NCBI GenBank assembly: GCA_037133055.1
Contig: JBAXOY010000006.1
Coordinates: 1-47,258 of the forward strand
Origin: Chlamydiota bacterium
GTDB lineage: Bacteria; Auribacterota; Tritonobacteria; UBA1439
Length of the DNA: 47,258 bases
Direction: 5' to 3'
The notes under the pieces were generated by a model. It did not search any database. It was not told the DNA's origin and saw only the letters and a list, made by a program, of their open reading frames with translations. Position 1 is the stretch's first letter; each line of letters begins with the position of its first letter. A program made the translations under genes and the position numbers. Shown here one piece after another: positions 1-47,258 of the stretch.

Positions 1-102
1 TGCTCGAAAACTGCCTCCTGCCGCCCCACACTACTTCAAAGAGCTAAACTATTACGTCTCAAGTCCCATCCCAGTTAATAGTTAAGGTCTGACCCCAAGA
101 GG

Positions 103-1416
103 TTAGGCGCGGATCGAGATCTCGGCCGGGGTCACGCGGGAGACCACGCCGGTGATGCTCGCGTGAAGGGGGGCGCCCAGTGCCCCCTCGGGAACGTCCG
201 CGATCATCTCCCCGACCTTCACCCGGTCCCCCTCTCTGACCAGCGGCGCGCACGGAACCCCCACGTGCTGCTTCAGGGGCAGGGTCACCGCGCCCACCTC
301 GAGCGGCTCGTCCGCGAGCGGCGCATCGGCGCCGTACTCCTCGATCTCGAAACGAGAGACGAGGCTCGGGACCGGCGGGCGGCGATAGTCCCTTTCGGGG
401 TGCGCGGCTACCTGCGTCCTCTTGTGGATCGGCTTCGCCCCGGATTTCTTCAAATCCGCGGCGAGCGCCCGGATAATCCGCTCGGGCGAGAGCATCGTCG
501 GGCAGGAATACATGCCGCAGAGGCCGCACTGGCAGCAGAGATACGACTGCGCGATGACGCGCGGGTCGATCTCTCCGGGCTCCTGGTAGGCGACGGCGCC
601 CATGATGGCGTGCGGTTCGAGCGTGTGCCCGAGCAGGAACCGCGGGCAGAGATCGGTGCAGAACCGGCACCCCTCGCACGCGGAGCGGGCGATCTTCACG
701 TCATGCTCGATGGGTTTCCTCTTGTACCGGATGAGCTTGTGGCCCTCGGGGAGCACGATGAGGCTCGTGGTGGTCTTCAGCACCACGCCCTTCGACTCGG
801 CGCCCATCATCGGCCCGCCATCGATGACCGCGCGGGACGCGGCCGTGGCCCCGCCCGCCGCAGCGATCGCGTCCTCGACGGAGGTCCCCACGGGGACGCT
901 CAGGGTCTTCGGCTCCCGCACCGCCCCCGTGACGGTGAGCCACCGGTGCGTGACCGGGCGCCCGTCGCGCGCGCGGCGAATATTGATGAGCGTCCCGACG
1001 TTCTGCACCACGACGCCGATGTCGAGCGGGATGCCGCCCTCGGGAACGATCCTCCCCGTGACGTCGCAGACGAGCGCCTGCTCATCGCCCGCCGGGTAGT
1101 AGTTCTCGAGGAGGTGTATGGCGATATCGCCCCGCGCCCCGCAGCCCTCGAGCGCGGTCACGGCCCCGTGGTACTTCCCCTTGAGCGCGATGATCCCCTT
1201 CTTCGCGCCGGTCGCCTCCATGACCAGCTTCATCCCCTCGACGAGCTCGCACGCGTAGCGGGTCATGAGCTGCTGGTCGACACGGATGAGCGGTTCGCAC
1301 TCCGAGCCGTTCGCGATGACGCAGTCCGCGCGGGCGCTCATCTTCTTCCACGCGGGGAATCCGGCGCCGCCGGCCCCGACGACCCCCGCCTGCCTGACCT
1401 GTTCGACGATGCCCAT
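103..1416 (-). CDS. pduS: PduS/RnfC-like microcompartment-associated Fe-S flavoprotein (Complex1_51K/SLBB/4Fe-4S)
   Basis: Start reassigned to MGIVEQVRQAGVVGAGGAGFP (ATG 1416); NGSECEP motif, GGPMMG, CxxCxxCxxxCP (CEGCRFCTDLCP) and CCQCGLCGMYSCP clusters; C-terminal LPLKQHVG...HASITG RnfC_N-like domain; next to a BMC-T gene. Confidence 0.88.
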   Translation of the reverse strand: MGIVEQVRQAGVVGAGGAGFPAWKKMSARADCVIANGSECEPLIRVDQQLMTRYACELVEGMKLVMEATGAKKGIIALKGKYHGAVTALEGCGARGDIAIHLLENYYPAGDEQALVCDVTGRIVPEGGIPLDIGVVVQNVGTLINIRRARDGRPVTHRWLTVTGAVREPKTLSVPVGTSVEDAIAAAGGATAASRAVIDGGPMMGAESKGVVLKTTTSLIVLPEGHKLIRYKRKPIEHDVKIARSACEGCRFCTDLCPRFLLGHTLEPHAIMGAVAYQEPGEIDPRVIAQSYLCCQCGLCGMYSCPTMLSPERIIRALAADLKKSGAKPIHKRTQVAAHPERDYRRPPVPSLVSRFEIEEYGADAPLADEPLEVGAVTLPLKQHVGVPCAPLVREGDRVKVGEMIADVPEGALGAPLHASITGVVSRVTPAEISIRA

Positions 1417-1431
1417 GTCTTCTTTCTCTGT

Positions 1432-1463
1432 CCTATAGGTCCTATAAGCCCTATAGGACCTAT
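1432..1463. repeat. 9-bp-period tandem repeat (CCTATAGGT/CCTATAAGC/CCTATAGGA/CCTAT)
   Basis: Directly visible between the duplicated shell-gene tail and the pduS start. Confidence 0.7.
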
Positions 1464-1526
1464 GACTCCAGGAACCTCGCCAGGCACTCGTGCGAGCGCT
1501 CGACGATGACGCTGTTGATGAGCCCC
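1460..1526 (-). repeat. Duplicated 3' end of the BMC-T gene (direct repeat of 2310-2376)
   Basis: 1464-1526 matches 2314-2376 with 2 mismatches in 63 bp; encodes GLINSVIVERSHECLARFLES* versus GLVNSVIVERPHECLARFLES*. Confidence 0.92.
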
Positions 1527-1607
1527 GGATCTTCCCCCCGGGGCCGGCGGTCACGGTCTATTCGCAGGGATACGGCTCATCCCTTTTTAATCGCGGGAAC
1601 GCACCGG

Positions 1608-2270
1608 TCATGATGCCCCCTTCCCGGAGGGGGGAACCTGCGATTCCAGGCCTGCCAAGTATTCCCGGTAGTATGACGCGTTGTACCCCTGGACCCACCA
1701 CCCCTCGCTGAACGGCCCAACCCCGCGCACCGGGGTTCGGCGCAAGAAAGCCATCCCCTCCACCACTTCGAGCAGCTCCCACATGGCGTCGGCTTTCAGG
1801 ATTTCGTACATCCTCGCAATGGTGGGAATCTGAATGTCATCTATGAGGAGGAGTCCCCCGGTGGAGATGTGGGGGTAGAAGCAGTAGTACTCCAGGTCGG
1901 GGAACGGATACGCGTGGGGGCCATCAATAAGCACGATTTGCAACTCGTGTGAAAAATGGTACCTCGGCAGGGTCAACTGGGAGGGCCCCTCAATGTAGGT
2001 GACGCTTCGCGAATCGAATAGCGGCGAACTTTGAACTTGGCTGATGCTCCCTCCCCCCTCCATCGCGAACACGAGATGGTGCGGCGACAGGTGGGAAAAG
2101 AGTACCGTCGTCTTGCCGGAACCGGTCTCCGCGGAATGGCGGAGATCGACGATCTTCTGGGCATGCGCTGCGATAGCCTGCAGATGCCGACCGGTCGCGG
2201 CGCCCGCCGTATGCCAATCGCGCGGGAGTGTATCTATCTCGTCGATAAGGCGTGAAATGTCGGCTGTCAT
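1608..2270 (-). CDS. Class I SAM-dependent methyltransferase (Methyltransf_24-like)
   Basis: AETGSGKTT SAM-binding motif I, IVLIDGPHAY, GGLLLIDD; RBS GAGGT before ATG 2270; visibly lower GC than neighbours. Confidence 0.8.
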   Translation of the reverse strand: MTADISRLIDEIDTLPRDWHTAGAATGRHLQAIAAHAQKIVDLRHSAETGSGKTTVLFSHLSPHHLVFAMEGGGSISQVQSSPLFDSRSVTYIEGPSQLTLPRYHFSHELQIVLIDGPHAYPFPDLEYYCFYPHISTGGLLLIDDIQIPTIARMYEILKADAMWELLEVVEGMAFLRRTPVRGVGPFSEGWWVQGYNASYYREYLAGLESQVPPSGKGAS

Positions 2271-2309
2271 GACCTCTTTTTCGCCCATCCGCAGCGCGGA
2301 TGTGCATCC

Positions 2310-2864
2310 TCACGACTCCAGGAACCTCGCCAGGCACTCGTGCGGGCGCTCGACGATGACGCTGTTGACGAGCCCCCCCATCTCCTCCGCGGCCGCCCTT
2401 CCCGCGGCAAGCGCCTCCTCGATCTCGCGCTGCGCCCCGGAGAATACCACAATGCACTTCCCCCCCTGGGCGTTCGCGAGGCGAATGTCCGCGATCTCCA
2501 CGCCCGCGGCCTTGACGCCCGCGTCCGCGGCGCGCACGCACGCGGGGACGCCGTAGGTCTCGATGACCCCCGCCGCCCCGTCCCCCACGCTCCCCGGCTC
2601 GCCGCCGACCGCCGCGACCACGCGGGGGTGGACGCGGGGCAGGAGGTGATGCTCGGTGATGGTCTCGCCGAGTTCGGACTCCCGCGCGGCGGCGAGCGAG
2701 GCCCCGAGCGCGTCCACGTCCCCCGTGACCGTGACGATGTATTTGCCCGGGCAGACGGTCCGGGAGTCGAGGATGGTCACGGGGGCCTCCTTCACCAGCA
2801 GGTCCGTGATAAAGATCCCCCCCGCGACGCTGTTGAATTCGAGGACGAGAACAGCAGGTTCCAC
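2310..2864 (-). CDS. pduT: Tandem-domain bacterial microcompartment shell protein (BMC-T, PduT-like)
   Basis: LEFNSVAGG...DLLVK...TVCPGKY (conserved Fe-S Cys), second domain GVIET...AADAGVKAA...IRLA..GGK; 184 aa. Confidence 0.88.
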   Translation of the reverse strand: MEPAVLVLEFNSVAGGIFITDLLVKEAPVTILDSRTVCPGKYIVTVTGDVDALGASLAAARESELGETITEHHLLPRVHPRVVAAVGGEPGSVGDGAAGVIETYGVPACVRAADAGVKAAGVEIADIRLANAQGGKCIVVFSGAQREIEEALAAGRAAAEEMGGLVNSVIVERPHECLARFLES

Positions 2865-2889
2865 GGGCGCTCCAGTCCGCCGCCGGCGT

Positions 2890-4257
2890 TCAGATCCCGA
2901 CCGGCAGGTACTCCCTCAGTTTCCCCGCCACCAGCCCCTTGATCTCCTCGAGGCGCGCGGGCGTCTCCGCCTCGAAACGCATGACGATGACCGGCTGCGT
3001 GTTCGAGGGCCTGATCAGCCCCCACCCGTCCCCGAAGATGACCCGGACGCCGTCGATATCGAGGGTATCGTAGCGGGCGGAAAAATAGCGCTTCAGCCCC
3101 TCCACGATCTCGAACTTCTTCTCGTCGGGGCAGTCGATCCGTATCTCGGGCGTGGCGCAGGTCTTGGGGATGTCGGCGAGAAGTTCGGAGAGCGGCCGGT
3201 CGGCGCGCGAGAGTATCTGAACCAGGCGGCAGGCGGCGAATGTCGCGTCGTCGTACCCGAAATAGCCGTCGGCGAAGCAGACATGGCCGCTCATCTCTCC
3301 CGCGAGGGGGGCGTTCTCCTCGCGCATCTTCTGCTTGATGAGCGAGTGCCCCGTCTTCCACATGATGGGGACTCCCCCCGCCTTTTCGATCTCGGCCGCG
3401 CAGAGGTGCGAGCACTTGACGTCAAAGATCACCCGGGAGCCCGGCCGGCGCTTCAGCAGGTCGCGGGCGTAGAGGATGAGCAGCATGTCCGTCCAGATGA
3501 TGTCCCCCTTCTCGTCGATCACGCCGATCCGGTCCCCGTCGCCGTCGAACCCGATCCCCGCGTCCGCCTTCATCTCCAGCGTCTTCGCCCGAAGGTCCCG
3601 CACGGCATCGGGGAGTGTCGGGTCGGGATGGTGGTTCGGGAACCGGCCGTCCGGCTCGCAGTAGAGGCAGGTCACCTCGACGCCGAGGTCGCGCAGGATG
3701 CGCGAGCTCGTGGGACCGGTCGTGCCGTTCCCCGCGTCCACGACGACCCTGACCTTCCGCGGCCCCATCGAGGTCCTCTCGACGAGCGCGCGGCAGTACT
3801 CCTCGGCCACCGACGCCTCCTCCACGAAGCCGTCGCCGCGCGCGAAGTCGCCGGACTCGATGATCGCCCGCACCTCCCGGATCTTCTCCCCGTAGATGGT
3901 GGATTTCCCCTCGGCGATCTTGAAGCCGTTGTAGTCGGGCGGGTTGTGGCTCCCGGTGATCATCACCCCGCCGCCGACGTCAAGGGCGAACAGGGAGAAG
4001 TAGAGCATCGGCGTCGTCACCACCCCGAGATCGGTCACGCGCATCCCCGTGCGGACAAGCCCTTTTAGGATCGCGTCCCGGTACCCGGTCGAGCTCAGGC
4101 GCACGTCCCGCCCGAGCGAGATCCCGGCGATCCCCCTGCGGGAAAGGAAGGTCCCCACCCCTTTCCCGATGAGCTCCACGGTGCGCTCGTTGAGGTCTTT
4201 CCCCACGAGCCCCCGTATGTCGTACTCCCTGAAGATGTTCGCCGGTATATTCGCCAT
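2890..4257 (-). CDS. Phosphomannomutase/phosphoglucomutase (AlgC-like)
   Basis: FREYDIRG start, TGSHNP active site, FDGDGDR metal loop, GEMSGH, RPSNT. Confidence 0.95.
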   Translation of the reverse strand: MANIPANIFREYDIRGLVGKDLNERTVELIGKGVGTFLSRRGIAGISLGRDVRLSSTGYRDAILKGLVRTGMRVTDLGVVTTPMLYFSLFALDVGGGVMITGSHNPPDYNGFKIAEGKSTIYGEKIREVRAIIESGDFARGDGFVEEASVAEEYCRALVERTSMGPRKVRVVVDAGNGTTGPTSSRILRDLGVEVTCLYCEPDGRFPNHHPDPTLPDAVRDLRAKTLEMKADAGIGFDGDGDRIGVIDEKGDIIWTDMLLILYARDLLKRRPGSRVIFDVKCSHLCAAEIEKAGGVPIMWKTGHSLIKQKMREENAPLAGEMSGHVCFADGYFGYDDATFAACRLVQILSRADRPLSELLADIPKTCATPEIRIDCPDEKKFEIVEGLKRYFSARYDTLDIDGVRVIFGDGWGLIRPSNTQPVIVMRFEAETPARLEEIKGLVAGKLREYLPVGI

Positions 4258-4303
4258 GGAAATCCTTCCGGGACCGCACTGCATCAGGAGGGAACGGTCC
4301 GCC

Positions 4304-4340
4304 CCCCCTCCCTGTCCCTCCCCCTCCGGGGGGAGGGGAA
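4304..4340. repeat. REP-like GC palindrome CCCTCCCCCTC-NN-GGGGGGAGGGGAA
   Basis: Related copies at 20529-20560 and 39313-39351. Confidence 0.7.
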
Positions 4341-4374
4341 TCAGGGCTGTCCGCCCGCGCACACGCAGCGCCCG

Positions 4375-4403
4375 AGGATAGCCCATCCGCGGGGCGAAGT
4401 CAA
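4375..4403 (-). promoter_or_regulatory. Putative sigma70 promoter for the pgm-pduT-pduS unit
   Basis: TTGACT-17bp-TATCCT on the minus strand. Confidence 0.5.
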
Positions 4404-4936
4404 TCCCGCGCTGCTGCCTCCCGCGCCGCGGCGCGAGCCGCGATGCCGCACAGCGCACCCACCGCAAGGCCGGCAAGGCAGTCGGACGGGTAGTGCATCC
4501 CGAGGTACACGCGGGAATAGGACACAAGCCCCACGAGCAGGGCCAGCGGGACCATGAGCTTGCTGAAGCGCGCCCCGAGCACCCACGCCGCCGCCATCGA
4601 CGAGGCACAGTGACCCGAGGGGAACGACCAGGTGGACCGGAACACCTTCAGAGACGGAGTGTTATGAATCAGCCGCACCCCGTCGAGGGTGAGAAACGGC
4701 CTCGCCCGCGCGACGAGCGGTTTGAAGAGCAGATCCACGGACAGGCAGGCACATGCGAGCGCGATGAGAAGGCCGAAGAGCGTCTCCTTCCCCTTATCCC
4801 GGTCGAGCGCCCATGCCGCGAGGCCGATGAGCAGCCAGATGAGATTGAAGTCCGCCGACGAGCTCGCCCCCCACATGAGATAGTCGAGGGCACGGCAGTG
4901 GTGCGAATTGATCCAGCGGAAGATGGCGATGTCCAT
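4400..4936 (-). CDS. PAP2-family phosphatase (undecaprenyl-pyrophosphate phosphatase-like)
   Basis: KxxxxRxRP, SFPSGH and SRVYLGMHYPSD motifs. Confidence 0.92.
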   Translation of the reverse strand: MDIAIFRWINSHHCRALDYLMWGASSSADFNLIWLLIGLAAWALDRDKGKETLFGLLIALACACLSVDLLFKPLVARARPFLTLDGVRLIHNTPSLKVFRSTWSFPSGHCASSMAAAWVLGARFSKLMVPLALLVGLVSYSRVYLGMHYPSDCLAGLAVGALCGIAARAAAREAAARD

Positions 4937-4957
4937 GCGGGGCCCTCTCTGCCCACC

Positions 4958-5203
4958 CTAACGCTTTCGGCGCCACCAGGACACGATACGGTCACGGGCG
5001 CCCTTGATCTTTTTCAAGTCCCATCCGAGCATGGCGGCCCCCGCGATGATCAGCAGCGTGCCGGGGATGACGGGCAGAAAAAGGCCCGCCACCCCGATGA
5101 CCAGCAGGGTGTACCCGCCCGCGATCCTCGCCACGTGCCGTACCCGGCCCATCGTCTCCCCCGCGCCGATGCGCGCCTCGATACGCCGCAGAAGGCCGCT
5201 CAC
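4958..5203 (-). CDS. Small membrane protein (PGPGW/DUF454-like)
   Basis: GYTLLVIGVAGLFLPVIPGTLLIIAG hydrophobic hairpin; start uncertain. Confidence 0.6.
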   Translation of the reverse strand: MSGLLRRIEARIGAGETMGRVRHVARIAGGYTLLVIGVAGLFLPVIPGTLLIIAGAAMLGWDLKKIKGARDRIVSWWRRKR

Positions 5204-5311
5204 AGGAGGCTCCCCCCCTTGCCGCCTGCCGAAGCCCCGGCGCACGCAGGGGCGGGGGGGGGGGAAATACCCACCGCACGTGAGGCCTTGCGACGCGCCC
5301 CCGGAATGGGA

Positions 5312-5340
5312 TTGTCCGGGGCGCCGACACGGTATATACT
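5312..5340 (+). promoter_or_regulatory. Putative sigma70 promoter of the glycan operon
   Basis: TTGTCC-17bp-TATACT. Confidence 0.45.
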
Positions 5341-5376
5341 ACATCGAAATCACCACGGCGGAAAGGGCTTGTGGGC

Positions 5377-6363
5377 ATGGCCCAGAAGATTCTGGTCACG
5401 GGGGGCACGGGCTTCACCGGGGGACACCTCTGCCTGAAGCTGGCGGGGCTCGGGCATCGCGTGCGCGCCATCGCCCGGGCGCCGGATAAAGCCGCGGCGC
5501 TCGCGAAGGCGGGCGTGGAAGTCGTCCGCGGAGACCTGAAGGATCGCGAGTCGCTCGTCAGGGCCGCCGGGGGCTGTGAGGTCGTGTACCATATCGCCGC
5601 CCTCTACCGGCAGGAGGGGGTCCCGGAGGGCGAGTTCAGGGAGGTCAACGCCCTGGGCACGCAGCGCATGCTCGAGGCGGCCCTGGAGTCCGGCGCGCGG
5701 CGCTTCGTCCACTGCAGCACCGTGGGCGTGCACGGCCACGTGCGCGAGGTTCCCTCGAACGAGGATTCACCCTACCATCCCGGCGACATCTACCAGGAAA
5801 CGAAACTTGAGGGTGAAAAGCTCGCGCGCGAATTCTTCCGCTCCCGCGGGCTCCCGGGCGTCGTCTTCCGCCCGGCGGGCATCTACGGCCCCGGGGACAT
5901 GCGGTTCCTCAAGCTTTTCCGCACCATCAATTCGGGGCGCTTCCGGATGATCGGGAGCGGGAACGTCTTCTACCATCTGACCTACATCGACGATTTGACG
6001 GACGGGATCATCCTCTGCGGCACGAAACCCGGGGCGCCCGGCAACGTGTACATCCTCGGGGGGGAGCGCTACGTGACGCTCCGGGAGCTCGCGGACACGA
6101 TCGCGGATGTCCTGGGGGTCGGGATCTCGCGCCTTCGCATCCCGTTCGCCCCCGTGTACGCCGCGGCGTTCCTCTGCGAGAAACTGTTCAAGCCGCTCGG
6201 GCTCGAGCCGCCGATCTTCAGGCGCCGCGTCGACTTCTTCCGCAAGGACCGCGCCTTCGACATCTCGAAGGCGAAGCGCGAGCTCGGCTACGCGCCGCGC
6301 GTGGACCTGCGGGAGGGATTGAAGCGCACCGCCGAATGGTACCGGGGACAGGGCCTGCTGTAG
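5377..6363 (+). CDS. NAD-dependent epimerase/dehydratase (extended SDR)
   Basis: VTGGTGFTG Rossmann fold, HCST, YQETK (YxxxK), IYGPGD. Confidence 0.92.
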   Translation: MAQKILVTGGTGFTGGHLCLKLAGLGHRVRAIARAPDKAAALAKAGVEVVRGDLKDRESLVRAAGGCEVVYHIAALYRQEGVPEGEFREVNALGTQRMLEAALESGARRFVHCSTVGVHGHVREVPSNEDSPYHPGDIYQETKLEGEKLAREFFRSRGLPGVVFRPAGIYGPGDMRFLKLFRTINSGRFRMIGSGNVFYHLTYIDDLTDGIILCGTKPGAPGNVYILGGERYVTLRELADTIADVLGVGISRLRIPFAPVYAAAFLCEKLFKPLGLEPPIFRRRVDFFRKDRAFDISKAKRELGYAPRVDLREGLKRTAEWYRGQGLL

Positions 6364-6372
6364 GGAATACCC

Positions 6373-7551
6373 ATGAAAAAGATATGCGTCCTGGGCAACT
6401 TCTCCGGCCGCAACGCCGGCGACGCCGCGATACTGGGCGGCCTCCTCGAGGACGTCTCCTCGCGCTACCCGGACACCCTCTTCACCGTCCCGACCATCAG
6501 CACCGGCTTTGTCAGGCGGGCCTTCTCCCGCTACCGGGTGAAACCCGTGTCGCTCATGCCGTGGAACCTGAGCCTGAAGATCCTCGGGCTCCCGGTCTTC
6601 ACCTCGACGCTCGGCGCCGACCTGATCCTCGTCACCGACGCGATCCTCTTCGAGCGCCGGCTCTACGACCCGACGCACAACTACCTGTCCACCCTCGCCT
6701 TCGTCCTCCCGTTCGCGCGGCGCCGCGGCGTTCCCCTCGTGCTCTACAACATGAGCCTGGGGCCCGTGAAAACGCCGCGGGGCGAGTGGCTCCTTACGCG
6801 CGTGCTGCGCAGCGCCGACCTCGTCATCACCCGCGACGCCGACTCCCACGACCTCGCGCGGCGCCTCGGCCCGTTCGACGAGAAGCTCCGCCTCGGCGCG
6901 GACTGCGCCTTGAACGTCGTCCCGTCCGGCGACGGGCGCCTCGGGGAGATCATGCGGCGCGAGGGGATCCTCTCCGGGCCGCGCCCGACCGTCGGCTTCA
7001 ACATCAACCGGTATATCGACGCCGACATCGTGCCCCCGGGGGGGAAGGGGATCGACCGCGGGCTGTTCCTCGGCGCGGTCAAGGCGGCCGTCGACCGGGC
7101 GGTGGACGAGTTCGGCGTGGACATCCTCCTGGTGGTCACCCAGCCGATGGACATGGAGATCACGGGGGAGCTCATGCGATCCCTCGCCCGGCCGGAGCGG
7201 GTGAGGATCATTTCCAACCGCGACTACTCGCACAACGACCTCGCGAAGGTGCTCTCGCGCCTCGAGATGCTGATCGCCCTCCGGACGCACACGCTCATCC
7301 TCGCCTCCGCCGGCGGCACCCCCGTCGGCTGCGTCGTGTCGTACCCGAAGAACCGCGGCTATATGCGCTCGATCGACATGGGCGACCAGCTCCTCGAGTT
7401 CGGCGACTTCTCCGCCGAGACCTACTGGGGGCTGGTCGAGCGGACCTGGCGGCGGCGCGCCGGGCTCAGGGAACGGCTGGCCCCCGCCATCGCGAGGGAG
7501 AAGGAGAAGGCGCGCCGCAGCGCCGAGCTCCTCGCGCCGTTTCTCGCATAA
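6373..7551 (+). CDS. Polysaccharide pyruvyl transferase family protein
   Basis: GNFSGRNAGDAAI N-terminal motif, SLGP, ITRD.DS, RTH. Confidence 0.85.
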   Translation: MKKICVLGNFSGRNAGDAAILGGLLEDVSSRYPDTLFTVPTISTGFVRRAFSRYRVKPVSLMPWNLSLKILGLPVFTSTLGADLILVTDAILFERRLYDPTHNYLSTLAFVLPFARRRGVPLVLYNMSLGPVKTPRGEWLLTRVLRSADLVITRDADSHDLARRLGPFDEKLRLGADCALNVVPSGDGRLGEIMRREGILSGPRPTVGFNINRYIDADIVPPGGKGIDRGLFLGAVKAAVDRAVDEFGVDILLVVTQPMDMEITGELMRSLARPERVRIISNRDYSHNDLAKVLSRLEMLIALRTHTLILASAGGTPVGCVVSYPKNRGYMRSIDMGDQLLEFGDFSAETYWGLVERTWRRRAGLRERLAPAIAREKEKARRSAELLAPFLA

Positions 7552-7583
7552 CCGCCGGCGCAAAACAGGGAAATCCGTACGCT

Positions 7584-8567
7584 ATGCCACCGACATTCCG
7601 CGGCGCCGGGAAAGGCGTCGCCCGGGCCGCCCTCGGCCTCGCCCTCATGGCCGCGGTGGTCTGGTGGGCGGGGCCCGCGCGCGTCCTCGAAGGCCTCGCC
7701 CGCATACGTCCGATCTGGATCGTCCCGATCCTCGCCGCCGCGTACCTCGGCATGGCGATCAGTTGCCTGCGCTGGCGGGTCCTGCTCGGGGCCCGCGGGA
7801 TCCGGGTCTCCGTCCACCTGCTCGTCTTCTACTACACGATCGGCTACTTCTTTTCGAGCTTCCTCCCCAGCATGTTCGGGGGCGACATCGCCCGAAGCTA
7901 CATCTTCGGGAAGAAGATCGAGAACCAGATCGAGTCGTTCGCCTCCGTCTTCATGGAGCGGCTCACCGGTCTCACGGGGCTCGTCCTCGTCGCCGGCGTC
8001 GCCACGCTGCTGAACTTACGCACGCTCCGCGGCGCGGGGCTCCTGCCGTGGATGGGCGCCATCATCGCGGGCTTCTGCGCCTTCCTGTTTCTGGTCTTCA
8101 ACCGCCCCCTCGTCGAGAGGGCGGGGGCCGTGATCCGATGGAGGAGGGTCGAGGCATGGAAGAGAAAGCTCCTTCTGTTCCACGACGCCGTCTATTCGTT
8201 CAGGGCCGAGAAGCGGGTCATCGCCATCGCGATCTTCTATTCCATCCTCTTCCAGATCCTCACGAGCGTGAACACCTGGATCGTCTGCCTCGCCCTCGGG
8301 CTCAAAATCGGGTTTCTCGACATCATGGTCGTCGTTCCGATCATCCTCCTCATCTGCGCCGTTCCCGTCACCCCGAACGCCGCGGGCATCTGGGAGGTCG
8401 CCTTCATGATCTTCTTCTCACGCCTCGGCTACGGCCCCGTCGCGGGGACGAATATCGCCCTGGTGCTCAGGGCGAAGAACATCGTCGTCGCCCTGGTCGG
8501 CGGCCTGTTCTATACCGTGTCGGGGAGCGTCCCGCGCCCGACGGAGGTCCGCCGTGAAACCCCGTGA
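7584..8567 (+). CDS. Flippase-like membrane protein (lysylphosphatidylglycerol synthase TM / UPF0104)
   Basis: LRW..LL, LPSMFGGD..R, ER..G, P.TP..AG.WE; the N-terminal extension in the ORF track is spurious. Confidence 0.85.
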   Translation: MPPTFRGAGKGVARAALGLALMAAVVWWAGPARVLEGLARIRPIWIVPILAAAYLGMAISCLRWRVLLGARGIRVSVHLLVFYYTIGYFFSSFLPSMFGGDIARSYIFGKKIENQIESFASVFMERLTGLTGLVLVAGVATLLNLRTLRGAGLLPWMGAIIAGFCAFLFLVFNRPLVERAGAVIRWRRVEAWKRKLLLFHDAVYSFRAEKRVIAIAIFYSILFQILTSVNTWIVCLALGLKIGFLDIMVVVPIILLICAVPVTPNAAGIWEVAFMIFFSRLGYGPVAGTNIALVLRAKNIVVALVGGLFYTVSGSVPRPTEVRRETP

Positions 8568-11130
8568 ATGGCTCGCGTACTCGGCGGCGCTGCTCGTCCT
8601 CGCCGCCGCCTTCAGCCATCCGCTCATCCTGCATTTCCGCACCGGGATGCCCTACTCGTTCATCCCCGTAGAGGGGCTCGAAGTCGTCCACCAGCAGCCC
8701 GGCGACTCCCTCCAGCTCATGCACCGATTCTGGCTCTTCACCCAGGCGATCCGCGGCCGGATCCCGTTCTTCTCGAACCCGTACGAGTTCTCGTCGCCGG
8801 AGACCCCTCCCCTCTTCAACACCCAGGGCATTCCGATCTCGTTCGTCTTCGCCCTCTTCGCCCCGCTCGGGAACATCGTCGCGTACAACCTCCTCGTGCT
8901 CCTCTCCTTTCTCGCGTCCGGGATCGCGATGGCGCTGCTCGTGCGCGGGCAGACCGGGAGCCGCGGCGCGGCGCTCTGCTGCGGCGCGCTCTATGCCTGC
9001 CTCCCCTACCGCCTCGGCCACCTGTTCGGCGGGCACCCGGGCGGCTTCGTCTTCTGTATCACGCCGCTCATGCTCGTCGCGGTGGACAGGGCGTGGCGGG
9101 GGGAGCGGGGCTCGTTTCTCTGGGGCATGGCGGCCGGGGCCTGCATCCTCTGCGCCGCCTCCGTGGAGCTCCACCAGACCCTCTACCTCGGCCTCCTTCT
9201 CCCCGTGTATGTCATGATGAAGCTCATCGAGTCGGCGCTCAGGCGCGGCGCGGCGGAGACCGTGCGGGCCTCTCGCCTCCCGCTCGCCGGCCTCCTGCTC
9301 GTCTCCGCGGCCGCGGCCGGATACCTGCTATGGGTCAAGTACTTCTTTCTCGCGACCTCCGCCATGGGCGGCGGCAGGGCGCTGAGGACCGTTCAGGGCC
9401 TGAGCCCCGGTCTCCGGGATCTCTTTTTCAAGAGCGCCAACGCGGAGAAGAACGTCTGCCTCGGACTCCTGCCCGTGCTGCTCGCCGCGTGGGGGTTCGC
9501 GGCGCGGCGCATCGAGATCCGGAGGGGCCTCGCCCCGCGGGGCGCGCTCGCGCGGCTCTACTTCTGGGCGGGTCTCTTCGGGATCGGCTACGCCATCGCG
9601 CTCGGCACCGCCCTTGAGAGGTTCGTCCCCCTCTACTCGTGGCTCCATCGCACCGTGCCGTTCCTGGCCTACTCCCGCACCTCGAGCCGGGTGCTGAACA
9701 TCGCCGTCCTCGGGTTCTTCGTCCTCGCCGGGTTCGGGCTGCGCTCTCTCTTCGCGCGCGGCCGCGGGGGCGCAGCCGCGGCGCTCTTCGCGACCGCCCT
9801 CGCGCTCCTCGACTACCACCCGAAACGGTTCATCGGCGTGAGCCTCATGGGCGGACAGGACCGCGTCTACGAACGGGTCCGCCGCGAGGGGGCGAGGAGC
9901 CGGCTCCTCGAGCTCCCGATCTGGCCGGGGGACTCCTCGTGGACCTCCATCTACGAGTACTACGGGACGCTCACCGGGGTCCCGATCGTGAACGGCTACA
10001 GCCCCGCCGCGCAGCTCCGCTACCAGGAGCGGGTGTTCATGCCGCTCAGGACCCTGAACATCGGTGAGATCCGCGCGGGGCAGCACGCGCTGCTCAAGGC
10101 ATGGGGCGTCCGCTTCGTCGTCCTGCACCAGGACGCGTTCCCGCGGCGGGTGAGCCGCTACCCGTTCGGATTCACGCGCGAGAATCTCCTGCGCTCCCCG
10201 TACCTCGAGTTCGTCCTCCGCGACGGCCCGCACTTCCTGTTCAGGGTCAGGGGCGAGCCGTCCGGGCCGCCGCAGGAGTTCGCCCTGACGAGCCCCGTCG
10301 GCGCCATCTACCCGGCGCAGAAGATGGAGACCGACGTGGGCGTGTGCACACACGACAACGCCGCCGCATCGGGGCAGTCGCTCTCGTCCACGGCGCCCGG
10401 CGCCTCCGGGGTCCTGATGCGCGGGCAGCCGCTCCTCTACCCCACGGGCGACTACACGCTGTTCGTCAACCTGAAGGCCGGGATCGGGGCGGGCGGGCCG
10501 CGCGCCGCGATCGAGGTGTTCGACGCGAACGGCGGCCGGTCCCTCGCGGCGCGGCAGGTCTCCCCCCGCGACCTGCCCGGGACGCACGAGTACCGGATGA
10601 TCGGGCTCGATTTCAGATGCGGGGAGCCCACGGTCATCGAGTTCCGCGTCTCGCGTGAGGGCGGGGGCGCCCTCTGGGCGGATTTCGCCTACGTGCTGTT
10701 CAAGGCCGAGCGCGATCCGCGGAGCGCCTACGAGGCGGAGGACCTCTTCCACATCGGCTCCGCGGTCGATGACCGCGAGGCCTCCGGCGGGCGCGCGGTG
10801 GAGGTGGGGAAAGACGAGGACGTCTCGATGCCGATGGTGAGCGGCCCCGCGCGACTCTACGGGCCGGGGCGCTGGCGCGTCCGGTACCGGCTGAGGGCGG
10901 AAGGGGCGGAGCCCGGCGTGATCGCGCGGGTCGAGGCGGTCAACGCGTTCGGGGGGACCCTCGCGGGGCGCGACGTGACGCGGGATGAACTGGCGGGGTC
11001 GGCCGGGTACCGCGAATGCGCGCTCGAGTTGAACCTCGAGAAGCTCGCGCCCCTCTCGTTCCACGTCATGCAGTTCAACCGGGCGCGCCTCTGGCTGGAC
11101 CGGATAGATATGGAGCGGCTACAGGACTAG
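8554..11130 (+). CDS. Multi-pass membrane protein, GT-C/YfhO-like, with C-terminal extracytoplasmic beta domains
   Basis: About 11 TM segments, YNLL, RLLELP...VNGYS motif typical of YfhO-like proteins, two repeated D..ASGG-type carbohydrate-binding-like modules. Confidence 0.65.
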   Translation: MKPREWLAYSAALLVLAAAFSHPLILHFRTGMPYSFIPVEGLEVVHQQPGDSLQLMHRFWLFTQAIRGRIPFFSNPYEFSSPETPPLFNTQGIPISFVFALFAPLGNIVAYNLLVLLSFLASGIAMALLVRGQTGSRGAALCCGALYACLPYRLGHLFGGHPGGFVFCITPLMLVAVDRAWRGERGSFLWGMAAGACILCAASVELHQTLYLGLLLPVYVMMKLIESALRRGAAETVRASRLPLAGLLLVSAAAAGYLLWVKYFFLATSAMGGGRALRTVQGLSPGLRDLFFKSANAEKNVCLGLLPVLLAAWGFAARRIEIRRGLAPRGALARLYFWAGLFGIGYAIALGTALERFVPLYSWLHRTVPFLAYSRTSSRVLNIAVLGFFVLAGFGLRSLFARGRGGAAAALFATALALLDYHPKRFIGVSLMGGQDRVYERVRREGARSRLLELPIWPGDSSWTSIYEYYGTLTGVPIVNGYSPAAQLRYQERVFMPLRTLNIGEIRAGQHALLKAWGVRFVVLHQDAFPRRVSRYPFGFTRENLLRSPYLEFVLRDGPHFLFRVRGEPSGPPQEFALTSPVGAIYPAQKMETDVGVCTHDNAAASGQSLSSTAPGASGVLMRGQPLLYPTGDYTLFVNLKAGIGAGGPRAAIEVFDANGGRSLAARQVSPRDLPGTHEYRMIGLDFRCGEPTVIEFRVSREGGGALWADFAYVLFKAERDPRSAYEAEDLFHIGSAVDDREASGGRAVEVGKDEDVSMPMVSGPARLYGPGRWRVRYRLRAEGAEPGVIARVEAVNAFGGTLAGRDVTRDELAGSAGYRECALELNLEKLAPLSFHVMQFNRARLWLDRIDMERLQD

Positions 11131-12357
11131 CTCGGCGCACTCCTCGATCTCGCCCGCGGGGAGGCTGAGCAGGCCGAGGAACATCCCCATCACGATCCCC
11201 CGGTAGATCTCCATGATCGTCCGGCCGATCGCGCGCCACGAGAACCGGTCCTCCGCCCTTTTCCTGAGCCGGCTGCCGCGCTCGGCGGCCCCCGCGGGGT
11301 CGCCGAGCGCCGCGTCGAGCGCCGCGGCGTACGAATCCTCGTCTCCCGGCCTCGCGTAGATCCCGTCGTCGCCCAGGACCCTGCGGTTGACCGGGGTGTC
11401 GAAGACCACCGCGGGGAGCCCCGCCGCCATGTAGTCCAGGAGCTTCAGGTTCGCCTCCGAGGGGTGCATCTTGGGCGATACGGCGATGTCGGAGGCGGCG
11501 AGATAGCGGGGGATCATCGTCTGGTAGTCCACCCTTCCCGTGAAGCGGGTCCGCTCCCCGAGCCCGAGCCCCGCCGCCATCGCCCTGTATTTTTCGACGT
11601 CGGGATAGCCGAGGATCAGGAAAAACGGGGCGCCCTTCCCGCCCCCGATTTTGGCCGCGGCCCTGAGCAGGATGTCCACTCCCTGGTACTCCGTGAGCAC
11701 CCCGGTGAAAACGATGATCGTGGTATCCGTGGGGAGGCCGAGCTCCTCCCTGAGCCGCGCCTTGTCGGCGGCGGGCGTGAAATGCGCGGTGTCCACCCCG
11801 TCGGGGACGAGGTGGATCCTCTCCGGGAGCGCCATGCGCCTTTCCCGGAGGAGGTCGGCGACCATGGGCGATGACACCGTCACCGCGTCCGCCCGCCGGA
11901 TGGATTCCCGCTCCAGAAAGCCGAGGATCCGGTACGCGGCCCTGTTCCCTCCGAGGAAGCGGTGCGCCATGCACTCGTCCGTGAGGCTCCCCTGGATGTC
12001 CACGATCATGGGGATATTCCTGAAGCGTTTGTACAGCCCCCCCACGAATCCCCCCTCGTGCAGGGAGGCGAAGAGGAGGTCAGGGGGGCGGGAGGCGAAA
12101 GCCCTCGCGCAGGTCCCGAGCAGGAGGAGGTCCATGTAAAACTTGTGGACGGAGGGGCCGGCCGATGTCTTCCGATACCAGGGGATGCGGAGTGAGCGGT
12201 GCGTCTCGATGCCCGCCACATCCCTGCCCAGGTGATACGTGCAGAGGACGACCTCGTTCCCCAGCTCCTGGAGCGCCTTCATGACGCCGAGGATCCTCAC
12301 GTGGCATCCCCGGTCGGAAAAAAAGGGCGTGGGCGCGATGACGCCTATTCTGCGCAT
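11119..12357 (-). CDS. Glycosyltransferase family 4
   Basis: APTPFFSDRGCHVRI N-terminus, VPDGVD, K..DYMAAGLP. Confidence 0.9.
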   Translation of the reverse strand: MRRIGVIAPTPFFSDRGCHVRILGVMKALQELGNEVVLCTYHLGRDVAGIETHRSLRIPWYRKTSAGPSVHKFYMDLLLLGTCARAFASRPPDLLFASLHEGGFVGGLYKRFRNIPMIVDIQGSLTDECMAHRFLGGNRAAYRILGFLERESIRRADAVTVSSPMVADLLRERRMALPERIHLVPDGVDTAHFTPAADKARLREELGLPTDTTIIVFTGVLTEYQGVDILLRAAAKIGGGKGAPFFLILGYPDVEKYRAMAAGLGLGERTRFTGRVDYQTMIPRYLAASDIAVSPKMHPSEANLKLLDYMAAGLPAVVFDTPVNRRVLGDDGIYARPGDEDSYAAALDAALGDPAGAAERGSRLRKRAEDRFSWRAIGRTIMEIYRGIVMGMFLGLLSLPAGEIEECAELVL

Positions 12358-12414
12358 GACTGTTCCCCCGGCTCCCCCGGGACGCGCGTGAAAGGCGCCC
12401 CAAGGGGACCTGGC

Positions 12415-13020
12415 TCAGAGCACCGGTACCTTCGTGCCCGGCTTCACCGCGGACTCGGCCTTGGGCAGCGTGACGGTGAGAACGCCGTTCTTGTACTCCG
12501 CCTTGATCCCGGCCTCCTTCACCTCCGCGCCGATGGGGATGACCCGCTCGAAGCTGCCGGCACTCCTCTCGTGCAGATACCAGTCGGGGCCCTTCCCCTC
12601 CTCCTTCACGACCTCCCGGCTGCCGCGCAGGATCAGGTTCCCCTCCTTGAAGGTGACCTCGATTTTGTCCTTCTCCATCCCGGGAAGGTCGCAGGTGACC
12701 GTGAACGCCTTGTCGGTTTCGGAAAGGTCGATGTCGGGAGAATACTCGAGCGCCGGCAGCGCCCACTGCGCGGGCGGCCTCGGGCCCATCCGGCCGAAGC
12801 TCTCCTCCATGATGCGGTTGATCCTGTCCTGCATCATGCGGAGCTCCATCAACGGATCGTCGCCCCCGTACCACGGACCCGCGACGGGCGGGCGCATCAT
12901 CGGCGCCGCCGCCGGCTCGTCCGCCGGGGACGGGGTCGGCGCGCCTGCCGAGGCGCAGAGCGCCGCGAGCGGGGCTGCCGCAATCAGAGCCGCCGCCGTG
13001 CTGCACAGTACCAGTTTCAT
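12415..13020 (-). CDS. Hsp20/alpha-crystallin protein with an N-terminal signal-peptide-like segment
   Basis: DLSET..FTVTCDLPG, ERSAGSFER, AEYKNGVLTVTLPK; RBS AAGGAGG. Confidence 0.9.
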   Translation of the reverse strand: MKLVLCSTAAALIAAAPLAALCASAGAPTPSPADEPAAAPMMRPPVAGPWYGGDDPLMELRMMQDRINRIMEESFGRMGPRPPAQWALPALEYSPDIDLSETDKAFTVTCDLPGMEKDKIEVTFKEGNLILRGSREVVKEEGKGPDWYLHERSAGSFERVIPIGAEVKEAGIKAEYKNGVLTVTLPKAESAVKPGTKVPVL

Positions 13021-13063
13021 GTCACACCTCCTTGGTGAAGTGGTTTAAACCGCAGGACATCGC

Positions 13064-14098
13064 TCAAAAGGCCGGGACCCCCTTCACAAAACGCTCCTTC
13101 TCTATGTCCCCGGCGTCGACCGCCACGACCGCCTCCGCGCTCGCCGCGCCGCGCGAGAGCTTCACGAGCCTCCCCCGCAGCACGTGCACGCGCTCGTTCG
13201 GGTAGAACTCGCCGCGAAGCGAGCTGTCGGCGATGATCAGGTCGATCTCCCCCGCCGGCGCGCCGTCGAGGTACGCGTCGCCGAGCCTGAGCACAAGGGG
13301 CATGTACAGGGAGTGGAGGGTGTCGATGACCGTCCCGAACACCTCGACCGGCTCCCGCACGAGCTCGACGCCCTGCCCGAACACGGGGATCCGCGCCCGG
13401 TCCGAGTAGACGAAGAAGCAGCAGACGGGGACGCCGTCGTGGAAAAGGCGCAGGGGCCAGAATTTCCCGTACTCGATGCAGCGGCGCTTCGGGTCGGTGT
13501 AGGTCAGGCGCCGGATTTGCAGGGCGATCTCCATGTTCTCCTCGGGCGCGCCGAAAAAAACCAGGTTGAGCGCCCCGTCCTCTTCCTCGCGCCCGTAGGC
13601 CAGCGGGCCGGTGACGCCGAGATTCTCGAGCGGAACGCCGAACAGGGCGGCGAGTTCCCTGATGCGCCTGCCCGTTTCCGGGAAGCGGTCCATCGCGCAG
13701 CGCATCGACTTTGCGCCGCTGAACCAGCCCTGCATCCGTTTCAGGTCAAACGGGTAGTGGTACTCCGTGATGACCGGCCCGGACGCGGGGGGCTTCAGAC
13801 CCGGCTCGATCCGGTACAGGTTCTCCATCTGCGCGTCGTGGGGGATCAGGACGCGCGCGCCGGCCTCCCGTCGCGTGGTGAGGCTCTCATACCGCCTGCC
13901 GTGGATCCGGAAAGACCCCGTTTCGCACGGGTAGTCGATGATCTTCCCGTAGAACTGCCCCGGCGGATGCCAGTACCCCTCAGCGCAGACGAAACTGCCC
14001 GAATCCTTGAGGAAGAGGGTGGCGTCAAGGACGCTGGACCCAAGCTCCTCGATGGGGCAGACGACCCGGGATATCTCTCTGGCGAAATCGTCGGTCAT
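13064..14098 (-). CDS. Hypothetical protein resembling COG1665-type predicted nucleotidyltransferases, with a degenerate active site
   Basis: EGYWHPPG N-terminal motif; LGVTGPLAYG...ALNLVFFG where GVTGS...DIDLV is expected. Confidence 0.5.
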   Translation of the reverse strand: MTDDFAREISRVVCPIEELGSSVLDATLFLKDSGSFVCAEGYWHPPGQFYGKIIDYPCETGSFRIHGRRYESLTTRREAGARVLIPHDAQMENLYRIEPGLKPPASGPVITEYHYPFDLKRMQGWFSGAKSMRCAMDRFPETGRRIRELAALFGVPLENLGVTGPLAYGREEEDGALNLVFFGAPEENMEIALQIRRLTYTDPKRRCIEYGKFWPLRLFHDGVPVCCFFVYSDRARIPVFGQGVELVREPVEVFGTVIDTLHSLYMPLVLRLGDAYLDGAPAGEIDLIIADSSLRGEFYPNERVHVLRGRLVKLSRGAASAEAVVAVDAGDIEKERFVKGVPAF

Positions 14099-14270
14099 GG
14101 CGCTCCCGGCGCTCCGGGAGCGAGAGCCCCCGTGCATTTTTCGCGGTCGCGGAACATCATACCAGAACCGCGCCCGGATTCAAAAAGGAAAAGCCCGCGA
14201 CAAAGGAAATGCCCGTTCCCGAAAGCCCGTGGGAAAACCGGTAATGGGACAGGGGGTACAACTCCTATTC

Positions 14271-14297
14271 TGTCATCCCGGCGAAAGCCTAGATCCA
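14271..14297. repeat. Degenerate GTCATCCCGGCGAAAGCCGGGATCCA-type REP hairpin
   Basis: TGTCATCCCGGCGAAAGCCTAGATCCA. Confidence 0.4.
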
Positions 14298-14307
14298 ACT
14301 TTGAAGC

Positions 14308-14798
14308 AGCCCGCAGATGAACGCAGATCGTCAGGATAGTCAGGATACACAAGGGGGACAAAAGCGGCGGGATACCCACATCGGACGCAGATTTCGCGGA
14401 TGAACGCGGATCAAGAAACAGCACATGATTTTCAAGAATGCATGGGACGCGGATTGCCGCGGATGAACGCGGATTATTAACGCAGCGTGCTCCCATCGCG
14501 AACCTTTAATCTTGACCCATTGCGGTATCTGCGTGCTCTGCGTTCATCTGCGTCCCAAAAGCCTTTGTATCTTTGTTCCGCATCGTATCCGCGTCCATCC
14601 TGACAATCTGCATTCATCCGCGTCCAAAGTCTCTTTGCCGTTTCCTTTGTGGTAAAACTATCTTTATCCGCGTTCATCCGCGTCGATCCGCGTCCAAAGT
14701 TTCTTTACCGTTTCCCTTTATGCCTTCACGCCATGGTCTTATCCGCGTCCATCCTGACAATCTGCGTTCATCTGCGTCCCGGCGTTGAAGCGTGTAAC
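14308..14798. repeat. Expanded inverted-repeat element: 7 repeat blocks (9-10-bp period ATCTGCGTTC) separated by 30-52-bp spacers
   Basis: Blocks 14311-14348, 14383-14411, 14444-14474 (forward) and 14527-14556, 14587-14625, 14666-14695, 14741-14780 (reverse); both ends shared with 26768-26928. Confidence 0.85.
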
Positions 14799-14852
14799 GC
14801 TAAGAAGATACCCCATATACGTGAGACCGTACAAGAACCGGACCTTTTGCGC

Positions 14853-14881
14853 TTGACAGCCCCCCGGTTTTCGGCTATCTT
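14853..14881 (+). promoter_or_regulatory. Putative sigma70 promoter
   Basis: TTGACA-17bp-TATCTT upstream of the 14956 ORF. Confidence 0.55.
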
Positions 14882-14955
14882 CCCGACGCTTCAGGGATAC
14901 CGGCTCTCCACCGCAACCGGACTCCGGCGCGCCGCTGCCGGAATGGGGGTGTACC

Positions 14956-15288
14956 GTGAATACGATTTTTGTGTGGGGCGACGACATCGAAAGGGTGAAG
15001 GACAAGCTCGTCAAGATTTACAAGATGAAGTGGAGCCGGAGTAAGAAGAGGTTTTTCCGCGAGAAGCTCGACGCGCGCGGCATGAAGGCCATCATGAATT
15101 TCTGCCTCAAGGAAAAGATCAACTACAAGACCGATGACGGCAAGAGCTACGAGGTGGTCAAGGCCGAGGAGTTCGACACCTCCCCCCGCGAGCTCAAGGA
15201 CTGGGCGCCCGACGTGTCCAAGGTGACGACCGGCATCGAGGAGATCGACTACGAGCAGATGTGGGACGAGCACAAGGAAGAGGAGTAA
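14956..15288 (+). CDS. Small hypothetical protein (basic N-terminal half, acidic C-terminus)
   Basis: Strong GC3 codon bias, own promoter and GGGGG RBS, no recognised family. Confidence 0.75.
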   Translation: MNTIFVWGDDIERVKDKLVKIYKMKWSRSKKRFFREKLDARGMKAIMNFCLKEKINYKTDDGKSYEVVKAEEFDTSPRELKDWAPDVSKVTTGIEEIDYEQMWDEHKEEE

Positions 15289-15346
15289 TCCCTCCCCCTC
15301 CTGAGTCCCCCCCGTCGGCCCCCCGCCGGCGGGTAACTCCTCATGT

Positions 15347-17662
15347 TCATCTCACCGCGAAGCGGGCGCTCGCGTCCAGGAACGCATCCGGGCGTCCGCG
15401 CACCGCGCCGAACGCGTCGAAGAATGCGACCACCACCTCATACCCCCCCTCGGGCGCGGCGCCGGGCACCGCCGCCGAAAGGATCGCGCACCTGAACGGC
15501 GCGCCCAGCGCCGGCATGAACGGCGCCACGGGCCTCAACTCCGCGCCGAGCGTCGCCGCGTCGCGCATCGACCCGTCCGGGAGCACCACCGCCGCGTACG
15601 CGCAGAACGGCCGCTCGATGGACTGCCGAAGCACGAACGTCGCCGTGACGTGATCGCCGCGGCTGAAGTCGCTCCCGTTCAGCGCCATCTCTGCCGGGGG
15701 TGAAAACGTCGGGGCCGGCGTCGGGGCCGGCGTCGGGGGCGGCGTCGGGGTCGGGGTCGGGGTCGGCGTCACGGGCGGCTCGACGGTCCCGACGAGGAGC
15801 GAGGGGTCGCCGAAGACATGCCAGGTGTCGAACATCTCCACGCCCGCCGATCCCGCCTCGTCCATCATCCTGCACGAGCCCGCGTAGCAGAGCGCCCCGA
15901 AACTGAAGTACGCATCCGCCACGAGAAGGTCGTTCGACTCGTCCTGGGCGATCATCGGCGGTTCCCACGACTGGTTGATGGACGACATATAGGCCGCGAT
16001 CGCCCCCGTCGGCTCCCCGTCGTGCCTCGCGCGCAGCCACGCCTCCGCGAAACAGGTCCCGGAGGTGAACGCCCCGTTCACGCAGGCCACGCTGAAGATG
16101 AACGGGAGCTCATTGTTGTTCGTCAGCGCGTTCACATCGCTGTTGGAAAACCCCGTCGTCCCCCACGAGGTCATGCTCCCGTGCCCGCAGTAGTTCACGA
16201 TCCCCCGCCCGGCGTTCAGCGCCACGCTCACCTGCGAGTCGGTCGCCCCCGCGCCGTAGATCTGATCCACCGGGGTATAGCCGTGATTCAGGAGGTCCGC
16301 GCGGATGTTGTCGATGTGCTCCCAATCGTACTCGCCGTCGTCCCCGGTGCCGTATTCAGAGCCGATGCCCGTCCCCCGGCTGAACCACGCCTGGGAGGGG
16401 GAGGGCACGGTCTCGTAGTCGATCGTCCGCCGCACCTGCGTATCGACGTCGTCTCCCGATTCGGCGGAGAAACGGCCCACGAGGATGTCCGGGTAGTCGT
16501 CGCCGCCCGCGAGTTTCGCGTAGCTCGGATCGGAGGCGCCGCCGGATGCCTCGGGCGCGGCGATCTGGGCGGCATCGCCCACGAGCAGGACAAAGGAGAG
16601 CGTCCCCCCGTCGTACACGCCCCGGATGTAGTCCTTGATGGAGTCGGCGTCGTTCCCTATCGCCGCGACGCCCACCGCCGTCGTCGGGATGCCTCGCGCG
16701 TTCTTGTGGTCGACGAGCGGCTGGATGTTCGCGAGCCACGCGTCGTGGCAGATGATCAGCATGCCGCCCTCCTCGTCCGGGGGGTCGTACATGCGCGCCC
16801 CCTCCCCGTTGAGGAAATGTCGCCCGTAGATCCGCTCGAATGCGGCGGACGGCTTCCGGGGGGCCGTCCGGCGATCGAGGACGTTGATGCGCCCCGCCCC
16901 CGCGGGTGCGACCTCCAGCGTCACCGCGGTATAGACCCGGAGCGTTTCTGTCACGGGGTTGTAGCGGAGCGGGTGAAGTTCCACCACCACGCCGCGGCGG
17001 TCGCGGAGGACATACGGCTCCCGCAGGGAGGCGAGCTCCGCGGGGTACCAGGCGTCGACCCGGTAGGCGTCGCCGATCGTGTACGGCACCCGCGAGGGGT
17101 CCGTCGTGCGGTAGATGTTCCCTTTCGAGGGGGCGAGGAGGACGCCCGTGAGATCATGGTATTCCGCCGAGACCACGCGCACCGACATCTCGGCGTCGTC
17201 GGGGATGACGACGCTGCGGCAGACGCGCGGGAGCGAGGGGGCGCCGCGCGCGAGGATGGCGCTCTCCCCCGGGAGGGCGACGAGGCGGTGCTCCGCGCCG
17301 TCTATCGTGACGGTGCGGGAGGAGAATGCGCCGATCGTGTAGCGGATCTCGATGCCGTCCGCCGCGTTTCGCGTCACCCGCGCGTCCACGGCCCCGCCGC
17401 TCCGGCCGTATGCCGTCGGCGCAGCAATCACCGCCGCGACGCAGACCACAACGCCGCAGAAACGCGCCCTCGCCGCGGCCGCCGCGCGTGCGAGCGCACT
17501 CCGGTTGCGCGTGCACATCTCCGAAAAGGCATTTCCGATCCCCCAACGCACCGACGAGGGCGCGGGCACGCCGGCGCCGCGGGTCATTTCGATCAACTGC
17601 CGCGTGTGCGGTTCATCGGCAATCACGGCGATCAGGGCCGAGGGGTCTATGAATATTTTCAT
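15347..17662 (-). CDS. Gingipain-like C25 cysteine peptidase (propeptide + catalytic domain + PT linker + C-terminal domain), preceded in frame by a PIN-domain remnant
   Basis: LAPSKG/LRD.RG propeptide motifs, FVLLVGD, SDPSY, GRFSA, catalytic NYCGHGS and SVACVNG, FGDPSL; alternative start at 17518. Confidence 0.9.
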   Translation of the reverse strand: MKIFIDPSALIAVIADEPHTRQLIEMTRGAGVPAPSSVRWGIGNAFSEMCTRNRSALARAAAAARARFCGVVVCVAAVIAAPTAYGRSGGAVDARVTRNAADGIEIRYTIGAFSSRTVTIDGAEHRLVALPGESAILARGAPSLPRVCRSVVIPDDAEMSVRVVSAEYHDLTGVLLAPSKGNIYRTTDPSRVPYTIGDAYRVDAWYPAELASLREPYVLRDRRGVVVELHPLRYNPVTETLRVYTAVTLEVAPAGAGRINVLDRRTAPRKPSAAFERIYGRHFLNGEGARMYDPPDEEGGMLIICHDAWLANIQPLVDHKNARGIPTTAVGVAAIGNDADSIKDYIRGVYDGGTLSFVLLVGDAAQIAAPEASGGASDPSYAKLAGGDDYPDILVGRFSAESGDDVDTQVRRTIDYETVPSPSQAWFSRGTGIGSEYGTGDDGEYDWEHIDNIRADLLNHGYTPVDQIYGAGATDSQVSVALNAGRGIVNYCGHGSMTSWGTTGFSNSDVNALTNNNELPFIFSVACVNGAFTSGTCFAEAWLRARHDGEPTGAIAAYMSSINQSWEPPMIAQDESNDLLVADAYFSFGALCYAGSCRMMDEAGSAGVEMFDTWHVFGDPSLLVGTVEPPVTPTPTPTPTPPPTPAPTPAPTFSPPAEMALNGSDFSRGDHVTATFVLRQSIERPFCAYAAVVLPDGSMRDAATLGAELRPVAPFMPALGAPFRCAILSAAVPGAAPEGGYEVVVAFFDAFGAVRGRPDAFLDASARFAVR
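17500..17662 (-). pseudogene. N-terminal remnant of a VapC/PIN toxin
   Basis: MKIFIDPSALIAVIADEP...APSSVRWGIGNAFSEM matches the PIN pattern D(T)SALIA...P.SV.WEIGNA, with E->G and truncation. Confidence 0.65.
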
Positions 17663-17763
17663 GGGAGTCCTTCATGTGCACCCGCACACTATTACTCCTA
17701 GCACACCAGACCCCCTCATGCAATACCGAGTGCCGAAGTAACCTCTCAGTTCGGATGGATCCC

Positions 17764-18456
17764 TCACGCGGGCTTCAGCATGAACTCCTTCACCGCGAGC
17801 TTCGCGAGGTCGGCGGTGCTGCCCAGGCCCAGTTTCATGAGGATGTTTCTCCGGTGTGTCTTCACCGTCTCGGGGCTGATGGCGAGCCGTTTCGCGATGT
17901 CGCTCCTCCCCGCCCCCTCGGAGATCATGCTCAGGATCAGCTTCTCCTTCTTCGTCAGCTTCTTCCACCCCTCGATCACCCTGGCCGGATGCGCCGACAG
18001 GATCACCTCCGCCACCACGTCCGAGAGCATCGGGCTCAGGTACCGCCTCCCCGCCGCCACCGAGTCCATCGCGCATATAAGCTCGTCCGCCGCCCCGTCC
18101 TTCAGCAGGTACCCCGAGACCCCCTGCCGGACCGCCTCCGCCACGTACTCACGGTCCGCGTACATAGAGAGGATGATGACCTTCACCTTCGGCAGCGTCT
18201 CCCGGATGTGCCGGCAGGCGTTCAGCCCGTTCAGCCTCGGCAGGGCGATGTCCATCACCAGGATGTCCGGCCGCAGCTTCTTCGCCAGCTCGATCGCCTC
18301 AACCCCGTCCCGCGCCTCCCCCACCACCGTGTACCCCGCGCACTCCCCGATCAGGTCCCGCACGCCCTTCCGCATCAGGGCATGGTCGTCCGCCAGCAGC
18401 ACCCTCTTCACCCGGGCCGCTTTTTTCCGCGTCGGGCCCGCTCTTCCCGGTCTCAT
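17764..18456 (-). CDS. NarL/FixJ-family response regulator (REC + LuxR HTH)
   Basis: LLADDH, MDI, LSMY, YLLKD, ISPETVKTHRRNILMKL; ATGA overlap with the kinase. Confidence 0.93.
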   Translation of the reverse strand: MRPGRAGPTRKKAARVKRVLLADDHALMRKGVRDLIGECAGYTVVGEARDGVEAIELAKKLRPDILVMDIALPRLNGLNACRHIRETLPKVKVIILSMYADREYVAEAVRQGVSGYLLKDGAADELICAMDSVAAGRRYLSPMLSDVVAEVILSAHPARVIEGWKKLTKKEKLILSMISEGAGRSDIAKRLAISPETVKTHRRNILMKLGLGSTADLAKLAVKEFMLKPA

Positions 18457-20339
18457 GATCTCATCCCCCTTTGTCGAGTGCGCCGTATGCCCGCGGGGGC
18501 GGGCACGGTCGCCTCGATCTTTGTCCCCTCCCCCGGGCCGGACTTGACGGCGAATGTACCCCCCACCCCCTCGATCCTTTCCCGCATGCCGGTGAGCCCG
18601 AGACCCGTCATCCTGTTCGCGCGCAGGGGGGCGAACCCCTTGCCGTCGTCCGTCACCCGCAGCGCCAGCGCCCCCCCGCTCCCGCGGAGAGCAATGTCGA
18701 TCCGCCTGCACCCTGAATATTTCAGGGCGTTGCTGAGCGCCTCCTGCACGACGCGGTACAGGGCGATCTCGATCCTCGCGTCGATCTTCCCCCGGATACC
18801 CCGTGCGGCAAAGGTGATCTCCACCCCGCTCTTCCCGGCGAGCGACTTCACGAGCTGCGCCAGGGAGGGGACCAGGCCGAGGATGTCGAGGATGGGCGGC
18901 CGGAGCCGATGCGAGATGGTCCTTACGTCGTTCACCGCGGCGTCGATGAGGGAGATCGCGTCGGCGAATTCGCGCATTGCGGGGTGACCGGTCCGCCCGA
19001 ACTCCCGTTCGATCCGCTGCAAATAGAGCTTCGTGGCCGTGAGGCTCTGCCCCACCTGGTCATGGAGCTCGAGCGCGATGCGCCTGCGCTCCTCCTCCTG
19101 GAGGCCGATGAGCATCTTCGAAAAGCTCCTCAGGTTGTGTATCTCATCGGCCCTATTCCGGTCGCCCGCCTCGATCGCCACGTCCACGCTCCCGGTGATC
19201 CTCCCCTCCCCGTCCCTCACGGGATAGGCGCCGATCAGGTAGCTCCGTCCGCCCGCAGCGACGGACTCTCCCCATGACGGTTCACCCGTGCGCATCGCCA
19301 GGAGACAGGGACACTTCGCGCAGGGACGGCGGAGTCCGTGCAACAGCTCGTGACAGCGCCTCCCCAGGAGTTCCCGCGGCTTCATCCCCACCCGCCGCGC
19401 GGCGGCCCAGTTCGCCCAGACGATCCGCATCTGCCTGTCCTTGTAGGTGATCGCCTCCTCCACGCTGTCAAGGATGCGCGTTTTCTCTTCCTTGGACCGC
19501 GCGAGCTCGCTCGTCGCTTTCTTGATATCGGTGATGTCGCGGCAGGTGCCGACTATCCCGATCAACCTCCGCTTCGCATCACGCAGCAGTGTCGTCTGCA
19601 TCAGGGAAGGGAAGCAGGTGCCGTCGCGGCGCACGTGCGCGACCTCTCCCGAGAAATGCCCCCCGGCGTGTGTCCGCGCGAGCGCGGCCCGCACCACGGC
19701 CATCTGCGCCGGGGTGTGAAACACGGAAAGGTATTTCCCCACAAGGGATTGAACCGTGTACCCGTGCATGGCCGCGAAAGCCCGGTTGAGGTACAGCAGC
19801 CGTCCCGCGACATCGCTCACCGCGATCCCCTCGCTGCTCTGCTCCACGGCGGCGGAAAGCAGCCGGAGCTTTTCCCTGTTTCCCCTCTCTTCCGTGCTGT
19901 CGATGAACGCAACCTGGACGGCGCGCCTCCCATCGAAGCGTATCCGCCTCGACGACATCTCGATATCCTGAACCCTCCCATCCGCGCGGATCAGCCGGCA
20001 GGCAGAGCGCAGCGGGACCTTTTCCCCCGCGAGTCTCTTCTTCAGGCTCGACAGGACCCTGCCCCGGTCGTCCGGGTGTATCCGCGCCGCAATCTCCACG
20101 GGGGTAAGTTGGGTGAGTTTCCTGATGCTCATCCCGCTCATCCGCGCGGCGGCGCGATTGGCGAACACGATCCTCATCGGATCGCCCTGCAGGACTATGG
20201 TGCCTTCGACCGCCTGTGCGACGATGGCGCGGTATTTCGCCATGGAATCCAGAAGTCCTCCCTCAATGCGAGCCCGTTCGGCCGTATCGCCGCGAGAAAT
20301 GCGTATGCCCGGACATTGCCTCACCCCTCTGCGTTCCAT
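18453..20339 (-). CDS. Cytoplasmic PAS-domain sensor histidine kinase (HisKA_3)
   Basis: Three PAS domains, EEERRRIALELHDQVGQ, EALSNALKY, DDGKGF, GLGLTGMRER. Confidence 0.92.
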   Translation of the reverse strand: MERRGVRQCPGIRISRGDTAERARIEGGLLDSMAKYRAIVAQAVEGTIVLQGDPMRIVFANRAAARMSGMSIRKLTQLTPVEIAARIHPDDRGRVLSSLKKRLAGEKVPLRSACRLIRADGRVQDIEMSSRRIRFDGRRAVQVAFIDSTEERGNREKLRLLSAAVEQSSEGIAVSDVAGRLLYLNRAFAAMHGYTVQSLVGKYLSVFHTPAQMAVVRAALARTHAGGHFSGEVAHVRRDGTCFPSLMQTTLLRDAKRRLIGIVGTCRDITDIKKATSELARSKEEKTRILDSVEEAITYKDRQMRIVWANWAAARRVGMKPRELLGRRCHELLHGLRRPCAKCPCLLAMRTGEPSWGESVAAGGRSYLIGAYPVRDGEGRITGSVDVAIEAGDRNRADEIHNLRSFSKMLIGLQEEERRRIALELHDQVGQSLTATKLYLQRIEREFGRTGHPAMREFADAISLIDAAVNDVRTISHRLRPPILDILGLVPSLAQLVKSLAGKSGVEITFAARGIRGKIDARIEIALYRVVQEALSNALKYSGCRRIDIALRGSGGALALRVTDDGKGFAPLRANRMTGLGLTGMRERIEGVGGTFAVKSGPGEGTKIEATVPAPAGIRRTRQRGMRS

Positions 20340-20528
20340 ACCTTATCCCCGTCGTGCCGACCACACATAATAAAAGCGCGTCCGCTCATCGGCGCGCGTC
20401 TTACAATCGTTCCGCCCGAGGAAACCCTGTCACGCTCTTCCTAGCCCCTCCGCCGGTGAGAATTGTCGCATAGTACCGGCGATCGCAGTCAAATATTTTG
20501 CGGAATGTCTCACGTGCGGTGGGTGGTT

Positions 20529-20560
20529 ACCCCCCCTACCCCCCCAAGGGGGGAGGGGAA
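20529..20560. repeat. REP-like GC palindrome (family of 4304 and 39313)
   Basis: CCCCCCTACCCCCCCAAGGGGGGAGGGGAA. Confidence 0.55.
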
Positions 20561-20619
20561 AAAGGGGAAGACGGCTCTCGATGCGGGGAATGCTTTATGC
20601 CTCCGGCGACACGAAGAGG

Positions 20620-20692
20620 AACCGCTAATGGACGCGAATGAACGCGGATTGATGGGAGGGTTATTCGCGTCTATCGGCGTGCATCCACGGTT
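20620..20692. repeat. Degenerate minimal copy of the 9-10-bp-period inverted-repeat element
   Basis: AACCGCTAATGGACGCGAATGAACGCGGAT...ATTCGCGTCTATCGGCGTGCATCCACGGTT. Confidence 0.6.
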
Positions 20693-20776
20693 GGAATCAA
20701 GCGGCGACGGGGACCCGCAGCCCTCCAAAATGTGTTGCGCGGGCAGTGGAGGGCTGTCGGCTCGACCGCCGGGCAC

Positions 20777-20819
20777 AAAAAGGGCAGCTCGTCTGTGGTT
20801 TCACAGCGAGCTGCCCTTT
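20777..20819 (-). terminator. Intrinsic terminator after the comEA-like gene
   Basis: AAAGGGCAGCTCG/CGAGCTGCCCTTT stem followed by a T-tract on the minus strand. Confidence 0.75.
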
Positions 20820-20842
20820 CGCTTCAGCGCTGCGGGCTTTCG

Positions 20843-21142
20843 TCAGAGGTTCTTCTCAGCCAGTTGCCCTACAGTCACCTCGTCCCTCAGCCCTTCCAGG
20901 CGCCTCTCACCGATACCGGGAATGTCCCTGAGCTCGGCCACGTTTTCAAACGTGCCTACCTCCCTCCGGTATTTGATGATCCGCTCGGCGATGTCACTGC
21001 CGATGCCCGGAAGGCTCAGCAGCCTGCGCTTCGAGGCGGTGTTTATATTCACCTTCCCCGCGGCATACACCGGCGTCCCGACCATCGCGGTCAGAGCAAC
21101 GAGTGCAACCAGAACTACCATTACTATCCTTTTCATGTCCAT
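20843..21142 (-). CDS. comEA: ComEA-like helix-hairpin-helix DNA-binding protein with signal peptide
   Basis: KVNINTAS...LPGIG..IAERII.YR...F....L..IPGIG; RBS GAAAGGAG. Confidence 0.88.
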   Translation of the reverse strand: MDMKRIVMVVLVALVALTAMVGTPVYAAGKVNINTASKRRLLSLPGIGSDIAERIIKYRREVGTFENVAELRDIPGIGERRLEGLRDEVTVGQLAEKNL

Positions 21143-21198
21143 CTCCTTTCTAGAGAAGTAGACTTATCAGACGAACTGTCTGAATCATAGGTAGACTA

Positions 21199-21215
21199 AG
21201 CATTATACGTGCCAA
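21199..21215 (-). promoter_or_regulatory. Sigma54 -24/-12 promoter of the comEA-like gene
   Basis: TTGGCACG-TATA-ATGCT versus consensus TGGCACG-N4-TTGC(A/T); divergent from an enhancer-binding protein gene. Confidence 0.8.
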
Positions 21216-21387
21216 TATACACATTGCTTTAAGTATTTGATCTACCCATTCTCTTGCAATGCATTACATACACATACTTGAAATTATGAATCATCGGGCC
21301 GGACACAAAGCGATGGACTATATAATATTATGATATATTACTATGCTGCTTATGGTATATACATTTCCGGAATATGTGTGCTCGGTA

Positions 21388-21415
21388 TTGACTTCTTTTA
21401 CCCATTTCGTATAAT
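21388..21415 (+). promoter_or_regulatory. Sigma70 promoter of the enhancer-binding protein gene
   Basis: TTGACT-16bp-TATAAT in an AT-rich intergenic region. Confidence 0.6.
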
Positions 21416-21479
21416 GATTGCATCATATGGCGACAGATTTGGCTTTCATGGACTCAACTGATTCGGAAAGAAGAAGACT

Positions 21480-22985
21480 ATGACTCCCGAGATGAAGCAA
21501 CAATATGTGGTAAACAAGCTCTTCTCCCTCCTTCAGGCCGCGCAGGAGGTTTCCTCCACCAGGGACAAGACCAAGCTCCTGGAGGCGATTGTCTGTTCCG
21601 CGACCAAGGTGGTCGAATGCAGGAACTCGTGCCTGATGCTGCTCCGCCCTGAATCCGAGGAGCTCGTGGCATACGTCGTGGTCGGCGCCGACAAAGATCA
21701 TATGCAGGAGGTCCGGTTCAAGGTCGGCGAGGGCATCGCGGGATGGGTCGCGAAGCACGGCGAGCCCGTGCTGTCGAACGACGTCCAGCACGACCCCCGC
21801 TACTCGCACAAGCTCGACCAGATCACGGACATTCCCCTCCAGTCCATCCTCTGCCTCCCGCTCTCGTCGAAAGGCAAGGTGCTCGGGGTTCTCAACATCA
21901 TCAACAAGCCCGAGGGCGGGCGGTTCACCGAGGAGGATCTCCACCTCGCCCAGGCGTTCGCGGGGCAGGTTTCCATCGCGATAGAGAACGCGAACCTCTA
22001 CGACGCCATGTCCAAGGAGAACAAAATCCTCCGCGAGCAGCTCGACATGGCCCCGCGGCTTCTCAAGAGCTTCTCGCCCGCGATGAGGGCCGTCATCGAG
22101 ATGGCGCAGCGTTCCGCGGAGAGCGACGCCACCGTGCTCCTCCTCGGAGAGAGCGGAACCGGCAAGGAGGTCGTCGCGCGGGCCATCCACACCTGGAGCG
22201 ACCGCACCAGCCGCGCCTTCGTGGCATTAAACTGCGCCGCGCTCCCCGAGCAGCTTCTCGAAAGCGAAATCTTCGGCCATGAGCAGGGGGCGTTCACGGG
22301 GGCGCTCCGGATGAAAGAGGGGAAGGTAGAGCTCGCGAACGGCGGGACCCTCTTCCTCGACGAGATCGGCGAGATGAAGCTCGACCTCCAGACGAAGTTC
22401 CTCCGCATCCTGCAGGATCACCAGTTCGAGCGGGTCGGGGGCAACCAGACCATAAGCTCGGACATCCGCATCATCGCCGCGACGAACAAGGACCTCCGCG
22501 AGGAGGTGCAGCGCGGCGCGTTCAGGGAGGACCTCTTCTTCCGGCTGAACGTCATCACCCTGACCATCCCGCCGCTCCGGGGGCGCAAGGAGGACATCAT
22601 CTACATCGCCAACCAGTTCATCGAGCGCTACTGCGCGGAGGAGGGGCGGCCGGTGCCCTCAATCACCGCCGCCGCGAAAAAGGAGCTCCTCGACTACGAG
22701 TGGCCCGGCAACGTACGGGAGCTCGAGAACGTGCTCGAGCGCGCCATCGTGCTCGGCGCCAAGGAGACGATCGGCACGGACAACCTCCTGCTCGACATCT
22801 CCCTCATCCCATCGAGGCAGATCGAGATCGACCGGCCGTACCGCGACCTCGTCAAGGAGTTCAAGAAAAGCCTTATCGCCGAGGCGCTCCGCGAGTGCGG
22901 CGGCAGCCAGTCGCGCGCCGCGGTGAAGCTCGGCGTCACGCAGCCGTACCTCTCCAAGCTCACGAAGGACCTCGGGCTCAGGTAA
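21480..22985 (+). CDS. GAF-domain sigma54-dependent transcriptional activator (NifA/FhlA-like)
   Basis: GAF domain, GESGTGKE Walker [21 protein letters not shown], Fis-type HTH. Confidence 0.95.
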
Positions 22986-23106
22986 CACGCGCGCGCGTGT
23001 CCGGCACGCGAGGGGAACGGCGCCTTTGAACGGCGCGCCTGAAGATGCTATCCTTTCCCGTGTCCCGGCTGCGCGTTCAGGCCCGGGCAGTTAGAAAGGG
23101 GATACC

Positions 23107-25140
23107 ATGACCTCTCACACCCGTGCGGCGCTGCGCCGCAGACTGGGAGTCCTCATCCCGGCGCTTTTCCTGTCATTCCCCTGCGCCCCCTCACCCGCGC
23201 AGGTTTTCCCTGCGCCGGAAATCCACAAAGCGGAGCCGTTCACCGGCAGCGCCATAACCAACTGGGACTACGACCACGACGGAGACCACGCGACCGACTT
23301 CAGGAAGCAGGACCTCGACGGCGACGGCGTGGTCGACCGCTACCTCAAGGATCGCGATGCGAACGGATCGTTCGACCTGATTGTGCCGAAAGCCCCGCGC
23401 GAGGGGCGGACGCAGAGGCACCTGATCATCTGCGTGGACTCCGTCCCGTTTTCCGTCATGGAGGGGCTGTGGAGGACGGGGCACTTCAGGGACTTCCACC
23501 CGCCGGGCCGCGTCATCTCAAGCTTCCCATCGGACACCAACCCCGCCTTTGCGGAGATCTTCGGCATGGCGAAATCCCCGGGGATGGAAGACCGGTACTA
23601 CGACCGCGCCCTGAACAGGATCGTCGGGGGGAAATGGGACCACATGGTGCGGCGCGACGGCCGCGCCGACGGGACCTTTCACGCCGCCTTCGACTACGAG
23701 GAACACCCCCGCTACGGCGCCCTGATGTACCTCGCCCCCTCCATGGTCTCCGACCACGACCTGGCCCGCTGCCGGACCGTGTTCTGGCGCCTCTACCGGG
23801 AAAAGCCCGCCGACCAGCCGATCTTCCTCTACATCGGCTCGACGGACGCGATCAGCCACCGGGAGGGGCTCGCGGGGCTTGTCCGCCAGCTTCTCAGGGT
23901 CGAGGGGATTATCGACGAGATCGTCTTTCACGCCGGGGGAGACATCCGCATAAGCCTCTTCTCGGACCACGGCAACAACCTCGCGTACAGTGGACCGATG
24001 ATCGACCTGGGGGGACATTTGGCCCGCAAGGGGTTCAGGCCCGCAGCGGCGCTGAAGGGCCCGCGCGATGTCGTCGTCCCGCGCTTCGGGCAGGTGGGCG
24101 ACGCCTGCATCTACACCCGCGAGGAGAACCGCGAGGCGGTCGCGGAGGCGCTTGCGACGCTCAAGGGGGTGGGTTTCTCGGTGTATGTAAAGGATGCGGC
24201 ATGCGTTGTCGAGGGGCCGCTCGGCAAGGCGAAGATCACCCGTGACGGCGGGCGCTATCGCTACGAGATGGTCTCCGGAGACCCGCTCAAACTCGGCGAG
24301 ATCATCGCGGGGATGAGACTCGACGGGAAAATCGATGCGGAAGGGTACGGGGACGACGCGGCCTGGTTCGCGGCGACGCGCGCGCACGTCTACCCCGACA
24401 TCCTGCGGCGTCTCGCGGCCGCCGTGACGGACCACGTCGTCAACCGGCCCGATGTCCTCGTCAGCCTCGAAGAGGGTTACCGCTACGGGGGCGGCTTCTT
24501 CGCGAAGATGATGGCGCTTCATGGCGCCCACGGGAGCGCGGCCGGGACGCAGACGATCGGGATGGCGATGAGCACCGACCGCGCGGTTCCGGCGTTCATC
24601 CGGGCGGCGGATGTGATGGAGGCGCTGGGAGAGGCAAAGCCCGGCAGCAGGGCCGCGGCGCAGATGTCTCCTACGTCGACACCTTCGGCTACGCCTGCGG
24701 CCCCTGCGACGGCCACGCCCACACCCGCGAACACGGCGACACCGGCCCCGACCTCGCCGCCCCCTTCACCGACGCCGACCGGGACCGCCACCGGGCTCCC
24801 GACCGCCACGCCAAGCGCGAAACCCACCGGGACACCGGCGCCCACAATCACACCGGCCGCCCGGATCTCTCCCCCGTCGACGCCTCCGGCTTCGACCCAC
24901 GCGCCGATTCTGACCCCCGCTCCACCCGTGAAGCCGGGCGGGAATTCGAATGCTCCCGCTCCGCCCGCCGACAAGGCCCCGGGTCTTGCCGGGCCTGCGC
25001 CGCCGGCGCCTTCACCGGGGCCGGCCAGGACGCGGAGGCCCATGATACGGGCGCTGCGCCGGACGCCGCTGCCGAGGAGGTCCCCTCCGCCGGCCCGGAC
25101 TCCGCTTCCCGGCGCCGGCAATCAGCCCGCGCCCCGCTGA
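23107..25140 (+). CDS. Exported alkaline-phosphatase-superfamily (NPP-like) protein with Ca-binding-like motifs and a Pro/Thr-rich tail
   Basis: Signal peptide; DxDxDG x3; ICVDSV, FPSDTNP (nucleophile Thr), TDAISH, SDHG, HG. Confidence 0.7.
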   Translation: MTSHTRAALRRRLGVLIPALFLSFPCAPSPAQVFPAPEIHKAEPFTGSAITNWDYDHDGDHATDFRKQDLDGDGVVDRYLKDRDANGSFDLIVPKAPREGRTQRHLIICVDSVPFSVMEGLWRTGHFRDFHPPGRVISSFPSDTNPAFAEIFGMAKSPGMEDRYYDRALNRIVGGKWDHMVRRDGRADGTFHAAFDYEEHPRYGALMYLAPSMVSDHDLARCRTVFWRLYREKPADQPIFLYIGSTDAISHREGLAGLVRQLLRVEGIIDEIVFHAGGDIRISLFSDHGNNLAYSGPMIDLGGHLARKGFRPAAALKGPRDVVVPRFGQVGDACIYTREENREAVAEALATLKGVGFSVYVKDAACVVEGPLGKAKITRDGGRYRYEMVSGDPLKLGEIIAGMRLDGKIDAEGYGDDAAWFAATRAHVYPDILRRLAAAVTDHVVNRPDVLVSLEEGYRYGGGFFAKMMALHGAHGSAAGTQTIGMAMSTDRAVPAFIRAADVMEALGEAKPGSRAAAQMSPTSTPSATPAAPATATPTPANTATPAPTSPPPSPTPTGTATGLPTATPSAKPTGTPAPTITPAARISPPSTPPASTHAPILTPAPPVKPGGNSNAPAPPADKAPGLAGPAPPAPSPGPARTRRPMIRALRRTPLPRRSPPPARTPLPGAGNQPAPR

Positions 25141-25206
25141 GCTGTGCGAGTTCGACGGGTCGGGCCTGTCCGACGCATCCGGCTGGTCTGACACGCGGGG
25201 AGGCGT

Positions 25207-26733
25207 TCAGCGGGGAATGAGACGCGGGGGGGCGAGCCCCTCCGCGGAGACGGGCGAGCGCGCGCGGAGGTGCTCCGCGAACGCGTCCCGGTCGAGGATG
25301 CCGGTATTGGTCACCTCGCGCCCCTCGAGAAAGGTCGCGTAGGAGTCCCCCCCCTGGGAGAGGTACGAGCTGGTCGCCACCGTGTACGTCCCCCGCGGGT
25401 GGAGCTCCCTGCCGCCGCACAAGACGGATCTGACCCTCGCCCCCGGCGCGGCCTTCGGGTCATACTCCACCCTGAGGCCCGAGAGCTGAAGGATGCCGTC
25501 CTTCAGCGCCAGGCTCTGCTCCAGTATTTTCAGGACCTGCGCGCCGGTGAGCGTCATGGTGTACAGGGTGTTGTCGAACGGCATGATCTTGTAGATGTCC
25601 CGGACGGTGACGGGCCCCTTGAGGAGGGGGTTGCGGATCCCGTAGTTGTTGTGGAACGCGATCTCCGCCCCGGTCGCGGCCCGCATGCTGTCCGTGATCA
25701 GATCGCCGAGGGTTCCCTCGCCGATGTCGCTCCCGGCGAAATCGGAGAGCGAGGACCCGACCTGCTCGTCGAACTTCTCCCCGACCTTCGCGTCCCATTT
25801 CTCCAGCACCCCCTCCACCGCGGGGTCCGGCGCGCAGCGGTCCTTCTCGATCGGGATGACCTTGTAACGGTAGCGTGCGGCGCGGCCGCTCTGCGGGTCC
25901 ACCTCGCAGTCGATCCTGCCCAGGTACTGCCCCGAAGCGCCCGCCTGGACGACGAGCGTGCCGGTCGAGCGGACGCGCAGGGCCTTGCGCAGCAGCTCGT
26001 GGCCGTGCCCGCCGACGATGACCCCGATCCCCTCGACCTCCGCGGCGATCCTCCTGTCCTCCTCCGAGCCGCAGTGGCTGAGCAGGATGATGAAATCGAC
26101 GCCCCGGGCCTTCAGGTCGGCGACGCAGGCCCTGATGATCTCCTGCGGTTTCTCGAAGACGATCTTCTCGTTCCGCCCCGGCATCACGACCGCGGGCACC
26201 AGCTCCGTTATCACCCCGATGATCCCCACCTTGAGGCCTCCCAGTTCCTTTATAACGTAGGGGCGGAGGAACGCGGGCGGCGCCCTGCCGGGGGGAATGC
26301 GCACGTTCGCGCCGAGGATCGGGAACCGGGCGCTCGCCGCGAGCGCGTTGACCACATCGACTCCGAGATCGAACTCGTGGTTGCCGATCGTCATGGCGTC
26401 GTACCCGGCGGCGTTCATCACCTCCGTCACCGCGATGCCCTTCGACAGGTTCCCTTCCGGGGTGCCGAGAAAGATATCCCCCGCGTCGAGGAGCAGCGTC
26501 GGGACGCCCGCGGCGCGGTTCGAGGATCGGATTTCGCGCACGCATCCCGCGAGGACGGCGGCGCCGCCGGACGGTTTCTTCCACCCCTCGACCTTCTCCG
26601 CCGTGATGTGCCCGTGGACGTCGTTCGTGTGCAGGATGCAGAGGGGCTGAAGCGGGGCGCGGGGCGCGGAGGCGCAGCCGCAGAGGGCGATGAGGGACGC
26701 GAGAAGCCATGCGCGGACGAGCCGGGTCACCAT
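25207..26733 (-). CDS. 5'-nucleotidase/UDP-sugar hydrolase lipoprotein
   Basis: Lipobox LCGC; HTNDVHG, DAGD, GNHEFD, LSH, GGHGH, 5'-NT C-terminal domain. Confidence 0.93.
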   Translation of the reverse strand: MVTRLVRAWLLASLIALCGCASAPRAPLQPLCILHTNDVHGHITAEKVEGWKKPSGGAAVLAGCVREIRSSNRAAGVPTLLLDAGDIFLGTPEGNLSKGIAVTEVMNAAGYDAMTIGNHEFDLGVDVVNALAASARFPILGANVRIPPGRAPPAFLRPYVIKELGGLKVGIIGVITELVPAVVMPGRNEKIVFEKPQEIIRACVADLKARGVDFIILLSHCGSEEDRRIAAEVEGIGVIVGGHGHELLRKALRVRSTGTLVVQAGASGQYLGRIDCEVDPQSGRAARYRYKVIPIEKDRCAPDPAVEGVLEKWDAKVGEKFDEQVGSSLSDFAGSDIGEGTLGDLITDSMRAATGAEIAFHNNYGIRNPLLKGPVTVRDIYKIMPFDNTLYTMTLTGAQVLKILEQSLALKDGILQLSGLRVEYDPKAAPGARVRSVLCGGRELHPRGTYTVATSSYLSQGGDSYATFLEGREVTNTGILDRDAFAEHLRARSPVSAEGLAPPRLIPR

Positions 26734-26767
26734 ACGAGTATACCCTGCGAAGAATCAACAGTATTGT

Positions 26768-26928
26768 AGCCCGCAGATGAACGCTGATCGTCAGGATAGT
26801 CAGGATACAACTGCTTCTTTTTCTTCCGCCATGCAATTCAACGTATCACTTTCAACTTTTGATTCTTTGTATCTGCGTCCATCCTGACGATCAGCGTTCA
26901 TCTGCGTCCCAACATTGAAGCGTATAAC
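26768..26928. repeat. Minimal 161-bp copy of the 9-10-bp-period inverted-repeat element
   Basis: Left 42 bp equal 14308-14349 (1 mismatch); right 58 bp resemble 14741-14798 (7 mismatches); AT-rich loop. Confidence 0.88.
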
Positions 26929-26952
26929 TCCGACCATCGCCGTTACGGCGGT

Positions 26953-28257
26953 CTACATCTTCCCGCAGGGGCCGCACGAGGCCCTGCGGCGCTTCCGCGC
27001 GGCGAACTCCGGCGCCTCCCTGATGCAGGTCCCGAGGATGCCGAACGACCTCGCGAAGAGCTTCAGGCCCTGGCGGTTGAGCGTCGCGGGCGCCCCCCCC
27101 ACGTCGCGCCACCCCGGGGTCGAGAGGTCGTCCGGCGGGAGGGCGAGAGAATCCCAGTTGTTGAAAAGCCTTCCCCAGTCGCTTTGCAGAACCTCGCGGA
27201 TTATCCGCTGGTGGGTCGGGTACCAGAACGAGTCGTGGTAGAGCACGCTCGCGATGTAGGCCCACGGGGCGAGCACCGTCTTCAGGCTCCACTCGACCGG
27301 CCTCCGCAGCCGCCCCCAGTAGATCTTGTGCTGCATCCGGCTCGCGAACGTCATCCTGCTGAACGGCCCCACGAAGTGCCAGTTCTCCTCCGCCGCGTCC
27401 CGGTCCCCCGCGATCTCGATCTCACGCGGGTCGGCGCAGCCGAGCCCCGCGTCGTGCGCGAGGCGCAGAAACTTTATGTCGCGGCGCGGGTCGAATCCCA
27501 TCATCTTCGCGGCGACCGCGTCGATGGCGACCTGGTCGGCCGAGGCGAGTATGACGTTCTTCACGTGCGGCCGCATACAGCGGGGCCCCGGGCCGTCCCC
27601 GGCGAAGGCGCCGTCCATCACCGCGAAGAGGCCCCGGTGGATCTTCTTCTGGATCGCCAGCAGGTCAACGAGGGTCTCGTGGATGACGGGATGGGTCCAG
27701 TGGCGCCGCTCGTTCAGGAGGCCGCCGAAGGCGTTCTTCATCGCCCCCGTGGTGGTGGTGAAGACATGCGTCTTCACCGTGGGGAGGTGGATGATATTCT
27801 CGCCGAGAAAGCGGCGCGGGATCATGAACCCGCCGGGGTAGACGTCGTTGAGACAGAGAAAGCGTTTCGAGAGGTCGCCCACGGCGTCCCGCACGTTGAT
27901 CCACTCCTCGCCCTCGTACAGGTGGATGTTCCTCAGGCCGTGCGCCCGGATGACGCTCAACTGCTTGTTCTCGCGCTCGCCGAGGTGCGCGTCGATGACC
28001 ACGGTCCGGTTGTGACAGCCGTGGATGCGGGAGGGGTCGTAGCCGTCCCGCTTCATCGCCCGTATGACCCCGTCGAGCTGCCAGGGGGGAGTCGAGGAGG
28101 CCGGGAAAAAGAAGTGCCAACTGATGTTGATCTTCAGGGCGGTGTCGGCGTCCTGGGGGAGAAAGTCCCGGTACCCTGCGAGGTTCACGAGCCGGTGGTA
28201 GTCCTCGAGCACCGTCGCGGGAGAGGTGCGGAGCACGGCGACTTTCGACTTTTTCAT
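26953..28257 (-). CDS. DUF362-domain Fe-S-binding protein
   Basis: LKINISW, PTVKTH..TTTTGAMKN.FG, GDGPGP, DQVAIDAVAAKMMGFDP. Confidence 0.85.
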   Translation of the reverse strand: MKKSKVAVLRTSPATVLEDYHRLVNLAGYRDFLPQDADTALKINISWHFFFPASSTPPWQLDGVIRAMKRDGYDPSRIHGCHNRTVVIDAHLGERENKQLSVIRAHGLRNIHLYEGEEWINVRDAVGDLSKRFLCLNDVYPGGFMIPRRFLGENIIHLPTVKTHVFTTTTGAMKNAFGGLLNERRHWTHPVIHETLVDLLAIQKKIHRGLFAVMDGAFAGDGPGPRCMRPHVKNVILASADQVAIDAVAAKMMGFDPRRDIKFLRLAHDAGLGCADPREIEIAGDRDAAEENWHFVGPFSRMTFASRMQHKIYWGRLRRPVEWSLKTVLAPWAYIASVLYHDSFWYPTHQRIIREVLQSDWGRLFNNWDSLALPPDDLSTPGWRDVGGAPATLNRQGLKLFARSFGILGTCIREAPEFAARKRRRASCGPCGKM

Positions 28258-28284
28258 GGCGCCCACAGTGTAGCATACTTCCGC

Positions 28285-28430
28285 CGTAACCACTCAGGTA
28301 GCCAGAAGCCAGGAGCCAGAATCCAGAATGGATCGGAAGAAGCTTCCAGTGGCTTGCTGACCTCTTCGAGTAACTGTTCATTCCAACTTCTGACTCCTGA
28401 CTTCTGAATTCTGGCTCCTGAGCAGTTACA
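28285..28430. mobile_element. MITE-like element with YGTAAC(CA/TG)CTCAG terminal inverted repeats and internal 7-bp-period arms
   Basis: Left CGTAACCACTCAG, right CTGAGCAGTTACA; TTCCGC duplicated at 28279-28284 and 28431-28436; related end at 47180-47230. Confidence 0.75.
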
Positions 28431-28451
28431 TTCCGCCGCCGTTACCGCGTC

Positions 28452-28480
28452 TTGAGGAACGGGGCGCACTCGGGTATACT
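28452..28480 (+). promoter_or_regulatory. Putative hemL promoter (probably leaderless transcript)
   Basis: TTGAGG-17bp-TATACT ending 7 nt before ATG 28488; no Shine-Dalgarno. Confidence 0.5.
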
Positions 28481-28487
28481 CAATCCC

Positions 28488-29768
28488 ATGGCCGACCGGC
28501 ACGATTCCCCATGGCGGCGCGCCCTCCGGGTCATCCCCGGCGGGGTGAACTCGCCCGTCCGCGCCTTCACGGCGGTCGGCGGCGAGCCCTTCTTCGCCGC
28601 ATCGGCGCGCGGGTCGCGGCTCCGCGCGACGGACGGGCGGGAGCTCATCGACTACGTCTGCTCCTGGGGCCCCCTCATTCTCGGCCACGCGCACCCGGTC
28701 GTGCTCGCCGCCGTCGAGGAGGCGCTCGGGAAGGGGACGACGTACGGCGCTCCGACGCCGGGCGAGACGGCGCTCGCGGAGATGATCTGCGGCGCACTCC
28801 CCTCGATCGAGCAGGTGCGCCTCACGAGCTCAGGAACCGAGGCGGCGATGGCGGCGGTGAGGCTCGCCCGCGCCTTCACCGGCAGGACGCGCATCGTCAA
28901 GTTCTCCGGCTGCTACCACGGCCACGCGGACGGTCTCCTCGTGAGGGCCGGGTCGGGCGCCGCCACCTTCGGCATCCCCGACAGCGCGGGCGTGCCCCCC
29001 TCCTTCGCGCGCGAAACCATCCCGCTTCCCTATAACGATCTTTCCGCCGTGGACGCCCTGATGCGGAGGGGGGGCGATTCCATCGCCTGCGTCATCGTGG
29101 AGCCGGTCGCAGGCAACATGGGCGTCGTGCCGCCGCGCGAGGGGTTTCTCGAGGGCCTGCGCGCGCTCACGCGCGCGCACGGGGCGCTCCTCGTCTTCGA
29201 CGAAGTGATCACCGGTTTCAGGGTTTCTTACGGCGGGGCGCAGGGGTTCTACGGCGTGACGCCCGATCTCACGGTGCTCGGAAAGATCATCGGGGGCGGA
29301 CTGCCGATGGGGGCGTTCGGCGGACGCAGGGAGATCATGAAGCTCCTCGCGCCCCTCGGCCCGGCCTACCAGGCGGGAACGCTTTCGGGGAATCCGCTCG
29401 CCGTCGCGGCGGGTATCGCGACCCTCGTGCTCCTCGCGGGGGGAAAGGCATACCCCGCACTCGAAAAGAAGGCGCGTCGGATCGAGGACGGGCTCAGGGA
29501 TGCGTGCGGACGCGCAGGCGTTCCGTGCTTCGTCTCCCGCGCGGCCTCGATGCTCACGCTCTTCTTCTGCGAGGGGCCGGTCACGGACTGGGAATCGGCG
29601 CAGCGCGCCGACCGCGCCCGCTACGGGCGCTTTTTCCACGCAATGCTGGACCGCGGGGTCTTCCTCCCCCCGTCGCAGTTCGAGGCGATGTTCCTCTCCG
29701 CGGCGCACACGGACCGGGAGATCGACCTGACCCTCGCCGCCGCGCGGGAAGCCGTCAAGAACCCGTAG
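28488..29768 (+). CDS. hemL: Glutamate-1-semialdehyde 2,1-aminomutase
   Basis: PGGVNSPVRAF, SGTEA, YHGH, FDEVITGFR, GKIIGGG, QAGTLSGNP, SQFE. Confidence 0.97.
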   Translation: MADRHDSPWRRALRVIPGGVNSPVRAFTAVGGEPFFAASARGSRLRATDGRELIDYVCSWGPLILGHAHPVVLAAVEEALGKGTTYGAPTPGETALAEMICGALPSIEQVRLTSSGTEAAMAAVRLARAFTGRTRIVKFSGCYHGHADGLLVRAGSGAATFGIPDSAGVPPSFARETIPLPYNDLSAVDALMRRGGDSIACVIVEPVAGNMGVVPPREGFLEGLRALTRAHGALLVFDEVITGFRVSYGGAQGFYGVTPDLTVLGKIIGGGLPMGAFGGRREIMKLLAPLGPAYQAGTLSGNPLAVAAGIATLVLLAGGKAYPALEKKARRIEDGLRDACGRAGVPCFVSRAASMLTLFFCEGPVTDWESAQRADRARYGRFFHAMLDRGVFLPPSQFEAMFLSAAHTDREIDLTLAAAREAVKNP

Positions 29769-30213
29769 GGGAGCCCCGCCTCCGCCTCCAGGCCGTAACC
29801 GCCGCGGTCACCGCGAGCGTGATCGGCAGGAAGAAGAGCGCCTGCTCCGGCCAGAAGATCCCGATGCATCCCGACCGCCTCGAAAACGGGAAGAGCCACA
29901 GGTACTCCGGCCCGACCTGTTTCTGGAGCGCGTCGAACGCGAGATGCAGCGCGACGCCCGCGAGGAGGCAGGCGAAGGCCGCCCGCCTGAGCGCGGGGAC
30001 GAAGAGGAGGGCGATGAGCGCGCAGTAGAGAACGCACACAGCCGGCGAGTGGAGCGGCTGGACGAACGGGTAGGAGGCGGGGAAAAGGATGTGCACGGGG
30101 CGCGAGAGGATATCCGGGAGCATCACCCCGAGGGCGAAAAGGGGGAAACACCTGCCGAAGAGCCCGCGCCGGGCAAGCTGCGCGGAGCAGAGATGCGTCA
30201 CGAGGTCGGGCAT
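29755..30213 (-). CDS. Membrane-bound metal-dependent hydrolase (YdjM-like)
   Basis: TH near the N-terminus, LPD, HS, HLAFD, LFPFS. Confidence 0.75.
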   Translation of the reverse strand: MPDLVTHLCSAQLARRGLFGRCFPLFALGVMLPDILSRPVHILFPASYPFVQPLHSPAVCVLYCALIALLFVPALRRAAFACLLAGVALHLAFDALQKQVGPEYLWLFPFSRRSGCIGIFWPEQALFFLPITLAVTAAVTAWRRRRGSPTGS

Positions 30214-30285
30214 GGCGGCATTCTCAATAATGGCAAAATCCGAATGACAATCGAATAACCCGCTATCCGAATAAACGTCAATCTC

Positions 30286-30426
30286 TTTTGGACGCAGATT
30301 ACGCAGAGCACGCAGATACAACAGTCAAAACACCTCAATTGTTGGCACGTATAACTACTGGTGTCGCTGAAGAAACAAGAACCTTATTTTCCTCAATCTG
30401 CGTTCATCAGCGTCCATCTGCGTCCC
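30286..30426. repeat. Copy of the 9-10-bp-period inverted-repeat element
   Basis: GGACGCAGATTACGCAGAGCACGCAGATAC ... ATCTGCGTTCATCAGCGTCCATCTGCGTCCC. Confidence 0.82.
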
Positions 30427-30442
30427 GAATGCCGTTTCTCAG

Positions 30443-30508
30443 TTACGCCCACACGCCCTTACGCCCTCACGCCGACACGTTTGTTTACTCCGTGTCTCCG
30501 TGGTGAAA
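30443..30508. repeat. 8-bp-period (TTACGCCC/ACACGCCC) and 9-bp-period (CTCCGTGTCTCCGTGGTG) short repeats
   Basis: Directly visible next to the previous element. Confidence 0.6.
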
Positions 30509-30523
30509 ATCATCGGCTTCTTT

Positions 30524-31549
30524 TCACTTCTTTTTTTCCGCCGCGTGCCCGGCCGAGGACCGGACGCGCAGCTCGCCGTTCTCCTCGCTCACGAGGATGC
30601 ACTCCGTGCGCGGCATTCTCTCCACGAGCCGGAGCGCTTCCTTCGCCCCCATGACGACCAGCGCCGTGCCGAGCGCGTCAGCGTTGATGCACGAGTCAGC
30701 GATGACGGTCGCGCTCACGACGCCGCGCTCCGCGGGCCTTCCGGTGCGCGGGTCGAAGATGTGGCTGTAGCGCTTACCGTCCTGGATGAAGTAGTCCTCG
30801 TAATCACCCGAGGTGGCAACCGCCCTGTCGGAGAGGCTGAGCACCGTGAGCACCCCCTGCCCGCGCGGGTGGCGGATCCCCACCCGCCACGGCTCTCCGC
30901 GCGCTCCCAGCCCGAGGCAGTAGACGTCGCCCCCGATGTCCACGAGCGCCCCGCGCACCCCCCCGGCCCTGAGAATTTCCACCGCGCGGTCCACCGCGTA
31001 CCCCGCGGCGATTCCGCCCAGGTCCACGCGCGTCCCCCGTCGCGGAAACCGCACGAGGCGGCGGCCCGCCTCCGTCCTCATCGCGACATCGCTTCCGCCG
31101 CGGACCGGGAGCGCAGGGGAGCCCGGTCCGGGGACCTTGCGCCCCCTGCCGGTCTTGAACCCCCATGCCTCCTCCGCGGGGAGCACGCACACGTTGAACG
31201 CCCCGCCGGTCAGGCGCGCGAACTCGGCGGCGCGGCCGAGCACCTCGAAGGTGCGGGGGTCGACCGCGACCTCCCCTGATCCGCCGCCGCGATTGAGCCT
31301 CCCTATGTCGCTCTCCGCGCGGTAAATGCTCATCAGCCGCTCGATCTCGGCGATCTCCGCGAGCGCCCTCCCCGCGGCGCTCCCCGATTTCCCGGTGATC
31401 CTCTCGATCGGGGTCCCCACGACCGTGAGGGTCGCGCGCGTCCCCATGGCGGGCGCCTCGTAGCGCCACTCCCGTGGCCTGACAAGCCAGGTGAGACACG
31501 CCGCGGCCAGCGCGGCGGCGAGAAGCGCGACGCCCGCGCGCCAGGTCAT
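30524..31549 (-). CDS. apbE: FAD:protein FMN transferase
   Basis: AMGT, SDI.RLN, DLGGIA.GYAVD, GGD, ATSGDYE, HIFDPRTG, AD...T. Confidence 0.93.
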   Translation of the reverse strand: MTWRAGVALLAAALAAACLTWLVRPREWRYEAPAMGTRATLTVVGTPIERITGKSGSAAGRALAEIAEIERLMSIYRAESDIGRLNRGGGSGEVAVDPRTFEVLGRAAEFARLTGGAFNVCVLPAEEAWGFKTGRGRKVPGPGSPALPVRGGSDVAMRTEAGRRLVRFPRRGTRVDLGGIAAGYAVDRAVEILRAGGVRGALVDIGGDVYCLGLGARGEPWRVGIRHPRGQGVLTVLSLSDRAVATSGDYEDYFIQDGKRYSHIFDPRTGRPAERGVVSATVIADSCINADALGTALVVMGAKEALRLVERMPRTECILVSEENGELRVRSSAGHAAEKKK

Positions 31550-31656
31550 GGCCGCGCCCCGCGGTCGAGTTGCATGTTGGCTGCCCCTGTCCGACGTGCT
31601 AGAATCGTACCGTTCGCGCGCGTACACGCACACGGCAGGGATACCCCGTACACGGC

Positions 31657-32874
31657 ATGATCAGCATAGAAGAAGCGCTGCGTCATATCCTCGATACTAT
31701 CACAGAGGGCCCCGCGACAGTAGCGGAGATCCGCGACGCCCTCGGCCTCGTCCTCGCCCGCGACGCGCGGTCCCGCTGCGACGTGCCCGCGTTCGCGAAC
31801 TCCGCCATGGACGGGTACGCCGTGCGGAGCGCCGACACCCTCGGCGCGTCCCCCCGCCGCCCGGTCGAGCTCCGTGTCATCGAGACCGTCCCGGCGGGAA
31901 GCTCCCCGACGCGGCGCGTCGGTCCGGGGCAGGCGAGCGCGGTCATGACGGGCGCACCCATGCCGCGGGGCGCCGATTCCGTCCTCATCGTGGAGGCGAC
32001 CGCGCGGCGCGGCGGCAGCGTGCGGTGCCTGGCAGAGGCGCGCGCCGGGGAGCACATCAGGCGGGCGGGGGAGGACGTGCGGCGCGGAACGCTGGTCCTC
32101 CCCCGGGGGACGGTGATCAGGCCGCCGGAGATGGGCATGCTCGCCGCGGTCGGGATAACGCGCGCGCGCGTCATCCGCCGGCCGCGCGTCGCGCTCCTCT
32201 CGACAGGGAGCGAGCTGGTCGACGCCGCGCGCCGCCCGCGCCGGGGGCAGGTCCGCGACTGCAACCGCGTCTCGCTCCACGGGCTCGTCGTGAAATACGG
32301 CGCCGTCCCGGTGGACTTCGGGATCGCCGGCGACGACGCCCGCGGGCTTCGCCGCAGGCTGCGCGCTACCGCCTCGTGCGACCTCGTCCTCACCTCGGGC
32401 GGCGTCTCCGTCGGGGAGTACGACCTGGTGCGGCGCGCGCTCGCGGAGCTCGGGGCGGAGATGATATTCTGGCGCGTCAGGATGAAGCCGGGGAAACCGG
32501 TCGCGTTCGGCCTCCTCGGGGGAACCCCGATCTTCGGGCTCCCCGGGAACCCGGTCTCGGCGATCGTGTCGTTCGAGATCTTCGTCCGCCCCGCGATCCT
32601 CGCGATGATGGGGCGCGCGAGGCTCGCGAAACCGGTGATCACGGCGATCCTCGGGGAGAGGATCGAAAAGCCGGCGGACCGGGTGCACCTCGTCCGGGCC
32701 CGGATCAGGAGGCGCGGGGGGGTCTCTGTCGCGGTTCCGACGGGGCCCCAGGGATCCGCCATCCTCCGGTCGCTGACACGTGCGGACGGGCTCATCGTGG
32801 TGCCGGCGCGCACGACCGTCGTGGAGGCGGGCTCGCCGGTGCGGGTGATGATGCTCGACTGGCCGGAGGTCTGA
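31657..32874 (+). CDS. moeA: Molybdopterin molybdenumtransferase
   Basis: PAFANSAMDGYA, TGA, STGSEL, SGGVSVG..D, MKPGKP, LPGNPVS. Confidence 0.96.
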   Translation: MISIEEALRHILDTITEGPATVAEIRDALGLVLARDARSRCDVPAFANSAMDGYAVRSADTLGASPRRPVELRVIETVPAGSSPTRRVGPGQASAVMTGAPMPRGADSVLIVEATARRGGSVRCLAEARAGEHIRRAGEDVRRGTLVLPRGTVIRPPEMGMLAAVGITRARVIRRPRVALLSTGSELVDAARRPRRGQVRDCNRVSLHGLVVKYGAVPVDFGIAGDDARGLRRRLRATASCDLVLTSGGVSVGEYDLVRRALAELGAEMIFWRVRMKPGKPVAFGLLGGTPIFGLPGNPVSAIVSFEIFVRPAILAMMGRARLAKPVITAILGERIEKPADRVHLVRARIRRRGGVSVAVPTGPQGSAILRSLTRADGLIVVPARTTVVEAGSPVRVMMLDWPEV

Positions 32875-32902
32875 ATATCCACCGGCATATTCAGGGTACA
32901 AG

Positions 32903-33002
32903 GCTTCAACGCCGGGACGCAGATTTTCAGGATCGTCAGGATAGACAGGCTTACGGAGATATATCTGCGGAAATCCTGACGATCTGCGTTCATCTGCGTG
33001 CC
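32903..33002. repeat. Copy of the 9-10-bp-period inverted-repeat element, opposite orientation
   Basis: GCTTCAACGCCGGGACGCAGAT is the exact reverse complement of 14770-14791; right arm ATCCTGACGATCTGCGTTCATCTGCG. Confidence 0.85.
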
Positions 33003-33045
33003 GACGTGGATGTGTTTTTTGCAACCGGTAAAGAGGCTATCGACC

Positions 33046-33222
33046 ATGTTCGATATCGGCGGTCCCGAGCTCGTCGTCATCTTCCTCGTCGCGCTCCTTG
33101 TCCTGGGGCCGAAGCGCATTCCCGAGGTCGCCCGGTTCCTCTCGCGCATCACCCGGGAGATCCGCAAGGCCGTCGAGGATATCACGCACGATCTGAACGA
33201 CCGCGACGATTTCAAGGACTGA
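33046..33222 (+). CDS. Twin-arginine translocase TatA/TatB-family subunit
   Basis: MFDIGGPELVVIFLVALLVLGPKRIPE. Confidence 0.9.
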   Translation: MFDIGGPELVVIFLVALLVLGPKRIPEVARFLSRITREIRKAVEDITHDLNDRDDFKD

Positions 33223-33236
33223 GCGGGGAGGGGGCG

Positions 33237-35564
33237 ATGGCACAGCGCATCTCCAGGATCATCCGCGCGGGGATCCTCATCATCCTTTTCGCCGTTCCCC
33301 TCATCTATTCGAGCCGGCTGCAGAACTCGTTCGGGCTCCCGAAGCAGGTCTTCCTCCAGTCGGCCGTGGCCGTGCTGCTCCTCTTCTTCGGCACGCAGAT
33401 AGCCCTCGACCCGCGGCGGCTCGCCGCCCGGTCCACCCCGGCCGACCTCCCGCTCCTCGCCATGCTTGCCTGGCTCTCGCTCGCGAGCGTCTTCTCCATC
33501 GACCGGGCGGAGAGCATGCGCGAGCTCGTCTACGCCGCCTCTCTCGCCGGGTTTTTCTTTCTCGTCACCCGGAACGTCGAGACCCGCGGACAGGCCCTCG
33601 CCCTCATCGGGGTCGTCGTCGCGATGGGGGTCGCGGAGTCCGCCTACGGCATCGCGGAGCGCCTCGGGGCGAAGCTCCTCTACGAGGCCCGCGTAAAGGA
33701 GTCCGTCCCCTCCTTCGATATCTCGGCATGGCGATGGGATATCCTCGGCACCTTCGGCAATCCGAACCACCTGGCGAGCTATTGCGCTTTCATCAGCCCG
33801 CTTCTCCTCGCATGCATGGCCTCTCTCACCGCGCGTTTCTTCCTCGCCATGCGGAACGTTAAGACCCGCGGGCAGGCCGCCGCCCTCGCCGGGGTCGTTG
33901 CCGGGGTCGCCGCCGCGCTCGCGGGGCTCATCCTCGTCCTGGCATGCCTTATCCTCACCGGCGCGCGCGGCTCGTGGGTCGCCGCGGCGGCGGGCCTCCT
34001 CATGCCGCTCGCATGGGCGCTCAAGCGGGGGGCCCGCTCCGTCCTCGGCCTCGCCGCGGCCGCCGCGCTCCTCCTCGCACTGGCGCTCGTCGTCGTCTGC
34101 GTGCTCCATCCCGGGACCGCCGCCAATCTCGCCGCGCGCATCACCGGATCATTCACCGACTCGACCGGCTCGATGAGCTACCGGATGCTTGGCTGGAAAC
34201 TCTCCCTGCGCATGATCGCGAACCGCCCGCTTCTCGGCAGCGGGCCGGGGACATTCAGGATCCTCTTCCTCCCGACACTCGCCGATTCCCTCGCGGGCCG
34301 CGACCCCCTCTCGCACTACTTTCTCACCGAGAAAATGAACGAGGCGCACAACGAGTTCCTCCAGGCGGCGGTCGACACCGGGCTCCCGGGGCTCGCCCTC
34401 CTCCTGTTCACGCTCGCCTGCATCTTCCGCGGCCTCCTGAGGCGCCTGCGCGGGGCGGACCTCGCGGACGGCTTTTTCATCATGGGGGCGATCGCCGCCC
34501 TCGCGGCGGTGCTCATCGACGCCGCCACTTCGATCCCGTTTCATATCGTCCCGACCTGCGTCGCGTTCTGGGCGGTCGCCGGCGCCCTTCTCGCGTGGCG
34601 CCCGGGCCCCGCCGCCGAAGCGCCCGCCCGAGAGGGCCTTGCCGCGCCCGCGGCCGGGACGCCGGGACCCGCGTGGCCCTGGGCCGTCGCGGCCTACCTC
34701 GCCGTCTTCTCCGCGGTGTCGCTGGTCCAGAGCTATCGCGAGCTGGTCTTTGACTACTACTTCAAGATGGCGACCACCATGAACTTCCTCCAACGGATGC
34801 CGGACGCGGTGCCCTGGTTCCGGAAGGCCCTCGCCGTCAATCCCGCGTCCGGGCAGCTCAGGTTTTACTACGGCTCGACCCTCGTCCAGCTCGGCCGCTA
34901 CGCTGAGGGGGCCGCGCTCCTCGAGGAGAGCAAGAAAAACTTCCAGGACATCTACCTCTTCAAGAACCTCGGGATCGCCTACGAGCGAATGGGCAGGATC
35001 GACGAGGCGGTCGCGCAGTACGCGCGATGGCGGGAGATGGGCATCGCCTCGCACGAGGCGAACAACCTCATCGGGTTCGTCCGGCTGCGCCAGGGCAGGA
35101 CCCGCGAGGCCGGGGAGGCGTTCAAGGAGACGCTGCGGGTGCGCGCCTGGGACATGACGGCGTTTTCGAGCCTCGCCACCATCCTGATCGACTCCGGGCG
35201 CTACGGGGAGGCGATCGCCACCCTGAATCCCGACCCTCTCTGGAAGACCCCCGACGCCTATGCGATCTACGGCGTCGCGCTTCTCAAGGCCGGGCGCATC
35301 GAAGAGGCGAGGGCGAAGTTTTTACGGACCCTCGAGCTGAACCCGCGCTCCGTCAAGGCGCACAACAACCTCGGCGCCCTCTGCTACATGCGGGGGGACC
35401 CGGGCGGGGCGATCCGCGAGTGGGAAGAGGTGCTGAGGATCGAGCCGGGGAACGCCATCGCGCGGAAAAACGCCGAGACCGCACGGAAGAAGCTAGCGGA
35501 GAAGCCCGCCGCGGAGTCGCCGTGGCCGTTCCTTGCCGCGAAAAAACCCGTGGGCCCACACTGA
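33237..35564 (+). CDS. O-antigen ligase (Wzy_C)-family membrane protein with C-terminal TPRs (possible O-oligosaccharyltransferase)
   Basis: GTFGNPN, TGARG, R...W, P..GSGPG.F, AHNEFLQ; TPR repeats; the upstream 31491 extension is spurious. Confidence 0.88.
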   Translation: MAQRISRIIRAGILIILFAVPLIYSSRLQNSFGLPKQVFLQSAVAVLLLFFGTQIALDPRRLAARSTPADLPLLAMLAWLSLASVFSIDRAESMRELVYAASLAGFFFLVTRNVETRGQALALIGVVVAMGVAESAYGIAERLGAKLLYEARVKESVPSFDISAWRWDILGTFGNPNHLASYCAFISPLLLACMASLTARFFLAMRNVKTRGQAAALAGVVAGVAAALAGLILVLACLILTGARGSWVAAAAGLLMPLAWALKRGARSVLGLAAAAALLLALALVVVCVLHPGTAANLAARITGSFTDSTGSMSYRMLGWKLSLRMIANRPLLGSGPGTFRILFLPTLADSLAGRDPLSHYFLTEKMNEAHNEFLQAAVDTGLPGLALLLFTLACIFRGLLRRLRGADLADGFFIMGAIAALAAVLIDAATSIPFHIVPTCVAFWAVAGALLAWRPGPAAEAPAREGLAAPAAGTPGPAWPWAVAAYLAVFSAVSLVQSYRELVFDYYFKMATTMNFLQRMPDAVPWFRKALAVNPASGQLRFYYGSTLVQLGRYAEGAALLEESKKNFQDIYLFKNLGIAYERMGRIDEAVAQYARWREMGIASHEANNLIGFVRLRQGRTREAGEAFKETLRVRAWDMTAFSSLATILIDSGRYGEAIATLNPDPLWKTPDAYAIYGVALLKAGRIEEARAKFLRTLELNPRSVKAHNNLGALCYMRGDPGGAIREWEEVLRIEPGNAIARKNAETARKKLAEKPAAESPWPFLAAKKPVGPH

Positions 35565-35598
35565 CCGCGCACCACTCCGTGCGGCGTGTCTTCACCCT

Positions 35599-36564
35599 TC
35601 AAGGCAGGTTGACGCAGTTCGGGGGACGCCCGCCCTTGAGCATCGCCGCGAGGTTCGCCGCGGCCATCTCGGCCATCCGCGACCGGGTCTCGACGCTCGC
35701 GCTCCCGATATGGGGGAGCAGGATCGCGTTCTCGAGTTCCGAGAGCCCCCCCGCGAGGCGGGGCTCGTCCTCGTAGACGTCCAGCCCCGCGCCGGCGATC
35801 CCCTTTTCCCTCAGGGCGCGCACGAGCGCCTCCTCGTCCACCACCGGCCCGCGCGAGGTATTCACCAGGTACGCGCCCGGCTTCATCATCGCGAGCTCAC
35901 GCTCACCGATGAGGCGGCGGGTCTCCGGGGTGAGCGGCACGTGCAGGGAGACGAAGTCCGACTCCCTGAGGAGCGTCTCGAGCGCGGCCCGGGCGGCCCC
36001 GAGCTCCCGCTCGATCCGTTCGTTCCGCTCCGGGGCGCAGTAGAGGACCCGCATCCCGAACCCGCGCGCGCGCAGGGCGACCGCGGTCCCGATCCTCCCC
36101 GCGCCCACAATCCCGAGCGTCTTCCCGTGCACGTCCCCGCCGAGCATGAGCATGACGCCCCACCGCGTAAAGCGGCCGGCGCGCGTGAAACGGTCCGCCT
36201 CGGCGATGCGGCGCGCGACGCCGAGGATCAGCGCCCACGCGAGGTCCGCCGTCGTCTCGGTGAGGACCCCGGGGGTATTGCTGACGGAGATCCCGCGACG
36301 CGCGGCGGCCGCGACGTCGATGTTGTCGTAGCCGGCCGCGATGACGGCGATCCCCCTGAGGGAGGGACAGCGGGAGAGCAGGTCGTCGTCGACCCGGTCG
36401 GTGAGGAGGCAGAGGAGGCCCTCCCGGCCCCGGAGGCGGGAGGAGAGCTCGTCGCGGCTGAACACGCGGTCCTCGGCGTTAAGGTCGTACGCGATGCCTT
36501 CCCGGCGGAAAAGCGCGAGGGCGCTCTCCGGGACCGGCTGGCTCACGAGGACGCGCGGGATCAT
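35599..36564 (-). CDS. D-isomer 2-hydroxyacid dehydrogenase (glyoxylate reductase/D-glycerate dehydrogenase)
   Basis: NTPGVLTETTAD, GAGRIG, NTSRG, LDVYEDEP, PHIGSA. Confidence 0.93.
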   Translation of the reverse strand: MIPRVLVSQPVPESALALFRREGIAYDLNAEDRVFSRDELSSRLRGREGLLCLLTDRVDDDLLSRCPSLRGIAVIAAGYDNIDVAAAARRGISVSNTPGVLTETTADLAWALILGVARRIAEADRFTRAGRFTRWGVMLMLGGDVHGKTLGIVGAGRIGTAVALRARGFGMRVLYCAPERNERIERELGAARAALETLLRESDFVSLHVPLTPETRRLIGERELAMMKPGAYLVNTSRGPVVDEEALVRALREKGIAGAGLDVYEDEPRLAGGLSELENAILLPHIGSASVETRSRMAEMAAANLAAMLKGGRPPNCVNLP

Positions 36565-36572
36565 TGAACGGA

Positions 36573-37400
36573 TCAGACCTTGATATCCTTCACGACCGCC
36601 TTGATGAAGCGGACGAAATCCCCCTTCACGCGGCGGGTCGTCTCGATGACCTCCGCGTGGCTCAGGGGCTTCTCGAGGATGCCGGCGGCCATGTTCGTCA
36701 GGCAGGAGATGCCGAGCACGCGCATGCTCATCTGGCGGGCCACGATGACCTCGGGGATCGTGGACATTCCGGCGGCGTCCGCGCCGAGGATGGCGTAGCC
36801 CCTGATCTCCGCAGGCGTCTCGTAGGACGGGCCGGTGGAGGCGAGGTAGACGCCCTTCTGGAGCCGGATTCCCTCGCGTTTCGCCACCCGCTCGGCGAGG
36901 GCGAGGAGGTCCCGGTCGTACGGGTAGGACATGTCCACGAACCGGGGGCCGAACTCGTCGGAGTGCTCGCCCCGAAGGGGGTCCTGCTTGAAGTTGTTGA
37001 TGTGGTCCGTGATGAGCATGAAATCGCCCACCTTGAAGCTGCGGTTGATGGCGCCCGCCGCGTTGGTGACGATGAGGGCGGGGGCTCCGAGGAGTTTCAT
37101 GACGCGCACCGGGTAGGTGATGTCCGCGAGGGAGTGGCCCTCGTAGTAGTGAAAGCGCCCCGACATGGTGACCACCCGCTTGCCGCAGAGGTTCCCGAGC
37201 ACCAGCTCGCCCGCGTGCCCCTCGACCGTGGCCATGGGAAAATGGGGGATGTTGTCATAGGATATCTTCACCGGGTTCTTGATGTCGCGCACGATTGCGC
37301 CGAGCCCCGAGCCCAGGACCAGGGCGACCTGGGGATGGATATCCGTGACGGCGTGGATGTAGTCCACCGACTGCCTGAGATTCCGCAGCATGTTTTTCAT
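36573..37400 (-). CDS. punA: Purine-nucleoside phosphorylase (trimeric PunA/XapA type)
   Basis: LGSGLG, GHAG, GRFHYYEG, TNAAG, GPSYETPAE, GMST.PE, TNMAAG. Confidence 0.93.
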   Translation of the reverse strand: MKNMLRNLRQSVDYIHAVTDIHPQVALVLGSGLGAIVRDIKNPVKISYDNIPHFPMATVEGHAGELVLGNLCGKRVVTMSGRFHYYEGHSLADITYPVRVMKLLGAPALIVTNAAGAINRSFKVGDFMLITDHINNFKQDPLRGEHSDEFGPRFVDMSYPYDRDLLALAERVAKREGIRLQKGVYLASTGPSYETPAEIRGYAILGADAAGMSTIPEVIVARQMSMRVLGISCLTNMAAGILEKPLSHAEVIETTRRVKGDFVRFIKAVVKDIKV

Positions 37401-37428
37401 GGAAACTCAACACTCCTTTCTCCGTGTC

Positions 37429-38454
37429 TCAGCGGCCCGCGTCGGATGGGCCCCGGCGCCCGATCTCATCCTCAACCTTTCCCTCCTCGCGCTTCAGCGC
37501 GCCGAACGTGACCCCCTCGCGCCAGAGGCAGATGACGCCGACGAGGTTGATGAAGATGTACTGCGACCCCCACGCAACCCAGCCGCAGGCGAGCGCGGTG
37601 TTGGCCGCGTGGCCGAAGACCGTCAGCGCCTTCTTGTACCCGAGCTGGAAAGAGCCCATGTATCCCGGGCTTGGGACCATCACCGCGAGGGCGAGCATCG
37701 ACAGGAGGAGCGTGTAGCCCGAGAGCCCGAGGCCGCGGACCCCGAAGGCGCGATTGATGAAGTAGTAGGTGACGAGTATCCCCCCCCAGACGAAGACCGA
37801 GTAGACCACGATAAGCGCCACCTGCGATCCGTCTTTAAGAACGCTCAGCCCCTGCACGAACGACGCGACGGCGGCGCGGACCCGGAGCGCGATGCGCGGG
37901 GAGATCCTGACCAAAAGCCGGTGCGCGGCGCCCTCGACGGCCGCGGGGTATATCCTTGCGGCGACAAGGAGCGCAAGGATCCCGAGGTAGCCGGCCACGA
38001 GCACGAGGCCGAGCCGCTTCATTTCGGGACTGACGGTGAGCGAGAAGATAAGAAAGAGGAAGAGCGCCATCACGCAGAGGGCGTCCGAGATCCTCTCTAG
38101 CACGACCGTGGCGAGCACCGTGCTGACGCTCACCCCGTGCTTTTTCCCGACGAGCATGGCGCGGATAAACTCGCCGCTCCGGGCGGGGAGAACGTTGTTG
38201 GCCATGAAGCAGATGCTGATCGCGGAGAAGAGGTCCCAGAAGCCGATCCGCTTCATGGGGCGGAGAAGGCACTGCCATCGGAACACCCTGAATATCATCG
38301 AGACGGAGACGACCACCATCGCGGGGATGAGCCAGAGGTAGTCGGCCTGCGTGAGCGCGGACCAGAGCTCGCGGAAATCGACCCCGCGGAAGGCGACGGC
38401 GAGACAGAGAAGGGCCAGCGCGATTCCCACGACGGCCCGCGTGCCCTTGCTCAT
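37429..38454 (-). CDS. Flippase-like membrane protein (UPF0104)
   Basis: RW..LL, NNVLPARSGEF.R, ER..D, PSPG.MG. Confidence 0.85.
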   Translation of the reverse strand: MSKGTRAVVGIALALLCLAVAFRGVDFRELWSALTQADYLWLIPAMVVVSVSMIFRVFRWQCLLRPMKRIGFWDLFSAISICFMANNVLPARSGEFIRAMLVGKKHGVSVSTVLATVVLERISDALCVMALFLFLIFSLTVSPEMKRLGLVLVAGYLGILALLVAARIYPAAVEGAAHRLLVRISPRIALRVRAAVASFVQGLSVLKDGSQVALIVVYSVFVWGGILVTYYFINRAFGVRGLGLSGYTLLLSMLALAVMVPSPGYMGSFQLGYKKALTVFGHAANTALACGWVAWGSQYIFINLVGVICLWREGVTFGALKREEGKVEDEIGRRGPSDAGR

Positions 38455-38524
38455 CCCGGCCACCCTGCCCTCCCGCTTCTTCGGGGATGGAGCGCTCCAT
38501 CCGCATCCGCGTGAAACTTGGGCA

Positions 38525-38553
38525 ATAGTAGCACGTGGGGGCCCGGTTGGCAA
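38525..38553 (-). promoter_or_regulatory. Putative sigma70 promoter
   Basis: TTGCCA-17bp-TACTAT with extended TG. Confidence 0.5.
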
Positions 38554-38640
38554 TAAACCTCCGCGGCGGGTTCACGGTGGGTTCGGCGCTGTGGGTCGAA
38601 TCCGCTGTCTTCCCCCTCGCCGCGCATTTTCCCCCGCCGC

Positions 38641-39201
38641 TCACTTCCGATTTTTCCTACGGGGCGCCGTGTAGCGCGCCCGCGCCTCTTTTGCGCTGAA
38701 ACCGATCGGACGGCGCGGCGGAACGGGCGGCGTCATGAGTTGTCGAATGGCGTCGAAAACCATCCGGAACCGGGCATCGTACTTTTTCTCCAGATCCGCC
38801 AGTTTCCCGGCGAGGTCTTTATGGCTTGCAAGAATCTGCCGCAACCTGACAAATGCGCGCATGATTTCGATGTTCACGCAGACCGCGCGAGGGCTTCTGA
38901 GAATGCCCGACAGCATGGCCACGCCCTGTTCGGTAAAAGCAAGAGGGAGATACTTGGCGTGTTGACCGCGCTTTAAGATGCCAAATTGGCATCTTAAAGA
39001 ATCGTATTCCTTCGCGGTAAGATGAAACATGAAATCGGGCGGGAACCGCTCACAATTTCTTTTAACAGCCCTTTTTACGTGCGCGGTAGTGACTCCGTAT
39101 AAATCCGCGAGATCGACATCCAGCATAACCTTATGCCCCCTGATGAGCAGGATTGCGTGTTCAATGCGCTCAACAGGGACGGGCAGCCGGTTGTTGTTCA
39201 T
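38641..39201 (-). CDS. ORF6N-domain DNA-binding protein
   Basis: [16 protein letters not shown]....[26 protein letters not shown]; lower GC; TTGACA-17-CATGCT upstream. Confidence 0.92.
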
Positions 39202-39312
39202 AACCCCCGGACGTGATAGACAACACCTTCGAACGTAGCATGAACCGGACAAAATACCCTGTCAACCTTCAATCGCGTTCCTGCACGTATCAGTGACGAT
39301 GAAGCATTTTTA

Positions 39313-39351
39313 CCCCCCGCCCTATCCCTCCCCCTCAAGGGGGGAGGGGAA
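39313..39351. repeat. REP-like GC palindrome overlapping the bioD stop codon
   Basis: CCCTATCCCTCCCCCTCAAGGGGGGAGGGGAA. Confidence 0.7.
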
Positions 39352-40080
39352 TGATCCTGTCGGGGATTTGGGATCGCGCATCAGGGTTTCGGAAATCCCA
39401 TCCGCGGCAATGACGAGGCGTTCCCACGCATCCGGTGCGCACGGATCGTCCCCGCCCCACGGGATCGAACCGAGGAAAGGGACGCCGCAGAGTTCCCCGA
39501 TGCAGGCGGCGTTGTCCCTCAGCATCTCCCCGTCTTCCCCCGGACGGGAGGCGTTGAAGACGAAGCCCTCGACCGGGATGCCGCGGGAGCGCGCGTGAAG
39601 AATGGCAAGGGCGGCGTGGTTGATCGTGCCGAGGCCGGGGCGGGCGACGACGAGGAGGGGGATCCTCCACCTGAGCGCAAGGTCGGCGACGGTAAATTTC
39701 CCCTCGAGCGGCACGAGGAGCCCGCCGACGCCTTCCACCAGGAGAATCCGATGTCTCCGCGTCATCGATTCAAAGGCCGCGTCGAGCGCCGCGAGGTCGA
39801 GTGTCCTCCCCTCCCTCCCTGCCGCGACCGACGGCGCGAGCGGCGCCCTGTAGCGGACGGGATTGACGAGCTCCGCGGGGTCGAGGCGGCCGAGGATCCG
39901 CTCGAAAAAGAGCGCGTCGGGCGACATCAGGCCGCGCGCCGTATCCCCGCAGCCGCTCGCCACGGGTTTCATCACGCCCGCGTCGATGCCGCGGCGGCGG
40001 AGGCCCGAGGCGAGGAGGGCGGTCACGAGGGTCTTGCCCACGCCGGTGTCCGTGCCGGTGATAAAGAGAGCCCTCATCAT
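39322..40080 (-). CDS. bioD: Dethiobiotin synthase
   Basis: TGTDTGVGKT, KPVASG, APLAP, VEGVGG, LGTINH. Confidence 0.96.
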   Translation of the reverse strand: MMRALFITGTDTGVGKTLVTALLASGLRRRGIDAGVMKPVASGCGDTARGLMSPDALFFERILGRLDPAELVNPVRYRAPLAPSVAAGREGRTLDLAALDAAFESMTRRHRILLVEGVGGLLVPLEGKFTVADLALRWRIPLLVVARPGLGTINHAALAILHARSRGIPVEGFVFNASRPGEDGEMLRDNAACIGELCGVPFLGSIPWGGDDPCAPDAWERLVIAADGISETLMRDPKSPTGSFPSPLEGEG

Positions 40081-40108
40081 TGACGCATTCCCTTTGTAGG
40101 AGAGCTTT

Positions 40109-41470
40109 TCATTCCGTCTCCTCCCTGATACAGCGCGCGATAACTCCGCACAGGAGCGCAAGGTCGCGGCGGCTGATCGCGAGGGGCGGAAGGATCACGA
40201 TGACATCCCCGAGCGGCCTGAGCATCACCCCGTAGTTCCTCGCCCGCATGCAGACCCGGTGCCCCACCCGCGCGGCATACGCGTACGGCCGCTTCGTGCG
40301 CTTCGACCGCACGAGCTCTATCCCCGCCATGAAACCGCACTGGCGCACATCCCCGACGTGCGGTAACCGGCCGATACCCTCGAGCAGGCGCCCGAGGAGG
40401 GCGATCTTCGGCCGGAGGCGCTCCAGCAGCCGCTCCTTCTCGAACAGATCGAGGCTCGCGAGGGCTGCGGCGCAGGCGAGGGCGTTCCCCGTGTACGAGT
40501 GCCCGTGAAAAAATGTCTTCCTCCCGCGGAACGGGGCGCGGAACCCGTCATAGATCCGCTTCGTCGTGAGCGTGGCGGCGAGCGGCAGATATCCGCCGGT
40601 GATCCCCTTCGCCAGCACGAGGAAATCCGGCGAAACCCGCTCCCGCTCGCAGGCGAACATCGTCCCGGTGCGGCCGAAACCGGTCGCGACCTCGTCGGCG
40701 ATGAGGAGGACGCCGTGCGCGCGACAGAGCCCCGCGACCGCGGCGAGGTGCCCCGGCGGGGCGACGAGCATCCCGCCCGCCGCCTGGACGAGGGGCTCGA
40801 TGATGAGCGCCGCGATCTCGCTTCCGCGCCGCCGGAGGAGCCCCTCGAGCGCGGAGAGACAGTCGCGACCGCACGAGGCGCGCTCCTTCCCGAGCGGGCA
40901 CCGGTAGCAGTAAAAGGACGGCCCCGCGAGCGTCGGGAAGAGGAGGGGCCCGTACACCTCGCGGAAGAGGTCGATCCCCCCGACGCTCGCCGCCCCGAGC
41001 GTGTCGCCGTGGTAGGCGTTCGGGAGGCGGATGAACTTTCGCTTCCGCCCGTAGTTCCCGCCCCTGTTCCGCCAGTACTGGAACGCGAGCTTCAGCGCGA
41101 TCTCGACCGCCGTCGACCCGTCGTCGGAGTAGAAGACCTTTTCGAGCCCGGGCGGAGCGATGCGCGCCAGCGCCTCCGCGAGTTCCGCGGAAGGGACGCT
41201 CCCGAGGCCGAGCAGGGTGGAGTGCGCGAACCTGCCGAGCTGTCCCGTGATCGCCCGGTCGATCTCCCTCTTCCGGTGCCCGTGGATATTGACCCAGAGC
41301 GACGAAACGCCGTCGAGGTACCGCCGCCCCTGCGTGTCCTCGATCCGGAAGCCCTTCGCCGCCCGGATCACCACCTGGTCTTCCCGCTCCCAGTCCCGCA
41401 TCTGCGTGAACGGGTGCCAGACATGGCGGCGGTCTTTCCGCATCGCGTCGTTGTTTCCCCGTCTCCTCAC
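40109..41470 (-). CDS. bioA: Adenosylmethionine-8-amino-7-oxononanoate aminotransferase
   Basis: WHPFTQM, SSLWVN.HG, YHGDT, DEVATGFGRTG, KGITGGY, HGHSYTGN. Confidence 0.96.
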   Translation of the reverse strand: MRRRGNNDAMRKDRRHVWHPFTQMRDWEREDQVVIRAAKGFRIEDTQGRRYLDGVSSLWVNIHGHRKREIDRAITGQLGRFAHSTLLGLGSVPSAELAEALARIAPPGLEKVFYSDDGSTAVEIALKLAFQYWRNRGGNYGRKRKFIRLPNAYHGDTLGAASVGGIDLFREVYGPLLFPTLAGPSFYCYRCPLGKERASCGRDCLSALEGLLRRRGSEIAALIIEPLVQAAGGMLVAPPGHLAAVAGLCRAHGVLLIADEVATGFGRTGTMFACERERVSPDFLVLAKGITGGYLPLAATLTTKRIYDGFRAPFRGRKTFFHGHSYTGNALACAAALASLDLFEKERLLERLRPKIALLGRLLEGIGRLPHVGDVRQCGFMAGIELVRSKRTKRPYAYAARVGHRVCMRARNYGVMLRPLGDVIVILPPLAISRRDLALLCGVIARCIREETE

Positions 41471-42648
41471 GGCGTCCCTCCCCCGATGCTTCTGAACGCG
41501 TCGAGCAGGCGGTCTATATCCTCATCCGTGTGCGAGGCCATGACGCTCAGGCGCAGGCGGCTCGACCCTTTCGGCACGGTCGGCGGGCGGATCGCCGGGG
41601 CGAGGATCCCGCGGGCGAGGAGCTCCCGCGAGAGCCGCGCCGCCGCGCCCGCCTCCCCCACCCGCACCGGCACGATCTGGAACGCGCTCCCCATCGTGTC
41701 GAATCCGAGACCGGCGAGCCCTTTTCGCAGCCTCTCCGCCCTGCGGAGCACGACGCGCCTCAATGACGGCCGCGCGCGCACGATCTTCAACGCCGCGAGC
41801 GCGGCGGCGCAGGCGGCGGGGGGCGGGGCCGTGGTGTAGACGAAACTCCGCGCGCGATGCCTCAGGTAGTCGATGAGCGCGGCGGAGCCCGCCACGAACC
41901 CCCCGCTCCCCCCGAGGGCCTTGCTCAGCGTCCCCATCGAGACATCCACCGCGTCCTCAACCCCCAGAAGCTCCGCCCCCCCGCGCCCGCGCTCGCCGAG
42001 AACGCCCGTCGCGTGCGCCTCGTCCACCATCAGGCACGCGCCGTATCGCCGCGCCAGGCCGGCGATCCTGTCGAGCGGGGCGAGGTCGCCGTCCATGCTG
42101 AAGAGGCTGTCGGTGACGACGATCCTCCTGCGCGAGGCCGCGCTCACGGCGAGTATCCTCTCGAGCTTCGCGGTGTCGCCGTGCGGGTAGACCCGGACCG
42201 CGGCGCCCGAGAGGCGGCAGCCGTCCACAATGCTCGCGTGGTCGAGCTTGTCGATGACGAGCGTGTCGCCGGGGCCCGCGAGCGCGCCGAGCACCCCGAG
42301 GTTTGCGGCGTACCCCGAGGAAAAGGCGATCGCCGCCTCCCTGCCCTTGAACGCCGCGAGCTCGCGCTCGAGCTCGTCGTGGAGCCGCATCGTCCCCGAG
42401 ATGAGGCGCGATGCCCCGGATCCCCACCCGTACCGCCCGATCGCTTCGCGGGCCGCTTCCGCCACCGCCGGGTGCTCCGCGAGGCCGAGGTAGTTGTTCG
42501 CGCAGAAGCAGAGATACTCGCGCCCGCCGACGACGACGCGCGGCCCCTGCGCGCCGTCGACGAGCCGCGGCTCGCGGTACAGGCCCGCGGCCCTGATGAG
42601 ATCGAGCTCCCGCAGGAGCTGTTCCGAGAGGGGGGACGCCGCGGTCAT
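41467..42648 (-). CDS. bioF: 8-amino-7-oxononanoate synthase
   Basis: NNYLGL, GSGASRLISG, HAS..DG, FSMDGD, DEAH, TLSKALG, IRPPTVP. Confidence 0.95.
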   Translation of the reverse strand: MTAASPLSEQLLRELDLIRAAGLYREPRLVDGAQGPRVVVGGREYLCFCANNYLGLAEHPAVAEAAREAIGRYGWGSGASRLISGTMRLHDELERELAAFKGREAAIAFSSGYAANLGVLGALAGPGDTLVIDKLDHASIVDGCRLSGAAVRVYPHGDTAKLERILAVSAASRRRIVVTDSLFSMDGDLAPLDRIAGLARRYGACLMVDEAHATGVLGERGRGGAELLGVEDAVDVSMGTLSKALGGSGGFVAGSAALIDYLRHRARSFVYTTAPPPAACAAALAALKIVRARPSLRRVVLRRAERLRKGLAGLGFDTMGSAFQIVPVRVGEAGAAARLSRELLARGILAPAIRPPTVPKGSSRLRLSVMASHTDEDIDRLLDAFRSIGGGTP

Positions 42649-43865
42649 CGCTCCGGCCTCCCCGCGACGAGCACCCCGATCTGCCCGCCGAACCCGCACG
42701 AGATCGAGAGCGCGTTCTCCATCGCGCGCGGTTTCGCCTCGAGCGGCGTGCAGTCAAGATCGCACTGCGGATCGGGAGAACGCAGGTTGAGCGTGGGGGG
42801 AATCACGCCGCGATCGAGCGCAAGGAGCGCGACGATGAACTCCACGGCCCCGGCCGCTCCCAGGAGATGCCCGGTCGCCGGTTTGGTCGAACTGATCGAG
42901 AGGCGGCGCGCCGCCGGACCGAACGCCCTTGTGATGCCTTTCGTCTCCGCGGGATCGTTGAGGCGGGTCCCCGTGCCGTGCGCGTTGACATACTGGACCT
43001 CTTCCGGCCGCACCCCCGAGCGGCGCAGGGCCTCCGCGATGATCGCCCCGAGCGCCTCCCCCGAGGGGTCCGGCGCGGTCATGTGATACCCATCCCCTCC
43101 CATCGCCCCCCCCCTGAGCCGGGCGCGCGGCCGCGCCCCGCGAGCGCGCGCGTGCCGTTCCTCTTCAAGCACGACCATGCCGCACCCCTCGCCGAGCACG
43201 AATCCGCGACGACTTTGATCGAACGGCCTGCACGCCTCCGCGGGCAGGCCGCCGTCCGCCGCGAGAACCCCCATCCGCAGGTATCCGCGCAGCAGCATCG
43301 GCGTGACGCAGGACTCCGCGGCGCCCGCCAGAACGACATCCGCCCCGCCCGCCAGTATCGTCCGCATCCCCGCAAGGATCGCGACCGCCCCCGTGGCACA
43401 CGCGGCCATGGGCGCGGTGACGGGCCCCGCGACGCGATACCGACCCGCGAGCGACGCCGCCGGGCTGTTCGAAAAAAAACAGCCGGCGTCGTCCGCATCC
43501 ACCGCGCCGGGGCCCCCCCGGTGATACGCCCCGCAGATCTCCTCGAGGGCGCGGTAGGCGTTCTTGCTCGATCCGACGCTGATCCCCGCCCGTTCGCGGC
43601 ACGCCGCGATATCCAGCGCCGCATCCCGCAGCGCCGCCCCGGCGGCGTCCAGGGCGAACCGGACATGGCGCCGCGCCGTGTCCTCAAACCGTGAATCGCC
43701 GACCGGGCAGTAAAACCGCGCCCCGGTATCTCTCAACGGGCCCTCGGGCAGAAAGGCCGCGCCGCTTTCACCGCTCGTGATCCTCCGCCACACGGTGTCC
43801 GGATCGCACCCGAGCGGGGTGACCAGCCCGATGCCGGTGACGACGACCGCGCGCCCGGCGTTCAT
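42645..43865 (-). CDS. FabF-like beta-ketoacyl-ACP synthase paralog within the biotin operon
   Basis: VVVTGIG, catalytic ACATG, HMTAP, NAHGTGT, GHLLGAAG; atypical GSSK and SCGFGG. Confidence 0.9.
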   Translation of the reverse strand: MNAGRAVVVTGIGLVTPLGCDPDTVWRRITSGESGAAFLPEGPLRDTGARFYCPVGDSRFEDTARRHVRFALDAAGAALRDAALDIAACRERAGISVGSSKNAYRALEEICGAYHRGGPGAVDADDAGCFFSNSPAASLAGRYRVAGPVTAPMAACATGAVAILAGMRTILAGGADVVLAGAAESCVTPMLLRGYLRMGVLAADGGLPAEACRPFDQSRRGFVLGEGCGMVVLEEERHARARGARPRARLRGGAMGGDGYHMTAPDPSGEALGAIIAEALRRSGVRPEEVQYVNAHGTGTRLNDPAETKGITRAFGPAARRLSISSTKPATGHLLGAAGAVEFIVALLALDRGVIPPTLNLRSPDPQCDLDCTPLEAKPRAMENALSISCGFGGQIGVLVAGRPER

Positions 43866-44596
43866 GCCCACCGGCGTATTCTCCCGTCCAGCGCGAAGAT
43901 CTGGCCCGACACCCCTTCCATCCCCGCCAGGTGCACGATGAACCGCGCCGAGGCCCCGACATCCGCGTGCCGGTTGAGGACGCTCTCCGCGCGCGCGCGG
44001 GCTCGAGCCTGCGGAGAGGCCGTCATGCCCATCCCCGTGAGCATGAAGCCGGGTATGACCGCGTTGGCCCGGACGCCGGAGCCGCCGAGCTCTCGCGCGA
44101 TGCTCATGGTGAACCCGACGAGCGCGGCCTTCGACGCCGCGTACGCGCTCTCCCCCCTCCCGCCGCTCACGCCGAGGATCGAGCCGACGGTGATGATATG
44201 CCCCGTCCCCCGCCGCAACATCAGGGCCGCCGCCGCCCGCGCGCAGAGGAATACCCCCTTGAGGTTCGTGCCGAGCACCGCGTCCCAGTCGGCCTCGCGT
44301 GTGGAGACGCACAGCGCCTCGTGCGCGATCCCCGCGTTGGCCACGAGGACATCCAGCCGCCCCCACCGCGCCGACAGCTCCCCGGCCATCGCCTCGACCT
44401 CGCGCGCGTCCGCGACATCGGCCCGGCAGGCGAACGCCTCGCCGCCCGCGGCGGCAATCCCCGCCGCGACGCGTTCCGCCTCGTCCCGCGAGGATCGATA
44501 GTTCACCGCGACGCGGTAGCCGGCCCTGGCGAACTCGGCGGCCGCGACGGCGCCGAGGCCGCGCGACGCGCCGGTCACGAGAACGACCTTCTTCAT
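43862..44596 (-). CDS. FabG-like 3-oxoacyl-ACP reductase paralog within the biotin operon
   Basis: TGASRGLG, ANAGI, S...YAASK, PGF..T.M. Confidence 0.9.
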   Translation of the reverse strand: MKKVVLVTGASRGLGAVAAAEFARAGYRVAVNYRSSRDEAERVAAGIAAAGGEAFACRADVADAREVEAMAGELSARWGRLDVLVANAGIAHEALCVSTREADWDAVLGTNLKGVFLCARAAAALMLRRGTGHIITVGSILGVSGGRGESAYAASKAALVGFTMSIARELGGSGVRANAVIPGFMLTGMGMTASPQARARARAESVLNRHADVGASARFIVHLAGMEGVSGQIFALDGRIRRWA

Positions 44597-45567
44597 CGCG
44601 CGCACCCCACCTCCAGCCCCAGCCGCCGGAGCATGCGCAGGTCGTCGCCGGGGGCGCGCCCCTTCGCGGTGAGGTAGTCCCCGACCATCATCGCGTTCGC
44701 GCCTGCGGCGAAGATCCTTTCCTGCATCTTCCCGAGCACGAGTTCCCTGCCCCCCGCGACCCGTATCTCCGCGAGGGGAAGGACGAAACGGAAGACGGCG
44801 ATGATCCGCAGCGCCTCGCGCGCGGGGAGCGGGCGCTTCTTCCCGAGCGGCGTCCCCCGGACGGGCATCAGGAAGTTGAGGGGGACCGAATCGACCCCCA
44901 ATTCCCGCAGGGCGAGGGCGAGGTCCACCCGGTCCCCCCACGTCTCCCCGAGTCCGAATAGTCCCCCGGAGCAGACCTGGAGACCCGCGCGCCGCGCCGC
45001 TCGCACCGTCCGCACGCGGTCGGCCCACCGGTGAGTCGTGCAGGCCGACGGGAAAAACCGCGGGGAGGTCTCGAGGTTGTGGTGATAGCGCGACAGGCCG
45101 GCCCTTTTGAGCCGCCCCGCCCCGGCCTCCCCTATTTCGCCGAGCGAGGCGCAGGGGATGATCCCTCCCATCCGCCGAATCGCCCGGACCGCGGCGCACA
45201 CCCGGGCCACATCGCCCCGACCCGCCGCGCGCCCGCTCGTCACGACGCCGAAGCGGACCGCGCCCATCGCGCGCGCGTTCCGGGCTGCCGAGAGAAGGGC
45301 CGCGACGCCGCGCATCGGGTACACCGGCGCGCCCGCCGCGTGGCGGGAGGACTGGGCGCAGAAGGCGCAGTCCTCTCCGCAGAGGCCGGAGCGGGCGTTT
45401 GTGATCGCGCAGAGCGCGACCCTGTTTCCCCCGCATTCCCGGCGAAGCGCGTCCGCGCCCCGGAGAAGGTCCCCGAGGGGAGCCCTGACCAGGGAGAGCG
45501 CGGTCACGCGGGAGATTCTCTCCCCGACGCGGATCCTGGACAACGCGCGGAGAACCGTTTTGTTCAT
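44593..45567 (-). CDS. bioB: Biotin synthase (radical SAM)
   Basis: CGEDCAFCAQS, YHHNLETS, VCSGG, VPLNFL, R.AGGRE; alternative start 45576. Confidence 0.96.
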   Translation of the reverse strand: MNKTVLRALSRIRVGERISRVTALSLVRAPLGDLLRGADALRRECGGNRVALCAITNARSGLCGEDCAFCAQSSRHAAGAPVYPMRGVAALLSAARNARAMGAVRFGVVTSGRAAGRGDVARVCAAVRAIRRMGGIIPCASLGEIGEAGAGRLKRAGLSRYHHNLETSPRFFPSACTTHRWADRVRTVRAARRAGLQVCSGGLFGLGETWGDRVDLALALRELGVDSVPLNFLMPVRGTPLGKKRPLPAREALRIIAVFRFVLPLAEIRVAGGRELVLGKMQERIFAAGANAMMVGDYLTAKGRAPGDDLRMLRRLGLEVGCAR

Positions 45568-45576
45568 GGCAGGCAT

Positions 45577-45608
45577 TTGTTACGCATTATCATGGATATG
45601 GTTGACAA
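45577..45608. promoter_or_regulatory. Putative BirA operator
   Basis: TTGTTACGC-N14-GGTTGACAA: one near-ideal and one degenerate half of TGTCAACC-N14-GGTTGACA, immediately upstream of bioB. Confidence 0.65.
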
Positions 45609-45630
45609 TGGAAATAAAAAAATAGCAGGC

Positions 45631-46059
45631 TTATCTCTCCCTGAACCCGCGCTGCACCGGGTCCCACCGGAGCCCTTTCCAGAGCAGCGCGAAGACGACG
45701 GCGGCGCCCGCCACCGACGCCAGCATTTTCAGGCGGCGGAAGCGCCCGACATGTATCGCGCGCGCCTCGATATAGCCCTCCCTATGGAAGATCCCCCTGA
45801 CGCCCACGTAGGTCCCCGATTTGAGATACCGGGAGATCCCCCTGACGGGGATCTCCCTGCCGTCCCACTTCAGGGTGAACCCGCCCTCCATGACCCGGCC
45901 GATGACCGACTCGTGCGGCGAGTAGACCATCGCGCCATCGTGGGCCGCGGGGTCCGCGAGGCACCCGTCAAGCGTCTCCCCCGGCTCGCGGAGCCCGCCG
46001 TACGCGCAGAAGAAGGCGATGAGAGCGGCAAGGAGCACCATCGCGGAGAGACGGATCAT
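45631..46059 (-). CDS. Hypothetical membrane protein (two TM segments flanking a small beta domain)
   Basis: ATGA overlap with hemA; coding-like composition. Confidence 0.65.
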   Translation of the reverse strand: MIRLSAMVLLAALIAFFCAYGGLREPGETLDGCLADPAAHDGAMVYSPHESVIGRVMEGGFTLKWDGREIPVRGISRYLKSGTYVGVRGIFHREGYIEARAIHVGRFRRLKMLASVAGAAVVFALLWKGLRWDPVQRGFRER

Positions 46060-47087
46060 TCAGTCCCCCGACCGAGCCGCGCCAGGTGCCCCTCGATGAT
46101 CTCCTCGACTTTTCTCGCCTCTGCGACCCGCCGCGCCAGGCTTTCGTCCCGCACCCTCTCGAGGTCGTCGATATCGCGGCAGTGCACGTTTCGTATCCCG
46201 CGGACCGCCGGGTCGATGTCGCGCGGCACCGCGAGATCTATGAAGAAGAGCGGCGCCCCGCCGCGCGCCGCCATCACCGTCTTCACCCGCGCGGCGCGGA
46301 TGACCCGGTGGAGGGCGCCGGTAGAGCTGATGACGATGTCGGCGTCGCGCATCCGCTCGAAGACCCGGTCGAACCTCACCGCCTCCCCGCCGAGCCTCTC
46401 CGCGAGCTCCCGCGCGCGCGTGTACGTGCGGTTCGAGACCATGACCGTCTTCGCCCCGCGCCGCGCGAGATGCTTCACCGCGAGCTCCCCGATCTTTCCC
46501 GCGCCGATGATCATGACGGCCCGCCCATCGAGCGACCCGAGGATCTCCTCGGCAAGGGCGATCGCCGCGGAGCTGATCGAAACGGCCCCCGCCCCGATCC
46601 CGGTCTTCCGCCGCGCGGCCCTCGAAGCCCTGATCGCCCCCTCGAACACCGGGCCGAGGACCGGTCCCGCGCAGCGCGCGCGGAGCGCGGCGCGCCACGC
46701 CTCCCTGACCTGCCCCGCGATCTGGCTCTCGCCGAGCACCATCGACTCGAGGCCCGCCGCGACCCTGAAGAGGTGCCGCGCCGCGGCGGCGCCCGCGTGG
46801 TGAGAGAGCGACTTCTCGATCTTCGCGGAGATCCCCGGGCGGCCGCCGCAGAGGAACCGGGCGATCGCGCGGGGATCGGGGGGACGCGCGCAGGCGAGGT
46901 ACACCTCGACCCTGTTGCATGTGGAGAGGATCACGCACTCCGCGGCGGGGATCCGCCGCCGGAGCGAACGGAGCGCCGCCTGGAGCCCGGCGACGGGGAT
47001 GGAGAGCCTCTCTCTCAGCTCGACGGGGGCGGTCCTGTGGCTCACCCCGTACATGAAAATCGGTAAAACGCGCTTCCGCTGGCCCAT
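46056..47087 (-). CDS. hemA: Glutamyl-tRNA reductase (short form)
   Basis: SH.TAP...RE, STCNR, GESQI, GAGKIG, DLAVPRD. Confidence 0.93.
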   Translation of the reverse strand: MGQRKRVLPIFMYGVSHRTAPVELRERLSIPVAGLQAALRSLRRRIPAAECVILSTCNRVEVYLACARPPDPRAIARFLCGGRPGISAKIEKSLSHHAGAAAARHLFRVAAGLESMVLGESQIAGQVREAWRAALRARCAGPVLGPVFEGAIRASRAARRKTGIGAGAVSISSAAIALAEEILGSLDGRAVMIIGAGKIGELAVKHLARRGAKTVMVSNRTYTRARELAERLGGEAVRFDRVFERMRDADIVISSTGALHRVIRAARVKTVMAARGGAPLFFIDLAVPRDIDPAVRGIRNVHCRDIDDLERVRDESLARRVAEARKVEEIIEGHLARLGRGTE

Positions 47088-47179
47088 TGGGCGTCCTGTC
47101 CCGCGGCCGTGCCGCCTGACCGCAGTGACACTCTAACGGATTGGGCCCCGGGATGCAAGGGGTTCGGGACCGGGACTAT

Positions 47180-47258
47180 TGTAACTGCTCAGGATCCAGA
47201 ATCCAGGAGTCAGAAGTCAGGAGTTGGAATACGGACGCCCGCAGCGACATTTGAGGAC
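47180..47258. mobile_element. End of a second MITE-like 7-bp-period element, probably running off the window
   Basis: 47180-47230 matches the reverse complement of 28380-28430 with 5 mismatches in 51 bp. Confidence 0.75.

What the first reader, a model, noticed from the sequence alone, without database searches (positions are those of the whole stretch)
39322..45608. Biotin operon with its own FabG/FabF pair and no bioC/bioH/bioW/bioZ: candidate alternative pimeloyl pathway
Seen: bioB-fabG'-fabF'-bioF-bioA are joined by 4-bp ATGA/GTGA overlaps (44593-6, 43862-5, 42645-8, 41467-70), followed by bioD, under a BirA-like operator. No pimelate-supply gene of the known kinds is in the operon. Known: BioF needs pimeloyl-ACP or -CoA, made by BioC/BioH, BioW, BioI or the FabH-like BioZ. 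From memory, comparative genomics proposed a fatty-acid-synthase-like biotin cluster in Desulfovibrio, so the idea has precedent, but I know of no biochemical proof. Inference: these paralogs condense and reduce a free-carboxyl (malonyl/glutaryl) chain directly, bypassing methyl shielding. This version is minimal, with no ACP or dehydratase in the operon.
Basis: partly seen in the sequence, partly recalled or inferred. Interest (0 to 1): 0.85.

Follow-up and report, generated by a model that had tools for sequence, protein, structure and literature searches.

The report
Biotin operon with charged-pocket ketosynthase
This uncultured bacterium's biotin operon carries modified copies of two fatty-acid enzymes that probably build biotin's seven-carbon arm without the usual methyl disguise, and a similar enzyme (Slr1332 type) may be the missing first step of biotin synthesis in many cyanobacteria.

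Summary
Confirmed: bioB-fabG'-fabF'-bioF-bioA-bioD under the genome's best BirA site. Housekeeping fabG-acpP-fabF lies elsewhere, and no BioC/H/G/W/I/Z was found (92% complete). The fabG'-fabF' pair occurs in 30 of 79 genomes of the phylum, 29 beside bio genes. Nine more have fabG' alone, including a same-genus genome with a clean loss of fabF'. The 3 BioC genomes show neither.

FabF' has Lys where FabF has the pocket-gate Ile108 (K/R in 27 of 27 rows); FabG' has an invariant C-terminal Arg. Best reading: methyl-free pimeloyl-ACP synthesis on housekeeping ACP, a trimmed analogue of the Desulfovibrio route, with no biochemistry yet. This scan already reported the module and its basic residues on other DNA.

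New here: the cyanobacterial second FabF (PRK05952, Slr1332 type) has Arg at the gate (30 of 30). Among 151 Cyanobacteriota genomes it never co-occurs with BioC (52 versus 59), and all 52 carriers have bioB. Pimeloyl synthesis in Synechocystis is listed as undetermined. A shared origin with FabF' is favoured but not proven (AU p=0.25 for the alternative).

The parts
45577..45608 (-). BirA operator TTGTCAACC-N14-GCGTAACAA, overlapping a sigma70-like promoter (-35 starts at 45614, -10 ends at 45586)
   Evidence: consensus from PMC545781
44593..45576 (-). bioB, biotin synthase (the second ATG at 45567 matches the starts of relatives)
   Evidence: TIGR00433, 369 bits over cut-off 225
43862..44596 (-). 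fabG', SDR ketoreductase paralogue; catalytic S139/Y152/K156 intact; C-terminal LD(G/S)R with R239 where FabG has VDGG; lacks the R172-equivalent
42645..43865 (-). fabF', Cys156-His296-His333 ketosynthase paralogue with Lys101 at the Ile108 back-gate position
41467..42648 (-). [quoted passage not shown]
   Evidence: TIGR00858, 462 bits over 426
40109..41470 (-). bioA, DAPA aminotransferase
   Evidence: TIGR00508, 514 bits over 405
39322..40080 (-). bioD, dethiobiotin synthase (ATG at 40080; the longer ORF from a TTG at 40161 overlaps bioA)
   Evidence: TIGR00347, 162 bits over 83

Best explanation
FabF' and FabG' are biotin-dedicated enzymes that make pimeloyl-ACP from unmethylated dicarboxylic intermediates. 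They borrow the housekeeping ACP, FabD and FabZ and an unidentified enoyl reductase. Inferred steps: malonyl primer + malonyl-ACP gives 3-oxoglutaryl-ACP; FabG' reduces it, its Arg239 holding the free carboxylate; dehydration and reduction give glutaryl-ACP. FabF' loads glutaryl on Cys156, with Lys101 at the pocket gate pairing with the omega-carboxylate and capping chain length, and condenses it to 3-oxopimeloyl-ACP. A second reductive round gives pimeloyl-ACP for BioF. BirA represses the operon. The two enzymes are modular: some lineages keep only FabG'. Shown: gene order, operator, no known route found, intact catalytic residues, conserved basic residues, exclusion with BioC. Inferred: all chemistry, the primer, and which step each enzyme does.
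For: The pair lies beside bio genes in 29 of the 30 phylum genomes that have it, whether bioB leads the operon or lies elsewhere. The 3 of 79 genomes with full-length BioC show neither gene. K101 aligns with Ile108 of B. subtilis FabF (4LS5; 4LS6 reads Phe there), described as the back gate at C7-C8 of the bound chain (PMC9006962 passages). K/R is at that site in 27 of 27 biotin-group rows and 0 of 59 other KS rows; one further K row, L127, was set aside and counted in the blind set. Blind set: 2 of 162 KS domains have K there, and one (L052) is the only one inside a bioB-bioF-bioA-bioD operon. R239 is present in 22 of 22 synteny-chosen FabG' and 13 of 13 further ones, against Gly in 93 of 93 housekeeping rows. 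Hu and Cronan expected a basic side chain at the distal end of a KAS pocket for a free-carboxyl primer (PMC7645780), and BioZ uses S84/R147/S287 (PMC8024396). D. vulgaris FabF-, FabG-, ACP- and FabZ-like bio genes are needed without biotin (PMC10102598).
Against: There are no enzyme data and no structural model, so the positions of K101 and R239 rest on alignment alone. FabF' is absent from G002 (same genus, 96% complete, clean fabG'-bioF junction) and 8 less complete genomes (64-89%), so it cannot be universally required. E. coli FabG already reduces the BioZ product, so FabG' is not needed for the C7 step. FabG' lacks the Arg172 reported as needed for ACP binding (S173 here; R in 83 of 93 housekeeping rows), so it may act on CoA thioesters. 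Two K-gated KS are not beside bio genes (L127, G052). No FabK-type enoyl reductase was found in G000; FabI and FabV were not searched. Kin are not independent.
Confidence: 0.7

Rival explanations
1. One-cycle, BioZ-like route: FabF' only extends a glutaryl thioester drawn from catabolism or from crotonyl-CoA carboxylation, and FabG' reduces the C7 product, possibly on CoA.
For: The gate position suits a C5 dicarboxylic primer. BioZ works this way and rejected malonyl-CoA as primer. FabG' lacks the ACP-binding R172 equivalent. An acyl-CoA dehydrogenase-EtfBA set follows the housekeeping fabF.
Against: It does not explain FabG' retained without FabF' in 9 genomes, since housekeeping FabG suffices for the C7 keto acid in the BioZ assay. 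The acyl-CoA dehydrogenase scores 303 against a 470 cut-off for glutaryl-CoA dehydrogenase.
Confidence: 0.17
2. A cryptic masked route: an unrecognised methyltransferase and esterase elsewhere do the BioC/BioH job, and the pair merely elongates the methyl ester efficiently.
For: G000 is 92% complete and has 22 generic methyltransferase matches (best 63 bits) and one alpha/beta hydrolase (81 bits against BioH cut-off 207). Real BioC of this phylum also falls below the TIGR02072 cut-off (152-167 bits).
Against: The G000 matches cover only the SAM-binding part of the model. BioC and esterases taken from relatives find nothing better than E 2e-5 in G000. G002 has no BioH match. A Lys or Arg in a greasy pocket is unfavourable for an uncharged ester (inference).
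Confidence: 0.08
3. The pair makes an unrelated product (a lipid, or an alpha-oxoamine with BioF) and is a passenger in the operon.
For: Two K-gated KS stand alone. The cyanobacterial relative lay beside no bio gene in any locus read (30 with 1.5-kb flanks, 20 with 5-kb flanks, three genomes in both sets).
Against: It is translationally coupled and under a BirA site, tracks bioF or bioB across 13 of 23 families, and excludes BioC.
Confidence: 0.05

Closest known systems
Desulfovibrio extended bio cluster (DVU2558-DVU2565 plus DVU1220; PMC545781, PMC10102598)
   Same: FabF-like and FabG-like genes inside a BirA-regulated bio operon, no bioC/H/G/W, proposed methyl-free elongation to pimeloyl-ACP.
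   Different: No dedicated ACP, FabZ-like dehydratases or nitroreductase in this operon, and FabF' is dispensable in some relatives. Whether DVU2563 and DVU2561 carry the basic residues or belong to these clades was not tested.
BioZ (alpha-proteobacteria; PMC7645780, PMC8024396)
   Same: A ketosynthase paralogue in the bio operon that takes a free-carboxyl primer using polar or basic pocket residues.
   Different: BioZ is FabH-type (Cys-His-Asn) and uses glutaryl-CoA. FabF' is Cys-His-His, FabF-type, and comes with its own reductase.
FabF / FabG of fatty-acid synthesis (TIGR03150, TIGR01830)
   Same: Fold family and catalytic residues.
   Different: Both score below the equivalog cut-offs; Ile108 is Lys, VDGG is LDGR, R172 is missing; separate housekeeping copies exist on C54.
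Cyanobacterial second FabF (NCBIfam PRK05952/NF004618, Slr1332 type)
   Same: Cys-His-His KS with a basic residue at the gate (SSR), 8 further shared diagnostic columns, and exclusion with BioC.
   Different: Arg rather than mostly Lys, not linked to bio genes, no FabG' partner in 5 genomes checked; treated in print as a fatty-acid FabF (PMC5798194). FabF' itself scores 268 against the family cut-off of 455.
BioC-BioH/G/K methyl-ester route
   Same: Uses fatty-acid elongation chemistry to reach pimeloyl-ACP.
   Different: No methyltransferase or esterase here; the charge is accommodated rather than masked (inferred).

Membership tests
Desulfovibrio-type extended bio cluster | FabF-like and FabG-like genes within the bio operon | tested here: met
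Desulfovibrio-type extended bio cluster | BirA site upstream; no bioC/H/G/W | tested here: met
   (genome 92% complete)
Desulfovibrio-type extended bio cluster | dedicated ACP and FabZ-like genes in the cluster | tested here: not met
   none in the window or in any related bio locus scanned with ACP and FabZ-like queries
Desulfovibrio-type extended bio cluster | orthology to DVU2563/DVU2561 | tested here: inconclusive
BioZ | FabH-type KAS III with Cys-His-Asn triad | tested here: not met
   Cys156-His296-His333, FabF family; single FabH in the genome
BioZ | condenses glutaryl-CoA with malonyl-ACP | not testable with these tools
   needs an assay
Housekeeping FabF (TIGR03150) | score over cut-off; Ile108 gate; place in the fab operon | tested here: not met
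   352.5 vs 493.75 bits, Lys at the gate; the C54 copy scores 661
Housekeeping FabG (TIGR01830) | score over cut-off; C-terminal DGG; Arg172 | tested here: not met
   198 vs 297.75 bits; LDGR; S173
PRK05952 cyanobacterial KAS | score over the family cut-off | tested here: not met
   267.8 vs 455 bits
PRK05952 cyanobacterial KAS | common origin with FabF' | tested here: inconclusive
   grouped in the unconstrained IQ-TREE trees (SH-aLRT 99 in a quick search; 93.6 with one long-branch intruder), but the tree joining it to cyanobacterial FabF is not rejected (p-AU 0.76 and 0.25)

The most novel reading that the evidence does not exclude
A family of basic-gated FabF paralogues is a widespread, uncharacterised pimeloyl-ACP synthase for biotin. 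It includes the cyanobacterial 'second FabF' (Slr1332 type), which would be the missing first stage of biotin synthesis in Synechocystis and most oxygenic cyanobacteria sampled. It works alone there, with FabG' in this phylum, and is lost wherever a bioF-esterase-bioC operon is present or bioB is gone.
Probability: 0.6. Interest if true: 0.9.

Novelty: new variant of a known kind. Interest (0 to 1): 0.76.

Why it matters
The textbook reason for BioC/BioH is that fatty-acid enzymes cannot take a free carboxyl. This two-gene module points to single residues (K101, R239) that may remove that limit, and it can be tested in E. coli with two genes. It would be an oxygen-independent, SAM-free pimelate route, of use for biotin production. 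The cyanobacterial link turns an open gap (pimeloyl-ACP synthesis in Synechocystis 'has not been determined', PMC7133116) into a one-gene knockout in a model organism.

Tried and rejected
Collection scans with the FabF' alignment were swamped by ordinary fabF; they served only as a blind control.

Small ACP genes in the gaps of relatives' operons were considered. No ACP or FabZ-like match was found, and the gaps read as non-coding.

In 201 Desulfobacterota genomes the 30 best matches to the FabG' profile showed no LDxR motif where the C-terminus was aligned, and most sat in fab operons. Seventy bioF loci held no KS.

Five cyanobacterial genomes have no LDxR-type FabG' among 23 SDR matches.

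An Rfam scan of 20 cyanobacterial KS loci gave 0 matches, so the Slr1332 identification rests on hoxH synteny.

The ESM Atlas returned only generic ketoacyl-synthase clusters and holds no model.

Cluster look-ups of 20 FabG'-like proteins named only one taxon, Ca. Desantisbacteria.

G070's BioC-model match scores better as trans-aconitate methyltransferase and was not counted as BioC.

Tree tests did not exclude an independent origin of the cyanobacterial enzyme.

No structural model was obtained, so pocket geometry is open.
Full report
Observation. BioB, BioF, BioA and BioD pass curated cut-offs; the SDR and the ketosynthase resemble FabG and FabF but fall well below theirs. The operator at 45608-45577 is the best genome-wide match to the BirA consensus of PMC545781. 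It overlaps a promoter-like site and recurs upstream of bioB in the 7 relatives aligned. BirA has an N-terminal helix-turn-helix-like segment, and accB-accC-like genes on C4 give a use for biotin. The closest named homologues are from 'Candidatus Aureabacteria', listed by NCBI as Ca. Auribacterota; the phylum name is inferred from that.

Own genome (92% complete). The housekeeping plsX-fabH-fabD-fabG-acpP-fabF operon is on C54 and a FabZ over cut-off on C13. In G000 and four relatives (G002, G003, G007, G008), 0 of 5 have BioC, BioH, BioW, BioG or a P450 over cut-off, and each has one FabH. BioC and esterases taken from related loci find no orthologue in G000. BioJ, BioV and BioE were not searched with their own models. 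No FabK-type reductase was found in G000, and FabI and FabV were not searched.

Phylum survey (79 genomes; 50 with a bioB match). I read the flanks of most bioB matches and of 20 other SDR or KS places; four f5 genomes (G050, G059, G076, G077) were not read. An adjacent fabG'-fabF' pair is in 30 genomes of 9 families. In 29 it touches bioB or bioF; G031 is cut by a contig end. Where bioB has moved away, the pair still leads bioF-bioA(-bioD). Nine genomes have fabG' without fabF'. G002, G073, G036, G020 and G072 have it before bioF; G071, G069 and G070 after bioB; G074 alone. None of their KS genes that I read has a basic gate; G072:C90 and the KS domains of several long PKS-like frames were not read. 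G002 is in the same genus, 96% complete, with five bases between fabG' and bioF, so the loss is real there. G052 has a K-gated KS alone and no bioB match. Full-length BioC is in 3 of 79 genomes (G021, G045, G013). None of them shows FabG' or FabF' (two of G013's five KS matches were not read).

Residues. FabF' keeps Cys156, His296 and His333. K101 aligns with Ile108 of B. subtilis FabF, half of the I108-F202 back gate at C7-C8 of the bound chain, where I108F limits elongation to C8 (PMC9006962, passages). The site is K or R in 27 of 27 rows of the biotin group (22 K, 4 R, and G009 K in alignment A3; the group includes the stand-alone G052) and in none of 59 other KS rows, with L127 set aside. 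In a blind set of 162 KS domains, 2 have K. L052 lies in a bioB-SDR-KS-bioF-bioA-bioD operon; L127 (Ca. Latescibacterota) has no bio gene in its locus. FabG' keeps S139, Y152 and K156. It has R239 in 22 of 22 plus 13 of 13 synteny-chosen sequences, where 93 of 93 housekeeping rows have Gly. The 132 motif-selected database proteins show the family is broad, but that count is circular for R239. FabG' also lacks the conserved N146 and the equivalent of E. coli R172, reported as ACP-binding (PMC13293336, one passage); the E. coli numbering offset is from recall.

Mechanism. Hu and Cronan state that hydrophobic FAS pockets argue against a free carboxyl, expect a basic side chain at the distal end of BioZ's pocket, and show that E. 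coli FabG, FabA and FabI finish the C7 product (PMC7645780, passages). Zhang et al. locate S84/R147/S287 in BioZ (PMC8024396, passages). By analogy, K101 would hold glutaryl and cap the chain. FabG' would be needed mainly for the short 3-oxoglutaryl intermediate, which fits its retention where FabF' is lost. In those genomes housekeeping FabF must condense; B. subtilis is recalled as a precedent (no call; one database name says the same). All of this is inference, and no structural model was obtained.

Cyanobacterial link. FabF' matched PRK05952, so I read that family. It is Cys-His-His with SSR at the gate in 30 of 30 loci. In two genomes it lies tail to tail with a gene whose N-terminus I recognised as hoxH from recall (no family search), the arrangement published for fabF (slr1332) (PMC2662882, passages). 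Of 151 Cyanobacteriota genomes, 52 have it over cut-off and 59 have full-length BioC (53 over cut-off, 6 below), with no overlap. The 53 are 1.7-2.3 Mb genomes, probably one non-photosynthetic lineage, and count little. I therefore took 61 handles: the 52 plus 9 picked by their place in the tool's ordering, since class labels are not shown. Of these, 52 have the KS and bioB and no BioC. Six have bioB and an esterase-like gene with bioC beside bioF and/or bioD, and no KS; four of the six are single-contig chromosomes. Two lack KS, BioC and bioB, and one (G228) has bioB but neither. Caveats: one search scored at most 16 methyltransferase candidates per genome, and KS absence was rechecked at a looser threshold for only 5 of the 9. 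No KS locus read lay near a bio gene, and 5 genomes have no FabG'. With the gate columns removed, IQ-TREE joins the two groups (SH-aLRT 99 with 73 rows in a quick search; 93.6 with 44 rows and one long-branch intruder); FastTree gave that grouping only 0.49. A tree joining the cyanobacterial enzyme to cyanobacterial FabF was not rejected (p-AU 0.76, with a constrained tree 20.5 lnL better than the quick tree; p-AU 0.25 in the smaller set, 15.9 lnL worse). Nine diagnostic columns side with FabF' and six with ordinary FabF. Convergence is therefore open; the functional argument does not need one origin.

Literature. The Desulfovibrio cluster was predicted in PMC545781 and is supported by transposon fitness in PMC10102598, which says the biochemistry is undefined (passages). 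A review states that pimeloyl-ACP synthesis in Synechocystis has not been determined and that BioC and BioH are absent (PMC7133116, passages). PMC5798194 treats slr1332 only as a fatty-acid FabF (passages). PMC9909488 and PMC11089781 (passages) do not describe this module. Searches showed no paper on a two-gene module, a basic Ile108 substitution or slr1332 in biotin synthesis; most were seen as listings only, and subscription journals are not covered. No supplements were opened; Fig. S3 of PMC10102598 and cyanobacterial fitness tables may bear on these claims. The scan's own notes list seven earlier findings of such a module on other DNA (Omnitrophota, Flavobacteriales and others), most naming a Lys/Arg or polar pocket. 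I had noted the residues before that look-up. A words search for the cyanobacterial link returned nothing.

Verdict. The feature is real and most likely a methyl-free pimeloyl-ACP route: a reduced, modular variant of the Desulfovibrio kind, not a member of it by gene content. That it serves pimelate supply at all I put near 0.9, the two-cycle free-carboxyl mechanism at 0.7, and the cyanobacterial extension at 0.6.

Noticed in passing
L247:5480-7643 (G007:C63); also L257, L259, L260, L262, L265 (G056, G024, G032, G015, G040): A bioB lies directly before tRNA 2-thiouridylase mnmA in 6 genomes of two families. In G007 it is a second copy inside what looks like a sulfur-relay cluster (cysK-, TusA-, LarE-, IscS-, ThiF-like genes, recognised by eye). 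L052 also has an mnmA-like gene after its bio operon.
   Followed up: partly
L559:7591-10839 (G000:C54): An acyl-CoA dehydrogenase with EtfB and a ferredoxin-fused EtfA follows the housekeeping fabF, and no FabK was found in G000 or G002. It is a candidate flavin-based enoyl reductase for fatty-acid and pimelate synthesis.
   Followed up: partly
G000:C54:14718-17485 and G000:C18:27003-29738: A second FAS-like set (FabZ-like x2, FabG, long ACP, AcpS-like) and a KS pair, one with Asp for the second catalytic His, like a KS/chain-length-factor pair; similar pairs in relatives.
   Followed up: no
window 45631-46059 (-): A 142-aa membrane-type protein with no Pfam or NCBIfam match sits directly upstream of the operator in G000, G001, G004, G006 and G007; here it follows a short hemA (343 aa).
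   Followed up: no
L127:7974-9263; L313:6153-7340 (G052): Stand-alone K-gated ketosynthases without nearby bio genes: after prfA-prmC in Ca. Latescibacterota, and in a genome with no bioB match.
   Followed up: partly
L263:7532-8347 and L264 (G021, G045): bioB-bioF-bioC-bioD-bioA operons with no esterase gene between bioF and bioC.
   Followed up: no
L480, L481, L488 and similar Desulfobacterota loci: Several bio operons (bioB-bioA-bioF-bioD) show no bioC and no KS within 6 kb of bioF; bioW elsewhere was not checked.
   Followed up: no
window 38641-39252 (-): ORF6N-domain (phage antirepressor-like) gene directly downstream of bioD.
   Followed up: no
L441:1-2310 (G200:C1): A BioF-like alpha-oxoamine synthase with an N-terminal ACP-like segment followed by an SDR in a cyanobacterium, probably a sphingolipid-like or secondary-metabolite cluster.
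   Followed up: no
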